In this document: positions 1 to 64,000 of the stretch, one piece after another | Layout: each line of letters starts with the position of its first letter | How positions within the stretch are numbered: the first letter of the stretch is position 1 | Assembly (NCBI GenBank): GCA_009779845.1 | Contig: WRBE01000005.1 | Span: 880-64,879, forward strand | Reading direction: 5' to 3' | DNA: 64,000 nt | From: Oscillospiraceae bacterium | GTDB taxonomy: Bacteria > Bacillota > Clostridia > Oscillospirales > Oscillospiraceae | Notes under the pieces: generated by a model | Databases searched by the model: none | Seen by the model: only the letters and a program-made list of their open reading frames with translations | What the model was told of the DNA's origin: nothing | Made by a program: the position numbers and the translations under genes

Positions 1-7295: not shown

Positions 7296-8570
7296 TCATC
7301 CCCGCAGGCCAACACGCCTACAAATCGCCTCGACCTCAACGCCAACCCGCTCCATGTCTATGGTGGGATACTCGCCGTCTTCATACAAAATCTTCCCGCC
7401 CACCATGGTCAGCGCCACCTCGTGCCCTGTAGCGGCGTAGGCCAAAGCGCGGATGGGGTCATTGGCTGGCTGTAAATTTGGCACCGAGAGGTCAATAAGG
7501 GCCAAATCCGCCCGATAGCCCACAGCCAACTTACCAATGCTGTCAGACAACCCCAACGCACGGGCACCGTTCGCCCAGACCATCTCTAACGCTTGGTCGG
7601 CAGTGACCATCTCCGGGTCACCGGTGACACCTTTGTGTAAGATAGCCGTCAGGCTTAGGTCTCGGAACATGTTCATGGTATTGTTGCTGGCGGGGCCATC
7701 GGTGCCGATGGTAACATTGACACCGGCGGCACGGAGCTTGGGTACAGGGGCCACACCGTTTGCCAGTTTTAGATTGCTCACCGGGTTGTGGGCCACATGG
7801 ACGCCGCGGCGGGCAAGGGTCTCAATGTCTCGATCGTCTAAATGCACACAATGGGCCGCCACAGTGCGGGGGGTCAGAATGCCGGTTTCGTCCATCAGCG
7901 TTACCGGGCTTTTACCGTGTTGTTCCCAACTCTCTTTTACTTCCCGCTCACTCTCTGAAATGTGGGTATGGATGCCCACGTCTAGGCGGGCGGCCTCCGC
8001 CACGATTTCCCGTTGATAGTCGGGGTCGCAGGTGTAAGGGGCATGGGGGGCCAGCATGAAATTCACATGGTCACTTCCCTCCCAGCGGTCTATTTCATCC
8101 AACGCCTCCCGCAGGCACTGTTCGCTGGTCACCCCACGGCTGAGTACGCCATAGGCTTTGGCGTCCGTAATTGCCCGGGCAATATGGTCTATGTGGAAAT
8201 ACATATCTGAAAAGCAAGTCGTCCCCGTGCGAAGCATTTCCATAAGACCCAACTGAGTCGCCCAGTAGCAGTCCTCCGGCTCCAGTTTCTTTTCTAGGGG
8301 TATAATCCGCCCAAACAGCCATTCATGGAACTTCAAGTCATCTGCGGCATTACGCAGAAATGTCATAGGGATATGGGTATGGCAATTAATCAGACCGGGG
8401 ATTAGCAACTTCCCCGCCCCGTCAATCCGCCGGGTGAAACGCTCTCCTTCCGGCAGACCGTCTAGGCTTGCGATTTTTCCGTTTTTGATATATACACTGG
8501 TTGTCTCTACCCGGAATCCGCCTTGCGGCACCTCGAACATTGCTTGCACGTTATCAATTAAAATGGGCAT
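7296..8570 (-). CDS. mtaD: Amidohydrolase, 5-methylthioadenosine/S-adenosylhomocysteine deaminase-like
   Basis: 424 aa with the metal-binding signature LINCHTHIPMT. Length and motif order match MtaD/TrzA-type deaminases as I recall them. Confidence 0.7.
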   Translation of the reverse strand: MPILIDNVQAMFEVPQGGFRVETTSVYIKNGKIASLDGLPEGERFTRRIDGAGKLLIPGLINCHTHIPMTFLRNAADDLKFHEWLFGRIIPLEKKLEPEDCYWATQLGLMEMLRTGTTCFSDMYFHIDHIARAITDAKAYGVLSRGVTSEQCLREALDEIDRWEGSDHVNFMLAPHAPYTCDPDYQREIVAEAARLDVGIHTHISESEREVKESWEQHGKSPVTLMDETGILTPRTVAAHCVHLDDRDIETLARRGVHVAHNPVSNLKLANGVAPVPKLRAAGVNVTIGTDGPASNNTMNMFRDLSLTAILHKGVTGDPEMVTADQALEMVWANGARALGLSDSIGKLAVGYRADLALIDLSVPNLQPANDPIRALAYAATGHEVALTMVGGKILYEDGEYPTIDMERVGVEVEAICRRVGLRG

Positions 8571-8621
8571 GGAACGCCCTCCTTTCCATGCCCACAGTAT
8601 AACACAATTTGATTGGTGTGC

Positions 8622-8894
8622 CTAGAACAAAAATCCCGCCAACGCCATCATCCCCGCCGAGAGCAAGGCCCCCATCGCCAAATACCCCAGCGGCGGAATG
8701 CGCCGGAGGATGCGACGGTGTGCGGCTTGGGTTTTGATGTAGCTACCTGCTACGATTTGAGCCTCTTTAAGTGCCCGCTCTGGGTCTACGCCTTTCAGAC
8801 ATGCGTCCGCTTTGACGATGAAAATGGCCTCTTCAAAATAGCGGGGGTCTGGTGCCTTGACGACAATGACCCGGCGAGTAGTTCCTTTTACCAT
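8622..8894 (-). CDS. Hypothetical small membrane-anchored protein
   Basis: 90 aa: a soluble N-terminal part plus a C-terminal hydrophobic helix (LGYLAMGALLSAGMMALAGFLF). Family not recognised. Confidence 0.5.
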   Translation of the reverse strand: MVKGTTRRVIVVKAPDPRYFEEAIFIVKADACLKGVDPERALKEAQIVAGSYIKTQAAHRRILRRIPPLGYLAMGALLSAGMMALAGFLF

Positions 8895-9003
8895 GGCTTT
8901 TGTTCACCTCATAAAGATGTTACCCGTGGTGAGGCGGTTTCAAACTTGACGAGACGCAATATCCCCGGCGGCCCCATAATTTCAATTGAAACTACCATTC
9001 GCC

Positions 9004-9993
9004 TTACGAAAATGCTTCAATCAAAACCACCATATTCCCACCGCAAACCATCCCCTCCGCTTCAGCGGAGTCGGCGAGGTTTACTTCCATGGTGCAGTAG
9101 CTGCCTTGGTCTAAGATGTCTCTGGCACGGCGGAGCACGTCCGCTTCGGCACAGCCGCCGCCAATGCTACCGAACACTTCCCCCGCGGCGGTGACGGCCA
9201 TTTTTGCCCCTGTTTCTCTGGGGGTTGAGCCTTTGGTGGACACGATGGTGATGAGGGCCGTGGGTACCTCTTTGGGGTCTGCCAACCAGCGGAATAGGTC
9301 TAAGTCCGTACCGCCGTCTTGGGGGCAGGTTTTCCGTTTGACTTGGACAATTTCCGCCATGATGGAAAGGGCAATTTCCTCCGGGGTCACAGACCCGATA
9401 GGGAGGCCGATGGGAGCGTGGAGATTATCTAGCAGGTCACCTCGGCCCGTGGCCTTTGCCACCTCGTTTTTGACAATGGCAATCCGGCGTTTTGAGCCAA
9501 TCATGCCCACGTAATGAGGCACGGGGGCGGAGGTATCCAAAATCGCTTGGAGACAGAAGATATCGTGGCGGTGCCCTCGGGTGAGGATGGTTACATAGTC
9601 GCCATGGCGAAAACCAAGGCGGTCACATATATTTATAAAATCATCGCAAATCACCCGGCTTGCCTCCGGGAATCGACCAGGGTTTGCAAAGCTAGGGCGG
9701 TCATCGTAGACCCAGACCTCAAACCCCAGCATCGTACCGAGACGGCATAAGGGCAACCCAATATGACCGCCACCCAAAATGATAAGCCGGGGCCGGGGTA
9801 GAAAACACTCAGTGAGGGTCATGGCACTACCCTCCGCCGTAACTGTTAGGCCCCCAGTTGTGCCGGGGGTAACTTCTTCTAAACACCGCTCTATCCCGTC
9901 CGGGCCATAGCGGGATGTGAGTAAGCTGCCTTGCCCGGATGCGAGACGGGCTAACATGGTTGCGTATATCTCAGTCATGGGTGACACCTCCAT
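9004..9993 (-). CDS. XdhC/CoxI-family accessory protein
   Basis: Rossmann-like LIILGGGHIGLPL and ILTRGHRHD motifs (XdhC_C type), plus a C-terminal TKGSTPRETGAKMAV...GSIGGGCAE motif (XdhC_CoxI type). Confidence 0.7.
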   Translation of the reverse strand: MEVSPMTEIYATMLARLASGQGSLLTSRYGPDGIERCLEEVTPGTTGGLTVTAEGSAMTLTECFLPRPRLIILGGGHIGLPLCRLGTMLGFEVWVYDDRPSFANPGRFPEASRVICDDFINICDRLGFRHGDYVTILTRGHRHDIFCLQAILDTSAPVPHYVGMIGSKRRIAIVKNEVAKATGRGDLLDNLHAPIGLPIGSVTPEEIALSIMAEIVQVKRKTCPQDGGTDLDLFRWLADPKEVPTALITIVSTKGSTPRETGAKMAVTAAGEVFGSIGGGCAEADVLRRARDILDQGSYCTMEVNLADSAEAEGMVCGGNMVVLIEAFS

Positions 9994-10038
9994 TACTCAT
10001 TCATTCTATACGACTACATCGAAAATTACTAGCCCCGG

Positions 10039-10067
10039 TTGACGAATTGGCGGAATCTGTGTATGCT
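10039..10067 (+). promoter_or_regulatory. Sigma-A-type promoter candidate for mnmA-ispD
   Basis: TTGACG (10039-10044), a 17-nt spacer, then TATGCT (10062-10067). Pattern match only. Confidence 0.35.
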
Positions 10068-10099
10068 GGAAGCATCTAATTACAACAGGAGCAAAAAAC

Positions 10100-11164
10100 A
10101 TGGAACAAGTCTTAGTGGGCATGAGCGGCGGGGTGGACAGCTCTGTGGCGGCCCTGATTTTAATGGAGCGGTATCAGGTCTCTGGCGGGACAATGAAGCT
10201 GTTTGACAGCGGCGACATTGTGACAGCAGGCAAGACCTGCTGCGCCATTACAGACGTGGAGGATGCCCGGCGGGTATGCCACCGGCTAGGGTTAGACCAC
10301 CATGTGTTTAACTTCACAGGCGAGTTTTATAAAGAGGTCATGGAACGGTTCGCCGCCAGCTACGCCAGTGGCGAGACACCAAACCCTTGTATCGACTGTA
10401 ATCGGTTCGTGAAATTTCCGGGTCTGCTCCGCCGGGGGACACAGTTGGGGTTCCCCTACGTTGCCACGGGCCACTATGCCCAGATTCGGTGGGATGCACC
10501 CACAGGCCGCTGGCAATTGCGCCGGGCGGTGGATGCGGGGAAAGACCAGTCCTACGTGCTCTACACCATGACACAAGAAGAGCTGGGGCGCACCCTATTG
10601 CCCCTAGGCGAGCGGACAAAAGCGGACATTCGGGCCATGGCAGAGGCCGAGGGTTTGGTCACAGCGGACAAGCCGGACAGTCAGGACATCTGCTTTGTGC
10701 CCGATGGGGACTATGGCACATTTTTGACGGAGAAGATGGGAATCACCACAAACCCCGGTGATATTCTGGATAAAGTCGGCCAAGTGTTGGGCAAGCATAC
10801 CGGGGCCGTCCGTTACACCATCGGGCAACGGCGTGGCCTCGGCGTGGCGGCACCGACACCGCTGTATGTCATTGGCAAAGACATGGCGCAAAACACGGTA
10901 ATTGTGGGCGAACAGGCGGATTTAATGCGGGATCGGTTCTATGTGCGGGATGCCAATTGGATATCTATCCCGGCCCTGACAACGCCCTGCACCGTCACCG
11001 TCATGACCCGCTATCGAGATCGGGAAGAAACCGCAACCCTGCACCCCTGCCCAGACGGCCAGGTGGAGGTTCGGCTAGAAACGCCCAAACGGGCCGTCAC
11101 GCCGGGGCAGGCGGCGGTGTTTTATCAAGGCGACGTGGTCGTCGGCGGGGGGGTGATTTGCTGA
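10100..11164 (+). CDS. mnmA: tRNA 2-thiouridine(34) synthase
   Basis: 354 aa with the N-terminal PP-loop GMSGGVDSSVAA and conserved NPCIDCN and DQSY motifs. Confidence 0.9.
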   Translation: MEQVLVGMSGGVDSSVAALILMERYQVSGGTMKLFDSGDIVTAGKTCCAITDVEDARRVCHRLGLDHHVFNFTGEFYKEVMERFAASYASGETPNPCIDCNRFVKFPGLLRRGTQLGFPYVATGHYAQIRWDAPTGRWQLRRAVDAGKDQSYVLYTMTQEELGRTLLPLGERTKADIRAMAEAEGLVTADKPDSQDICFVPDGDYGTFLTEKMGITTNPGDILDKVGQVLGKHTGAVRYTIGQRRGLGVAAPTPLYVIGKDMAQNTVIVGEQADLMRDRFYVRDANWISIPALTTPCTVTVMTRYRDREETATLHPCPDGQVEVRLETPKRAVTPGQAAVFYQGDVVVGGGVIC

Positions 11165-11844
11165 TGGTAAAACGAAAACGAGTGACCGCCGTCATCCTAG
11201 CCGCCGGAAGTGGAAGCCGGATGCAAATAGAAGAAAACAAGGTATATCTGCCCTTAGGCGGACGGCCCGTGGTGGCTCATTCTATCGCCACCTTTGATGC
11301 CCATCCGTATATTGACGAGCTGGTACTGGTAACCCGAGAGGAAGAGCAGGCGTATCTCTCGGAACTGGCGGCGGGGCTGGGTCTAACCAAGCCTTGGCGA
11401 ACCGTGCTGGGCGGTGCCACACGACAAGCTTCTGTACACGCAGCCATCCGGGATCTAGACAGCCATATCGTCCTAGTCCACGACGGTGCCCGGCCCTTCA
11501 TGCAGCCCCGGCATATCACGGAGTGTGTGGACGCTTTGAACCAATACGATGGTGCCATTGTGGCCTATCCGGTGACAGAACGGATTGTAGAAAGACCAAA
11601 GCGCAACGGCAGGGCCAAGGCCCTATGCGCCACCCAATACGCCGCCCAGACGCCCCAATGCTTCCCCACCAAGCTGTTGCAGAAATGCCATCAGCGGCAT
11701 CAAAATAATCCCGCCATTACGGACGACAGCAGCCTGTTGGAGTTAGAAGGATACCGAGTCGGGATTGTATCGGGGGATATTGGAAATCTCAAGGTGACAA
11801 CACCGTTGGATTTGCCGTTAGCCGAAGGATATTTGCCTGATTAA
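11164..11844 (+). CDS. ispD: 2-C-methyl-D-erythritol 4-phosphate cytidylyltransferase
   Basis: Tracked ORF 10957..11844, with the start moved to ATG 11164 (TGATG overlap with the mnmA stop). Has the AVILAAGSGSRM motif. 226 aa. Confidence 0.85.
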   Translation: MVKRKRVTAVILAAGSGSRMQIEENKVYLPLGGRPVVAHSIATFDAHPYIDELVLVTREEEQAYLSELAAGLGLTKPWRTVLGGATRQASVHAAIRDLDSHIVLVHDGARPFMQPRHITECVDALNQYDGAIVAYPVTERIVERPKRNGRAKALCATQYAAQTPQCFPTKLLQKCHQRHQNNPAITDDSSLLELEGYRVGIVSGDIGNLKVTTPLDLPLAEGYLPD

Positions 11845-11859
11845 TGCCAAGTTATAGCG

Positions 11860-11896
11860 AAACGCCATCCGAATCAAGTAGATTCGGATGGCGTTT
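11860..11896. terminator. Bidirectional hairpin terminator between ispD and the RHH gene
   Basis: A perfect 16-bp stem, AAACGCCATCCGAATC / GATTCGGATGGCGTTT, with loop AAGTA. The A-run and T-run at the stem ends give U-tracts on both strands. Confidence 0.7.
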
Positions 11897-11907
11897 GTGT
11901 TGATAAC

Positions 11908-12081
11908 TCACTTCGGCACGTTTACTTCTCCGTGCTCACTCTCATGCTGTGCAAGATAGGACAAAAGAATATATTCGATCAAATTTGTCATTGAACGATG
12001 CTGCTCATCTGCGAGAACTTCAATTTTATTAAAAACTTCATCATGCAACCGCAACGTAAAAACTCTTTTTAAAGATGCCAT
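11908..12081 (-). CDS. Ribbon-helix-helix (Arc/CopG-like) DNA-binding protein
   Basis: Tracked ORF 11908..12231, with the start moved to the ATG at 12081 (SD AGGAGG 7 nt upstream). The 57-aa product MASLKRVFTLRLHDEVFNKIEVLADEQHRSMTNLIEYILLSYL... fits a beta-strand plus two-helix RHH pattern. Confidence 0.6.
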   Translation of the reverse strand: MASLKRVFTLRLHDEVFNKIEVLADEQHRSMTNLIEYILLSYLAQHESEHGEVNVPK

Positions 12082-12145
12082 ACACATGCCTCCTGAATGC
12101 TTTTTATGTATGGTAGCATAGCAAAACCATCTTGTATGCAGTCTA

Positions 12146-12175
12146 TTGACAGGTAAGTGACATCTATAGTATGAT
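12146..12175 (+). promoter_or_regulatory. Promoter candidate in the RHH / AbrB-like divergent region
   Basis: TTGACA (12146-12151), an 18-nt spacer, then TATGAT (12170-12175). Confidence 0.35.
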
Positions 12176-12224
12176 GCTAAAAAACATCGTACACTGAAAA
12201 GTGCACAAAAGGGGCGTGGAAAAC

Positions 12225-12818
12225 ATGTCAACGGTCACCAGCGTACTAGAACACGAATATTTCTTAGAGTTCCCGGAATTAATCCAAGAAAAAATGAACA
12301 TCAAAATCGGTGATATCTTCTACGCTTACCGAGACGTCAGCTATACACTCATATTATCCAGAACTCGCCCCGGCAAATCAAAATATTGCACCATGGTAAC
12401 CTTCCGCATAGCATCCGGAGCCGTTTTGCCCTATGGATTTTTGAGCCGAATGCGGATTCGTCCGGGAGATGCAGTCGAGATAACAATAAACCATGACAAG
12501 ATTATGATCGAAAAAGGCACAGTGACACCACTGTTTCACTCCACAAACAGGCGACACGCATTGAAGATAAAACTGAAGCGAGAACTTGAAGTTCCATGCA
12601 GAGTGTTCAGCCAAAGTTTCCGCGAAGATGTATGCTCCGTGTTGGCGTTAAGTAGTTGGAGCGACAATGTAGTGTCCCAATTGCTACAGACACCGAACCT
12701 GTTACGAGAAATCGCACAAGCATTGCATCATGACGATGTGTTTTCCGAGTACTTTGAGCAGAGGACAAAAGAGCTGACGTTGGACTATATCTCCAAGAAC
12801 GAAAAGAACGCCCTATGA
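12225..12818 (+). CDS. Hypothetical protein with SpoVT/AbrB-like swapped-hairpin segments
   Basis: Tracked ORF 12201..12818, with ATG 12225 preferred. The segments NIKIGDIFYAY...YTLILSR and MRIRPGDAVEITINHDKIMIEKG resemble AbrB/MazE-type beta-hairpin motifs. The C-terminal half is unrecognised. Confidence 0.45.
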   Translation: MSTVTSVLEHEYFLEFPELIQEKMNIKIGDIFYAYRDVSYTLILSRTRPGKSKYCTMVTFRIASGAVLPYGFLSRMRIRPGDAVEITINHDKIMIEKGTVTPLFHSTNRRHALKIKLKRELEVPCRVFSQSFREDVCSVLALSSWSDNVVSQLLQTPNLLREIAQALHHDDVFSEYFEQRTKELTLDYISKNEKNAL

Positions 12819-13120
12819 GGCACAAGGAGTAAGCACCGGCTGGCGGCCCCACCGCCCTTGTAGGTTCCGAGGACTATGACATCCGGCGTGAGAATATTGT
12901 CGCCAGTGCAGAGTATAAGGTGCGAAATGACTTGACCTTAGCGGGTACATAGGGGCGCAGCCCCTGTGTTGATTTTTTGTTTCTTTTTGTTCAACGACAA
13001 AAAGAAAGCCCGTCCGGCAGGACATACACGTTGGCGGTGCACGCCAAGCATCCCTCTGCGGCAACGCCGAACAAAAAGAAAAGAGCAAGGACACAGGACG
13101 CGCAGGGGCACGTCCCCTAA
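12817..13120 (+). repeat. Modular hairpin-rich intergenic repeat, copy A (long form, most diverged)
   Basis: Aligns by eye with copy B along its whole length: ...CACCGCCCTTG...GAGTATAAGGTGC...GGGTACATAGGGGCGCAGCCCCTGTG...CATACACGTTGGCGGTGCACGCCAAG...CGGCAACGCCGAAC...GGACGcgcaggggcaCGTCCCCTA. Confidence 0.75.
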
Positions 13121-13160
13121 AAAATCCGTATATCGTTTGTACATAATCACGTAATTTAAA

Positions 13161-13190
13161 TTGACATGCAATCACACAACACCCTATTGT
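13161..13190 (+). promoter_or_regulatory. Promoter candidate for speD
   Basis: TTGACA (13161-13166), an 18-nt spacer, then TATTGT (13185-13190). Confidence 0.3.
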
Positions 13191-13240
13191 AAAAACCCAG
13201 AAAATTTGATATGATATCATAGCATTATTATGCGAAAGGC

Positions 13241-14014
13241 ATGGATACCACGATGACGGATAAACTGAAACTCTATGGGTTTAACAACTTGACCAAGGCC
13301 CTTAGCTTTAACATTTACGATGTGTGCTACGCTAAGACCCCCCATGAACAAAAGGAATATATCGCCTACATCGATGAGCAGTATAATGCCGAGCGATTGT
13401 TGGGGATTTTACATCAGGTGGTGGATATGATTGGAGCCCGTGTCCTCAACATTTCCAGCCAGGATTATGACCCGCAGGGGGCCAGTGTGACAATGCTCAT
13501 CTCCGGGCCGTCTCTCCCGGACTTGCCCAGAGATACTACGGTGGCCCACTTGGACAAGAGCCATGTGACGGTGCATACCTACCCAGAGCACCACCCGGAT
13601 CACTCGATTGCCACCTTTCGGGTGGATATTGACGTGTCTACTTGTGGAGAAATCACACCCCTGAACACGCTGGATTTCCTCATCGGCAGCTTTGATTCCG
13701 ACATTATCACCATGGACTATCGGGTTCGTGGCTTTACCCGGGACGTGGACGGGCATAAACATTTTATGGATCACGAAATCTCGTCCATCCGTGACTTTAT
13801 CGCTCCGAAGACCTTAGAGCGGTATGAGGCCATTGATATGAATTTAGAGGAACACAACCTGTTCCACACCAAAATGCTAATCCGTGAGATTGATTTGCGG
13901 CACTACCTCTTTAACACCGATGCCTTCGTTTTATCTCCCGACCTACAACGCTCCATTGCCGAGAGCCTGCGCCGGGAGATGGTAGAGATATACAGCGGGA
14001 GGAGCATTTATTGA
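13241..14014 (+). CDS. speD: S-adenosylmethionine decarboxylase proenzyme (E. coli SpeD type)
   Basis: The N-terminus KLKLYGFNNLTKALSFNIYDVCYAKT closely matches the enterobacterial SpeD N-terminus. Contains the processing region ...HLDKSHVTVHTYPE. 257 aa. Confidence 0.85.
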   Translation: MDTTMTDKLKLYGFNNLTKALSFNIYDVCYAKTPHEQKEYIAYIDEQYNAERLLGILHQVVDMIGARVLNISSQDYDPQGASVTMLISGPSLPDLPRDTTVAHLDKSHVTVHTYPEHHPDHSIATFRVDIDVSTCGEITPLNTLDFLIGSFDSDIITMDYRVRGFTRDVDGHKHFMDHEISSIRDFIAPKTLERYEAIDMNLEEHNLFHTKMLIREIDLRHYLFNTDAFVLSPDLQRSIAESLRREMVEIYSGRSIY

Positions 14015-15453
14015 GAACCCAACACAACGCACCCATTTACGAGGCCCTGTCCCGGTTTCAAGACGCCCGGGTGGTGCCCTTCGACGTGCCGGGCCACAAG
14101 CGGGGCCGGGGCAATCCGGAACTACAAGACTTTCTAGGTGAGCAGTGCCTGCGCGTAGATGTCAACGCCATGAAGCCCTTAGACAACCTGTGCCATCCCA
14201 TATCTGTGATTCGGGAGGCGGAAGAACTCGCCGCTGACGCGTTCGGTACTCATCAGGCGTTTTTTATGGTAAACGGCACCACCAGCGGGATTCAGGCCAT
14301 GATACTGGCGGTCTGTAAGCGGGGGGATAAAATTATCCTGCCCCGGAATGTCCACCGAAGTGTGCTAAACGCCTTGGTGCTCTGTGGGGCACATGCGGTG
14401 TATGTGAATCCAGATGTGGATAAAACCCTTGGCATCTCTTTGGGTATGCCCATGGCAGAGGTGCGCCGGGCGATTCTAGCAAACCCGGACGCAAAAGCGA
14501 TTCTGGTCAATAACCCCACCTATTACGGGATTTGTTCAGACTTACGTGCCATTGTAGGGTTGGCCCACGCCCACGGCATGATGGTGTTGGCGGACGAGGC
14601 CCACGGCACCCATTTTTATTTTGGTGACGGACTGCCCTCTCCCGCTATGGCGGTGGGGGCGGATATGTCCTCGGTGAGTATGCATAAGTCCGGCGGCAGC
14701 CTGACCCAAAGCTCGTTCCTGCTCACGGCGGACACGGTAAGCCCTGGCTATGTGCGACAGATCATTAACCTGACCCAGACCACCAGCGCATCTTATCTGC
14801 TCATGAGCAGCCTTGACCTCTCCCGCCGGAATTTGGCCTTGCGGGGCAAAGAGATTTTTGCCCGTGTCCTCAAACTCTCTCAGTACGCCAGAGATGAGGT
14901 GAACACCCTTAACGGCTATCGGGCCTTTGGGGAAGAGTTGGTCAATAGGGACAGCGTGTTTGCCTTTGACCAGACAAAACTGTCTGTCAACACTCTCGGT
15001 ATCGGTCTTGCGGGGATTGAGGTCTATGACATTCTGCGGGACGAGTATGATATTCAAATTGAGTTCGGGGACTTGGGCAATATCCTCGCCTATCTCTCCA
15101 TTGGCGATCGCCTGCAAGACGTGGAGCGGTTAGTGGGGGCATTGGCTGAAGTTCGCCGCCGCTACGGTAAGCCCGGCACGGGACTGTTGACCCAAGAATA
15201 TATTGAGCCTCAGGTGGTTATGAGCCTGCAAGACGCATTTTATGCCGAGAAAGAGGCACTGCCCCTCCCACAGGCTGTGGGTCGGGTATCCTCTGAGTTT
15301 GTCATGTGCTATCCCCCCGGTATCCCCATCTTGGCCCCTGGAGAGCGGGTGACAGAGGCGGTGCTGGGTTATATCTCCTACGCCCGAGAAAAAGGCTGTT
15401 CCCTCACCGGGCCGGAGGATGCGGATGTAGAAGTATTGAATGTGATTCGGTAA
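14011..15453 (+). CDS. speA: PLP-dependent Orn/Lys/Arg decarboxylase (B. subtilis SpeA-type arginine decarboxylase likely)
   Basis: 480 aa with FDVPGHKRG near the N-terminus and the PLP-lysine context SMHKSGGSLTQSS. Start overlaps the speD stop. Substrate is inferred from context (speB downstream). Confidence 0.65.
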   Translation: MRTQHNAPIYEALSRFQDARVVPFDVPGHKRGRGNPELQDFLGEQCLRVDVNAMKPLDNLCHPISVIREAEELAADAFGTHQAFFMVNGTTSGIQAMILAVCKRGDKIILPRNVHRSVLNALVLCGAHAVYVNPDVDKTLGISLGMPMAEVRRAILANPDAKAILVNNPTYYGICSDLRAIVGLAHAHGMMVLADEAHGTHFYFGDGLPSPAMAVGADMSSVSMHKSGGSLTQSSFLLTADTVSPGYVRQIINLTQTTSASYLLMSSLDLSRRNLALRGKEIFARVLKLSQYARDEVNTLNGYRAFGEELVNRDSVFAFDQTKLSVNTLGIGLAGIEVYDILRDEYDIQIEFGDLGNILAYLSIGDRLQDVERLVGALAEVRRRYGKPGTGLLTQEYIEPQVVMSLQDAFYAEKEALPLPQAVGRVSSEFVMCYPPGIPILAPGERVTEAVLGYISYAREKGCSLTGPEDADVEVLNVIR

Positions 15454-15466
15454 AGGAGTGTGGATT

Positions 15467-16570
15467 ATGAAGAAGCTACGGACAGTGTTCATCGTAATTG
15501 TAAGTGGAGCCATTGGGGCGGGCATCGGACTTGTAGGAATGCGCTTCCTACACGCCTATCTGCCACATGTAGGGTGGGGTCAGCTTCTCACCCTCTTGGT
15601 TGTTGCGGTGGTTGCCTACCATCTCCATCTCATCGTACACGAAGCGGGACATTTGCTTGCGGGAAAACTCAGTGGCTACACGTTTGTGTCTTATCGGGTG
15701 GGAAGCCTGATGATTACACGGGAAAACGGCAAGCTGGTACGAAAGAAGTACACCGTAGCCGGTACCGCCGGTCAGTGCCTACTGTCACCGCCAGACATGG
15801 TGGATGGGAAGTTCCCGCTATTTCTGTATAACGCCGGCGGGGCGTTGATGAATTTCTTGCTTGGCGCCCTGTGTTTTGGCCTTTCGCTGTTGACCTCTGG
15901 ATTGTTTGCTGTAGCACTTTTTGTTGGCACAGCAATCGGCGTGTTTATGGGCCTATTCAATATCATCCCCATGAAAATCGGCGGGATGCCCAATGACGGG
16001 TATAATATGCTGCTACTGGGCCGAGATAAAAACACCGCCACCCGCCACGCCTTTTGGGTCATGCTCCGCGCCAATGCGGCGCAAGCCAGCGGCGTTCGGC
16101 CTCGGGAGTTCCCTACAGAATGGTTTGACTGGGTGGACATGGACAACCTAAACGACTCTCTCATAGTCTCTGCCGCTATCTTGCGGTATAACTATCTACT
16201 AGACAAAGGCGACCTCACAGAGGCCAGAGCCTGCTTACAGTTTTTACTGGACAATGCCAAGATGATAGAGCTACTTAGAAACGAGCTGCTTTGTGAACTC
16301 CTATTCTTTGAGCTCATCAACGAATGCCGCCCAGAAGAAATTGAGCGCATTTACACCAAAGACCTCCAGGCCTACATCAAAGCCACCGCCACTTACGCCT
16401 CCCGCCAGCGGTTGTTATATGCGTACCACCGCCTGTTTACAAAAGATGCCGAGGCGGCGGGGCGGCATTTGATATTATTCTGCAAAGCCTGCGAAACCTC
16501 CGCCAGCCTTGGAGAAATTCCAGGCGAACAGGAGCTGATTGCGGTGATTGATAAGGCCACTGCCCCGTAG
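15467..16570 (+). CDS. Site-2-protease-like (M50-type) integral membrane metallopeptidase with a C-terminal helical domain
   Basis: HEAGH (HExxH) lies in a TM helix. A second motif, NIIPMKIGGMPNDG, resembles the S2P NxxPxxxxDG motif. Several TM segments. Start moved to ATG 15467 (SD AAGGAG 8 nt upstream). Confidence 0.6.
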   Translation: MKKLRTVFIVIVSGAIGAGIGLVGMRFLHAYLPHVGWGQLLTLLVVAVVAYHLHLIVHEAGHLLAGKLSGYTFVSYRVGSLMITRENGKLVRKKYTVAGTAGQCLLSPPDMVDGKFPLFLYNAGGALMNFLLGALCFGLSLLTSGLFAVALFVGTAIGVFMGLFNIIPMKIGGMPNDGYNMLLLGRDKNTATRHAFWVMLRANAAQASGVRPREFPTEWFDWVDMDNLNDSLIVSAAILRYNYLLDKGDLTEARACLQFLLDNAKMIELLRNELLCELLFFELINECRPEEIERIYTKDLQAYIKATATYASRQRLLYAYHRLFTKDAEAAGRHLILFCKACETSASLGEIPGEQELIAVIDKATAP

Positions 16571-16622
16571 AGGACACCGCCCCCTACAAAGGATATCGGA
16601 TATCGAAAGATTGCCCATTTTT

Positions 16623-16935
16623 GAGCACATTTCAATAGAACATCAAGCCGGCGGTGTCACCGCCCTTGACCATTGGAGTTTCGAGTACTATTACATCTGG
16701 CGTGAGGGCTTTTGCATCAGTACGGAGTATAAGGTGCAAAACCGTCGTCACTCTGCCCTTGACCTTGGCGGGTACATAGGGGCGCAGCCCCTGTGTTTCC
16801 TTTGCTTCTTTGCGAAACGGCAAAGAAGGCCCGCCCGGCAGGGCATACACGTTGGCGGTTCACGCCAAGATAGAATCGGCGGAACGCCGAACGAAAAGGT
16901 CAAAGACCGGGCGATTGATAATCGCCCCTACAAAG
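16623..16935 (+). repeat. Modular hairpin-rich intergenic repeat, copy B (long form)
   Basis: Most positions match the reverse complement of copy C over the first ~190 nt, and copy A over the full length. Internal hairpins: GGGGCgcaGCCCC, CTTCTTTGCgaaacgGCAAAGAAG, GGGCGATtgataATCGCCC. The 11-bp CCCCTACAAAG occurs at 16581-16591 and again at 16925-16935. Confidence 0.8.
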
Positions 16936-16969
16936 AACAATAACACCACCCAAGAAAGGAGCACACCCC

Positions 16970-17821
16970 ATGCAACTCTGGTTCTCCGAAGCCCACTCCA
17001 AACACGTAAAATTCTCCATCCAAGTAGAAAAACAACTCTTCTCCGCCCAAAGCGACTTTCAGCGCATCGATGTGTTTGAGTCCCGAGAATTCGGCCGATT
17101 CCTCACCTTAGACGGGTATATGATGCTCACAGAGCGGGACGAGTTCATCTACCACGAGATGATTACCCACGTCCCCATGGCGGTACACCCCAACCCGGCG
17201 CATGTCCTCGTGGTCGGCGCAGGGGACGGCGGTGTGATTCGGGAGCTAACCCGGTATGATACTGTGAAACACATCGACCTCGTAGAAATCGACCCCATGG
17301 TGGTGGAGGTATCCCGGCAGTATTTGCCTAAAACCGCCTGCTCTTTAGACGACCCACGGGTGCAGATTCACTACGAAGACGGGTTGCGGCATGTGCGGCG
17401 GTGTGAGGATAAGTATGACCTGATTATTGTAGACTCTACCGACCCCTTCGGGCCGGGCGAGGATTTATTCACCCGCGAATTTTACGGCAGTTGCTATAAG
17501 GCCCTCAAACCCGACGGCATCATGGTCAACCAGCATGAAAGCCCCTTTTACCAACAAGACGCCGTTGCCATGCAACGGGCTCATAAACGGATTGTAGAAA
17601 GCTTCCCCATCAGCCGGGTCTATCAGGCTCATATCCCCACCTATCCATCGGGACACTGGTTGTTTGGATTCGCCTCCAAACACTACCACCCGGTACGGGA
17701 CTTCTGTGTGGAGCGATGGGAAGCGTTTGGACTGACCACTGATTATTACACGCCGAGGCTACATATTGGGGCATTTTTGCTCCCGGCGTATGTGGAGAGG
17801 TTGTTGCAAGATGTTGAATAA
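16970..17821 (+). CDS. speE: Spermidine synthase (aminopropyltransferase)
   Basis: 283 aa with the motifs LDGYMMLTERDEFIYHEM, VLVVGAGDGGVIRE and IIVDSTDPFGPG. Confidence 0.9.
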   Translation: MQLWFSEAHSKHVKFSIQVEKQLFSAQSDFQRIDVFESREFGRFLTLDGYMMLTERDEFIYHEMITHVPMAVHPNPAHVLVVGAGDGGVIRELTRYDTVKHIDLVEIDPMVVEVSRQYLPKTACSLDDPRVQIHYEDGLRHVRRCEDKYDLIIVDSTDPFGPGEDLFTREFYGSCYKALKPDGIMVNQHESPFYQQDAVAMQRAHKRIVESFPISRVYQAHIPTYPSGHWLFGFASKHYHPVRDFCVERWEAFGLTTDYYTPRLHIGAFLLPAYVERLLQDVE

Positions 17822-18662
17822 AAATATTGAGAGCGCCTTCGGCTGTGCGGCCGAATATCAAGATGCCACCACGGTGCTATTTGGTGCGCCCTTTGACTCC
17901 ACCACCAGTTTCCGCCCCGGTGCCAGATTCGGCAGCCGAGCCATCCGGCAGGAGTCTTACGGTTTAGAGAGCTACAGTCCCTATCAACAGGCGGACTTGG
18001 TTGACTTGTCCATATTCGACAGCGGGGACTTAGAACTCCCCTTTGGCGCACCGGAACAGGCCTTAGAGGCCATTCGAGCACGGACAGCGACGATATTAGC
18101 AGACGGCAAGCGCCCCTTCCTATTGGGCGGTGAGCATCTGGTCACACTGGGCGCCGTGCAAGCTGCGGCAGAGCGGCGCCTGGATTTGCACATCATCCAC
18201 TTTGATGCCCACGCCGATTTGCGGGACGAGTATTTAGGTGTTACCCTCAGTCACGCCTCGGTGATTCGGCGGTGCTGGGATTTGTTGGGGAACGGGCGAA
18301 TATCCCAGTTCGGCATCCGCTCCGGAGATCGGGCGGAGTTTGCGTGGGCCGAGGGCCGTGTCCATACCCAATTGTTTGACTTTACAGGGCTTGGGCATGT
18401 GCTAGACACCCTCACAGGCAAGCCGGTGTACCTCACGGTGGATTTAGACGTCCTAGACCCCTCCATTTTTCCCGGCACAGGCACCCCGGAGGCAGGGGGC
18501 GTGGGGTTTTCGGAACTGTTACAGGCTCTGCTTCTTGTCATCAGCCAAGCCAACGTGGTAGCTTGTGATGTAAACGAACTAGCCCCCGCCCTAGACCCCA
18601 GCGGCGTGTCCACCGCCGTGGCGTGTAAAGTGGTGCGGGAGATGTTGATTGCGTTGGGGTGA
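17811..18662 (+). CDS. speB: Agmatinase / ureohydrolase
   Basis: Tracked ORF 17766..18662, with the start moved to ATG 17811 (11-nt overlap with the speE stop). Arginase-family Mn ligand motifs HFDAHADL, LTVDLDVLDP and GGEHL are present. Confidence 0.8.
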   Translation: MLNKNIESAFGCAAEYQDATTVLFGAPFDSTTSFRPGARFGSRAIRQESYGLESYSPYQQADLVDLSIFDSGDLELPFGAPEQALEAIRARTATILADGKRPFLLGGEHLVTLGAVQAAAERRLDLHIIHFDAHADLRDEYLGVTLSHASVIRRCWDLLGNGRISQFGIRSGDRAEFAWAEGRVHTQLFDFTGLGHVLDTLTGKPVYLTVDLDVLDPSIFPGTGTPEAGGVGFSELLQALLLVISQANVVACDVNELAPALDPSGVSTAVACKVVREMLIALG

Positions 18663-18689
18663 GCCATATTGAAAAGGAGTGTGACCCAT

Positions 18690-19160
18690 ATGCGTTTTAC
18701 AGCCTCCCTCGGGCAAACGGTCTTTGCCCGCTATAAAGACGGCTATTATTACCCCGCTGTTGTGGATGAGGTGCTCGGCGAGCATATCAATGCCTCTTTC
18801 CTAGATGGAGACACCGGCGTGATTGCAAAAGAAGATATCATGGAATTGCAAGAGGGCTTTGAAACCTTACATTTCCAAGGCAATTGGCAGCATGGTGGTA
18901 TCTTCTACAAGGGCAAGCTTGCAAGCCATCTGCCCATGGTGATGCACTACAATGACGGCGATGTGGAGCAGATAGAACTCGTCCAACTCCGCGGTAAGAG
19001 ACCGGGGCCGGTAAAGAAACCCACAAAAAAGAACCCCGCAAAAAAGGAACCTGTCCATGTCCAAAGCGAAAAAGAGGCAATCAAAGAACTGAAAGCGTTA
19101 CGCAAAAACGGTTTTATCTCAAAAGAAGAGTTCAAGCGCATGAAGAATCAATTGCGATAA
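18690..19160 (+). CDS. Hypothetical protein, Tudor-like N-terminal repeats + C-terminal SHOCT-like motif
   Basis: Start moved to ATG 18690. The N-terminus GQTVFARYKDGYYYPAVV, and a second similar segment, resemble Tudor/agenet-like barrels. A Lys/Pro-rich linker follows. The C-terminus KELKALRKNGFISKEEFKRMKNQL resembles the SHOCT motif. Confidence 0.45.
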   Translation: MRFTASLGQTVFARYKDGYYYPAVVDEVLGEHINASFLDGDTGVIAKEDIMELQEGFETLHFQGNWQHGGIFYKGKLASHLPMVMHYNDGDVEQIELVQLRGKRPGPVKKPTKKNPAKKEPVHVQSEKEAIKELKALRKNGFISKEEFKRMKNQLR

Positions 19161-19186
19161 CAAATCTATAAAAGAGGTGTTTTATC

Positions 19187-20389
19187 ATGGGAAAAGTACT
19201 AATCATCGGCGCAGGCGGTGTGGCAGGGGTTGCCGTCCACAAGTGCGCCCAAAACAGTGGCGTGTTCCAAGAAATCTGCATCGCCAGCCGTACCATTGCA
19301 AAATGCGATGCGCTCAAACAAGAGCTAGAGGGCAAAACCACAGCCAAAATCACCACCGCTACGGTGGATGCAAGCGATGTGGCAGACCTCACGGCCTTAA
19401 TCGAGAGAGAAAAGCCGGATGTGGTGCTCAACTTGGCTCTGCCCTACCACGATTTGCCGATTATGGATGCCTGTCTCGCCACCAAGACCCACTACGTGGA
19501 CACAGCAAACTATGAGCCGGAGGACACGGCGAAATTCGAGTATAGTTGGCAATGGGCCTACAGAGAGCGGTATGAGCAAGCCGACATCACGGCCCTCCTC
19601 GGCTCTGGCTTTGACCCCGGTGTGACGGGGGTGTTCTCGGCCTATGCCCTCAAACACTATTTTGACGAGATTCACTATATCGACATTTTAGACTGCAACG
19701 GCGGCGACCATGGCTATCCCTTTGCAACCAACTTTAACCCGGAAATCAACATCCGAGAAGTCTCCGCCAAAGGCCGCTATTGGGAAGCGGGCCAGTGGAT
19801 AGAGACCGAGCCCATGGAAATCAAGCGGGTCTACAACTTTGACCAAGTGGGCGAGCGTGACATGTACTTGCTCTACCACGAAGAGCTAGAGAGCTTGGCC
19901 GAGAACATCCCCGGCCTCAAGCGCATCCGCTTTTTCATGACCTTTGGCGAGAGTTATCTGCGCCATCTCAAGTGCCTAGAAAACGTGGGCATGACCAGTA
20001 TCGAGCCGATTGAGTTTGAGGGGAAAGAAATTATCCCGCTCCAGTTTCTAAAAGCCGTCCTCCCCGACCCTGCGTCTTTGGGGCCGCGGACGAAGGGCAA
20101 AACGAATATCGGTTGTATCTTCCAAGGTGTGAAAGACGGCAAGCCGAGAAATCTCTATATCTACAACATCTGCGACCATGAGGCATGTTTCCGTGAAGTA
20201 GGCAGCCAAGCGGTGAGCTATACCACCGGCGTACCCGCCATGATTGGCACGGCACTGGTCATGCAGGGCCTGTGGCAAAAGCCCGGTGTATTCAACGTAG
20301 AAGAGTTCGATCCCGACCCCTTTATGGAGGCACTGAACAAATGGGGCCTGCCGTGGCAAATTGATGAAAACCCCGTGTTGGTAGATTAA
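19187..20389 (+). CDS. Carboxy(nor)spermidine dehydrogenase/synthase (saccharopine dehydrogenase family)
   Basis: 400 aa with the N-terminal Rossmann motif VLIIGAGGVAGVAVHK. Length and context (nspC two genes downstream) fit CASDH/CANSDH. Confidence 0.75.
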   Translation: MGKVLIIGAGGVAGVAVHKCAQNSGVFQEICIASRTIAKCDALKQELEGKTTAKITTATVDASDVADLTALIEREKPDVVLNLALPYHDLPIMDACLATKTHYVDTANYEPEDTAKFEYSWQWAYRERYEQADITALLGSGFDPGVTGVFSAYALKHYFDEIHYIDILDCNGGDHGYPFATNFNPEINIREVSAKGRYWEAGQWIETEPMEIKRVYNFDQVGERDMYLLYHEELESLAENIPGLKRIRFFMTFGESYLRHLKCLENVGMTSIEPIEFEGKEIIPLQFLKAVLPDPASLGPRTKGKTNIGCIFQGVKDGKPRNLYIYNICDHEACFREVGSQAVSYTTGVPAMIGTALVMQGLWQKPGVFNVEEFDPDPFMEALNKWGLPWQIDENPVLVD

Positions 20390-20415
20390 AATAACAGGAG
20401 AAAGAAGGGTGTATC

Positions 20416-20652
20416 ATGCAAAAGCTAATATATATCAGCAATAACCGCGACTATGCAGAACAAGGGAATATCAATGAAAACCAATACTTCAAAGAAGTAA
20501 ATAAACTGTTAGAACAAGGTTGGGCAGTCTCCTCTGTTAAACTGCCCAACCTGTACGAGATTCAACAGACACAAGAGCCGACAAAAGAACGGTTTCACTT
20601 GGAAACCCTAGCCGGGGTTATCGTGCTCGAAAAGCCGGATGAAGCGAAGTAA
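20416..20652 (+). CDS. Hypothetical small protein
   Basis: 78 aa with SD AGGAGAAAGAAGG upstream. The stop overlaps the nspC start. No recognisable family. Confidence 0.45.
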   Translation: MQKLIYISNNRDYAEQGNINENQYFKEVNKLLEQGWAVSSVKLPNLYEIQQTQEPTKERFHLETLAGVIVLEKPDEAK

Positions 20653-21766
20653 CCTCCCCACCCCCTGCTATGTTGTCAGCGAGGCGAAGGTTGCGGACAA
20701 CTGCCGCATCCTCCGGGGCGTCATGGAGCGGACGGGGTGTAAAATTCTGTTGGCGCAAAAAGCGTTTTCCATGTACGAATTATACCCGCTCATCGGGCAA
20801 TATCTCAGCGGTGCGGCCTCTTCCGGCCTCTATGAAGCACGGTTGGCGCGGGAGCATTTTCCGGGGGAGAGCCATGTGTTCTCCGGGGCCTTCCGCCCTG
20901 ATGATTTCCCGGAATTGTTCGGTTATGCGGACACGATTATATTCAACTCCATCGCCCAGCTAACCCGCTACGGCCCTGAGGCTAGGACGGTGGGCCTTCG
21001 TGTGGGGCTTCGGATTAACCCGGAACATTCTACGCAAGACGGCTCTGGCATCTACGACCCCTGCGCCCCCGGCTCTCGGCTGGGGGTGACGCTCATGCAG
21101 TTTGATCCGACGTGTCTGCCGCTGCTGGATGGGCTGCACTTCCACACCCTTTGTGAGCAAGATGCGGCCCCCTTGGTGGAGACCGTGGCGGCCTTTGAGG
21201 CAAAGTTTGGCAAGTGGCTCTCGGGTCTATCGTGGCTCAATCTGGGTGGCGGGCACCATATTACGAAGCCCGGATATGATATAGCAGCCTTAGAAACCAC
21301 CGTCTGTCGGTTGCAAGAAACCTACGGTGTGACGGTTTACCTAGAGCCCGGCGAAGCCATTGCCTACCACGCCGGGTGGCTGGTGACCACGGTACTGGAC
21401 ATTGTTCACAACAACGGCGTGGACATCGCCATTCTAGACACCTCCGCCGCTTGCCACATGCCGGATGTGTTAGAGATGCCCTACCGCCCGCCTCTGGCGG
21501 ATAGCGGTGAGCCGAGGGAGAAGCCTTACACCTACCGTCTCGGCGGCCCCACCTGTCTCGCTGGGGATGTTATCGGCGACTACTCCTTTGACCGTCCGCT
21601 GGCGATTGGCGATCGGCTCACGTTTGGGGACATGGCGATTTATACCATGGTGAAGAACAACACCTTTAATGGGATGCCTCTACCGACTATTGCAGTAGAG
21701 GGGACAGACGGTGTGTGCCGTATATACAAGGAATTTGGGTATCAAGAGTTTAAAGCTAGGTTGTAG
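20639..21766 (+). CDS. nspC: Carboxy(nor)spermidine decarboxylase
   Basis: 375 aa. A PLP-dependent alanine-racemase-fold decarboxylase pattern: TPCYVVSE N-terminus, LAQKAF lysine context, NLGGGHH, YLEPGEA and GGPTCLAGD. Confidence 0.8.
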   Translation: MKRSNLPTPCYVVSEAKVADNCRILRGVMERTGCKILLAQKAFSMYELYPLIGQYLSGAASSGLYEARLAREHFPGESHVFSGAFRPDDFPELFGYADTIIFNSIAQLTRYGPEARTVGLRVGLRINPEHSTQDGSGIYDPCAPGSRLGVTLMQFDPTCLPLLDGLHFHTLCEQDAAPLVETVAAFEAKFGKWLSGLSWLNLGGGHHITKPGYDIAALETTVCRLQETYGVTVYLEPGEAIAYHAGWLVTTVLDIVHNNGVDIAILDTSAACHMPDVLEMPYRPPLADSGEPREKPYTYRLGGPTCLAGDVIGDYSFDRPLAIGDRLTFGDMAIYTMVKNNTFNGMPLPTIAVEGTDGVCRIYKEFGYQEFKARL

Positions 21767-21984
21767 GGGACGTGTCCCTGCGCGTCCCGGCCTTTGACCT
21801 ACGCCCTTGGTAGGGGCTGCGCCCCCCTATGTACCCACTAAGGGCAAGGGCAGAGTGACGATGGTTTTGCACCTTATACTCCGCACTGGCGCCAAGGGTC
21901 TCTAGCCAGATGTAATCGTACTCGAAACCCCAATGGTCAAGGGCGGTAGTTGTCGCCGGTGGGATGTTCTATTGAACTGTGCTC
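21767..21984 (-). repeat. Modular hairpin-rich intergenic repeat, copy C (short form, inverted orientation)
   Basis: Its reverse complement begins GAGCACAGTTCAATAGAACATC... (copy B: GAGCACATTTCAATAGAACATC...). It ends ...GGGACGcgcagggacaCGTCCCCTACAA. The ~100-nt central module present in A and B is absent. It lies between the convergent genes nspC and tatD. Confidence 0.8.
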
Positions 21985-22003
21985 TTGAATGGGTGGCACA
22001 TCT

Positions 22004-22765
22004 CTACTTAATTCCAAACAACCGCTTCCCATTTTCCGTGGTGATCGTTGCCGCTTCTTCTTGGCTGATACCCCAAAGTTCTCCCACGGTTTTGGCAATT
22101 TCAGGGAGGTAGCGGCTGTCGTTGCGCTTACCCCGGTGGGGCACGGGGGCCATGTAGGGGGCATCGGTCTCAATCACCAGCCGCTCACGGGGCATGTATT
22201 CGATGACCTCGTGGCTTTTTCGGGCGTTTTTATAGGTGACGATGCCGGTGAAGCCCAGATACCAACCCAAATCCAAAATTAGTTTGGCAGTCTCTAGACT
22301 GCCGGAATAACAGTGTACCACGCCCTGCACGTCCCGGAAGTCCCGGAGTGTCGCCAAGGTGTCCTCTGCCGCTTCTCGCATGTGGACGATAGCGGGCAGG
22401 GCCACATGGCGGGCCAGCTCCATCTGTTCTCGGAACCGCCGCATTTGCACGTTCCGAGGGGAAAAGTCGTAGTGGTAGTCCAGCCCGATCTCTCCCACGG
22501 CCATCACTTTTTCGTGATGGGTAAGGGTCTCTAACTCTGCGATGTCCCCGTCTCTCATCTTTTTGCTGTCGTGGGGATGCACTCCGACTGCGGCATAGAT
22601 GTGCGGATATTGCTCGGCAAATCCAACCGCCGTCCGGGAGGATGGCATATCTGCGCCGGGGTTTAATACGAGACGAATGCCCTGCTCCGGCAGACTGGCA
22701 AGCAGTGCCTCTCTGTCCGGGTTGAATCTAGGGTTATCGTAGTGGGCGTGGGTGTCAAAATACAT
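22004..22765 (-). CDS. tatD: TatD-family metal-dependent hydrolase (YabD-like DNase)
   Basis: 253 aa with MYFDTHAHYD at the N-terminus and later GEIGLDYHY, VHCYSG and ETDAPY motifs. Confidence 0.85.
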   Translation of the reverse strand: MYFDTHAHYDNPRFNPDREALLASLPEQGIRLVLNPGADMPSSRTAVGFAEQYPHIYAAVGVHPHDSKKMRDGDIAELETLTHHEKVMAVGEIGLDYHYDFSPRNVQMRRFREQMELARHVALPAIVHMREAAEDTLATLRDFRDVQGVVHCYSGSLETAKLILDLGWYLGFTGIVTYKNARKSHEVIEYMPRERLVIETDAPYMAPVPHRGKRNDSRYLPEIAKTVGELWGISQEEAATITTENGKRLFGIK

Positions 22766-22893
22766 GGGGAAATTCCTTTCGTGGATGTTTTTTCATTTTC
22801 TGCAACAATTATATAAAAAAGACTTGAAATTGTACAGAGCCTATGCTACAATATCCTGTACGACCAAAAGAAATTAAAGGGGATGACCTTGTC

Positions 22894-23124
22894 ATGACAA
22901 TCGCTCTTAGCATAATCCACATAATCGCCGCCGTATTTTTGATTACGGTAATTCTGCTCCAGTCTGGAAAAAGTGCCGGACTCTCCGGGGCGTTGACCGG
23001 TTCTGCCGACACGTTTTTGTCCAAAAACAAAGGCCGCTCATTAGACCGCCGCTTGGCACAGATTACCAAGTGGGTTGCCACCGGGTTTGCGCTGATCACT
23101 CTGGTGATTAACCTGATGCTGTAA
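22894..23124 (+). CDS. secG: Preprotein translocase subunit SecG
   Basis: Tracked ORF 22843..23124, with the start moved to ATG 22894. 76 aa with two TM helices and the signature LLQSGKSAGLSGA. Confidence 0.8.
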   Translation: MTIALSIIHIIAAVFLITVILLQSGKSAGLSGALTGSADTFLSKNKGRSLDRRLAQITKWVATGFALITLVINLML

Positions 23125-23142
23125 CGCTATACCCAACCATTA

Positions 23143-23178
23143 TTCAGGGCAGACGCAATGCGTCTGCCCTGAATTTTT
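23143..23178. terminator. Bidirectional terminator between secG and rsmG
   Basis: TTCAGGGCAGACG / CGTCTGCCCTGAA stem with a 4-nt loop, followed by TTTTT. It lies at the 3' ends of both convergent genes. Confidence 0.75.
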
Positions 23179-23869
23179 ATCTCAGCGGGTCTTTTTGAAT
23201 CCGTGCAAATCGCCGGGGATACCGCTCTGGCGTTGGGGCAACCTTGCGCACCACTACAATCCGCCGAATGGCTTCCGGCTCATTAGGGAGGGTGTAGTCA
23301 TGATGGGCTTCCATCACACCGCCTAAGCACTCTGCCGCCCCTTTTGCGGCGTAAATTTCATCCTCTGAGCGGGCCGTCTTCATGGCGAGAAACGCACCGC
23401 CCACCCGGACATAGGGCAGGGTAAGTTCCAACAGCACCCGTAGCTCTGCAACGGCACGGCTGGTAGCGTAATCGTAGGACTCCCGCTCTTCTTCTGTCTG
23501 CACCCAACTTTCCGCCCGGTCGTGGATACAGCGGATGTCTTGTAGATCGAGGGCGTCAACCACCTCTTCCAAAAAATCCACCCGCTTGGCGAGGCTGTCT
23601 AACAACGTGACTTGTAAACTGGGCACCGCAATTTTCAGCGGCAGGCCGGGGAACCCGGCACCGGTACCCACGTCAATGAGCCGCTTGTCGGTAAAGTCCG
23701 CCACAGCCATGAGGGAGAGGCTGTCTAGGAAATGCTTTTCTATCGCCTCGTCTCGGTCAGTGATGGCGGTGAGGTTCATGACCTTGTTCCGCTCGGTCAG
23801 AAGCGTCCAATATGTTTCAAATTGGCGCAACTGGCACGGAGAGAGGGCGAGATGGTGTAATGGTTGCAT
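23177..23869 (-). CDS. rsmG: 16S rRNA (guanine527-N7)-methyltransferase
   Basis: 230 aa with NLTAI...HFLDSL and the SAM motif DVGTGAGFPGLPLKI. Confidence 0.85.
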   Translation of the reverse strand: MQPLHHLALSPCQLRQFETYWTLLTERNKVMNLTAITDRDEAIEKHFLDSLSLMAVADFTDKRLIDVGTGAGFPGLPLKIAVPSLQVTLLDSLAKRVDFLEEVVDALDLQDIRCIHDRAESWVQTEEERESYDYATSRAVAELRVLLELTLPYVRVGGAFLAMKTARSEDEIYAAKGAAECLGGVMEAHHDYTLPNEPEAIRRIVVVRKVAPTPERYPRRFARIQKDPLR

Positions 23870-23889
23870 GGGGTGTTTCCTTTTTATCC

Positions 23890-25113
23890 TTAATCAAACT
23901 GCAACGATGTAAAATAATGCTTCCGCAGCATTGCCGCATTGCCTCTGGCGGCCAACCACGATAGGTCTCGCTTATCATAGTGCATCTCAAATACACCCTC
24001 TTCCGGGAAATAGCGGAACTGGGCCAGATCCCGTTTCAAACAGTCGTCAAAATATGAATCTGCCAATGCAAAATCCCCTTGGAAAATGACCACGTCCGGG
24101 TTATAAACAAGCGCCAAATTGTGCAACGCAACCGCAAATCGGCTGGCAAGATGTGCCACCACTTTTCGCGCTGCCAGATCCTCTGCGGCACTGGCCTCAA
24201 ACAGCGTCTGGAATGTGAGCGGGCTATCCCCGTTGACCAGTGGACTGTCTGGGCCTAACATGTCTGCAATCCGGGCTAGGCTAACACTATGCTCTAAACA
24301 ACCGCTCTTGCCGCAAATACACTTACCCGGTGCCGGGTTTTCTACAATCATGTGACCGATTTCGCCAATTAGAGAGTCTTTTCCACTGAGCACATGGCCG
24401 TTTTCAATCAGACACGCAGACAGGCCCCATGTACAAAACAAACTCAACACACGCCGCTTTGTAAGCACCGGCGCATCTAATAAAATGGCACGCCCACAGG
24501 CTTTTCCTGCGTTTTCTAGGATATATTGGGGCGCTTCGCCGAAAATGGGCCGCAAGTATTCTTCTATATAGATATTCCGGCCCCAGCTTGGCGCCTTTGC
24601 ATTGTAGAACAATAGATTCGCTTTATAGTCCACAATCCCGGACGTGGAAACCCCCACCCCATATAGATCAGACAAGGCCACGCCTTGGCGTTCTAAGTAG
24701 GGCAAAGCAAAACGCTCTAAGCTTGCAAACACATCCTCTAAGCGCTCTTCTGCGATATGCGGATGCTCTTCTAAGGCGTACACGTCACCTACTAGGTTCG
24801 AGAGTGCAAAGGTAACTGATGTGGGCCAAAGTGCGATGCATAAAATTTTTCTCTTATCCGAAAACGCAAAATATTCCGGCTTTTTACCGCCTACTTTTGA
24901 GGACGGCCCAAAGCCCGCTGACTCTACAAGGCCCTCATTGCAAAAATACTGCAATGTCCGCATAATGGTTGGCTTGCTAATCCCTGTTGTAGCACGGATG
25001 TCCTGCGCCGTACACTTCTCACCGGACAGCAAGTGCTCAAGTATCTTCATTCGGTTGACCAGTTTAATATCGGCAGGCACCGCAATCTGGTCAATTGTAA
25101 TCTGTTTCGGCAC
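23890..25113 (-). CDS. ROK-family transcriptional regulator (XylR/NagC-like)
   Basis: 407 aa. N-terminal winged-HTH (AQDIRATTGISKPTIMRTLQYF), a ROK sugar-kinase-like body and the zinc motif CICGKSGCLEH. It sits next to the xylanase/xylose genes. Confidence 0.8.
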   Translation of the reverse strand: MPKQITIDQIAVPADIKLVNRMKILEHLLSGEKCTAQDIRATTGISKPTIMRTLQYFCNEGLVESAGFGPSSKVGGKKPEYFAFSDKRKILCIALWPTSVTFALSNLVGDVYALEEHPHIAEERLEDVFASLERFALPYLERQGVALSDLYGVGVSTSGIVDYKANLLFYNAKAPSWGRNIYIEEYLRPIFGEAPQYILENAGKACGRAILLDAPVLTKRRVLSLFCTWGLSACLIENGHVLSGKDSLIGEIGHMIVENPAPGKCICGKSGCLEHSVSLARIADMLGPDSPLVNGDSPLTFQTLFEASAAEDLAARKVVAHLASRFAVALHNLALVYNPDVVIFQGDFALADSYFDDCLKRDLAQFRYFPEEGVFEMHYDKRDLSWLAARGNAAMLRKHYFTSLQFD

Positions 25114-25361
25114 GTAGTCTGCCCCCTATTGACAGTTTAGTTTTTTATGTTTCTTTTCTAATTATAACATACTCTTGCGACCCTGTCTATTTATAGTCTC
25201 ACCACTTGGAAACAGTCTCAAACTTTTTGCGGATATTTTTTGTTCCGTAAGGCGGAGAACGCTGGCGGGCTGGTGCCCGGCAAGGACAACAACGTAGCGG
25301 AGCGGAAAATAGACCGAACAGATGAGACTGTTTTCTGGTGGTGAAACTCTATAATGGAGAA

Positions 25362-25400
25362 AGGCCCATGGCCCAGCGCATTTGCACCGGGCCATGGGTT
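25362..25400 (-). terminator. Terminator downstream of the giant xylanase gene
   Basis: CCCATGGCCC (25365-25374) pairs with GGGCCATGGG (25389-25398). On the minus strand it is followed by CCTTTCTCC. Confidence 0.5.
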
Positions 25401-25424
25401 TGTTGTATTACACTGGAACTGGGA

Positions 25425-28400
25425 TTATTCCGACTGGATACGAATATACTTCCAGCTAATATCCCCTTCCCCATCTCTGGACAAGTAGTGGTCGTTCGCC
25501 GCACCCAGTACGGAGGCGAAGAACCAGTTGGTCACCGCTACGTCTGGGAAGGTCGCAGCACGCGCTTCCACATGCAACACTTCGTCCACTTCTGCTAGGT
25601 TCGCATTGCTGTCAATCCGGCCTAACATCCGGTTCACCGCTGTCGCGACCTCTGCACGCATGATGTTCTCTACCGGGCGGAAGTTGTTGTGTGTGTCACC
25701 AATCATCCAGCCTTGGCGGAATGCATTGTACACATAGACAGGTGCCCAGCTGCTGATGGTGCCGGCATCCGGGAAGTCCATCGTCGGGCCGACTGCTGTC
25801 GCTCTGTCCTCAACATCTAATGTACGCACCAGCATTGCAGCCAGTTGCTCACGGGTGATGAGCGCATTCGGGGCAAACCTGCCGCCGCCTACGCCTTGTA
25901 CCAACCCTTCGTGATAGGCCCATGCTACATAGTGGTAGAACCAGTTGTCTGGGGCTACGTCGCTAAACTCGCCAAAGCTATCCATGCCTTCTGGCAATTC
26001 ATAGTCGTCGGAGTGTACACTTGAGTCAAACTCGTCTATCATCGTACGGGCCAGTATCGCCGCTACTTGCGCACGGGTGATGTTGGCCGTCGGGTCGAAG
26101 TGGAGAACGTCGTTTCTCAACACCCCGACCATGTACGCTTCGTGGAATTCGCGTAACCCTTCCATCGCTGTCCGGAGGGCCGCTGTCGCCGCATCTACCT
26201 GCGCTTGTGTGGCGGTTGGATCATCATAGACCGCTTGTGCTGCATCCCGTGCTGCTACAAACGCCGCCCAGCTTGCATCTGAGTAGATGCCTTGCTCTTC
26301 TCGCTCTGCCGCATCCGCTAACGTGTCACGCAGAGCGTCACGGTTGACTTCCGATGGGTCTATGGGCTCTAGACCATCAATCGCATCCCGCAGGTCGGCA
26401 TATGCTTCATCAATCTCGCCTTGCGTTGTTGCGTTCGCCAGCGCATCTCGCGCCGCCGCTAGGGCTTCTTGCAGGTCTGCCCAAGTTTCCGGTGTGAAGT
26501 CCGCAGCGTTGCGTGCTTCTGCATCTGCTATTGCCGCATTCAGCTCCGCCCGGTTCAGTTGCTCACCAGGAATTCTTGCTGTCAGCGCACCCATCGCATT
26601 GTTCAGCGCAGTAACTGCATCATCCACTTGCTGTTGCGTGACACCGTCACGGTTGGCTAACATGTTTGCCGCCGCTGTGCGGGCCGCTGCAAACGGGCCC
26701 CATGTGGCTGGCGTGTAATTCGCCTCGTCACGCAGATTTGCAATTGCATTTGCAATCATGAGTTCGGTAAAGTCCGTCACCGGGCCTGGTGTTCGTGTTA
26801 CCAGCGCCTCAATCGCATCACGCAAATCTTCGTAGGCTTCATTGATCTCGCTTTGCGTTGTTGCGTTTTCCAGTGCGTACTCTGCTGCCGCCAAGGCATC
26901 TTGCAGGTCGGCCCAAGTTTCCGGTGTGAAGTCCGCTTCATTGAGCGTTTCTTCCGCATACTCGATCAGGTCTTCTAGGTCTTCTGTGTTGCGCTCTGTC
27001 TCTTCCCAAATTGCGTAGAGTGTCACGTCCTCTGTGTTGTGGGTGTGGAAGCGAGACAGTGCAAACGGTGCCGCCGGGAGGCCCGGTCTTGCCGGGGATG
27101 GCTCTGGCGTGAAGGACCAACCGAGGAATGTATACCCAGTCCGGGTCGGATTCTCAATCTCTTCTCTGTCAATGGCCCAACCGTAACGAACCACAAGGCT
27201 CTCGGTGCCGGCTTCGCCGCCGTTGGGGTTGAATGTAATGGTCGCAGTCGAATCCGCCAAGAACGCCACTACCTCCGGTCTCGCTAAGAAGGCATCCGGG
27301 TCAATAACTGCCCAGAAGGCAAGCTTCGGTTGATAGTACGTGTCAAACAATAGTGGCATCCCATTGGCTCTCCAACCGTGGTCATCTTCACGGCCCCAGA
27401 AGGTGGCGGCTTCGATGATATCGGCATGTGCGCGGTAAACCTGGAAGAGCTGTGCGTACAAGACCGCTTGGTTCATCTCTTGTGTCGGTGTCAGACGGCG
27501 GCCGTTGTGCTGATTATAGTAGGTACCCTGCACAAGGTCCAACTCTGTGACTGCCAAACGGGGTGTGATGCGGTTTGTAACCCCTGCAAAACGTGCCGCA
27601 TTGGCCGGTTGTGCCGCCAGATAATCGAAGTAGTCGGATGTGTTCTCAAACGCCTCAACAAATACGTCAATGGACGCTTGCACGTCGGCGGGATCAATCC
27701 AGCCGGTCCAGAAGTGAGACTGCATCCCGATGACATCAATCAGCGGACGGCCCGGGTCAGTGTTCCGGGGATCCATAATCCAGCGGTTGTTGAACTCTTC
27801 TACCATCATGGCGATGGAGTAGCGCTTCGGTGCGACCTCTTCGTTGAAGTCGTTGTAGTAGGACAGCACATCCCCACGTCCGTTTGCAATCAAGGCGAGA
27901 CGTGTGAACACAAATGCGTCATAGATGTAGTCAGCCGGGCATTCTGGGCGTTCTCCATTCGGGCCCGGCGTGTTGTACGCACGGAGCCATCTGCTACCGC
28001 TACCGCCAGTGCCGCCGTTACCGACACCACCAGAGACGATATCCCAGCTACGAAGACCTTGGCGCCAATCGCCGGTTTCACGGGGGTCAATCCCTTCGCC
28101 GTCTGTGTTGTACCAGAATACTTCATTGAGAACATCCCATGCCATGACGGAATCAGCAAAGCGTTCTACTACTGTGTTGATGTACAGCTCCATTCTTTCT
28201 TTTGCTTGTACATAATTTCCAACTCCACTGCCCGGCATCGGCCATGCCGGTGACTGGCTGTGCCAGACCAGCGTGTGACCGTGCAAGCCAAGGTTGTTTG
28301 CTTCTGCCCAAGCTTCAATTTGCCCTGCGCCGCCAGTTGCCGGGAATGGTTCCGCAGGCGGACCGCCCCAACCTTGTGGCTTCATGGCATTTTCCGCCGT

Positions 28401-31400
28401 GACCTGATCATAATGGAATACAAAATGGTCTCTCAAGTACCCGTGGGGGTCACCTGTAGCGGAAATCTGTGCAGGCTCCACGATGCTGCCGATTGGGAAG
28501 TAGTCTGCATAAGTTTCCCGCAGTGACGGCAAGTCGGATGGATGCAGCGTCCAAAGCTCAGTCCGATGGTCAACACGACCCAAGTTGTGCTGGTCACGGG
28601 TGATGCGAACATCGTCTACATACCAAATGAGCGGCATGTTTGTTGCCGTGCTGCCGGCGAAGCGGAAGTCGAAGAAGTTGATGGGCCCTTCTACAAACTG
28701 GGGCCGGATATCAACAACAAACTCGACCCACTCACCCATGGGAATCCAGTGGTAACTCGCACTTACAGTGGGACGCCCTGCGCCGCCTTGTCCGCCGCCG
28801 CCGGAACCATTGGGGGTAACGATGGGATGAATCACGGTGTTTGCGCCGCCTCTCGGTGTGGAGCGGTTCGGGTTACCGTCAATGGGGACGTAAACCATGG
28901 CACGGAACTCATAGGTGTACCCTGCCGATAGCGGGAATGGCGGCGTGATACGCACAGTGTTCTGCGCCTGTGTCCAGTTGGCGGGAAGCCCTTCTCTGTC
29001 AACACGAAGGACGTAGTTGTCGTCATACCCACGGTCTGGGCCGCTGACCCAGTTTACGTTGGGCGGTGCCGCCGTACCCGCTACAGGGCCGGGGTTAAAC
29101 ATGTCGATAAACCCTTCCCGGTCGCCCGGTGCGAAGGTCACTTCAATCGGGAATCCGGTACTTGCCCACATGGCATAGAACGTGGTAGGCCCTTGGTGGA
29201 AGCCGATGGCGTTGCCGAAGTTCCAGCCGTTGTTGGCGGCACTGTTCATCACAATGGCACCCGCCTCGTTGCGGAAGCCCCAGCCGCGGAAGACAAACCC
29301 ATCTCGTGTTGGATTGGCCACACCTGTGGCCCCGGCTGTACCGGGCTGAAACCCGCCGGAGTTCGCCAGCACCGGCGCGATTGCCGTCCCCCACAGAACC
29401 TCTCTGGCTACGTGGACAGCATCTGTGCCGTCGTTTCGCATAAACCGCACATCGAATGTGTTGTCAGCTAAGAAGCCTGTCGGGTCTAAGAACGCATCAA
29501 AGGCCAGCTTCGGCTGTTGGAAGTAGTCGAACAGAACCGGCATACCTTGGTGCCGCCAGTGGAGATTGTCGGAAACGCCCCACAAGGTAACACGGGTAAT
29601 ATAGTCTGCGTGTTCTCTATACAGCTCCATGAGTCGGGCATAGAAGATGGCTTGCTGCATCTCTTCCAGCGGGGTCAGCAGTTGGGATTCCGCCTGTACA
29701 CGGCCCCATGTGCCGCCGCCCCAGCTGCCCCAGTTGCCGATGGGTGCGTCTAGTTCGGTAACGGATGTGTATACGCCTGCTGTGCGGGCATAACGTAGGA
29801 TGGCAGTCTCGACAGCAGCCAAACTATCGTGGCCGATAGCCGGTGCGCCGCCGGTCATAAGCCCTGTTGTCGGGTTGGGACGACCGGCCCAGAAGTGGCC
29901 TTGCATCCCTATCACTTCAATGAGCGGACGGGCGACATTGGTATTTCTGGGGTCTGCCGCCCAGCGATTGTTGAGCTCAAGCACCATCTGTGAGGTGACA
30001 ATCGTTCTGGTATTGTTAATTTCGTTGTAGTCATTGTAGTACAAGATTGCATCCGGGTCGGCTAGGCGTGTGAATACAAACGCATCATAGATGTAATCAC
30101 TTGGGTGTAGCGGACGACCATCTACATTTGCCGGTGCGCCTGCTGCATTGGTGTTGTATGCGACTTGCCACGGAGACCAGTCGCGCAATCCGCCTTGCCA
30201 CCAGTTGGGGCCGACAGCGTCAAAGTTGAGAACACCAGGGGGTTGACCAGCGGTTATGCTGGCCGGTACGGTGAAGCCACCGGGGGGATTCACAACCTCA
30301 TTTACCACATCCCATGCCGCAACACGACCTGCTGTGTGGCCCACGAAGTCACGGATGAAGATTTCCATGTTTCGTTGCGCCTCTGCACGGGTCAGCGGTG
30401 AGCCGTCTTCGTTCTGGTTGAGCCACCACGGGGATTGGCCAGAGTGCCAGACCAGTGTGTGGGCCTGAACCGGAATGTCATTGTCATCGGCCCAGTCTAA
30501 GAACTCGTCAATGGCGTCAAAGTCGGCGATGAGATATCCATCGTCACAGATGCCGAAGGCGTGATAGCCCGGCTTCATCACATTTTCAGGTGTGACAAAG
30601 TTAAAGTGGTGGGTGAACATGTCGGTAAACTCATCGCCTAGTTGGAATGGCTCGGCAATGTTACCAATGGGGAAATAATCCTCCCAAGCCTCCGCCAAGG
30701 ACGGTACCGCCAATGCGGCAGACCAGCCAGCGGACGGAACGGTGGATGGAACGGTCAGGTCACTTAAATCAATGACTTCTTCTACCAGCTCGACACGGAT
30801 GTTATCCAGATGCCACACTGCCGGGATCAGTCTTGCGCCACCCGGAGGCGGTGCGTCCCCACCGGGAGCAGTATTGGTGTGGAAGCGAATGTCCATCATG
30901 TAAATGGTCTCTAAGGTGAATCTTCTCATCTCACCGTCTACTAAGCCCATACCCGGTGTATGCAGGGTATAGGTAACCCATCTGCCTTGGGGTGTGGACG
31001 CTGTGCTATTGGGGCCTAAGAACTCTGTCCCAACAGTTCCCACTGGGTTCACCAGCGGCCAGCTAAATCGGTTGGCTTGGAACTCGTTGAAGTTCACGCC
31101 GGGCAAGGAGAAGGTCACACCCGGTGTGGTGGGGATAAAGATATCAAACGAAATCTCATACAGGTTACCAGCCGGCAACGGCGTGTCAAAGGTAAGCCGT
31201 ACAGAGTTCTCCGCCGGGTCTCGGCGCAGTCTGTGCTGGCTCGGCAGTGTGTTGGTAACCCGGAGGAAATGGTTGTCGCCGGAGCCGTTGCCAACAGCCT
31301 GCTCAATTCTCACGTCGGCACCCGGTGACAGCATCTCTTGATGATGCTCCCAGTTGCCCGGTCTGAAGTGGATGTATAGCGGCAACGGACGCTCGTCAAT

Positions 31401-34400
31401 GGAAGTCCATTGTGCGTACAGGTTCATATCACCTGTCACGTTCGTGCCGAAACGGAAGGGTTGGTTCCCGGCACGGTCTCTCGCCCAGCCGTCCAACCGA
31501 TATCCGGCCGGTGCGGCGGGAACGGGGTAAGGTGCATATGCAGTGCTGTTGACCAACACGGTCTGGGTTGTATGGATCGTGTTGTCATCTGCGTTGTGGT
31601 TCCGCATAAAGGTGACTTCTGCGGTCTGTGGGATATCCTGCACCAAGATTTGGAAGGTTCTCGTAGTCACAACGTTTACATGGGGCGTTCCCGCTCTGAC
31701 TGTGACTGTGAAGTTGCCGATCTGTGTCGGTGTCCCGCTGATGAGACCGTCTTCGCTAATTGTAAGGCCGGTGCCTGCCAGCGTATGAGAGACGACCTCT
31801 ATCGGAACTTGGTTCGTCCACGGGCGTGCCGCCGGGCGGAAGATTGGATGGGTCACGCCGAGTTGCAGCGAAAACGCTTGGTCGATGTTTGCAGTATGAA
31901 CCGTAGCAACCGGTGTAATCTCCGGCGCTTGCTGTGCTTCTTCTGCTACTGCCAGTACTTCAAAGAAGTTCGGTTGCGGATTATATGCTGCGTTGAAGGC
32001 AACCGGAGGTGGTGTCGGTCTCCAAGAGTGGATGTCCGCTTTCCCCCAGTTAATGACTGCGTCAATGTAGTCTGCAAACTCAAGGTAGAGGGACGTGAGG
32101 TTTCTCCACTGCTGTGCTTGTATCGCACGGCCAGACGCGAGATCTGCGTTGGGCGGGTTACCGAAGTCGCCGCCGTTACCGTCCCACTCTGTTACCGCAA
32201 GGCGAATCCCAAGGGAAGAGTACAGCTCTAGCGCTCTTCTCATGGGGGTAAATTGACCCAAAATTGTACCTGGTGCCATCGTGCCAACGTGTTGTTGCAG
32301 GCCGAACGCTTCGATGAGCAAGCGATAGCCGGCTTCGATGTACTCTTCCAGAGTCAGGGTCGAGTCAGCTTGCGGGTTGTTGGCATAGTCAGCCGCCCAG
32401 CGCTCATTGACGCCCCAAATCATGTTGGCGATAACACGTCTCTTCCCGATTTGCTGTTCGTTGTAGTCGTTGTAGAAGAGCATGGCTTCCGGGAAATAGT
32501 ACCGTGCGTATACGTAAGAATAGTATACAAAGTCAGACTCGTGCCAATCTTCTTGACCCGGTACCGCAGGGTCAAAGTTTGAGAAGGCATGACGCCATTT
32601 CGATTGGGCATCCGGGTTTGTTGCGGTGGAAGCACGAAGGCTGTTTCTCCAATCACCCGGTCTCCAGTCTGCTGGATTCATATCTGTTCCGTTTGCGGTT
32701 GCACCCGCCAGTGTGGTGGCCACGATTTCATTGATAACGTCCCAAGAGGCGAAGATATCGGCACCGGGTCCGCCTGCGGCGATACCAAACTCTGGGTGGT
32801 TGTTGTAATGCTCGGCAACCGTCCTAAACCACCAGCGGAGGTTTGCGTCTGCTTGGTAACGTTCAAGCACTGTACCGTCTTGGTTGTGGGTCAACCAACG
32901 GGGTGACTGACTGTGCCATTGGAGGGTATGTCCATGTAGCGTCATATCGTGCTCAATCGCAAAGCGAACCACCCGGTCAGAACGCTCAAACACGATGGAC
33001 TCTGTGACACCCGAACGGTAATAGCCGGCACCCGGGAACGGAACATCAGAGCCGGGGCCAACAGTAGCCAGTTCGTCCGGCTTATGCCAGTTCTCTGCGG
33101 TCATAATGCTGTATTGATGTGTAAAGAATTCTGTTGTGTTGCCGCGCATCATCTGCCAAGATACACAGTAGATGTTGCCCCATTGCCAGAACGGCGCAAA
33201 CGCCTCGTCCAATGACGGCAGAGACATATCCCAGTGCGGGAGAGAAAGCGGGGCCGCAATGGTGGGATTCCAGTATTCAATCTCAATGTTGCGGATACGG
33301 AAATGTTCTGGTTGTGTATCACCTGAGAAGACAAAGTCAATGGTTTCCACATGGTTGGAAAGAGGCGCTCTGCTCCTCGTGGGCAATGTGATGCTCACCG
33401 GAACCCACTCGCCGGCAGGAATTTGCCAAAGCTCGGCATATGCCGGGTGCGGCAAATCCGGGAGGATAAATGCGTTGAAGGTCGGCTGTTGGTTATGGAA
33501 GTCAATAGTCTCCATCGGCGCACCAGTGTGGCGGTTGGTTGCAATGACTTCACGGTTCAACAGTACCTGCGGCATCGGCGCATAGTCCCGCACGATGTTT
33601 GCACTGCCGACAGGGTTCGCCCGCGGCACAAAAATTTCGTAGTTTAGCTGCCACGTCGTGCCCAGCGTGAGCGGCTCCGGTAAAGTCAGGCGGACGCCTG
33701 CGCCTTCTAAGGCAACCGGTGCCGAATACGCATCTGCGGCAACAGGGGCCGGAACAGCGTTGGGGTCAATAGACGCTTCAATTACGTTGTTTGCATTCCG
33801 CACCACCGTAGCACCCGCCGGATTGGTCGGGCCAAAGTATGCGTTATGCTCTATGATATTTTGGTCGTCCGTGTTTGGACGCTCGAACTCAGCAAAGGTC
33901 ATGTGAGACGTCGGTGTCCACCGAGAAAGCGGGGACGCTGCTGCCGGGACGTTGTGAGACAGCGTAACATTATCCACGATGAACTCTACATGTTGCCCGG
34001 CAAGGGTGGTCCAGATGCGGGCGTGCATCCGGTCATATGCTTGGAATGCTGTGAGGTTGCCTGAAACAGAGAACGGAACCTCTGCGCCCACTACATTTGT
34101 TGCCGGGATTCCCGTCGAACCGGAGATAGAGGACGACTGCTGTGACCAGTTGGGGTTGATGCCGTCCATCTGCATCACCGTACCCGGGGGAATCGGCCCA
34201 ATTGCACGGCCTGTGAATGTCACGGTGTAGGTGTATGCAGGCGGTTGCCCTGCACCGCCTTGGATGGGCGAGGTATGTTGTAGCCGCAGCGGACGCAGGC
34301 GAAGGTCAAGCCCTGCATAACGCACGTTACGGTTAGAGACACGAATCGAGTTTATACCATTGTGTTCTTCGACTGTAAGCACCGTGGACGCAATGGGTGA

Positions 34401-35762
34401 CGTTGTCAGGTATGTCGGGGTACCGCCACCGAATAACGGGGCACCGTCAACGGTGTAACCAAACACTTCGTCTCCTGCGATTTGTGTGCCGTCTAACAAC
34501 TCTTGTACTTCAGCATCATGTTGCATAGAGTAAAGTACGTTGGCTGGCAGATGACCAAGGGGAACCATCACCGCTTGCACTGCGCTCAACGGGCCATCCC
34601 GGTGTGTGGGCGGCTCGGCAGTGTTAATCGGGCGAATCCAAATATTATGGGTTTGCGGCTCTTCCGCTGTCCCGGCCAGATCTAAGTCCTGCGCAAAGAA
34701 ATACGTGTCCGGCGCATGTACAATCGCCGGTGTGCCGTCTGCCCAGTCCGCTGGTTCGGGGCCGTCTGCGCCGGTTAGATAGATTCGGTATGCGCCTGCA
34801 CCCTCTACTTCATTCCAGCTCATGCGGCCTTGATAGCTGCCCACGGGTGCAAATTGAATATTTGTCATTGCGCCCAAGCGGGGGAAAAACGTACCGCCGC
34901 CGTCTAGGGTGATTTGGCCGAAGCTCTCGGTGGTATTCCAGTTGTTATCAGCAGGGTCGCCCCAACCGAATACCGCACGGTTTCCACCGCCTGCGCCTGC
35001 TTGACCGTTAATAGAGATGTCAAACCCGATCAGCAGATCGTCTTCCAGCGTCACGTTTTGGTTCGGGCGGAACGGAACCGCTACTGTTACAACAGCATTC
35101 CCTTGCGAGTCCACTTGGCTGAAGGATTGCTGCACATTTCTACGTGCCGCATTGTTCCAAGCAAATCCGGCATTTGCCGCCGTTATGCTGCCGAATCCAT
35201 CGCCAGAGATTGCGCCGAGAACGTTAACACGAAACTGTGCGCCAGCCGCTGTGTTCCCACTGCCACGGCCGCCACGATGGTTGGTTTCACTCAACCAAAT
35301 TTCGACACAGTCTTGCTCGTGTGCGTTTCCTGTCGTAATCCAGCCATCCATACCGGCACCGCTGCCAGCGGTTCTGATCCACTCAACACGCACGTAGAGA
35401 TTATTGTCATCCCAGAGCACCCGTGCAGAAGCGGCACTGACGTGTGCATCGCCATCGTGTTGCGGTGCCCGGCGCTGTGCAACGGGGAATGATGCTGCCG
35501 TTTGCCACAGCGGATGGTTGTTGTCAAGGAACCCATTGCCGCCGCCGAGAACGAAAGCCTCATCATTCACATGCATTGCAAATGCGTGGGGCAGGGCTGG
35601 ATTGATCCCCAGTGGTAGAAGCCCAATGGTTTCATTGGGCAACTCCGCTTCTACCTCTAGCGGTGCCTCTGCCTCTGTTGCAAGGCCGGGGCTTACTAGA
35701 GAAAGTGCCATAATCACTGCAAGAAGCAAACATAAAGCTCGTTTGAAAGATTTTGAATGCAT
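25425..35762 (-). CDS. Giant cell-surface multidomain endo-1,4-beta-xylanase: three GH10 catalytic domains, CBM-like modules, Listeria-Bacteroides-type repeats, helical repeats, C-terminal SLH anchor
   Basis: 3445-aa ORF with SD AGGAGGG upstream and signal peptide MHSKSFKRALCLLLAVIMALSLVSPGLATEA. Three sets of GH10 hallmark motifs are present: WDVINE/VTEWD, WDVVNE/VTELD and WDVLNE/VTELD. The C-terminal SLH-like repeats include FSDVAPDNWFYHYVAWAYHEGLVQG and FPDAGTISSWAPVYV. Confidence 0.9.
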   Translation of the reverse strand: MHSKSFKRALCLLLAVIMALSLVSPGLATEAEAPLEVEAELPNETIGLLPLGINPALPHAFAMHVNDEAFVLGGGNGFLDNNHPLWQTAASFPVAQRRAPQHDGDAHVSAASARVLWDDNNLYVRVEWIRTAGSGAGMDGWITTGNAHEQDCVEIWLSETNHRGGRGSGNTAAGAQFRVNVLGAISGDGFGSITAANAGFAWNNAARRNVQQSFSQVDSQGNAVVTVAVPFRPNQNVTLEDDLLIGFDISINGQAGAGGGNRAVFGWGDPADNNWNTTESFGQITLDGGGTFFPRLGAMTNIQFAPVGSYQGRMSWNEVEGAGAYRIYLTGADGPEPADWADGTPAIVHAPDTYFFAQDLDLAGTAEEPQTHNIWIRPINTAEPPTHRDGPLSAVQAVMVPLGHLPANVLYSMQHDAEVQELLDGTQIAGDEVFGYTVDGAPLFGGGTPTYLTTSPIASTVLTVEEHNGINSIRVSNRNVRYAGLDLRLRPLRLQHTSPIQGGAGQPPAYTYTVTFTGRAIGPIPPGTVMQMDGINPNWSQQSSSISGSTGIPATNVVGAEVPFSVSGNLTAFQAYDRMHARIWTTLAGQHVEFIVDNVTLSHNVPAAASPLSRWTPTSHMTFAEFERPNTDDQNIIEHNAYFGPTNPAGATVVRNANNVIEASIDPNAVPAPVAADAYSAPVALEGAGVRLTLPEPLTLGTTWQLNYEIFVPRANPVGSANIVRDYAPMPQVLLNREVIATNRHTGAPMETIDFHNQQPTFNAFILPDLPHPAYAELWQIPAGEWVPVSITLPTRSRAPLSNHVETIDFVFSGDTQPEHFRIRNIEIEYWNPTIAAPLSLPHWDMSLPSLDEAFAPFWQWGNIYCVSWQMMRGNTTEFFTHQYSIMTAENWHKPDELATVGPGSDVPFPGAGYYRSGVTESIVFERSDRVVRFAIEHDMTLHGHTLQWHSQSPRWLTHNQDGTVLERYQADANLRWWFRTVAEHYNNHPEFGIAAGGPGADIFASWDVINEIVATTLAGATANGTDMNPADWRPGDWRNSLRASTATNPDAQSKWRHAFSNFDPAVPGQEDWHESDFVYYSYVYARYYFPEAMLFYNDYNEQQIGKRRVIANMIWGVNERWAADYANNPQADSTLTLEEYIEAGYRLLIEAFGLQQHVGTMAPGTILGQFTPMRRALELYSSLGIRLAVTEWDGNGGDFGNPPNADLASGRAIQAQQWRNLTSLYLEFADYIDAVINWGKADIHSWRPTPPPVAFNAAYNPQPNFFEVLAVAEEAQQAPEITPVATVHTANIDQAFSLQLGVTHPIFRPAARPWTNQVPIEVVSHTLAGTGLTISEDGLISGTPTQIGNFTVTVRAGTPHVNVVTTRTFQILVQDIPQTAEVTFMRNHNADDNTIHTTQTVLVNSTAYAPYPVPAAPAGYRLDGWARDRAGNQPFRFGTNVTGDMNLYAQWTSIDERPLPLYIHFRPGNWEHHQEMLSPGADVRIEQAVGNGSGDNHFLRVTNTLPSQHRLRRDPAENSVRLTFDTPLPAGNLYEISFDIFIPTTPGVTFSLPGVNFNEFQANRFSWPLVNPVGTVGTEFLGPNSTASTPQGRWVTYTLHTPGMGLVDGEMRRFTLETIYMMDIRFHTNTAPGGDAPPPGGARLIPAVWHLDNIRVELVEEVIDLSDLTVPSTVPSAGWSAALAVPSLAEAWEDYFPIGNIAEPFQLGDEFTDMFTHHFNFVTPENVMKPGYHAFGICDDGYLIADFDAIDEFLDWADDNDIPVQAHTLVWHSGQSPWWLNQNEDGSPLTRAEAQRNMEIFIRDFVGHTAGRVAAWDVVNEVVNPPGGFTVPASITAGQPPGVLNFDAVGPNWWQGGLRDWSPWQVAYNTNAAGAPANVDGRPLHPSDYIYDAFVFTRLADPDAILYYNDYNEINNTRTIVTSQMVLELNNRWAADPRNTNVARPLIEVIGMQGHFWAGRPNPTTGLMTGGAPAIGHDSLAAVETAILRYARTAGVYTSVTELDAPIGNWGSWGGGTWGRVQAESQLLTPLEEMQQAIFYARLMELYREHADYITRVTLWGVSDNLHWRHQGMPVLFDYFQQPKLAFDAFLDPTGFLADNTFDVRFMRNDGTDAVHVAREVLWGTAIAPVLANSGGFQPGTAGATGVANPTRDGFVFRGWGFRNEAGAIVMNSAANNGWNFGNAIGFHQGPTTFYAMWASTGFPIEVTFAPGDREGFIDMFNPGPVAGTAAPPNVNWVSGPDRGYDDNYVLRVDREGLPANWTQAQNTVRITPPFPLSAGYTYEFRAMVYVPIDGNPNRSTPRGGANTVIHPIVTPNGSGGGGQGGAGRPTVSASYHWIPMGEWVEFVVDIRPQFVEGPINFFDFRFAGSTATNMPLIWYVDDVRITRDQHNLGRVDHRTELWTLHPSDLPSLRETYADYFPIGSIVEPAQISATGDPHGYLRDHFVFHYDQVTAENAMKPQGWGGPPAEPFPATGGAGQIEAWAEANNLGLHGHTLVWHSQSPAWPMPGSGVGNYVQAKERMELYINTVVERFADSVMAWDVLNEVFWYNTDGEGIDPRETGDWRQGLRSWDIVSGGVGNGGTGGSGSRWLRAYNTPGPNGERPECPADYIYDAFVFTRLALIANGRGDVLSYYNDFNEEVAPKRYSIAMMVEEFNNRWIMDPRNTDPGRPLIDVIGMQSHFWTGWIDPADVQASIDVFVEAFENTSDYFDYLAAQPANAARFAGVTNRITPRLAVTELDLVQGTYYNQHNGRRLTPTQEMNQAVLYAQLFQVYRAHADIIEAATFWGREDDHGWRANGMPLLFDTYYQPKLAFWAVIDPDAFLARPEVVAFLADSTATITFNPNGGEAGTESLVVRYGWAIDREEIENPTRTGYTFLGWSFTPEPSPARPGLPAAPFALSRFHTHNTEDVTLYAIWEETERNTEDLEDLIEYAEETLNEADFTPETWADLQDALAAAEYALENATTQSEINEAYEDLRDAIEALVTRTPGPVTDFTELMIANAIANLRDEANYTPATWGPFAAARTAAANMLANRDGVTQQQVDDAVTALNNAMGALTARIPGEQLNRAELNAAIADAEARNAADFTPETWADLQEALAAARDALANATTQGEIDEAYADLRDAIDGLEPIDPSEVNRDALRDTLADAAEREEQGIYSDASWAAFVAARDAAQAVYDDPTATQAQVDAATAALRTAMEGLREFHEAYMVGVLRNDVLHFDPTANITRAQVAAILARTMIDEFDSSVHSDDYELPEGMDSFGEFSDVAPDNWFYHYVAWAYHEGLVQGVGGGRFAPNALITREQLAAMLVRTLDVEDRATAVGPTMDFPDAGTISSWAPVYVYNAFRQGWMIGDTHNNFRPVENIMRAEVATAVNRMLGRIDSNANLAEVDEVLHVEARAATFPDVAVTNWFFASVLGAANDHYLSRDGEGDISWKYIRIQSE
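25428..26153 (-). other. C-terminal SLH (S-layer homology) repeat region of the xylanase
   Basis: The last 242 aa hold three to four SLH-like repeats. Examples: ...ITRAQVAAILARTM; FSDVAPDNWFYHYVAWAYHEGLVQG...ITREQLAAMLVR; FPDAGTISSWAPVYVYNAFRQGWMIGD...IMRAEVATAVNRML; FPDVAVTNWFFASVLGA. Confidence 0.75.
27285..28533 (-). other. GH10 catalytic domain 3 (approximate bounds)
   Basis: TAENAMKPQ, HGHTLVWHSQSPAWP, WDVLNE (about 28116-28143), YYNDFNE, GMQSHFW and VTELD (about 27528-27552). Confidence 0.8.
29470..30712 (-). other. GH10 catalytic domain 2 (approximate bounds)
   Basis: TPENVMKPG, AHTLVWHSGQSPWWL, WDVVNE (about 30297-30317), YYNDYNE, GMQGHFW and VTELD (about 29739-29760). Confidence 0.8.
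31960..33225 (-). other. GH10 catalytic domain 1 (approximate bounds)
   Basis: TAENWHKPDE, HGHTLQWHSQSPRWL, acid/base motif WDVINE (about 32721-32744), YNDYNE, and nucleophile motif VTEWD (about 32172-32195). Confidence 0.75.
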
Positions 35763-35953
35763 TTTTGAATACCCTCCTTATTTTTGACGCCATGCTTCTT
35801 GGTACATTACCGTGTATTGTAACAAGGCCCCCTTCCTAGGTTATAGATGCACACGATTTGAAGCGTAGCGTACATTGCGAAACTATTTTTTATGAACTGT
35901 TAAGTTTTACATGGCTATATTGTGCAATATGCACACTCGCGTTTGCGTAGCCT

Positions 35954-35976
35954 GTTAATAAACCCTGTTAACAAAC
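35954..35976 (-). promoter_or_regulatory. Candidate ROK/XylR operator, site 1 (upstream of the xylanase)
   Basis: In gene orientation: GTTTGTTAACAGGGTTTATTAAC. Across the three sites, 18 of 23 positions are invariant. It starts 2 nt after the -10 of the promoter below. Confidence 0.6.
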
Positions 35977-35978
35977 GC

Positions 35979-36007
35979 ATCATACACCTAAATTTTTCTT
36001 ATGTCAA
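35979..36007 (-). promoter_or_regulatory. Promoter of the xylanase gene
   Basis: Gene orientation: TTGACA, a 17-nt spacer, then TATGAT. The operator follows directly. The 5' UTR is about 200 nt. Confidence 0.55.
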
Positions 36008-36100
36008 GAGATTTTTTCTTGTTCTATATCTTGATTGTACCTACCGCAAGTCAAGACGTACACGGCGATAGACAGGCTAGTTACAAGGAGCCGCCAACGA

Positions 36101-36137
36101 CAAAAAATCGGCCCACTTACCAGTGTAAGTGGGCCGA
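36101..36137 (-). terminator. Rho-independent terminator after xylA
   Basis: TCGGCCCACTTAC / GTAAGTGGGCCGA stem with a 4-nt loop, followed on the minus strand by TTTTTTG. Confidence 0.75.
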
Positions 36138-36165
36138 CTGCAACAAACGTGCGATTTATAGTCGT

Positions 36166-37485
36166 CTATCCACCAAACAAAACAGAGTTCACCACATTCT
36201 CCAGGTACTCTTGCCGACCAGAACCGGGGAGCCCGGGGTTTTGTTTCTCTTCGGCATAGGCGGCCAGCTCTTCTAGGGTCGCCTCTCCACTGCGAATTTT
36301 GGCACCTAGGCCGGTCTTGAAGCTGGCGTAGCGCTCGTCAATAAACCCGTCTATCCGGCCGTCCTCTAGGATGGCGGCGGCCTTAATCAGACCGAGGGCA
36401 AAGGTGTCCATGCCCAAAATAAAGGCTTGGAACATGTCCTCATAGGTATAGCTGGCACGCCGTGTCTTTGCATCAAAGTTTAAGCCGCCGGTCAGGCCGC
36501 CTGCTTTGATAATCTCATACATGGCCATGGTGGCCACATAGACATCCTTCGGGAACTCATCCGTGTCCCAGCCCAGCAACAAGTCGCCGGTGTTCACGTC
36601 TACGCTGCCCAACATGCCGTTAATGGCAGAAATTCGCAAATCATGCTGGAACGTATGCCCCGCCAATGTGGCGTGGTTGTCTTCAATGTTCATCTTGAAA
36701 TCTTTGTCTAGGCCATATTGGCGCAAGAACCCAATGGCAGTGGCGGCATCAAAGTCGTATTGGTGCTTCATGGGCTCTTTCGGCTTGGGCTCAATGTAGA
36801 AATCCCCTGTAAAGCCGATACTGCGGCCATAGGCCACGGCCATTTTCATCAGTTGGGCGATATTTTCCTGCTCAAACTTCACATCGGTGTTCAGCAGAGT
36901 CTCGTATCCCTCACGACCGCCCCAGAATACATAGCCGCGACCGCCCAGCTTCACAGTGAGGTCTAGGGCCTTTTTCACTTGCGCTGCCGCAAAGCAATAG
37001 ACATCGGCACAGTTGGTGCTCCCCGCACCGTTCATGAACCGGGGATTAGAGAACATGTTGGCCGTGCCCCAAAGGCAACGGATGCCGGTCTCTTTCATTT
37101 TCTCTAAGATATAGTCTGTAATCTCGTCTAACCGTCTGTTGGTCTCGTTAATATCGTCAGACTCCGGCACAAGGTCTGTGTCGTGCCAGCAGAACTCTTC
37201 AATGCCAATTTTTTGCATAAACTCAAACCCAGCATCTACTTTTGCTCTGGCGTGGGCCATGGTGCCGGGCTCCGTGCCAAAGGTCTTATCTGTAGATGGT
37301 GCGCCGAACATGTCACTGCCTTGCCCGCACAGATTATGCCACCAAGCCATGGCGAAAGGCAGATGCTCTTTCATTTTCTTACCGTACACCACTCGCTCTG
37401 CATCGTAAAATTTGAACGCCAGCGGATTTTTGCTTTTCGGCCCCTCGTAAACAATCGGCCCGATTCCTTTGAACATTTCACTCAT
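36166..37485 (-). CDS. xylA: Xylose isomerase
   Basis: 439 aa. The N-terminus [24 protein letters not shown], plus [16 protein letters not shown] and FEPKPKEP-like motifs, are typical of class II XylA. Confidence 0.95.
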
Positions 37486-37516
37486 GATTTTTTCTCCTTT
37501 ATACGTTTTAGTAAAA

Positions 37517-39040
37517 TTATAGCGTTGCTAGGGTAGAAAATTGGCCCTTTAAGGCCCCATAGACCTCTTGATATAGCTTATAGTACGGTGTGTAGGCGTC
37601 CACATTTTCCGCAATGGGTTGTTGCGCCGCCCCAAAGCGGAGCAGTTTTTTGCAGGCCGCCGGAACGCTTTCATACAGCCCAACCCCGACACCTGCGAGA
37701 ATCGCAACGCCTAAGGCTGGCCCCTCACCCGCCTGTTCCGTTACCACGGGACAGTTGTAGTTATCCGCCAACATCTGCCGCCAGAGGGGGCTTTTCCCGC
37801 CGCCGCCGGTGGCCAGCATCTCCGTAAACGTCACACCCATACTACGCAGGACATCCAGACAATCCCGCTGGGAATACACCACACCTTCCATCACCGCACG
37901 GAGCATATCCCGCCGGGTATGTACCCCGGACAATCCAAAGAACACGCCACGGGTGTTGGCATCTAGCAGCGGACTCCGCTCTCCCATCAAAAACGGCAGG
38001 AACAACAGCCGATTGGCGCCGATTGGCACTTTGTCTGCCTGCGCCGTCATCAATTCGTAAGGGTCTACGCCCATCCCTTGCGCTGTCAACACTTCCGGAG
38101 TGGCAAAATTATTGCGGAACCACTGCAAGCTCCCTCCGGCGGATAAAGTGCAGCTCATCACCGTCCACGCATCCGGGACTGCGGCGCAAAAGGTATGCAC
38201 CCGGCCCGCCGGGTCAATGGTCGCCGTGTCTGAATGAGCAAAGATTACGCCAGAGGTGCCGATAGTGGTAAACGCCCGCCCGGCCTCCACCACGCCGGTA
38301 CCCACAGAGGCGGCAGCGTTGTCCCCAGCACCACCCACAACAGGGGTTCCAGAGGCAAGACCGGTCAGCGTCGCAACTCGGTCGGTGACGCCGCCCGTCA
38401 CCTGATACGATTCATATAAGTCCGCTAACAGCGAAGGGTCAATCTCTAATGCGCTGAGAATTTCATCGCTCCAACACCGGCCAGGCACATCCATCAAGTT
38501 CATCCCTGAGGCATCAGATACCTCTGTGGCAAACACCCCGGTCAGTTTATAACGGATATAGTCTTTCGGAAGCAGGATATGGCGGCACTTGGCGTAAATC
38601 TCCGGCTCATGCTCTCGCACCCACAGGATTTTCGAGGCCGTAAACCCAGGCAAGGCAGGGTTTGCGGTAATCTCCATCAGCCGCTTTGCCCCCACTCGCC
38701 GGGTGATTTCCTCACATTGCGCTGTCGTCCGCCCGTCACACCAGATGATTGCGTTGCGAAGCACCTCCCTCGCTGCGTCCAGCATCACAAGCCCGTGCAT
38801 CTGACCGGATAGACCAATCCCCGCGATTTGTTTGGCAGAAACGCCGCTTTTCGCTACCACAGTGCGTAACGACGACACCGTTGCATCCCACCAGTGGGCC
38901 GGGTCTTGCTCTGCCCAGCCATTTTGAGGCTGATACATGGGGTATTCCTCAGTGGCAGAAGCCACGGGCACCCCCGCCTCATCAAAGAGAACGGTTTTCG
39001 TGCCAGAAGTTCCCACGTCTACCCCAATTAAATAATGCAT
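37517..39040 (-). CDS. xylB: Xylulokinase (FGGY family)
   Basis: 507 aa with [19 protein letters not shown], the GLSGQMHG motif and GGGAKS-like [11 protein letters not shown]. Confidence 0.9.
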
Positions 39041-39085
39041 ACTATATTATCCTTTCAAAAAAGAGTGTTCAAAAAATGTTCGCAT

Positions 39086-39108
39086 GTTTATTAACCTTGT
39101 TAACTAAC
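39086..39108 (-). promoter_or_regulatory. Candidate ROK/XylR operator, site 2 (upstream of xylB-xylA)
   Basis: Gene orientation: GTTAGTTAACAAGGTTAATAAAC. It starts 3 nt after the -10 of the promoter below. Confidence 0.6.
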
Positions 39109-39111
39109 TCA

Positions 39112-39140
39112 AGGATACACCCTTTCTGCGCTCCGGTCAA
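39112..39140 (-). promoter_or_regulatory. Promoter of xylB-xylA
   Basis: Gene orientation: TTGACC-ggagcgcagaaagggtg-TATCCT. Nearly identical to the promoter at 40579..40607. Confidence 0.55.
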
Positions 39141-39228
39141 TTGTCGGATTCACCAATACTCTCACGTTGTTTTTGGTAAAATAGCCAATTTCGCCAAGTC
39201 TGCTTTTTCTGTGCTAGACCCTGTAAAC

Positions 39229-39264
39229 AGCAAAACACCCCCGCAGTAACGACTGCGGGGGTGT
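39229..39264 (-). terminator. Rho-independent terminator after the msmK-like gene
   Basis: ACACCCCCGCAGT / ACTGCGGGGGTGT stem with a 4-nt loop, followed on the minus strand by TTTTGCTGTTT. Confidence 0.7.
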
Positions 39265-39277
39265 TCGGTGTAATATA

Positions 39278-40408
39278 TTATTTTGTTGAATCGATGTTGC
39301 TGGAAATAACCTGCTCGGAGTTTTTATCAAACAAATGTATCTTAGCGCAATCAATCGCCAACTTGAACTGCTCGCCTGTTCTCGGATTATTCCGCGGCGG
39401 GATAGTGGCGATGATGTCCTTGCCTTGCCAATTTGCGTACAGATAAATCTCAGCACCCATCAGCTCTGCCAAAGTCACATTTACATCAATCGCCGCCGTC
39501 GTGGCTTGATCCATGTAAATCTCCTCTGCGTGCATGTGCTCCGGGCGGATACCAACGATAATCTCTTTGCCCTCATAATTTGCAATCACACTATCATCCA
39601 CCTTGCCCGGAAGGAGCGGCAACAGCGTATCACCAAACCGAGCGGCATAGCCGGCATCGGTCTTCTCTACCACAGCGTCAATGAAATTCATCTGCGGCGC
39701 ACCGATGAAGCCCGCCACGAACAAGTTGCACGGATGGTCGTACAGATTTTGCGGCGTGTCCACCTGCTGGATGTAACCATCGTTCATGACTACAATCCGA
39801 TCCGCCATGGTCATAGCCTCCACTTGGTCGTGGGTGACATAGACAAAGGTGGTGGCAAGTTTTTTATGTAGCTTCGATATCTCCATCCGCATAGAGGTAC
39901 GGAGCTTTGCGTCTAGGTTCGACAGCGGCTCGTCTAACAAAAACACCGCCGGGTGCCGCACCATGGCGCGGCCTAATGCCACACGTTGCCGCTGACCACC
40001 GGATAGGGCCTTGGGCTTACGTTGCAGCAGGCTTTCGATATCCAGTATCTTCGCCGCTTCTTGAACCTTCCTGTCAATCTCGGCCTTGGATTCTTTCCGC
40101 AGTTTCAGCGCAAAGGCCATGTTCTTGTACACCGACATGTGGGGGTATAGGGCGTAGTTTTGGAATACCATAGCAATATCCCGATCTTTCGGTGCTACAT
40201 CGTTGACTAACCTTTCTCCAATGTGCAACTCACCGTCTGTAATTTCTTCCAGACCCGCAATCATGCGCAGCGTCGTGGACTTCCCACAGCCCGACGGCCC
40301 GACTAGGATGATGAACTCTTTGTCTTCAATCTCCAGATTGAAATCGTGTACCGCAACGACATCCCCAGGATATACCTTCCGTATGCCTTTTAAGCTTATG
40401 CCTGCCAT
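39278..40408 (-). CDS. Sugar ABC transporter ATP-binding protein (MsmK/MalK/UgpC-type)
   Basis: Tracked ORF 39278..40672, with the start moved to the ATG at 40408 (SD GGAGGT 7 nt upstream). Walker A GPSGCGKST, signature LSGGQRQRVALGRA, Walker B FLLDEPLSNLD, and a C-terminal MalK-like regulatory domain. Confidence 0.85.
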   Translation of the reverse strand: MAGISLKGIRKVYPGDVVAVHDFNLEIEDKEFIILVGPSGCGKSTTLRMIAGLEEITDGELHIGERLVNDVAPKDRDIAMVFQNYALYPHMSVYKNMAFALKLRKESKAEIDRKVQEAAKILDIESLLQRKPKALSGGQRQRVALGRAMVRHPAVFLLDEPLSNLDAKLRTSMRMEISKLHKKLATTFVYVTHDQVEAMTMADRIVVMNDGYIQQVDTPQNLYDHPCNLFVAGFIGAPQMNFIDAVVEKTDAGYAARFGDTLLPLLPGKVDDSVIANYEGKEIIVGIRPEHMHAEEIYMDQATTAAIDVNVTLAELMGAEIYLYANWQGKDIIATIPPRNNPRTGEQFKLAIDCAKIHLFDKNSEQVISSNIDSTK

Positions 40409-40578
40409 TTGTGTGACCTCCATTGCGTTCTTTCTTGCTAAAATAGCAGAAAAAACAGCCCATGTCAATGGCTTGTTAAAAATTAATGCATATTTCGGCC
40501 CCTTCCATCGAAAAGGCTTCCATGCTTTATCGTCTATATTTACCAAAAACAACATGCCAGTATTGTCACTTTTAACAA

Positions 40579-40607
40579 TTGACCGGAGAGCCGAAAGAGT
40601 GTATTCT
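40579..40607 (+). promoter_or_regulatory. Promoter of the sugar-uptake/GH1/GH3 operon
   Basis: TTGACC-ggagagccgaaagagtg-TATTCT, with a 17-nt spacer. Confidence 0.55.
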
Positions 40608-40620
40608 AATTGCAAAGGTG

Positions 40621-40643
40621 GTTTGTTAACAAGATTAATAAAC
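40621..40643 (+). promoter_or_regulatory. Candidate ROK/XylR operator, site 3 (upstream of the SBP gene)
   Basis: GTTTGTTAACAAGATTAATAAAC. An imperfect 9-5-9 inverted repeat (GTTTGTTAA / TTAATAAAC) with a GTTAAC core. It starts 13 nt after the -10. Confidence 0.6.
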
Positions 40644-40716
40644 TGACTTTGCTTACAGTCCCACCTGTTCAATCGCAGCTATCAAAAAAAACATGAAAAA
40701 GATGGAGGTACCAAAC

Positions 40717-42117
40717 ATGAAAAAGATTCTATGCCTATGTCTCGCCGTTCTTCTCCTCGTTGGCCTTGTGGCCTGCGGCAATGGCGGCGACACCGACACG
40801 ACACCCGCTCCTGACACTGGTGAAACCACCACAGAGACAACACCAGAACCCGAACCGGAGCCTGTAGAGCCTACAGGTGACCAACAAGTTCTCAATGTCT
40901 GGTCATTCACCGATGAGTTCTACACCATGCTCAATCGTTTCTTTGAACTCAACCCTGAGTTGGCAGAGCGGTATGTCGTAAACTATACCGAAATCTCCAC
41001 CACAGACGGTGCTTATCAACCGGCACTTGACATGGCACTTGCCGGCGGCGGTGCGGATGCACCGGACATCTGGTTGGCAGAGTCTGCTTTTGTATTGAAG
41101 TATTCACAAGGTGAAGCGTCTCACTTTGCCGCTACTTATGCGGATTTGGGTATTGATGTAGCATCTGCGATTGCGGCGGCCGACATCGCTGGATACACTG
41201 TTGACATCGGCACACGCCCCAGCGACAATCAAGTTGTCGCCCTCGGGTTCCAAGCCACTGGCGGTGCGTTCATCTATCGCCGTTCCATCGCTGAATCTGT
41301 ATTCGGTACAGATGATCCCGTTGCTGTTGCCTCTGAAATCGGCCCCGGCTGGGATCGTTTCTGGGAAGCTGCCGAAACACTGGGCGATGCTGGTTACGCC
41401 ATCGTCTCCGGTGACGGCGACCTGTGGCACCCCGTTCGTGGTGCTTCTCCTCGCGGCTGGATTGATGAGGACGGTTACCTGTACATCGACCCCTCTCGTG
41501 AAGCATTCCTCGACATGTCCATGAGACTCATGGAGAATGGCTGGCACAACGACACAGAAGACTGGTCTGACTCATGGTTTGCTGATTTCCGCGGCGAAGG
41601 CGCAAGAGAAGTCTTTGGCTTCTTCGGCCCCGCATGGTTGGTCAACTATGTATTGGGCCCCAACGCTGGCCCGACCTATGGTGACTGGGGCGTTGCAGTT
41701 CCACCGGAAGGGTTCTTCTGGGGCGGCACTTGGGTATTCGCAAACCGCGACACACCGCACACAGATGTTGTCCGTCAAATCATTGAGTGGGTTACATTAG
41801 ATGCCACCACAACCGGCCTTCAGTATGAGTGGGCCAACGGCATACTCCTCGGCACCAAAGATGTTGTTGCCTCCGGCGTTGTAATGGACATTTCTGACGG
41901 TAGAGTTGACATCTTGGACGGTCAAGACATGTTTGATGTGTTCATCCCGGCCAACGACTATGCTCGGGCGGACAATATGACCGAGTTTGACGAGTCCATC
42001 AACCTAATCTGGCGTGACCGTGTACGTCAATTCACCGGCGGACACATGACCCGCGACGAAGCACTAGAAAGCTTTAGACAAGCGGTTGCCGACGAGTTGT
42101 TCATTTTCTCTCGTTAA
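40717..42117 (+). CDS. ABC transporter extracellular solute-binding lipoprotein (sugar/oligosaccharide)
   Basis: Start moved to ATG 40717 (SD GGAGGT 7 nt upstream). Lipobox LVGLVAC|G, followed by a Thr/Pro/Glu-rich linker. The operon context with two CUT1-type permeases supports the call. Confidence 0.7.
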   Translation: MKKILCLCLAVLLLVGLVACGNGGDTDTTPAPDTGETTTETTPEPEPEPVEPTGDQQVLNVWSFTDEFYTMLNRFFELNPELAERYVVNYTEISTTDGAYQPALDMALAGGGADAPDIWLAESAFVLKYSQGEASHFAATYADLGIDVASAIAAADIAGYTVDIGTRPSDNQVVALGFQATGGAFIYRRSIAESVFGTDDPVAVASEIGPGWDRFWEAAETLGDAGYAIVSGDGDLWHPVRGASPRGWIDEDGYLYIDPSREAFLDMSMRLMENGWHNDTEDWSDSWFADFRGEGAREVFGFFGPAWLVNYVLGPNAGPTYGDWGVAVPPEGFFWGGTWVFANRDTPHTDVVRQIIEWVTLDATTTGLQYEWANGILLGTKDVVASGVVMDISDGRVDILDGQDMFDVFIPANDYARADNMTEFDESINLIWRDRVRQFTGGHMTRDEALESFRQAVADELFIFSR

Positions 42118-42150
42118 GTAGTTGCTTCATTGAAATAACGTGATATACTG

Positions 42151-42192
42151 TAGGGGCGGGCGACCGATGTCGGTCGCCCCTGCGGGTTTTTT
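42151..42192 (+). terminator. Intra-operon hairpin/attenuator after the SBP gene
   Basis: TAGGGGCGGGCGACCGAtgTCGGTCGCCCCTgcGGGTTTTTTC. The stem head (TAGGGGCG...CGCCCCT) resembles the terminal module of the repeat family. Confidence 0.6.
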
Positions 42193-42319
42193 CTTCGGAT
42201 TGGCATTGTGCCCAAGGGCGAGTCCTGCAAGTCGAATTTGAGCATGTTGCCAATCCAGAGAAAACCCTCCGCCATTATTTCCAGTAAAAACGGCCCGGAG
42301 CAAAAAGGAGTTTGCGAGG

Positions 42320-43297
42320 ATGAATCCAAAGAAAAAATCATTTAGCTATGCCAAATATGGATACTTATTTTCCATCCCGTTCATTATCGTATTTTTGATT
42401 TTCACGTTCTACCCAACCATTTATACCGCTGTGCTGGGGTTTACCGATTCCCAAGGTCTCGGTAACATTAATTTCAATTTCTTAGAGAACCCCTTAGATA
42501 ATTTCAGGGTCGTCTTAGCCAACCAAAGTTTCTTAAACGCCCTTTGGAATACGATTCTTATCTGGGTGTTAAATTTTATCCCACAGCTTGGCTTGGCCCT
42601 GCTCCTCACGGCGTGGTTTACATCCCGGCGTTCAAAACTGCGGGGTGTCGGCTTGTTCAAAGTTGTATTCTACATGCCCAATATTATCACCGCGGCCTCT
42701 GTTGCAATTTTGTTCTCTGCGCTATTTGGGCATCCCATCGGCCCCATCAACAGCTTGCTACAGATGCTGGGACACGATCCCTATAACTTCCTCAATAACC
42801 CGTGGGCATCCCGCTTAATCTTGATCTTCATCCAGTTCTGGATGTGGTACGGGTACACGATGATTATTTTGGTGGCCGGTGCCTTGGGGATCAGCCCCGA
42901 CCTCTACGAGGCGGCGGAGATTGACGGTGCCACGGGGGTACAGTCGTTCTTCCGCATCACTCTACCCAACCTGAAAATGGTCATGCTGTTCGTGTTGGTC
43001 ACCAGCTTAATCGGCGGCCTTAACGTGTTTGACGTGCCCCGGCTCTTCAACTGGGGCGGCCCCAATGCGGCCACGACGACGGTTGCGGTGTTTATCTTCA
43101 ACTGGGCCTTTACCAACCGCTACATGTATGGCCTTGCCGCCGCTGCTAGTATGGTTCTGTTCGTCATCGTTGCCGTTATCTCGGCAGGCATCTTCTTTTT
43201 ACTCCGAGACCAAGATGCAGCGAGAGAACGCAAAGAGCAAAAGCGGCTTAGAAAGCTGCATAAAACAAACCAGAACCGGGAGGTGCAAAAACCATGA
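42320..43297 (+). CDS. Sugar ABC transporter permease (MalF/LacF-like)
   Basis: 325 aa with 6 predicted TM segments and the EAA-loop motif YEAAEIDGATGVQSFFRITLP. Confidence 0.85.
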   Translation: MNPKKKSFSYAKYGYLFSIPFIIVFLIFTFYPTIYTAVLGFTDSQGLGNINFNFLENPLDNFRVVLANQSFLNALWNTILIWVLNFIPQLGLALLLTAWFTSRRSKLRGVGLFKVVFYMPNIITAASVAILFSALFGHPIGPINSLLQMLGHDPYNFLNNPWASRLILIFIQFWMWYGYTMIILVAGALGISPDLYEAAEIDGATGVQSFFRITLPNLKMVMLFVLVTSLIGGLNVFDVPRLFNWGGPNAATTTVAVFIFNWAFTNRYMYGLAAAASMVLFVIVAVISAGIFFLLRDQDAARERKEQKRLRKLHKTNQNREVQKP

Positions 43298-44139
43298 ACA
43301 AAGCGTTATTAGGCCGTGCTACATTTAAGACCGTCGCTTACTTCATCTGCATCGCCTTGGTTGCGTTGAGCCTGTTCCCCTTCATCATTATGATTATCAA
43401 TGCCACACGAAGTACACCTGAGATCCAGCAAAATGCGATTTCTCTCATTCCGTCTACCAACTTCGCAACAAATATGGATGTGTTGACTGGTCGGATGTTC
43501 GACCCGTTGCGTGGGATATTCAATTCCTTGGTCATCTCAACCAGCGCCACCTTACTCACGGTTTATTTCTCCACGTTGACTGCCTTTGCCTTGGTGGCCT
43601 ATAACTGGCGGATGCGGCAACCGTTTTTCACCTTGATTATGGTCGTCATGATGATTCCGGCACAGGTGAGCAGTATCGGGTTCTTCCAGTTCATGTTCCG
43701 CATCGGATGGACCAATAACTTCCTGCCCCTTATCATCCCCGCTGTGGCCGCCCCTATGGCTGTGTTCTTCTTGCGGCAGTACATGTTGGGGGCTCTGTCC
43801 ATGGAGCTGTTAGAAGCCGCACGAATTGACGGTTCTAGCGAAATTCGTATCTTCAACCAGATTGTCATCCCCATCATGAAACCGGCCATGGCCACCCAAG
43901 CCATCTTCGCCTTTGTGGCCAGTTGGAACAACCTGTTCATCCCGTCGATCCTGTTAACACGGAGCGATATGATGACACTGCCCATCATGGTCTCGCTGTT
44001 GCGTGGGGATGCCTACCGGGTGGAGTTGGGGGCCGTGTATCTCGGCCTTGCTTTGGCGGTCTTGCCGCTTTTGATTACCTACTTCATCTTCTCGAAATAT
44101 ATTGTTGCCGGTGTGGCACTGGGCGGCGTAAAGGGGTAA
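43294..44139 (+). CDS. Sugar ABC transporter permease (MalG/LacG-like)
   Basis: 281 aa with the EAA-loop motif LEAARIDGSSEIRIFNQIVIP. The start overlaps the upstream stop. Confidence 0.85.
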   Translation: MNKALLGRATFKTVAYFICIALVALSLFPFIIMIINATRSTPEIQQNAISLIPSTNFATNMDVLTGRMFDPLRGIFNSLVISTSATLLTVYFSTLTAFALVAYNWRMRQPFFTLIMVVMMIPAQVSSIGFFQFMFRIGWTNNFLPLIIPAVAAPMAVFFLRQYMLGALSMELLEAARIDGSSEIRIFNQIVIPIMKPAMATQAIFAFVASWNNLFIPSILLTRSDMMTLPIMVSLLRGDAYRVELGAVYLGLALAVLPLLITYFIFSKYIVAGVALGGVKG

Positions 44140-44142
44140 GCC

Positions 44143-45486
44143 ATGCAAACTGGATTTCCAACCGACTTTCTCTGGGGTGCTGCTAGTGCGGCCGCTCAAG
44201 TAGAGGGCGCTTATAACATCGACGGCAGAACGCCCAGTATCTGGGACGTTGTCTACCCCGGCAACACCGCCTTTGATGAGCACCCACACGTGGCCTGTGA
44301 CCACTACCACCGCTACAAAGAAGATGTGGCGTTGATGAAAGAGCTGGGACTCAAAACCTACCGATTCTCTATCAGTTGGTCCCGTGTCCTCCCGAACGGG
44401 GTGGGTGCAATCAACCCCAATGGGATTGCCTTTTACCAAGATTTGGTAGACGAGCTGTTAGCCGCCGGGATTGAGCCCATTGTCACTCTGTACCACTGGG
44501 ACTTGCCCTATGTCCTCCATCGCCAAGGCGGCTGGATGAATGACACCATGCCAGACTGGTTTGCGGTGTACACGAAAGTCATTGTCGATGCGCTGTCAGA
44601 TAAGGTGCGCTATTGGTGTACACTCAACGAACCGCAATGCTTTGTAGGTCTCGGGTACGAACAAGGTCATCATGCACCTTTTTACAAAGAAAAGTCGTCT
44701 CTTGCGGCCATTACCCGCAACACACTACTGGCCCATGGCCGGGCGGTGCTGACCATCCGGGAACACGCCAAGCAAGAGCCCATCATCGGCTTCGCCCCCT
44801 GCGGCCAAGTCTTTCTGCCGGATGCGGAAAGCCCGGATGCCATTCAGGCGGCCTATGACCAGACATTTGGTGCGCCCAGAAACGCTTTTGACATTGCATG
44901 GTTTTGTGATGCGCCCCTGCTCGGCACCTTCCCACAGGCGGTATGCGATTATCTGGGCGTGGATGAAGTATTATCGACGGAGGACATGCACATCGTCCAC
45001 CAACCCCTCGACTACTTCGGCTTTAACATCTATCAGGGCCACAGCACCACAAAACGGCCTGAGACCGGTGCGTTTGACGGTGCGTTCTCTCTGGGGTGCC
45101 CAGTCACCGCCATGGACTGGCCCATTACGCCGGATGTGCTCTATTGGGCGGCACGGTTTGCCCACCAGCGGTACGGTTTGCCTGTCTTTTTCACAGAAAA
45201 CGGCATGGCCAACGCCGACTATGTCATGCCCGATGGCAAAGTCCATGACCCCCAGCGGATCGGCTATGTCCACAGCTATCTAAAGGGTGTCAAACGTGCC
45301 CTTGCAGAAGATATTCCGGTCATCGGTTACACCTACTGGTCCATTTTGGACAACTACGAGTGGGCATGGGGCTATAATAAGCGGTTTGGCTTGGTCTATG
45401 TCGATTACCAGACTCAAATGCGCACTCTGAAAGATTCCGCACTCTGGTACCGGGACGTAATTGCCACCAACGGTGCCGATATCTAG
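44143..45486 (+). CDS. Glycoside hydrolase family 1 (beta-glucosidase/beta-xylosidase-type)
   Basis: 447 aa with FLWGAASAAAQVEGA, the acid/base motif TLNEP, the nucleophile motif FFTENG, and WSILDNYEW. Confidence 0.85.
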   Translation: MQTGFPTDFLWGAASAAAQVEGAYNIDGRTPSIWDVVYPGNTAFDEHPHVACDHYHRYKEDVALMKELGLKTYRFSISWSRVLPNGVGAINPNGIAFYQDLVDELLAAGIEPIVTLYHWDLPYVLHRQGGWMNDTMPDWFAVYTKVIVDALSDKVRYWCTLNEPQCFVGLGYEQGHHAPFYKEKSSLAAITRNTLLAHGRAVLTIREHAKQEPIIGFAPCGQVFLPDAESPDAIQAAYDQTFGAPRNAFDIAWFCDAPLLGTFPQAVCDYLGVDEVLSTEDMHIVHQPLDYFGFNIYQGHSTTKRPETGAFDGAFSLGCPVTAMDWPITPDVLYWAARFAHQRYGLPVFFTENGMANADYVMPDGKVHDPQRIGYVHSYLKGVKRALAEDIPVIGYTYWSILDNYEWAWGYNKRFGLVYVDYQTQMRTLKDSALWYRDVIATNGADI

Positions 45487-45503
45487 TTATAAGGAGAACT
45501 CAT

Positions 45504-47606
45504 ATGGATCGTATACAAGCAACAAAAAAAGCAACCGCCCTCGTGGCGCAAATGACGATAGAAGAAGCCGCCAGCCAACTGCGTTATGACGCACCGGCCA
45601 TTGACCGTCTCGGTGTCCCGGAATACAACTGGTGGGGCGAGGCCCTCCACGGCGTGGCCCGGGCAGGGACAGCAACCAGCTTTCCCCAAGCCATCGGCAT
45701 GGCCGCTAGCTTTGACCCGGATTTAGTGCAACGCCTCGGCGATGTCTCCGCCACGGAGGCACGGGCGAAGCATAACGCTTACAGCGCCCACGGAGACAGA
45801 GATATCTACAAGGGACTCACCCTGTGGTCGCCGAATATCAACATTTTCCGTGACCCCCGCTGGGGCCGTGGGCAAGAGACCTATGGCGAAGACCCGGTGC
45901 TGACCGCCACATTGGGCTGTGCCTACGTCCGTGGTCTGCAAGGGGACGGGCCGGTGTTAAAAACGGCGGCCTGCGCCAAACACTACGCCGTCCACTCCGG
46001 ACCGGAGGCACTTCGGCACTCGTTTAACGCCATCGCCACCGAGCAAGACCTTGCCCAAACCTATCTCCCCGCCTTTGAGGCGTTGGTGACGGAGGCGAAA
46101 GTAGAATCCGTCATGGGTGCCTATAACCGCACCAATGGCGAGCCGTGCTGCGCCAGCAAGTTTCTGATGCAAGACACCCTTCGGGACAAATGGCAGTTTG
46201 AGGGCCACTATGTGTCCGACTGCTGGGCCATCCGGGACTTTCACGAGCACCATAAAATCACAGACACCCCGGAAGAGTCCGCCGCTTTGGCCCTCAAAAT
46301 GGGCTGTGACCTAAACTGCGGCAATACCTATTTGTACCTCATGAAAGCTTATGAGCAGGGGCTTGTCACAGAAGAAGACATTCGTACTTGTGCCGTGCGC
46401 CTGTTTACCACCCGCTATCTGTTGGGCATCATGGAGGGTAGCGCATTTGACCAAATTCCCTACACTGCGGTTGAGTGCCCGGAACACCTAGCCGCCGCCA
46501 GAGAAGCCACGGAGAAAGCCTGTGTTCTGCTGAAAAACGATGGCTTGTTGCCCCTTGATCTATCCAAAATTGACAACATCGCCGTGGTGGGCCCCAATGC
46601 CAATAGCAGACTATCCTTAATCGGCAACTATCACGGCACCGCTTCCCGCTATGTCACGGTGTTAGAAGGCATTCAGAACTTTGTGGGCGATGATGCGAGA
46701 GTGTTCTATTCTGAGGGTTCCCACCTGTTCCAAGACCGAGTGGAGCACCTAGCAAGACCGGGCGACCGCTTGGCAGAGGCGAAAATCGTAGCAGAGCAGG
46801 CCGATGTAGTGGTCGTAGTCGTTGGTCTTGATGCCACCATTGAGGGAGAAGAGGGCGACACCGGCAACGCCGCCGCCGCTGGGGATAAGCTAGACGTGCT
46901 ACTACCCCAGTGCCAGCGGGACATGCTAGATGCCGTCATGGAAGTGGGCAAACCCACCATCATCTGTCTCACCGCAGGCAGTGCCATTGACTTGGGCAAA
47001 CCCGGCGAACAGGCAAATGCCGTGTTAAACCTCTGGTACCCCGGTGCCCGGGGTGGTGAGGTTGCTGCGGATATCCTCTTTGGCAAAGTCTCTCCTTCCG
47101 GTAAGTTACCGGTGACATTCTACCATAATGCGCATCTGGCCAATATGCCGGACTTTACGGACTACACGGTGAAAAACCGTACCTACCGCTATCTGGAGCA
47201 ACCCGCCCAATACCCCTTCGGCTTCGGCCTTACCTATGGCGATGTGTATGTAGATGCCGCCACAGCAGAGCAAGACGGCGACCATGTCACGGTCTGCGTG
47301 GAGGTAGCAAATGCGGGCACTGTGGACACAGAAGATGTGGTACAAGTCTACTGCGACACCATAGACCGCACAAACGGGCCGAATAACCCTTGGCTGGTCG
47401 GATTCGGGCGTGTTTTCTGTCCTGCCGGGGGCCGGGCAACCATTGAAGTTTCCTGCCGCATCTCTCATTTTACCGTGGCAGACCAACAGGGCGTTCGGAC
47501 TCTGGAGGGCAACCCCGTCCTATACGTGGGCACCGGCCAGCCAGACACCCGCACCGCCGAACTCACCGGCCGCAGTGCCATGAAACTCTCTCTGGAACTC
47601 ACATGA
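45504..47606 (+). CDS. Glycoside hydrolase family 3 (beta-xylosidase/beta-glucosidase)
   Basis: 700 aa with RDPRWGRGQETYGEDP, KHYAVHSGPE, the nucleophile region GHYVSDCWAI and a C-terminal Fn3-like domain. Confidence 0.85.
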   Translation: MDRIQATKKATALVAQMTIEEAASQLRYDAPAIDRLGVPEYNWWGEALHGVARAGTATSFPQAIGMAASFDPDLVQRLGDVSATEARAKHNAYSAHGDRDIYKGLTLWSPNINIFRDPRWGRGQETYGEDPVLTATLGCAYVRGLQGDGPVLKTAACAKHYAVHSGPEALRHSFNAIATEQDLAQTYLPAFEALVTEAKVESVMGAYNRTNGEPCCASKFLMQDTLRDKWQFEGHYVSDCWAIRDFHEHHKITDTPEESAALALKMGCDLNCGNTYLYLMKAYEQGLVTEEDIRTCAVRLFTTRYLLGIMEGSAFDQIPYTAVECPEHLAAAREATEKACVLLKNDGLLPLDLSKIDNIAVVGPNANSRLSLIGNYHGTASRYVTVLEGIQNFVGDDARVFYSEGSHLFQDRVEHLARPGDRLAEAKIVAEQADVVVVVVGLDATIEGEEGDTGNAAAAGDKLDVLLPQCQRDMLDAVMEVGKPTIICLTAGSAIDLGKPGEQANAVLNLWYPGARGGEVAADILFGKVSPSGKLPVTFYHNAHLANMPDFTDYTVKNRTYRYLEQPAQYPFGFGLTYGDVYVDAATAEQDGDHVTVCVEVANAGTVDTEDVVQVYCDTIDRTNGPNNPWLVGFGRVFCPAGGRATIEVSCRISHFTVADQQGVRTLEGNPVLYVGTGQPDTRTAELTGRSAMKLSLELT

Positions 47607-48703
47607 GACCGGGGATAAACCTAGACCATGCCGCCACAACCGCTCCGGATCCCGCTGTGATCCGGGCGGTTTGTGCGTGTATGGAGCAATATGATGCCAA
47701 CCCCTCCGCCGCCTATTCCGCCGCCGGACATGGGCGGCGGGAAATCCGGCTGGCCAAAGAAACCCTCTCTGATATGCTAGGCGCAGACCGGACAGAACTT
47801 GTCTTTACCTCCGGTGGGACAGAAGCCAATAATCTGGCCCTTCGCCAAGCTGCTGGGCGACATGTGGTACTCTCTGCCATTGAGCATAAGTCCGTGCTGG
47901 AAGCGGCAAGCGCACAAGGTTGTCAAATCACCCTCGTCCCGCCGGATAACTGCGGCAAGGTTGATCCCGCCCACATCCAAGCCGCTATCCGGCCGGATAC
48001 TGCACTGATCTCTGTGCAGTTCGCCAACAACGAAACCGGCGTGTTACAGCCCATTGCCGAAATCGGTGCCATCGCTCGGCGGCACAAGGTGTTCTTCCAC
48101 ACGGATGCGGTACAGGCTTTCGGCCACATTCCTATCAGCGTGAGCGATGCTTCTATTGACATGCTAAGTGCCTCTGCCCATAAGCTCTATGGCCCCCTGG
48201 GGGCGGGGTTCCTTTATATCCGCCAAGGTGTCCCGGCACGGCCCCTCATCGCCGGTGGCGGCCAAGAGGGGGCCTTGCGTTCCGGCACGGAAAACATCCC
48301 TGCCATCGCCGGGTTCCGGGTCGCGGCAGAGCTTGCGCAAGCAGACATGCCGTCTCGTGATGAGCGGCTGCGGCAGCTTACGGATGCGTTTCTGCAACAG
48401 CTTCGGCAACACCGCCCAGAGATTTCAGCCATTGCCGAGTGCTCTGACCGGCTCCCCGGCATTCTCGCTCTGCACCTGCCCGGCGTATCCAGTGAAGCGG
48501 CCATTGCACGGCTGGACAGTGCAGGAATCCGTATATCCGGCGGCGCCGCCTGCGGTGTGGGTACTTCAAGCGCCAGCCATGTGCTTACCGCCATGGGGCT
48601 TCAGCCAGAACAGGCCAATGAAGTCATCCGCATCAGCCCCGGTCGCCATACGACAAGTGTAGAAATGCAGATGGCCGCTGAGTCGATTTGCGCACTGCTG
48701 TAG
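47603..48703 (+). CDS. Cysteine desulfurase (class V aminotransferase, NifS/IscS-like)
   Basis: 366 aa with the PLP-lysine context SASAHKLYGP and the catalytic Cys loop SGGAACG. The start overlaps the GH3 stop (ATGA). Confidence 0.8.
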   Translation: MRPGINLDHAATTAPDPAVIRAVCACMEQYDANPSAAYSAAGHGRREIRLAKETLSDMLGADRTELVFTSGGTEANNLALRQAAGRHVVLSAIEHKSVLEAASAQGCQITLVPPDNCGKVDPAHIQAAIRPDTALISVQFANNETGVLQPIAEIGAIARRHKVFFHTDAVQAFGHIPISVSDASIDMLSASAHKLYGPLGAGFLYIRQGVPARPLIAGGGQEGALRSGTENIPAIAGFRVAAELAQADMPSRDERLRQLTDAFLQQLRQHRPEISAIAECSDRLPGILALHLPGVSSEAAIARLDSAGIRISGGAACGVGTSSASHVLTAMGLQPEQANEVIRISPGRHTTSVEMQMAAESICALL

Positions 48704-48836
48704 AGTATGGGTGGCCTGCGAATGCAATGAAATCTATCTTAGGTTCTTGGCGTGTACCAAACACCAAACTGTGCAAAGGCTTGTCCTAGCACGGTTTTTT
48801 GTTTCTTGTCCTTGTCGTAGAGATATGCTATACTAG

Positions 48837-48883
48837 GATGGCGCTGGGAGGCTTCCGCCTGTCCAGTGCCATCGCATTTTATT
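48837..48883 (+). terminator. Terminator-like hairpin downstream of the cysteine desulfurase gene
   Basis: GATGGCGCTGG (48837-48847) pairs with CCAGTGCCATC (48863-48873) with one G-U pair. An inner AGGC/GCCT pairing is present, followed by GCATTTTATT. Confidence 0.5.
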
Positions 48884-48983
48884 CCGAGAAGATTAAGGGC
48901 ATCGTCCCCTAACAACGGCACACCCAAACACATTAACAATTCCCCCCTCCTTTGCATAGGATACCTCAAGGAGGGGAATTACC

Positions 48984-49352
48984 TTGGCAAATTTCCTACA
49001 CATCCCTATCGTCTTGGGGTCGATTGCAATCATCTTTTGGGTTATCTGGTCTCTGTTCGGCTCTCTCAGAACTCCGGTGCGCCCCGGTGAAAACACCGGT
49101 GTCACCACCGTCATCACCGTCCGGGACAACGGTGAGGGGTTGGAACAGACCTTAAAAAGCCTCATCTGGCTCCAAGAAAACGGTACTGTACCGGGCCAGA
49201 TTATTCTGGCGGACGCAGGGCTCAACAAAGAGGGCAAAATCTTGACTCGTCTGATTGTAAAAAAATACACAGGCGTAGTCGTTTGTAACGCAGAGGAAGT
49301 GGCACAGTGGATCGTGACGGCATCAGAGAATACCCACAAGACAACCAAATAA
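48984..49352 (+). CDS. Hypothetical membrane protein
   Basis: 122 aa with a TTG start and SD AAGGAGGGG 7 nt upstream. N-terminal TM helix IPIVLGSIAIIFWVIWSLF. Family not recognised. Confidence 0.5.
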   Translation: MANFLHIPIVLGSIAIIFWVIWSLFGSLRTPVRPGENTGVTTVITVRDNGEGLEQTLKSLIWLQENGTVPGQIILADAGLNKEGKILTRLIVKKYTGVVVCNAEEVAQWIVTASENTHKTTK

Positions 49353-51529
49353 CAGGCACAGTGGCGGCGATTATCTTCCAAAGCGAAGACAGCGGCTACA
49401 CCGTATTGCGCTTAGACACGGACGAGGATAGACAAGTGACCGCCGTTGGCACTCTGCCCTTTCTTGCGGCGGGGGAAAGCCTTTGCGCTACAGGAACCTG
49501 GGTATCCCACCCCAGTTATGGGGAGCAGTTTAAGATTCAAACAGCGGAGCGGGAACTGCCCCGTACGGAACGGACTGTTCTCGACTTTCTCGCCGGGGGT
49601 ACCATCCGGGGCGTGGGGCGGGCCACGGCAAAGGCCATTGTAGAAAAATTTGGGGCCACCGCCCTAGAGGTCATTGACGAACAGCCTGAACAACTGTCGA
49701 ATCTCAAAGGCATCACCTTGAAAAAGGCCCGTGAAATCGGGGCCGAGGTGCGGCGGCAAGCGGCCCTGCGGCTACTTATCAGTTTCCTCACCCGCCACGG
49801 GTTGTCTGCGGGCTTGTCAATCCAGCTTTACCAAGCCTTCGGCGATACGGCCCTCACCACAGTACGGGACGACCCGTATCTGTTGGCCGACCCCATGTTC
49901 GGCGGGGACTTTCATCAGGCGGATCAATTGGCCTTGTCCCTTGGCTTTGATGCGGACAGCCCCCGGCGGCTACAAGCGGCAACGCTATTTACGCTAGAAC
50001 ACAATCTTCAAAACGGCCACTGCTTTATCCCACGGGACAAGCTTGTCACCGCCGCAGCGCAGACCTTAGATGTACCACAGGCGTTGACGGAAGAGGCCCT
50101 TGATACCTTAATCGACCAAGAGCGCGTAATTTCTGACACCCTGCGGGGTGTGGATGCCTGTTATTTAGACTATGTTCACGAGGCGGAGCAGACCGTAGCA
50201 AGCACCATTCGGGCCATGGCGGACGAAAAAACTGAGAAAATAGCAGATGTGGGCACACTGTTAGAGCAGATAGAGGCCGACATGGACATCACCTATGCTC
50301 CGGAACAACAAGCTGCCGTAGAACAGGCCGCCACTGACCATGTACTCGTCCTCACCGGGGCACCGGGGACAGGGAAAACCACCGCCGTCCGGGCCATCTT
50401 GGCCTTGTTTGACCGGCTAAAACTCCGCACCGTTCTCGCCGCACCCACGGGCCGGGCCGCCAAGCGGATGAGTGAACTCACCGGCAGAGATGCCGTGACC
50501 ATCCATCGCCTTCTGGGTGCTTGCTATTCCGGCGAAGATCAAGGGATGTCCTTCGAGCGGGACGAGGCAAACCCCCTAGAGGCAGACGCCGTTATCTTAG
50601 ACGAAACCAGCATGGTGGACATCCTCCTCGCTCGCGCTTTAGTCCGGGCCCTGCCGCCCCAATGTCGGCTGGTGTTTGTGGGGGACGCAGACCAACTCCC
50701 CTCTGTGGGGCCGGGGGTGTTTTTCTCTGACATGATTCGCAGCGGGGCAGTCCCTGTGGTGCGGCTGACAGAAATTTTCCGACAGGCCAAAGAAAGCGGT
50801 ATCATCCGAAACGCCCACGCCATCAATCAAGGGCAGATGCCGGATCTAGCTCGGAAAGAGAAAGACTTTTTCTTCCTGCAACGGCTGGGGGCCATGAACA
50901 TTGTAGACACGGTGGTGGATTTAGTCGCCCGCCGTCTGCCGGAGAATATGCAGATTGACCCCCAAGACATCCAAGTTCTCTGTCCCTTCAAACGGGGCGA
51001 AGCGGGGACAATCAACCTGAACATGCGCCTACAAGAAGCCCTAAACCCATCAGCAGAGGGTAAGCCGGAGCGACGCTTTGGCGACTATGTGTTTCGCCCC
51101 GGCGATAAAGTGATGCAAATTCGCAATAATTATGATATACTATGGGAACAGCCGGATGGCACAAAAGGCTCCGGCATCTTCAACGGCGACATTGGCCGGG
51201 TGGTGGGCATTGACCCTAGAGAGGGGACAGTTACCGCCGAGTTTGACGGTAAGACCATCGTATACGCCGCCGAACAACTGGGAGAGCTGGAACCCGCTTG
51301 GGCCATGACCGTCCACAAAAGCCAAGGCAGCGAGTACCGTGCCGTGGTGTTCGTGGCCGCCGAGGGGCCACCGATGCTTTTGAACCGCACCGTCCTCTAT
51401 ACCGGCGTGACGCGGGCGCAAGAGCTGTTGATTATTGTGGGGGCCAGCGGGGTTGTTTCTACTATGGTGGAGAATATCCGCCAGCAGAAGCGGTATAGCG
51501 GCCTAAAGCTCAGATTGGCAGGTGAGTAG
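49307..51529 (+). CDS. recD2: RecD2-type SF1 ATP-dependent DNA helicase
   Basis: 740 aa with Walker A GAPGTGKTT, VILDETSMV, VGDADQLPSVGPG and TVHKSQGSE motifs. GTG start at 49307, with GTG 49361 as an alternative. Confidence 0.85.
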   Translation: MDRDGIREYPQDNQITGTVAAIIFQSEDSGYTVLRLDTDEDRQVTAVGTLPFLAAGESLCATGTWVSHPSYGEQFKIQTAERELPRTERTVLDFLAGGTIRGVGRATAKAIVEKFGATALEVIDEQPEQLSNLKGITLKKAREIGAEVRRQAALRLLISFLTRHGLSAGLSIQLYQAFGDTALTTVRDDPYLLADPMFGGDFHQADQLALSLGFDADSPRRLQAATLFTLEHNLQNGHCFIPRDKLVTAAAQTLDVPQALTEEALDTLIDQERVISDTLRGVDACYLDYVHEAEQTVASTIRAMADEKTEKIADVGTLLEQIEADMDITYAPEQQAAVEQAATDHVLVLTGAPGTGKTTAVRAILALFDRLKLRTVLAAPTGRAAKRMSELTGRDAVTIHRLLGACYSGEDQGMSFERDEANPLEADAVILDETSMVDILLARALVRALPPQCRLVFVGDADQLPSVGPGVFFSDMIRSGAVPVVRLTEIFRQAKESGIIRNAHAINQGQMPDLARKEKDFFFLQRLGAMNIVDTVVDLVARRLPENMQIDPQDIQVLCPFKRGEAGTINLNMRLQEALNPSAEGKPERRFGDYVFRPGDKVMQIRNNYDILWEQPDGTKGSGIFNGDIGRVVGIDPREGTVTAEFDGKTIVYAAEQLGELEPAWAMTVHKSQGSEYRAVVFVAAEGPPMLLNRTVLYTGVTRAQELLIIVGASGVVSTMVENIRQQKRYSGLKLRLAGE

Positions 51530-52199
51530 ATTGGGCCTTTTGACTCTCGTGTTAGACCTGTTTTTCCCGCCCCGGTGTGTGTTCTGCCGCAGATTTTTGC
51601 CACGCGGGACACAACCCCTCTGCACTGCATGTCAGAAAGACTTACCAGCACCAGAGGGACAAGCTGTGTTCCAGACCGGGGATTTTTACTCTGACTGCAT
51701 CTCGCCCCTCTATTACGAAGGGTCTGTACAAGAGAGTATTCATCGGTTTAAGTTCAATGGGTCACAGTGGTATCATCGCACTTACGGGCCGATTTTGGCG
51801 GCGTGCATCAATGAGCACTATGCAGAGCGGTATGATATCATCAGCTGGGTGCCTGTGAGCAAACACCGTCTCCGCCAGAGAGGATATGACCAAGCAAAGC
51901 TACTGGCATTGTCTACAGCAAAAGCCCTAGATGTAACGCCAATGGCCACGCTGTCTAAGGCAAAAAACGTAGCGGCCCAGTCGTCATTAGGGGGCAAAGA
52001 CCAGAGGAAAGCCAACATTTCCGGGGCGTATCAGTGTCTTGATGCAACCCTTGTGGCCGGGAAACGGGTACTACTCATTGACGATGTGGTAACTACCGGC
52101 GCAACCTTGTCAGAAAGTGCCCGGTGTCTGCTCATGGCAGGGGCGGAAGAGGTGCTTTGCGCTACACTGGCACGGACAACCGCGCAGGAAAAAGTTTAG
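51522..52199 (+). CDS. comFC: ComF-family protein (ComFC-like phosphoribosyltransferase)
   Basis: N-terminal Cys pairs CVFC...CTAC and the PRTase motif VLLIDDVVTTGATL. GTG start overlaps the recD2 stop. Confidence 0.8.
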   Translation: MSRLGLLTLVLDLFFPPRCVFCRRFLPRGTQPLCTACQKDLPAPEGQAVFQTGDFYSDCISPLYYEGSVQESIHRFKFNGSQWYHRTYGPILAACINEHYAERYDIISWVPVSKHRLRQRGYDQAKLLALSTAKALDVTPMATLSKAKNVAAQSSLGGKDQRKANISGAYQCLDATLVAGKRVLLIDDVVTTGATLSESARCLLMAGAEEVLCATLARTTAQEKV

Positions 52200-52274
52200 A
52201 ACCAGAAATTTCTGCCGATACTATATAAGGTCTGTACATTCTAGGATTTTCCAACACCCCAAGGAGGGACGGCT

Positions 52275-53300
52275 ATGTTTTTCGGACGTGATATTGGAAT
52301 CGACTTAGGCACCGCCACGGTGCTGGTCTTTGTGCGGGGAAAGGGGATTGTACTTAGAGAACCCTCGGTTGTGGCCATGGACAAAAACACAGGACGATTA
52401 CTCAAAGTCGGGGAAGAGGCACAGCGGATGCTGGGTCGAACCCCCGGCAACATCGTGGCCATCCGCCCCCTGCGGGAGGGTGTGATCTCTGACTATGACA
52501 TGACCGAGCGGATGCTCAAAGAGATTATCCGTAAAGTCACCAGTTTCTCGTTGTTCAAGCCCCGTCTGGTCATCTGCGTTCCCAGCGGCATCACGGAGGT
52601 CGAAGAACGGGCCGTCATTGACGCAGGCATCCAGGCAGGAGCACGGAAAGTGTTTCTCATCGAAGAACCCGTTGCGGCGGCAATCGGCGCAGGCATTGAT
52701 ATCGGCAAGCCTGAGGGCCATATGGTGGTAGACATCGGCGGCGGCACAACAGACGTGGCGGTCATCTCCCTGTCCGGCGTGGTGGCATCCGAGTCCATTA
52801 AAATCGCCGGGGACAGTTTTGATGAGGCATTGGTAAAATATATCAAACGCAAACACAACGTGCTCATTGGCGACAGCACCGCAGAAGAACTCAAGCGCAC
52901 CATCGGCTGTGTGTTCCCCCGGCCTGAAATGGTCTCCGTAGACGTAAAAGGCCGCTGTCTCATGACCGGCCTGCCCCGAATGGTGGCGGTGAATTCTAAC
53001 GATATGATTGAAGCTTTTGAAGAGGTCTCTGAGCGGATTTTAGAGACCATTCACTTGGTCTTAGAGAGCACGCCGCCGGAACTGGTGGCGGATATTTCCA
53101 ACAACGGCATTGTCATGACTGGCGGCGGTAGCTTGGTCTGGGGGTTTGATAAGCTAGTAGAGTCCCGCACCAGCATCACCACCCATGTGGCAGATGACGC
53201 CGTGAGCTGTGTGGCCTACGGCACCGGCAAGGCGCTGGAATCTGTCGGGGATATGCAGGATGGGACGATCAACCTGTCCCGGCGGCGACAGATGAGTTGA
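52275..53300 (+). CDS. mreB: Rod-shape-determining actin homologue MreB
   Basis: 341 aa with DIGIDLGTATVLVF, VICVPSGITEVEERA and VVDIGGGTTDVAV. Confidence 0.9.
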   Translation: MFFGRDIGIDLGTATVLVFVRGKGIVLREPSVVAMDKNTGRLLKVGEEAQRMLGRTPGNIVAIRPLREGVISDYDMTERMLKEIIRKVTSFSLFKPRLVICVPSGITEVEERAVIDAGIQAGARKVFLIEEPVAAAIGAGIDIGKPEGHMVVDIGGGTTDVAVISLSGVVASESIKIAGDSFDEALVKYIKRKHNVLIGDSTAEELKRTIGCVFPRPEMVSVDVKGRCLMTGLPRMVAVNSNDMIEAFEEVSERILETIHLVLESTPPELVADISNNGIVMTGGGSLVWGFDKLVESRTSITTHVADDAVSCVAYGTGKALESVGDMQDGTINLSRRRQMS

Positions 53301-53313
53301 TGTATCATAAAAA

Positions 53314-53356
53314 CCTCCAGTTGTAGAAAAATAGCTACAACTGGAGGCTTTTTTTG
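53314..53356 (+). terminator. Rho-independent terminator after mreB
   Basis: CCTCCAGTTGTAG / CTACAACTGGAGG stem followed by CTTTTTTT. Confidence 0.8.
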
Positions 53357-53364
53357 CTCTGATG

Positions 53365-55197
53365 CTACGGCTTCTTACGCCCTCGGCCTTTTGCATGTGC
53401 TTCCGGTTTGACCAAGCACCACTTATGAAATCCGATCAAATCCTCTCGCCCGGCTTTGCGGAGGGCTTCTAGTACTTGCTTTTTCTTCTCCGGACGGCGC
53501 CATTGGAGGAGGGCCCGTTGGAGGGTACGCTCTCGGCCTTCTTTGGCGACGTGGACGGGTTGCATGGTGTGGGGGTCTAGCCCCGTGTGGTACATGCAGG
53601 TGGACACGGTGCCGGGGGTGGGGTAGAAGTCTTGGACTTGCTCCGGGTGGCGGCCTTGTTTGTGGAGGGCTTCGGCTAAAGACACCGCATCCTTCAGGGT
53701 ACAACCAGGGTGACTGCTCATAAGGTAGGGGACAAGATATTGCTCTTTATCATATTTTTGGTTCAGCCGCCGGTATTTCTCACGGAATTTGTCGTAGACC
53801 GCCGCATGGGGCTTCCCCATGCAGTCTAGGACCCGATCCACAATGTGCTCCGGGGCCACCTTGAGTTGACCGGAAATGTGGTAGTGGACAAGTTCAGCAA
53901 AACACTCGCCGCTTGGGTCTTGCAGCAGAAAATCATACCGGATGCCGGAACGGACAAACACTTTCTTCACCCCCGGAATTTGCCGGAGTTTACGAAGCAG
54001 TTGCAAATAATCCGTATGGTCGGCGTCTAACGCCTTACAAGGCACAGGGGCGAGACACTTTTTGTCTTTGCAGAGACCGTGTTTTTTCTGCTTTGCACAA
54101 GAGGGCCGCCGGAAATTTGCCGTGGGGCCGCCCACATCGTGGACATAGCCTTTGAATGACGGGTGCTTAGAAAACGCTTCCACTTCCCGCACGACAGAGT
54201 CATGGGTACGGGCGGACACCATACGGCCCTGATGGAAACTGAGCGAACAGAAATTACAGTCCCCGAAACAGCCCCGGTTGTGGATGACGGAAAACCGCAC
54301 CTCGTCAATGGCGGGCACTCTGCCCAAGGGGGCGTATACAGGGTGGACTTCTCTGGTGTAGGGCAGATCATATACCCGGTCCAGCGCAGGGCCGTCTAAA
54401 GGCGGCATGGGCGGATTAACGACTAACAATCGGTCACCGTGGCGTTGCAGTACTGCCCGGCCCCGCACCGGATCGTGCTCCGTGACTTGCATCCGGGTGG
54501 CCTCGGCGTAGGCCTGCTTGTCGGTTTGCACTTTCTCAAAGGGGGCACATTCCAGCATGGAAAACGGACAGTCTGCCCCATCTTTGGCGATATAGGCGGT
54601 ACCCTTGATATCTCGTATCTCCGACACCGGAGTACCGCTTTTTAATCGGGCGGCGATGTCCGCTGTGGCAGCCTCTCCCATGCCGTAGACTAAGAGGTCG
54701 GCTTTGCTGTCAAACAACACACTGCGCCGCACTTTATCCGACCAGTAGTCATAGTGGGCAAACCGCCGCAAGCTGGCCTCTAACCCGCCAATAACCACAG
54801 GCAGACCGGGAAACGCCTCTCTCGCACGGCCTGCGTAGACAATGGCGGCACGGTCAGGGCGCAGGCCCGCTTTGTTGCCGGAGGAATAAGCGTCCTCGCT
54901 CCGTGGTTTTTTGGCAGCGGTGTAGTGGGCCACCATAGAATCCAGATTCCCCGCTCCAATGAACACGCCAAAACGCGGCCTTCCCATTTCTAGGAAAGCC
55001 GCCGTATTGTGCCAGTTTGGTTGTGCCAAAATTGCCACCCGGTGTCCTGCGGCCTCCAACACCCGACCGATGACCGCGGCGCCGAAACCGGGGTGGTCGA
55101 TATAGGCATCCCCGGAGACTAAGAGGAAATCATACTCCTCCCAACCCCGGTCGGCCATATCAGCCTTGGAGATGGGCAAAAAGTGTTGTCTGTCCAT
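53365..55197 (-). CDS. ygiQ: YgiQ-family radical SAM protein
   Basis: Start moved to the ATG at 55197 (MDRQHFLPISKADM...), leaving a 5-nt gap (55198-55202) after the upstream gene's stop at 55203-55205. Radical-SAM cluster motif CFGDCNFCS. About 610 aa. Confidence 0.8.
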   Translation of the reverse strand: MDRQHFLPISKADMADRGWEEYDFLLVSGDAYIDHPGFGAAVIGRVLEAAGHRVAILAQPNWHNTAAFLEMGRPRFGVFIGAGNLDSMVAHYTAAKKPRSEDAYSSGNKAGLRPDRAAIVYAGRAREAFPGLPVVIGGLEASLRRFAHYDYWSDKVRRSVLFDSKADLLVYGMGEAATADIAARLKSGTPVSEIRDIKGTAYIAKDGADCPFSMLECAPFEKVQTDKQAYAEATRMQVTEHDPVRGRAVLQRHGDRLLVVNPPMPPLDGPALDRVYDLPYTREVHPVYAPLGRVPAIDEVRFSVIHNRGCFGDCNFCSLSFHQGRMVSARTHDSVVREVEAFSKHPSFKGYVHDVGGPTANFRRPSCAKQKKHGLCKDKKCLAPVPCKALDADHTDYLQLLRKLRQIPGVKKVFVRSGIRYDFLLQDPSGECFAELVHYHISGQLKVAPEHIVDRVLDCMGKPHAAVYDKFREKYRRLNQKYDKEQYLVPYLMSSHPGCTLKDAVSLAEALHKQGRHPEQVQDFYPTPGTVSTCMYHTGLDPHTMQPVHVAKEGRERTLQRALLQWRRPEKKKQVLEALRKAGREDLIGFHKWCLVKPEAHAKGRGRKKP

Positions 55198-55202
55198 GGC
55201 CG

Positions 55203-56363
55203 CTATAGTTCCCGCACCCGGACACGGATATCTAACGCCATCACCCAAAGGGGGCAACGGACACCCTCGGTTTCGCCGATTTTTTGGAACCCGAACCGCT
55301 CATAAAAGCGGATGGCGGCAGTGTTGGTCTCGGCCACATGGACGGTGATGTTCTCCCGCCCTAAGGGACGGTATACGCTGATGGCATGACCGAGCAGTTG
55401 GATGCCCACGCCTTGCTCTCGAAATCCGGGGGCGACATAGTAAAACGAGATATGCCCAGATTTTTCTGCGGCCCCTTTTTGTGGGTTTAGCTCTAGCAGG
55501 CCAAAGGGCGTACCGCTGATAACCCCCTCTACCAGCGCCAGCGGATGGGCGTGGACATGGGCACGGGCTAGGTCTAAATATTCATCCGTAAAGCCCGCCA
55601 AGGTGCCATGGACTTCGCCCCAAGCCTCTTGCCGGTACGATAGATACCGCCTCTCGTTTTGGTCTATATCTAAGGGCAAAAAGTCTGCATTTCCTGTCTC
55701 TGCCCCCTCACTGCGCCACCAACTCTGGCGGGCGAGGGTGCTCAGGCCCCCTTCTAAGTGGCTGGCATCGTTCATCCAGCGGACAGTGAGGTCTTGCCCG
55801 TCATGGACTTCCAGTAAGGTCACGGCGGTGTTGTCAAGGTGGGGCAACTCGCCGTAACGCTCGGAGGGTAGCTCTAGGATATGCGCCAGTAGTGTTCGGA
55901 TGGCGTGACCGTGACTCACCACACAGACGGTTTGTCCGGCGGCGTGCTTTGTGATGTCCATGACAGCCTCTACCATGCGGTGCCCAAGCGCTTGATGGGG
56001 TTCGTTGTCGCCGATGTTCCAGCGAACAGGGTCTTGGTTAAAAAACTGCAATTGCTGGGCCTCATGTTGTTCTAAATGCGCCCAAGTCAAATCTTCCCAT
56101 CGGCCCATACCCACTTCTCGCAGTTTGGGTGTGGTGAGAATGTCCAGTTCCCTCGGCACACTGATGGCTTGGGCTGTGGTTACGGCCCGCACCAAGTCAC
56201 TGGAATAGACCGCATCCACCGGCAAAGCGGAAAACCGCTCACTCAAGGCATGGATTTGCCGCATCCCCAGCTCGGTGTTGAGGCTGTCATATTGACCGTG
56301 TACCCGGCGGTAGAGGTTCCCTTCCGCTTCTGCGTGGCGAATCATATAGATTTTGGTAATCAT
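55203..56363 (-). CDS. Fusion protein: histidine phosphatase (PGM-like) domain + GNAT N-acetyltransferase domain
   Basis: Start moved to the ATG at 56363 (ATGA overlap with the pyrD stop). N-terminal IYMIRHAEAEGN (RHG motif) and VVSHGHAIR. C-terminal QGVGIQLLGHAI...AIRFYERFGF (GNAT A/B motifs). Confidence 0.7.
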   Translation of the reverse strand: MITKIYMIRHAEAEGNLYRRVHGQYDSLNTELGMRQIHALSERFSALPVDAVYSSDLVRAVTTAQAISVPRELDILTTPKLREVGMGRWEDLTWAHLEQHEAQQLQFFNQDPVRWNIGDNEPHQALGHRMVEAVMDITKHAAGQTVCVVSHGHAIRTLLAHILELPSERYGELPHLDNTAVTLLEVHDGQDLTVRWMNDASHLEGGLSTLARQSWWRSEGAETGNADFLPLDIDQNERRYLSYRQEAWGEVHGTLAGFTDEYLDLARAHVHAHPLALVEGVISGTPFGLLELNPQKGAAEKSGHISFYYVAPGFREQGVGIQLLGHAISVYRPLGRENITVHVAETNTAAIRFYERFGFQKIGETEGVRCPLWVMALDIRVRVREL

Positions 56364-57274
56364 GCGTGTAATGCCACCTTTCCGGTGAGTTCTGTGACTT
56401 GGGTGATATTGTGCCGAGCTAAATAATCCGTCAACCCCTGTTTTGCGGTCAGGGGAGCTAATGGGTCTACAAAACAAGCGGTACCGAGGGCCACTAAGTC
56501 CGCTCCGGCCAGCATCATCTCTACCGCATCCGCCCCGGTGGCCACGCCGCCCATGCCTAGGATGGGCAGGTTTACAGCACTGGCTACCTGATACACCATC
56601 CGCAGGGCCACAGGCAACACTGCCGGGCCGGACAGGCCGCCCATGTTGTTACGGAGAATGGGCCGCCGGGTGTGAATATCAATCCGCATCCCCAAAAGAG
56701 TGTTAATCAGACTAAGTGCATCCGCCCCTGCATCCTCGGCGGCTCTGGCGATGGCGGCAATGTCTGTCACGTTGGGGGAGAGTTTCACCATAATCGGCAC
56801 GGTGCTGTTCCGGCGCACCATTTCCGTTACCGCTCTGGCCCCTTCTACTGTGGTGCCGAAGGCGATACCGCCTTCTTTGACATTGGGGCAAGAGATGTTG
56901 ACTTCTAACAGGTCAACCCCTGCATCGGATAATTTTTGGGCCAATATCCCATACTCCTCCACCGTGTTGCCGGAGAGGTTGGCGATGACTTTGGTATTAA
57001 ACTGCCGCAACCACGGCAACTCGTCCCGGATAAATGCATCCACGCCGGGGTTTTGCAGTCCCACGCTGTTGAGCATCCCCATGGGGGTTTCTGCAATCCG
57101 GGGGGCAAGGTTCCCCGCACGAGGGTGTAGGGTGAGACCCTTGACACAAATACCGCCCAGCTCGTTTAAGTCCAGATATTCTTGATACTCCCGACCAAAG
57201 CCATAGGTGCCGGAGGCCACAACAATGGGGTTTGCAAACGCTATTCCGGCAAACGATACACGTAAATCACACAT
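56360..57274 (-). CDS. pyrD: Dihydroorotate dehydrogenase B, catalytic subunit
   Basis: 304 aa with FANPIVVASGTYGFG, NISCPNVK and GGVATGADAVEMMLAGA. Confidence 0.9.
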   Translation of the reverse strand: MCDLRVSFAGIAFANPIVVASGTYGFGREYQEYLDLNELGGICVKGLTLHPRAGNLAPRIAETPMGMLNSVGLQNPGVDAFIRDELPWLRQFNTKVIANLSGNTVEEYGILAQKLSDAGVDLLEVNISCPNVKEGGIAFGTTVEGARAVTEMVRRNSTVPIMVKLSPNVTDIAAIARAAEDAGADALSLINTLLGMRIDIHTRRPILRNNMGGLSGPAVLPVALRMVYQVASAVNLPILGMGGVATGADAVEMMLAGADLVALGTACFVDPLAPLTAKQGLTDYLARHNITQVTELTGKVALHA

Positions 57275-58013
57275 CCCAGTTTACCTCCCCGGCATCAAAT
57301 ACAGGCCCATCGGCGCAGGCCCGGAGATTGTCTCCGTTTCGCATGGTCACAGTACAACCGAGACACGCCCCCACCCCACAGGCCATCCGCTCTTCCGTGG
57401 AGACTTGACAGGGGACATTGTACTGCGCTGCCAAGTTGGCTACCGCCCGGAGCATGGGCTTGGGGCCGCAAGTCAACACCATGTCATAGGTACCGGATTG
57501 GAGTTCGTTCTCTAAGGGCCCTGTCACCTGCCCCGGCTCCCCTGCACTGCCATCATCGGTGGTGAGGATGACGTTATCACAGATGGTTTGGAACTCATCT
57601 TGTAAAATCACTTGGCTACGTGACCCAAAACCCAAAATTGCCGTGGTGCTACCTTTGGCGGCTCGTGCGGCGTAGAGGAGCGGGGGTGTACCAATGCCGC
57701 CGCCCACCAACAGAATATGCTGACCCTCTACCGAAAACCCGGTACCCAACGGGCCTAAAATATCTAGTTGCCCGCTGGTTTTTTCTGCCAGCCAGCGCGT
57801 TCCGGCGCCTTTGACCTCGAACACAATCTTGAGCGTCTCATTCTCAGCATCACAGACGCTAATGGGCCGCCGAAGCAGCACATCTCCGCCGCATCTCACA
57901 TGGAGGAACTGCCCCGGCTGGGCAAGCCTGCCCAGCTCACCGGCCTCTAGGGTTATGGCATAGATATGGTCGGTCAGTTGTTGGGCGTGGATAATGTCGC
58001 ATAGACGTTGCAT
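57267..58013 (-). CDS. pyrK: Dihydroorotate dehydrogenase B, electron-transfer subunit
   Basis: 248 aa. An FAD/NAD-binding fold (RRPISV, LVGGGIGTPPL) with a C-terminal 2Fe-2S motif CGVGACLGC. Confidence 0.85.
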   Translation of the reverse strand: MQRLCDIIHAQQLTDHIYAITLEAGELGRLAQPGQFLHVRCGGDVLLRRPISVCDAENETLKIVFEVKGAGTRWLAEKTSGQLDILGPLGTGFSVEGQHILLVGGGIGTPPLLYAARAAKGSTTAILGFGSRSQVILQDEFQTICDNVILTTDDGSAGEPGQVTGPLENELQSGTYDMVLTCGPKPMLRAVANLAAQYNVPCQVSTEERMACGVGACLGCTVTMRNGDNLRACADGPVFDAGEVNWDV

Positions 58014-58022
58014 AACAATCTC

Positions 58023-59585
58023 CTAGAAAAATATTGCGAATAATCGGAAAAATGCTTGTACGACTTTCATATGAAAAGGCCGCTGTTGCCAGTGGTCTGC
58101 GTTGATCTCTGTGGATTGGAGCAGGGTATTTAGAAAATCCGCCTTGATGTCGTCAATGACCGGTGCGCCACACATCCAGACAGCATTCTCATAATGGAAA
58201 AAGAAGCTGCGGTAGTCCATGTTAATGGAGCCGATGATACAGTGGTCATCGTCCGACAGCACGGTCTTTGCGTGGATATAGCCGGGGGTGTACTCGTAAA
58301 TCCGCACCCCTGCTTGGAGCAACTTGTTATAGTTGGACTGGGTGACCTGATGTACAAACCACTTGTCCCACTGGTGGGGCGTGATAATCCGCACATCCGT
58401 ACCGCCTAGGGCGGCAGTGCAAAGGGCCTCTATCATGGTGTTGTCCAAAATCAGGTAAGGAGACATGATATATACATAGTCCCGGGCATTGTATATCATA
58501 CTGCGGTACATGCTCTCCGCTGGGTTGTCCGGGTTGTTCATGGGCCCATCCATGAAGGGCTGGTAGTACCCCCCGTCCCCTGTGGACATGGTACTGCGGG
58601 GCCGGTAAGCGTAAAAGGACTGTTGTTCACCGGTCTGCGCCTCCCACATTTGTAGAAACGAGACTGTCATACTCCAAACCGCATCCCCTTCTAGGCGGAT
58701 GGCGGTGTCTTTCCAGTGGCCGAATTTTTGAATGTAGTTGGCATACTCATCAGATAAGTTTGCCCCCCCGGTGTAGGCCACCTCGCCGTCAATGATACAG
58801 ACTTTCCGGTGGTTGCGGTAGTTGATATACAACCGGCTGGTGGAATAGTGGATGGGGTTAAACACCAAGACGTGAATCCCAAGGCGGCTTAAGTCTTTCG
58901 CCAAATCGTCCGGGACGGAAAACAAGCTGCCTAGGTCGTCATACATGACCCGAATTTCTACCCCCTCTGCCGCCTTTTGGGCCAGCACCTCCCGGAACTC
59001 TTGCCAGAGTTTGCCGTCACTGAGGATGAAATACTCCAAAAACACAAACCGCTTGGCGTTACGAATGTCCTCCAGCATAGCGGGAAACTGGTGGTCGCCT
59101 AGGGTGTAGTACTGACACTGTGACCGCTCGTATAGCGGGAACCCCATGCGGCCCAAGTAGCCGCCCAACCGTTTGCGATCCGGGTGCTCCAGCCCGAAGG
59201 CGTGATACACCGCCGGATCCTTGCGAAGGAACGGCGTAGTACGGGCCAGCGTTCGCCGCATTCGCCGGTGCTTGGTTCTGCGCCCCCAGAGAACGTATAG
59301 GACATGTCCCGTTACAGGAAGCAGTAAAATTAACAACACCCACGCCATGGTAAACGATGCGTTTTGATGCTTGCCCACTAAGATGAAAATATCCACCACT
59401 GCGATGCCTTGGATAAAGAAATAAACCCACACTGCCTGTTCTTGCAGTAGATTTACCAGAAACATCACAATTGCCACTTGTACCCCAACGGCCAGCACTA
59501 CCAAAAGGATGCGGAGAAAATTGCCTGCCCGGCGGGTCAGCTGGCGGCGCATCGGTGTTGCGGCAGAAGTGTACCCTCTAGGCAT
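58023..59585 (-). CDS. cls: Cardiolipin synthase
   Basis: Tracked ORF 58023..59804, with the start moved to the ATG at 59585 (SD AGGAG 7 nt upstream; 8-nt overlap with the upstream gene). Two TM helices and two HKD motifs (HRKVCIIDGEVAYTGGAN and HAKTVLSDDDHCIIGSIN). Confidence 0.85.
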   Translation of the reverse strand: MPRGYTSAATPMRRQLTRRAGNFLRILLVVLAVGVQVAIVMFLVNLLQEQAVWVYFFIQGIAVVDIFILVGKHQNASFTMAWVLLILLLPVTGHVLYVLWGRRTKHRRMRRTLARTTPFLRKDPAVYHAFGLEHPDRKRLGGYLGRMGFPLYERSQCQYYTLGDHQFPAMLEDIRNAKRFVFLEYFILSDGKLWQEFREVLAQKAAEGVEIRVMYDDLGSLFSVPDDLAKDLSRLGIHVLVFNPIHYSTSRLYINYRNHRKVCIIDGEVAYTGGANLSDEYANYIQKFGHWKDTAIRLEGDAVWSMTVSFLQMWEAQTGEQQSFYAYRPRSTMSTGDGGYYQPFMDGPMNNPDNPAESMYRSMIYNARDYVYIMSPYLILDNTMIEALCTAALGGTDVRIITPHQWDKWFVHQVTQSNYNKLLQAGVRIYEYTPGYIHAKTVLSDDDHCIIGSINMDYRSFFFHYENAVWMCGAPVIDDIKADFLNTLLQSTEINADHWQQRPFHMKVVQAFFRLFAIFF

Positions 59586-60447
59586 CCGAGTGCTCCTGGC
59601 CAGGGTGCCAAACGCCTTCGTCCCGATAGGGTTCTTCTCCTGTATCAGGCGCATCCGCCCAGCTTTTCCGCTGGGGGGGCTGGTCTGTGAATGCATTCGC
59701 AGGGCGACCGGAAAGGGCCAGTTGATACACCAGCACCGTAGCGGCCAACGCCAAGAGCACCACCTGCTCCGGCATACTCCAACTACTATCCGGCAGGGTA
59801 ACAAGCGTAAAATACACCGCAGCGGAGGACGAGAACATCAACCGTCCCGGTCGCTCTTGTAAAAAGGCGTAACCTGCGATATAGTAGAAGCTGAGAAGCA
59901 ATGCCGCTAAGGCAAACAACTGATAGACATAGCTGAGTAACACAGGGTTTGCGGCCTGTTCCCCCACATGGGCGGCCACCAGCCACAGGCAGAGCCAAAA
60001 GACCGGCACCACCGCCGGGATAGCCGCACGGTTCCCTTGTGCGCCTAACACCGCCATGAGAACAAGGCCCACAATCCCGGCGGCAATCGCCACCAACACC
60101 CGTGCAGCCTGAAGCGCCCCCAGCTCTGAAAGACCCAATAACTCCAACGCAGAAAATCCGCTGGCGGCAAGCCCCGCAAGAATCAGCAGTACCCGAACAA
60201 ACACATTTCTGCCAAAGGCATCAGAAAAGCTGCCTGCACGCATCTGCCGCACACCAAACGACAGGGCAAACAACGCCCCCATCGTCAACACAGAAAGCCC
60301 CATAAGGGCAAAGGAGATGGGCGCACCCCGCACAGCGAGGCCGGAAATCGGGTCAAACACCGTTTCTATTTCTTGCGCCCGGAGCAACGCACCCCCGGTT
60401 CCAAATATGACGGCCAACAGGGCCATGAGAAATCCAAATTTTCGCAT
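59578..60447 (-). CDS. Hypothetical polytopic membrane protein
   Basis: 289 aa with about 7-8 hydrophobic segments and a hydrophilic C-terminal tail. Family not recognised. Confidence 0.55.
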   Translation of the reverse strand: MRKFGFLMALLAVIFGTGGALLRAQEIETVFDPISGLAVRGAPISFALMGLSVLTMGALFALSFGVRQMRAGSFSDAFGRNVFVRVLLILAGLAASGFSALELLGLSELGALQAARVLVAIAAGIVGLVLMAVLGAQGNRAAIPAVVPVFWLCLWLVAAHVGEQAANPVLLSYVYQLFALAALLLSFYYIAGYAFLQERPGRLMFSSSAAVYFTLVTLPDSSWSMPEQVVLLALAATVLVYQLALSGRPANAFTDQPPQRKSWADAPDTGEEPYRDEGVWHPGQEHSDA

Positions 60448-60474
60448 AAGCTTGGTCTACTTTCACATACAAGT
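60445..60474 (+). promoter_or_regulatory. Possible sigma-E-like sporulation promoter upstream of spoIID
   Basis: gcATAag (60445-60451), a 14-nt spacer, then CATACAAGT (60466-60474). This resembles the Bacillus sigma-E consensus (ATA...CATACA-T). Weak pattern match. Confidence 0.25.
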
Positions 60475-60555
60475 AATAAATATGAATCACAATGAATCAC
60501 ACTATTCTACCATCTAACCCCCACATCCGTCAATCAAATAAAACCGGAGGACATT

Positions 60556-61614
60556 ATGCGACGTATTATACCCATCTCCCTACTTGCATTACTCTTGGCC
60601 ATACTGTTGCCGCTGTTTTTGGTCTACATGCCGGAACCTCCTGAGCCAGAGGAGGTGCCCGCTGAACCCGCGGCAGAGCCTGTAGCCCAGCCCGCACCTG
60701 AGCCAGAACCGCCGGAACCGGAGGCCGCCCCATTGCCCGACGGGTCATTAGATGCAGGATTTACACTTTCGGTTTTGTTCGGGGATGAAATTCGTGAAAT
60801 GACCATGGCGGACTTTCTGCAAGGGGTGGTGGCCGCCGAGATGCCCGCTTTGTTCCACGAAGAGGCTCTCAAAGCCCAAGCCGTAGCGGCCCGAACGTAT
60901 ACCCTCCACCGCAAGTTGGTGACCCCCACCCCACGGCACCCGGAGGCGGATGTGTGCGGTGATTACGCCTGCTGTCAGGCTTACGCCAGCGTGGACAGGC
61001 TACAAGAACGTTGGGGCGAGGACTTTGACTATTACCGTGCTCGCATTGCCATGGCCGTCCAAGCGACCGATGGTCAGGTATTACTCTACGATGACCAGCC
61101 CATCTTGGCCGCCTTCCACGCCGCCTCTTACGGCTATACAGAGGCCAGCGGGGCCATCTGGGGCGCAGTCCCCTATCTCCAAAGCGTCCCCTCTCACGAG
61201 GGGGCCGACCAAGTGCCGCGGTTTTATTATGATGTAGAGATAACTTTCTCCCGGTTTCGAGAGACCGTTCTCTCCCACCACCCGGAGGCTGTGCTGGACG
61301 ATGACAATATCCCCTACTGGATATCAAACATCGTGTACACGGACTCTGGGCGGTTGGACAGCCTCACCATCGGCGGGGTACTCGTACAAGGGGCAAGGTT
61401 CCGACAGATGTTTTCTCTGCGCTCGACAGCGATTCGGTTCTCCTTTTCCGATACGGGGATGACCATCACCACCGGCGGCCACGGCCACGGGGTGGGCATG
61501 AGCCAGTTCGGCGCAAACACCATGGCCACGGCCGGGTATCGTTATCGAGAGATTTTGGATTGGTATTACACGGGCGTTGTGTGGTCTGATGTTTCTGAGT
61601 TGGTTTTGCCGTAG
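60556..61614 (+). CDS. spoIID: Stage II sporulation protein D (SpoIID/LytB domain)
   Basis: 352 aa. An N-terminal anchor is followed by a Pro/Glu-rich linker and then the SpoIID motifs VVAAEMPALFHEEALKAQAVAARTY, CQAY and GHGVGMSQFGA. Confidence 0.85.
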   Translation: MRRIIPISLLALLLAILLPLFLVYMPEPPEPEEVPAEPAAEPVAQPAPEPEPPEPEAAPLPDGSLDAGFTLSVLFGDEIREMTMADFLQGVVAAEMPALFHEEALKAQAVAARTYTLHRKLVTPTPRHPEADVCGDYACCQAYASVDRLQERWGEDFDYYRARIAMAVQATDGQVLLYDDQPILAAFHAASYGYTEASGAIWGAVPYLQSVPSHEGADQVPRFYYDVEITFSRFRETVLSHHPEAVLDDDNIPYWISNIVYTDSGRLDSLTIGGVLVQGARFRQMFSLRSTAIRFSFSDTGMTITTGGHGHGVGMSQFGANTMATAGYRYREILDWYYTGVVWSDVSELVLP

Positions 61615-61702
61615 GGGACGATGGCAATCGTCCCGCAAATCACGAACGGATTGCTATTAGTGGCAATTTTTTGAAATTTGTCTAATTTTGTTGGTTTTTT
61701 CC

Positions 61703-61731
61703 TTGACATTGCACATATACGCAGATACAAT
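61703..61731 (+). promoter_or_regulatory. Strong sigma-A-type promoter with no CDS downstream
   Basis: TTGACA (61703-61708), a 17-nt spacer, then TACAAT (61726-61731). Confidence 0.5.
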
Positions 61732-61737
61732 TAGTCC

Positions 61738-61803
61738 CAAATACTTGCAATTGCAAAACCCAAGGCGGGAAACCTAGTGCCCACCTTGGGTTTGTCGTTT
61801 TTT
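61738..61803 (+). ncRNA. Candidate ~65-nt small RNA (promoter-to-terminator mini transcription unit)
   Basis: The predicted +1 is near 61738. A 14-bp stem, AAACCCAAGGCGGG (61756-61769) / CCCACCTTGGGTTT (61780-61793), has one mismatch and is followed by GTCGTTTTTT. No ORF with an SD is present. Confidence 0.35.
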
Positions 61804-61840
61804 CCCATGTCAAAATCCGTACCCACCTTGTCAACAGGAG

Positions 61841-61891
61841 TTCCCATAAAATATATATAAGGTCTTGTGACATAAAAAGTCACAAGACCTT
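61841..61891 (-). terminator. Hairpin terminator downstream of the AT-rich islet genes
   Basis: AAGGTCTTGTGAC / GTCACAAGACCTT, a perfect 13-bp stem (61859-61891). On the minus strand it is followed by TATATATATTTTAT. Confidence 0.5.
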
Positions 61892-61963
61892 GATTGCAAA
61901 AAATAGGGTGGTAGGTATCGTAACGAAATTGGATACCCACGTATGAGGGGGGCTATTTTTGTG

Positions 61964-62245
61964 CTACTGTACTTTTGCCATTTCAAACCCATAGCGGATA
62001 TCGGGGGTGTCGTTTAGAATTTTAGCAACAATTATTTCCCCCTTCTTTAACACATCAGCGATATCATTAATATAACGATTGCTAATTTTGCTAATATGAA
62101 TCTGTGCGGCCTCTTTGTGATCAATTATTTCAACATATGCAAATGATCTCCCCCAACCAAACACCTTACATTTGAATTCGTTGCCTCTTTTTAATTCTAA
62201 TAGTTCTCTATTGACAATGATATCTTCTACACTAAATTTTATCAG
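61964..62245 (-). CDS. S1 RNA-binding domain ORF without a canonical full-length start (probably the detached C-terminus of the AIPR gene)
   Basis: The frame is open from 62245. Translation: ...SVEDIIVNRELLELKRGNEFKCKVFGWGRSFAYVEIIDHKEAAQIHISKISNRYINDIADVLKKGEIIVAKILNDTPD... This matches the S1/OB pattern (G-x-V...AFV...G-x-IHISEIS...V-x-D-x-x-DVLK-x-G-x-x-V-x-VKVL). The only in-frame start (GTG 62164) would cut off the first beta-strand. Confidence 0.55.
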   Translation of the reverse strand: MIKFSVEDIIVNRELLELKRGNEFKCKVFGWGRSFAYVEIIDHKEAAQIHISKISNRYINDIADVLKKGEIIVAKILNDTPDIRYGFEMAKVQ

Positions 62246-63479
62246 TTAAGCGGGACAGATGGTTACCGCCTATGAATGGGCTTTCATATGTTTTAGCTAC
62301 ACTATCAATCACATTTATGGCATTTTTGATTAATAGTTCAAACTCCGCTGTTTCTTTAAGGTGCTCATAAAGTTTTTGACATAGTGCCTTCATCTCCCTA
62401 CTGTTAGCTTTTGGAATTTCATTACCAGATACCATCACTCTGCAGAGTAGTGCAATGTGGTATTTATACGATAACCTATAGTTGCGGTCATAACCATTAT
62501 CTCTCAAATATTTATCAATAAAAAACGCATACATTGAGGCTATGCAATATTGCTCTTTAATGTCCTCATCTTGATAGATTTTTGTTTTATTGGATTTTAA
62601 AAGTTCACCGTAATATCTATGTGTACTTTGTGGCTGCCCCAAAAACATTGCCACATATGCAGCTGTCTGTGACGGGAATGAAACCACTTTGTTTTGGCTG
62701 ACATTTTGAAAGTCATACTGTTTAGAGCGACGCTCATAAAAGAGCCTGTGCTGTACGCCATAACTTCCATATACCGTTTCAAGGTCTTTGTGAAAGTCTT
62801 TTAATGTCTCAAACGCTTCATCAACGATTAGTGTCTGACTATTTGTAGTTTTAACAATGGAGTCAATCACACCTTTGTCAGTTGAGGAAATTAATTTAAC
62901 CGCAACATAAGAGTCATCACTCAGTTTTTTCCGGTTTTCATAAAGCACAAAGCTAGTTTGACATCCATTAACAATTTGAAAATCTTCAATCACAAAATTA
63001 TCGCCTGTGCGGCGAATTTCTTTCGCAATTATTGTTATTCCATTATTAAGTAGTGCAAATGCTTGTTGTTGCTGTGGGTCTGCAATAGTTCCAAACATTT
63101 CACTATTCACTTTGTTACGACCTTGATAATATCTCACATTGTCTTCAAAAAGATGTGTGAGCAAAAGTCCATCATTATTTGTAATAAGCTCAACATAATC
63201 TTTGCATTTGACCGTGCCAATAAACGATTCTATAACATTGTCAATAGAAGGGAGTGTTGAATAGTTCTTGATAGGTACTGTCTTTTTTATGCTTCTCTTT
63301 ATCGAACGGCACGCATCCGTAATTTTTGTAGAATCATAAACATTACATTTTACTTCATCGAAAACTCCTTTCCCTTCAATTTCCTTTCTAAATGTTTCAA
63401 ACGTATTTTCTGCCATGCTCACATTAAACATTCTTCCAGTATAGGCAAAAACAATGTGACAATCTGGATTCTTGGACAA
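62232..63479 (-). CDS. AIPR-family abortive-infection protein, central/C-terminal part (frame-broken gene)
   Basis: 415-aa ORF containing LLNNGITIIAKEI...FQIVNGCQTSFVLY, which I recognise as the AIPR (abortive infection phage resistance) core motif. It starts only at a TTG directly after the upstream fragment. Confidence 0.65.
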   Translation of the reverse strand: MSKNPDCHIVFAYTGRMFNVSMAENTFETFRKEIEGKGVFDEVKCNVYDSTKITDACRSIKRSIKKTVPIKNYSTLPSIDNVIESFIGTVKCKDYVELITNNDGLLLTHLFEDNVRYYQGRNKVNSEMFGTIADPQQQQAFALLNNGITIIAKEIRRTGDNFVIEDFQIVNGCQTSFVLYENRKKLSDDSYVAVKLISSTDKGVIDSIVKTTNSQTLIVDEAFETLKDFHKDLETVYGSYGVQHRLFYERRSKQYDFQNVSQNKVVSFPSQTAAYVAMFLGQPQSTHRYYGELLKSNKTKIYQDEDIKEQYCIASMYAFFIDKYLRDNGYDRNYRLSYKYHIALLCRVMVSGNEIPKANSREMKALCQKLYEHLKETAEFELLIKNAINVIDSVAKTYESPFIGGNHLSRLTDKI

Positions 63480-63493
63480 ATGGGTAGGATGTC

Positions 63494-63925
63494 CTAAAAT
63501 ATATTTATATATTTTTGAAATTCAATATATCTTTCGTTTGTTTCATTTATCTTGCCGTCTCCAATGAAATCAAGCACAGATGTACAGAAGTGAGAAAGTT
63601 CATTTAATTCAAATTTTTCACTGGTTTTTGCCTGCGTAAATATAATAGATACAGAGATGTCAACATGCTTATTCCCATTTTCGTCAACAAAAAAACTTTC
63701 TATTCCGTGTGAATCAGATACTAATATCCCATTAACAAAAATTCCTATACCATCAAGCCCTACCTCACCCTTCCCTAAAGATGCCTCGGCAGGGTCAAAA
63801 GTTTTTGATGAATATTCGCGCAAAGCGATATAATTTACTAGATGCTCGAATTTCTGTGAATCGTCAGGGTTGAGTTCAAACCTTGTTGCATGTTCGTCAA
63901 GAAAAGGCTTAATAACACTATTCAT
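63494..63925 (-). CDS. AIPR-family abortive-infection protein, N-terminal part (frame-broken gene)
   Basis: Start moved to the ATG at 63925 (SD AGGAGG 6 nt upstream). It contains GEVGLDGIGIFVNG and VSIIFTQAKTS segments, as in AIPR N-terminal regions. The stop at 63494 overlaps the open upstream part of the next frame. Confidence 0.6.
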   Translation of the reverse strand: MNSVIKPFLDEHATRFELNPDDSQKFEHLVNYIALREYSSKTFDPAEASLGKGEVGLDGIGIFVNGILVSDSHGIESFFVDENGNKHVDISVSIIFTQAKTSEKFELNELSHFCTSVLDFIGDGKINETNERYIEFQKYINIF

Positions 63926-64000
63926 ATCCATCCTCCTATTTAATTGAACATCTATGAGCAAGTAATAAAAACATAAGTTCAAATCCATATACTACGGCCA

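What the first reader, a model, noticed from the sequence alone, without database searches (positions are those of the whole stretch)
61964..63925. AIPR abortive-infection gene split at homopolymer runs; repaired, it reads as an AIPR-S1 RNA-binding-domain fusion
Three consecutive minus-strand ORFs are involved. They are an N-terminal AIPR-like part (63925..63494), the AIPR core with NNGITIIAKE...QIVNGCQTSF (63479..62232), and an S1-domain ORF open from 62245 that has no usable start.

At both junctions the two frames overlap in a short window containing a homopolymer. These are T5 on the plus strand at 63512-63516 (both frames open 63497-63521) and T4 at 62237-62240 (the AIPR frame stops at 62234-62232, and the S1 frame is open from 62245). 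One-nucleotide corrections would give ...ERYIEFQK-IYKYILGHPTHLSKNPDCHIVFAYTG... and ...LSRLTDK-FSVEDIIVNRELLELKRGNEFKCKVFGWGRSFAYVEI... The result would be a single protein of about 650 aa.

I do not know of a described AIPR protein carrying a C-terminal S1/OB RNA-binding domain. Such a fusion would suggest that this Abi system senses or acts on RNA. The alternatives are a decaying pseudogene, homopolymer sequencing errors, or slippage-based phase variation.
Basis: partly seen in the sequence, partly recalled or inferred. Interest (0 to 1): 0.7.

Follow-up and report, generated by a model that had tools for sequence, protein, structure and literature searches.

The report
Broken AbiU-type phage-defence gene with S1 tail
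This is a recently inactivated copy of a one-gene phage-defence protein (AbiU/AIPR type) that normally ends in an S1 nucleic-acid-binding domain; that fused layout is common in intact form in other gut Firmicutes, so this locus is a dead member of a little-described but widespread subfamily.

Summary
Three consecutive minus-strand ORFs (63925..63494, 63521/63479..62232, 62245..61964) are pieces of one gene. Repaired, it gives 653 aa with Pfam AIPR (E 8e-41), PADLOC AbiU (E 4e-110) and a C-terminal S1 domain (above the Pfam cut-off; the S1 fold was confirmed on a homologue model).

The fusion is not unique. More than 100 intact homologues of 650-660 aa cover the whole repaired protein. All 74 tested match AIPR and 58 match S1. 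They sit as stand-alone genes, mostly in Clostridia.

Junction 2 is not a T4 slip. Against the three closest intact genes the window lacks 26 nt of the conserved linker (26 aa against 35 in the eight closest relatives).

A Logan and an ENA assembly are 100% identical to the window across both lesions. Housekeeping genes in the window, including a 3445-aa ORF, are intact. Conserved residues are otherwise kept.

Verdict: a young pseudogene in a roughly 2.4-kb AT-rich islet of an Oscillospiraceae MAG. Phase variation and programmed frameshifting are not supported. Sequencing error is unlikely. I found no paper describing the S1-tailed AbiU subfamily, and its function is untested.

The parts
63494..63925 (-). 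Fragment 1: N-terminal domain of the AbiU/AIPR-S1 protein. It comprises residues 1-138, then 5 out-of-frame codons and TAG. NCBI annotates it as a 143-aa hypothetical protein (MCL2842141).
   Evidence: It aligns without gaps to the N-termini of intact homologues. H12, E27, N31, D58, G59, F96 and Q98 are invariant, and K100 is at least 90% conserved.
63932..63937 (-). AGGAGG ribosome-binding site 6 nt upstream of the ATG at 63925.
   Evidence: Read directly from the sequence.
63512..63516 (-). Lesion 1: an A5 run (T5 on the plus strand). One A is missing relative to the CAAAAAAT (A6) found in two of the three closest intact genes. It shifts the reading frame after K138.
   Evidence: The DNA alignment shows a single 1-nt gap at this run, beside C63517. 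The protein alignment is gap-free across ...EFQK|IYKYILGHPTHLSKNPDCH.
62232..63521 (-). Fragment 2: the central part, repaired residues 139-563, including the AIPR core. The frame is open from 63521. The first start codons are TTG 63479, ATG 63431 and ATG 63416. NCBI annotates it as a 394-aa 'AIPR family protein' (MCL2842140).
62349..63149 (-). Pfam AIPR (PF10592) match, repaired residues 260-526. It carries the invariant motifs FEDNVR, LNNG.T and Q(I/V)(V/I)NGCQTS.
   Evidence: 141 bits against a cut-off of 25.
62232..62248 (-). Lesion 2: the site of a 26-nt deletion in the linker between the helical region and S1. The A4/T4 run at 62237-62240 lies inside it. It shifts the frame back to that of fragment 1.
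   Evidence: There is one 26-nt gap against three intact genes, and all other gaps are multiples of 3. The linker is 26 aa against 35 in the 8 closest homologues and 31-36 in 116 homologues.
61964..62245 (-). Fragment 3: the remainder of the linker plus the S1 domain and the stop codon. There is no start codon before the GTG at 62164, which lies inside the domain.
62012..62191 (-). S1 (PF00575) match, repaired residues 579-638.
   Evidence: 27.8 bits alone, 23.8 in the full protein, cut-off 22. (profile hits to Rrp5, bS1, GSP13 and PNPase). (the homologue model superposes on S1 folds at about 2 A).
61859..61891 (-). Terminator-like hairpin with a 13-bp stem and a T-rich tail, 73 nt downstream of the stop codon.
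61700..64000 (.). AT-rich islet (about 35% G+C against about 57% in the flanks) that holds only this gene. It continues about 100-200 nt past the window end.
   Evidence: (L092 positions 1-217 lie beyond window position 64000, and G+C rises again in the first ~100 nt).

Best explanation
The locus is a recently inactivated pseudogene of a stand-alone, single-gene AbiU/AIPR-type anti-phage protein. It belongs to a subfamily that carries a C-terminal S1 (OB-fold) nucleic-acid-binding domain. The gene sits alone in a roughly 2.4-kb AT-rich, horizontally acquired islet next to spoIID in an Oscillospiraceae MAG.

Two real mutations broke it. One is a 1-nt deletion in an A6 run, which truncates the N-terminal domain after residue 138. 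The other is a 26-nt deletion in the linker before S1. Together they remove 27 nt, which is why the S1 part is back in the frame of the N-terminus. No fragment is likely to work. Fragment 1 is cut within the N-terminal region, inside a predicted helix. Fragment 2 lacks both end domains. Fragment 3 has no usable start.

For the intact family, the following mechanism is inferred, not shown. The conserved N-terminal domain (D58...Q98-x-K100) would be a PD-(D/E)xK-like nuclease effector, as the literature assumes for AbiU-1. The AIPR core is the ParB-superfamily module. The S1 tail would bind single-stranded RNA or DNA made during infection and so recruit or trigger the effector. That would fit the delayed phage transcription reported for lactococcal AbiU.
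For: Family assignment:
- The S1 fold was confirmed on an AlphaFold model of the intact homologue P0003 (pLDDT 86.5; Foldseek probability 1.0, rmsd about 2 A to GSP13, bS1 and eIF2alpha).
- More than 100 intact 650-660-aa homologues cover 100% of the repaired protein. All 74 tested match AIPR and 58 match S1.

The lesions:
- The DNA alignment with the three closest intact genes shows exactly two gaps that are not multiples of 3: 1 nt in the A run and 26 nt in the linker.
- The linker is 26 aa against 35 in the eight closest homologues, and the minimum among 116 is 31.

The lesions are real:
- ENA (MEGAHIT-style k141) and Logan (SRR5215140) contigs are 100% identical to the window over 11.8 kb and 2.1 kb, including both lesions.
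- Longer runs in the gene (A7 and three 6-mers) are intact.
- Other overlapping ORF pairs in the window are separate intact genes, and a 3445-aa ORF is unbroken.

The inactivation is recent:
- There are no internal stops.
- 98 of 103 columns that are at least 95% conserved are kept. Four of the five differences are also seen in intact homologues (2-5 each).

Stand-alone mobile gene:
- Homologues lie between unrelated housekeeping genes, next to a GAPS4 gene, or next to an integrase.
- The islet is 35% G+C against 57% in the flanks.

Literature:
- AbiU1/AIPR contains a ParB-superfamily nuclease domain fused to other nuclease domains (PMC3632139).
- AbiU delays phage transcription, and the AbiUi model resembles FokI (PMC13064643).
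- AbiU-1 is filed under PD-(D/E)XK (PMC13099982; bioRxiv 10.1101/2024.10.26.620412).
Against: - I could not inspect raw reads. The three assemblies probably derive from the same read set, so they exclude assembler artefacts but not a systematic error in the data.
- The exact form of lesion 2 depends on the alignment. It could be one 26-nt deletion, or a 27-nt in-frame deletion plus a 1-nt insertion.
- The otherwise pristine sequence is also what an intact gene with artefactual indels would look like.
- The nuclease assignment for the N-terminal domain was not confirmed here. Foldseek on the 143-aa fragment found nothing significant.
- No experiment links S1 to sensing.
Confidence: 0.8

Rival explanations
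1. Both breaks are sequencing or assembly errors and the gene is intact in the organism.
For: The source is a metagenome-assembled genome. One break lies in a homopolymer. The gene shows no other decay. The AT-rich islet is richer in A/T runs than the rest of the window, with 46 of the 1082 runs of 4 or more nt in 3% of the sequence.
Against: The second break is a 26-nt gap, which is not a homopolymer-type error. Three different assemblies give the identical sequence, and the k141 MEGAHIT-style contig name implies accurate short reads. The longest runs in the gene (A7 and 6-mers) are intact. No housekeeping gene in 64 kb is frameshifted.
Confidence: 0.08
2. The gene is switched on and off by slippage (phase variation), or is read through by programmed ribosomal frameshifting (-1 at C-AAA-AAU, +1 at AAA-AUU-UAG).
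For: Both junctions contain short A runs on which tRNA-Lys could re-pair. The two shifts cancel, because the lesions total 27 nt.
Against: The runs of 5 and 4 nt are far shorter than known contingency tracts. There is no canonical X-XXY-YYZ heptamer in frame and no stimulatory element was seen. None of the 116 full-length homologues is split, so the frameshifts are not conserved. A product made by read-through would still lack 9 linker residues. All assemblies are identical.
Confidence: 0.03
3. The pieces have become separate working genes, for example a truncated AIPR-core protein acting alone, as the public annotation implies (143-aa hypothetical protein plus 394-aa 'AIPR family protein').
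For: NCBI annotates two separate CDSs. AIPR proteins without S1 exist widely on plasmids, in phages and in other phyla.
Against: Those S1-less relatives still have the N-terminal domain, with matches starting at residues 1-50. The break at residue 138 lies inside a predicted helix (H130-144 in the model of P0003), within the N-terminal region. No convincing ribosome-binding site precedes the internal starts. The S1 piece has no start before a GTG inside the domain. No homologue shows this split.
Confidence: 0.06

Closest known systems
AbiU (AbiU1/AbiUi) of Lactococcus lactis; AIPR family (Pfam PF10592, COG1479); PADLOC/DefenseFinder 'AbiU'
   Same: The PADLOC AbiU model matches over 514 of its 537 positions (E 3.9e-110), and Pfam AIPR scores 141 bits. 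Both are single-gene, stand-alone defence-type genes on mobile or foreign DNA. They share the N-terminal domain and the AIPR core motifs.
   Different: The window's subfamily has an extra ~90-aa C-terminal linker and S1 domain that lie outside the AbiU model. Lactococcal and other plasmid or phage AIPR genes end at about residues 480-570 of the query and are only 24-35% identical. The window copy is broken.
Intact AIPR-S1 proteins of Clostridia, for example P0001 (685 aa, 69% identity, metagenome), P0003 (659 aa) and P0093, the NCBI 'S1 RNA-binding domain-containing protein' of Lacrimispora amygdalina (658 aa, 36%)
   Same: They have the same three-part layout over the full length and the same conserved motifs. 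They are also stand-alone genes.
   Different: They are single uninterrupted ORFs with a 31-36-aa linker. The window copy has a 1-nt and a 26-nt deletion.
DUF262/DndB/GmrSD-type ParB-superfamily defence modules (DGQQR/DGQHR motif)
   Same: [quoted passage not shown] The invariant Q-I-V-N-G-C-Q-T-S recalls the DGQQR/DGQHR motif; this comparison is my own reading.
   Different: No Pfam DUF262 or DndB match appeared at E up to 1. The partner domains differ: there is no DUF1524/HNH domain. The relationship was not tested further here.
MzaE, the AIPR-family protein of the MZA anti-phage system (NCBIfam NF041935)
   Same: There is a weak local match to the AIPR core, residues 258-405.
   Different: The score is 31 bits against a cut-off of 1050, and no Mza partner genes are present. 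It is not a member.

Membership tests
AIPR / AbiU (PF10592; PADLOC PDLC02357) | Match to the Pfam AIPR model above the gathering score | tested here: met
   141.2 bits against a cut-off of 25, residues 260-526 of the repaired protein. Fragment 2 alone is annotated as AIPR by NCBI.
AIPR / AbiU (PF10592; PADLOC PDLC02357) | Near full-length match to the AbiU defence-system model, including the N-terminal domain | tested here: met
   E 3.9e-110, residues 2-543 against model positions 3-514 of 537.
AIPR / AbiU (PF10592; PADLOC PDLC02357) | One uninterrupted ORF that can make the protein | tested here: not met
   Two frame-breaking deletions of 1 nt and 26 nt. The window copy is a pseudogene of this family.
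AIPR / AbiU (PF10592; PADLOC PDLC02357) | Confers phage resistance (abortive infection or delayed phage transcription) | not testable with these tools
   Known only for lactococcal AbiU (Dai et al. 2001, as cited in PMC13064643).
S1 RNA-binding domain (PF00575) | Match to the S1 model above the gathering score | tested here: met
   27.8 bits for the segment alone and 23.8 in the full protein, against a cut-off of 22. 58 of 74 intact homologues match at E up to 0.01, the best at 6.5e-10. The family profile hits Rrp5, bS1, GSP13 and PNPase in the PDB.
S1 RNA-binding domain (PF00575) | Five-stranded OB-fold barrel | tested here: met
   In the AlphaFold model of homologue P0003, strands 589-656 superpose on GSP13, bS1 and eIF2alpha S1 domains (Foldseek probability 1.0, rmsd 1.8-2.8 A over 71-80 residues). 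This was done on a homologue, not on the window fragment.
S1 RNA-binding domain (PF00575) | Binds single-stranded RNA or DNA | not testable with these tools
   The signature G-S-I-H-I-S-x-I and the aromatic SF(A/V)YV strand are conserved. Binding itself is not shown.
PD-(D/E)xK nuclease (N-terminal domain) | Restriction-endonuclease-like fold with a D...(D/E/Q)xK catalytic motif | tested here: inconclusive
   D58 and Q98 are invariant and K100 is at least 90% conserved. The literature files AbiU-1 under PD-(D/E)XK and likens the AbiUi model to FokI (PMC13099982, PMC13064643). Foldseek on the 143-aa window fragment gave no hit with E below 1.
Phase-variable contingency gene | Long simple-sequence tract in the ORF whose length varies between cells or strains | tested here: not met
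   The tracts are 5 and 4 nt. One lesion is a 26-nt deletion. The three assemblies are identical. Read-level variation could not be checked.
Programmed ribosomal frameshift gene | A frameshift site conserved among homologues, with a slippery motif | tested here: not met
   All 116 full-length homologues are single ORFs. There is no in-frame X-XXY-YYZ heptamer.
MZA system (MzaE) | Score above the NCBIfam cut-off and presence of Mza partner genes | tested here: not met
   31.3 bits against a cut-off of 1050. The gene stands alone.

The most novel reading that the evidence does not exclude
In intact members of this subfamily, the S1 tail would be the sensor or targeting module. It would bind phage RNA, or single-stranded DNA intermediates, and so direct or switch on the AbiU nuclease. 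That would give the first mechanistic handle on how AbiU/AIPR proteins recognise infection and why AbiU delays phage transcription. The window copy itself would remain a dead allele.
Probability: 0.3. Interest if true: 0.55.

Novelty: new variant of a known kind. Interest (0 to 1): 0.3.

Why it matters
For this genome the result is a small annotation correction. The two public CDSs (MCL2842140 and MCL2842141), plus an unannotated S1 remnant, are one dead defence gene. This illustrates how quickly costly abortive-infection genes are lost after transfer.

More broadly, the check shows that an AbiU/AIPR protein with a C-terminal S1 domain is a conserved and abundant layout in gut and rumen Firmicutes, and I found no paper that describes it. 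AbiU is one of the commonest defence calls in genome surveys, yet its trigger and target are unknown. A natural fusion to a single-strand nucleic-acid binder gives a cheap, testable hypothesis that should be pursued on intact homologues such as P0001, P0003 or the Lacrimispora amygdalina protein.

Tried and rejected
- Fold search of the window's N-terminal fragment gave no significant PDB match, so the nuclease assignment stays inferred.
- The whole-chain Foldseek search was dominated by the S1 domain and said nothing about the AIPR core. The PDB sequence-profile search also found only S1 proteins, so no solved AIPR structure was detected.
- An exhaustive phmmer search with the 90-aa S1 segment returned few specific hits. 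At 50% clustering the subfamily collapses to a few representatives (P0047, P0057 and fragments), and the rest are generic multi-S1 proteins. It was not useful for counting.
- A look-up of the exact NCBI product P0005 found no contig. The JGI/Logan gene calls P0121 and P0124 did.
- P0066, a 434-aa truncated relative, was checked as a possible second pseudogene. It lies at contig ends, so it is uninformative.
- The homopolymer statistic is suggestive with 2 lesions in 46 runs against at most 1 in 1036 (Fisher p = 0.005). It falls to p = 0.08 once only lesion 1 counts as homopolymer-type, so I do not rely on it.
- The genome-contig scan did not recover the window's own genome.
- Dai et al. 2001 is not in the held library.
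- A tRNA as insertion site was rejected because the window has none.
Full report
**1. The observation**

On the minus strand, frame 0 runs from ATG 63925 (preceded by AGGAGG at 63937-63932) to TAG at 63496-63494. A second frame is open from 63521 and stops at 62234-62232. The first frame is open again from 62245 and stops at 61966-61964. The third piece has no start codon before a GTG at 62164, inside the domain. The description is therefore accurate.

**2. What the pieces are**

This gives a 653-aa protein with these matches:
- Pfam AIPR: 141 bits, E 7.7e-41, residues 260-526.
- Pfam S1: 23.8 bits in the full protein and 27.8 bits for the segment alone, against a cut-off of 22, residues 579-638.
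- PADLOC AbiU model: residues 2-543, E 3.9e-110.
- NCBIfam: only S1-type families, plus a far sub-threshold MzaE match.

A profile of the family finds only S1 proteins among solved structures, namely Rrp5, bS1, GSP13 and PNPase. An AlphaFold model of the intact homologue P0003 has a mean pLDDT of 86.5. Its C-terminal barrel superposes on S1 domains at about 2 A with Foldseek probability 1.0. Both domain assignments hold.

**3. The fusion is the rule, not an oddity**

The protein search returned more than 100 clusters of intact proteins of 650-660 aa that cover 100% of the repaired query. The best is P0001 (69% identity, 1021 bits). The window's own fragment appears as P0005, 'MAG: AIPR family protein [Oscillospiraceae bacterium]'. 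All 74 full-length homologues scanned match AIPR, and 58 match Pfam S1 at E up to 0.01. One of them, P0093 from Lacrimispora amygdalina, is already named 'S1 RNA-binding domain-containing protein' at NCBI and UniRef.

In species-representative genomes, full-length matches that include the tail occur in:
- Papillibacter, Ruminococcus, Lachnospiraceae, Oscillospiraceae, Erysipelotrichaceae, Defluviitaleaceae, Desulfitobacterium and Cohnella;
- one Bifidobacteriaceae genome and one Melainabacteria MAG.

In most other phyla listed, relatives stop at about residues 523-560; a few extend to about 585-644. None of the 67 plasmid matches reaches past residue 569, and none of the 7 phage matches past residue 543.

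The homologues are stand-alone genes in unrelated neighbourhoods:
- between thrC and other housekeeping genes (L001, L002);
- between ABC-transporter and peptidase genes (L005, L006);
- beside a GAPS4 PDDEXK gene (L003);
- beside an integrase and a Y1 transposase (L090).

**4. The two lesions**

In the protein alignment, junction 1 is perfectly collinear. The window reads ...EFQK|IYKYILGHPTHLSKNPDCH against ...ELQKIFKYIQDNPTHLSKNPDCH in the homologue. Junction 2 is different. The segment between the invariant R559 and C586 is 26 aa in the repaired protein. It is 35 aa in each of the eight closest relatives and 31-36 aa in all 116 full-length homologues.

I aligned the gene's DNA with the three closest intact genes (L001, L089 and L090; 69-71% nt identity). 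Exactly two gaps are not multiples of three. One is a 1-nt gap in the A run, where two of the three homologues read CAAAAAAT. The other is a single 26-nt gap at about 62242. All remaining gaps are 3 or 6 nt. Lesion 2 is a 26-nt deletion that removes the conserved 'FTxxIxxxxG' part of the linker, and the T4 run there is incidental. The two lesions sum to 27 nt, which explains why the S1 part returns to the frame of the N-terminus.

**5. Real or artefact?**

The window comes from a MAG, with proteins MCL2842139-41 on a 65,078-bp contig. Two other assemblies carry the same gene calls: a Logan contig from run SRR5215140 (L091) and an ENA k141 contig (L092). They are 100% identical to the window over 2,137 and 11,769 nt, including both lesions. 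They probably share the same read set, so they rule out assembler artefacts rather than every data error.

Several further points argue against error:
- A 26-nt gap is not a homopolymer-type error.
- The longest runs in the gene (A7 and three 6-mers) are intact.
- Every other overlapping same-strand ORF pair I tested is a pair of complete, separate genes.
- A 3445-aa GH10/CBM9/SLH ORF is unbroken.
- The only other broken gene I found is a decayed IS3-like transposase, which is also foreign DNA.

**6. Age of the inactivation**

Within their proper frames the three fragments have no stop codons. Of the 103 alignment columns that are at least 95% conserved among 116 homologues, the window keeps 98. 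Four of the five differences also occur in 2-5 intact homologues each, and the fifth is the deleted T562. The inactivation is recent.

**7. Setting**

G+C is about 35% from roughly 61,700 to the window end, against about 57% in the flanks. L092 extends 217 nt past the window end and shows G+C rising again. The islet is therefore about 2.4 kb and holds only this gene. It lies downstream of spoIID (60556-61614, plus strand). A strong terminator-like hairpin sits at 61891-61859. The window has no tRNA.

**8. How it works**

This copy most likely does nothing. Fragment 1 ends inside a predicted helix, H130-144 in the P0003 model. Fragment 2 lacks both terminal domains. Fragment 3 lacks a start codon.

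For the intact family, the literature places AbiU1/AIPR/COG1479 in the ParB superfamily, fused to other nuclease domains and often linked to restriction-modification systems (PMC3632139, PMC3506569). It files AbiU-1 under PD-(D/E)XK nucleases (PMC13099982; bioRxiv 10.1101/2024.10.26.620412). It also reports that lactococcal AbiU delays phage transcription and that the AbiUi model resembles FokI (PMC13064643).

Here D58 and Q98 are invariant and K100 is nearly invariant in the N-terminal domain. A fold search of the window's 143-aa fragment found nothing significant, so the nuclease assignment remains an inference. The S1 signature (GSIHISxI and the aromatic strand) is conserved. My working model for intact members is that S1 binds single-stranded RNA or DNA produced during infection and recruits or activates the effector. 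This is not shown.

**9. Alternatives**

| Explanation | Estimated probability |
|---|---|
| Recent pseudogene (preferred) | about 0.80 |
| Sequencing or assembly error | about 0.08 |
| Pieces function as separate genes | about 0.06 |
| Phase variation or programmed frameshifting | about 0.03 |

The reasons are given in the rival explanations. In short, the tracts are too short, one lesion is a 26-nt deletion, no homologue is split, and all assemblies agree.

**10. Novelty and score**

The locus is a dead member of the AbiU/AIPR kind. The S1-tailed layout is abundant in databases and automatically annotated. I found no paper that mentions it: the searches 'AbiU' with 'S1 domain' and 'AIPR' with 'S1 RNA-binding' both returned nothing, within the limits of the held library. 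I rate it a new variant of a known kind, of modest interest (0.3). The useful lead is the intact subfamily, not this copy.

Noticed in passing
window 5960-7123 (+): A decayed, AT-rich IS3-like insertion sequence. The orfA-like reading frame is interrupted near an A7 run (about 6030). orfB is split between HTH_21 (ORF 6285-6791) and rve (ORF 6677-7123), and part of the usual W-V-T-D-I-T-Y-I motif appears to be missing at about 6680-6700. It is the only other broken gene I found in the window, and it is also foreign DNA.
   Followed up: partly
window 25425-35762 (-): An uninterrupted 3445-aa ORF with several GH10 xylanase domains plus CBM9, FIVAR, Listeria-Bacteroides repeat and SLH domains. It is a giant cell-surface xylanase, which suggests a fibre-degrading Oscillospiraceae. 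I used it here only as a control for sequence accuracy.
   Followed up: partly
L001 8001-10058 (ENA ERZ27257297, contig k141_1074002) and L002 (JGI 3300010162): The same ENA metagenome assembly that contains the broken gene (L092, contig k141_669456) also holds the closest intact homologue, P0001 (69% identity). It sits in a different organism's chromosome, between thrC and an unannotated 372-aa gene.
   Followed up: partly
L003 5728-9977 (Lacrimispora amygdalina QOHO01000031.1): The intact AIPR-S1 gene lies about 1.3 kb downstream of a PDDEXK_GAPS4 gene, with one 355-aa gene between them, and near several HTH regulators. This looks like a small defence island.
   Followed up: no
L090 715-5035: The intact homologue P0003 is followed by a tyrosine integrase and a Y1 (IS200-type) transposase. 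This hints at how the single-gene cassette moves.
   Followed up: no
window 61859-61891 (-), and L092 160-190 (just beyond the window end): Strong hairpins flank the islet. One is a 13-bp stem terminator downstream of the S1 remnant. The other is an AAAAATCCACC...GGTGGATTT hairpin about 100 nt upstream of the gene. Neither was examined as a possible insertion boundary.
   Followed up: no
window 63416-62232 and 63925-63494 (-): The public annotation (MCL2842140 'AIPR family protein', 394 aa; MCL2842141 'hypothetical protein', 143 aa) treats the fragments as separate genes and leaves the S1 remnant unannotated. The locus would be better annotated as a single pseudogene.
   Followed up: yes
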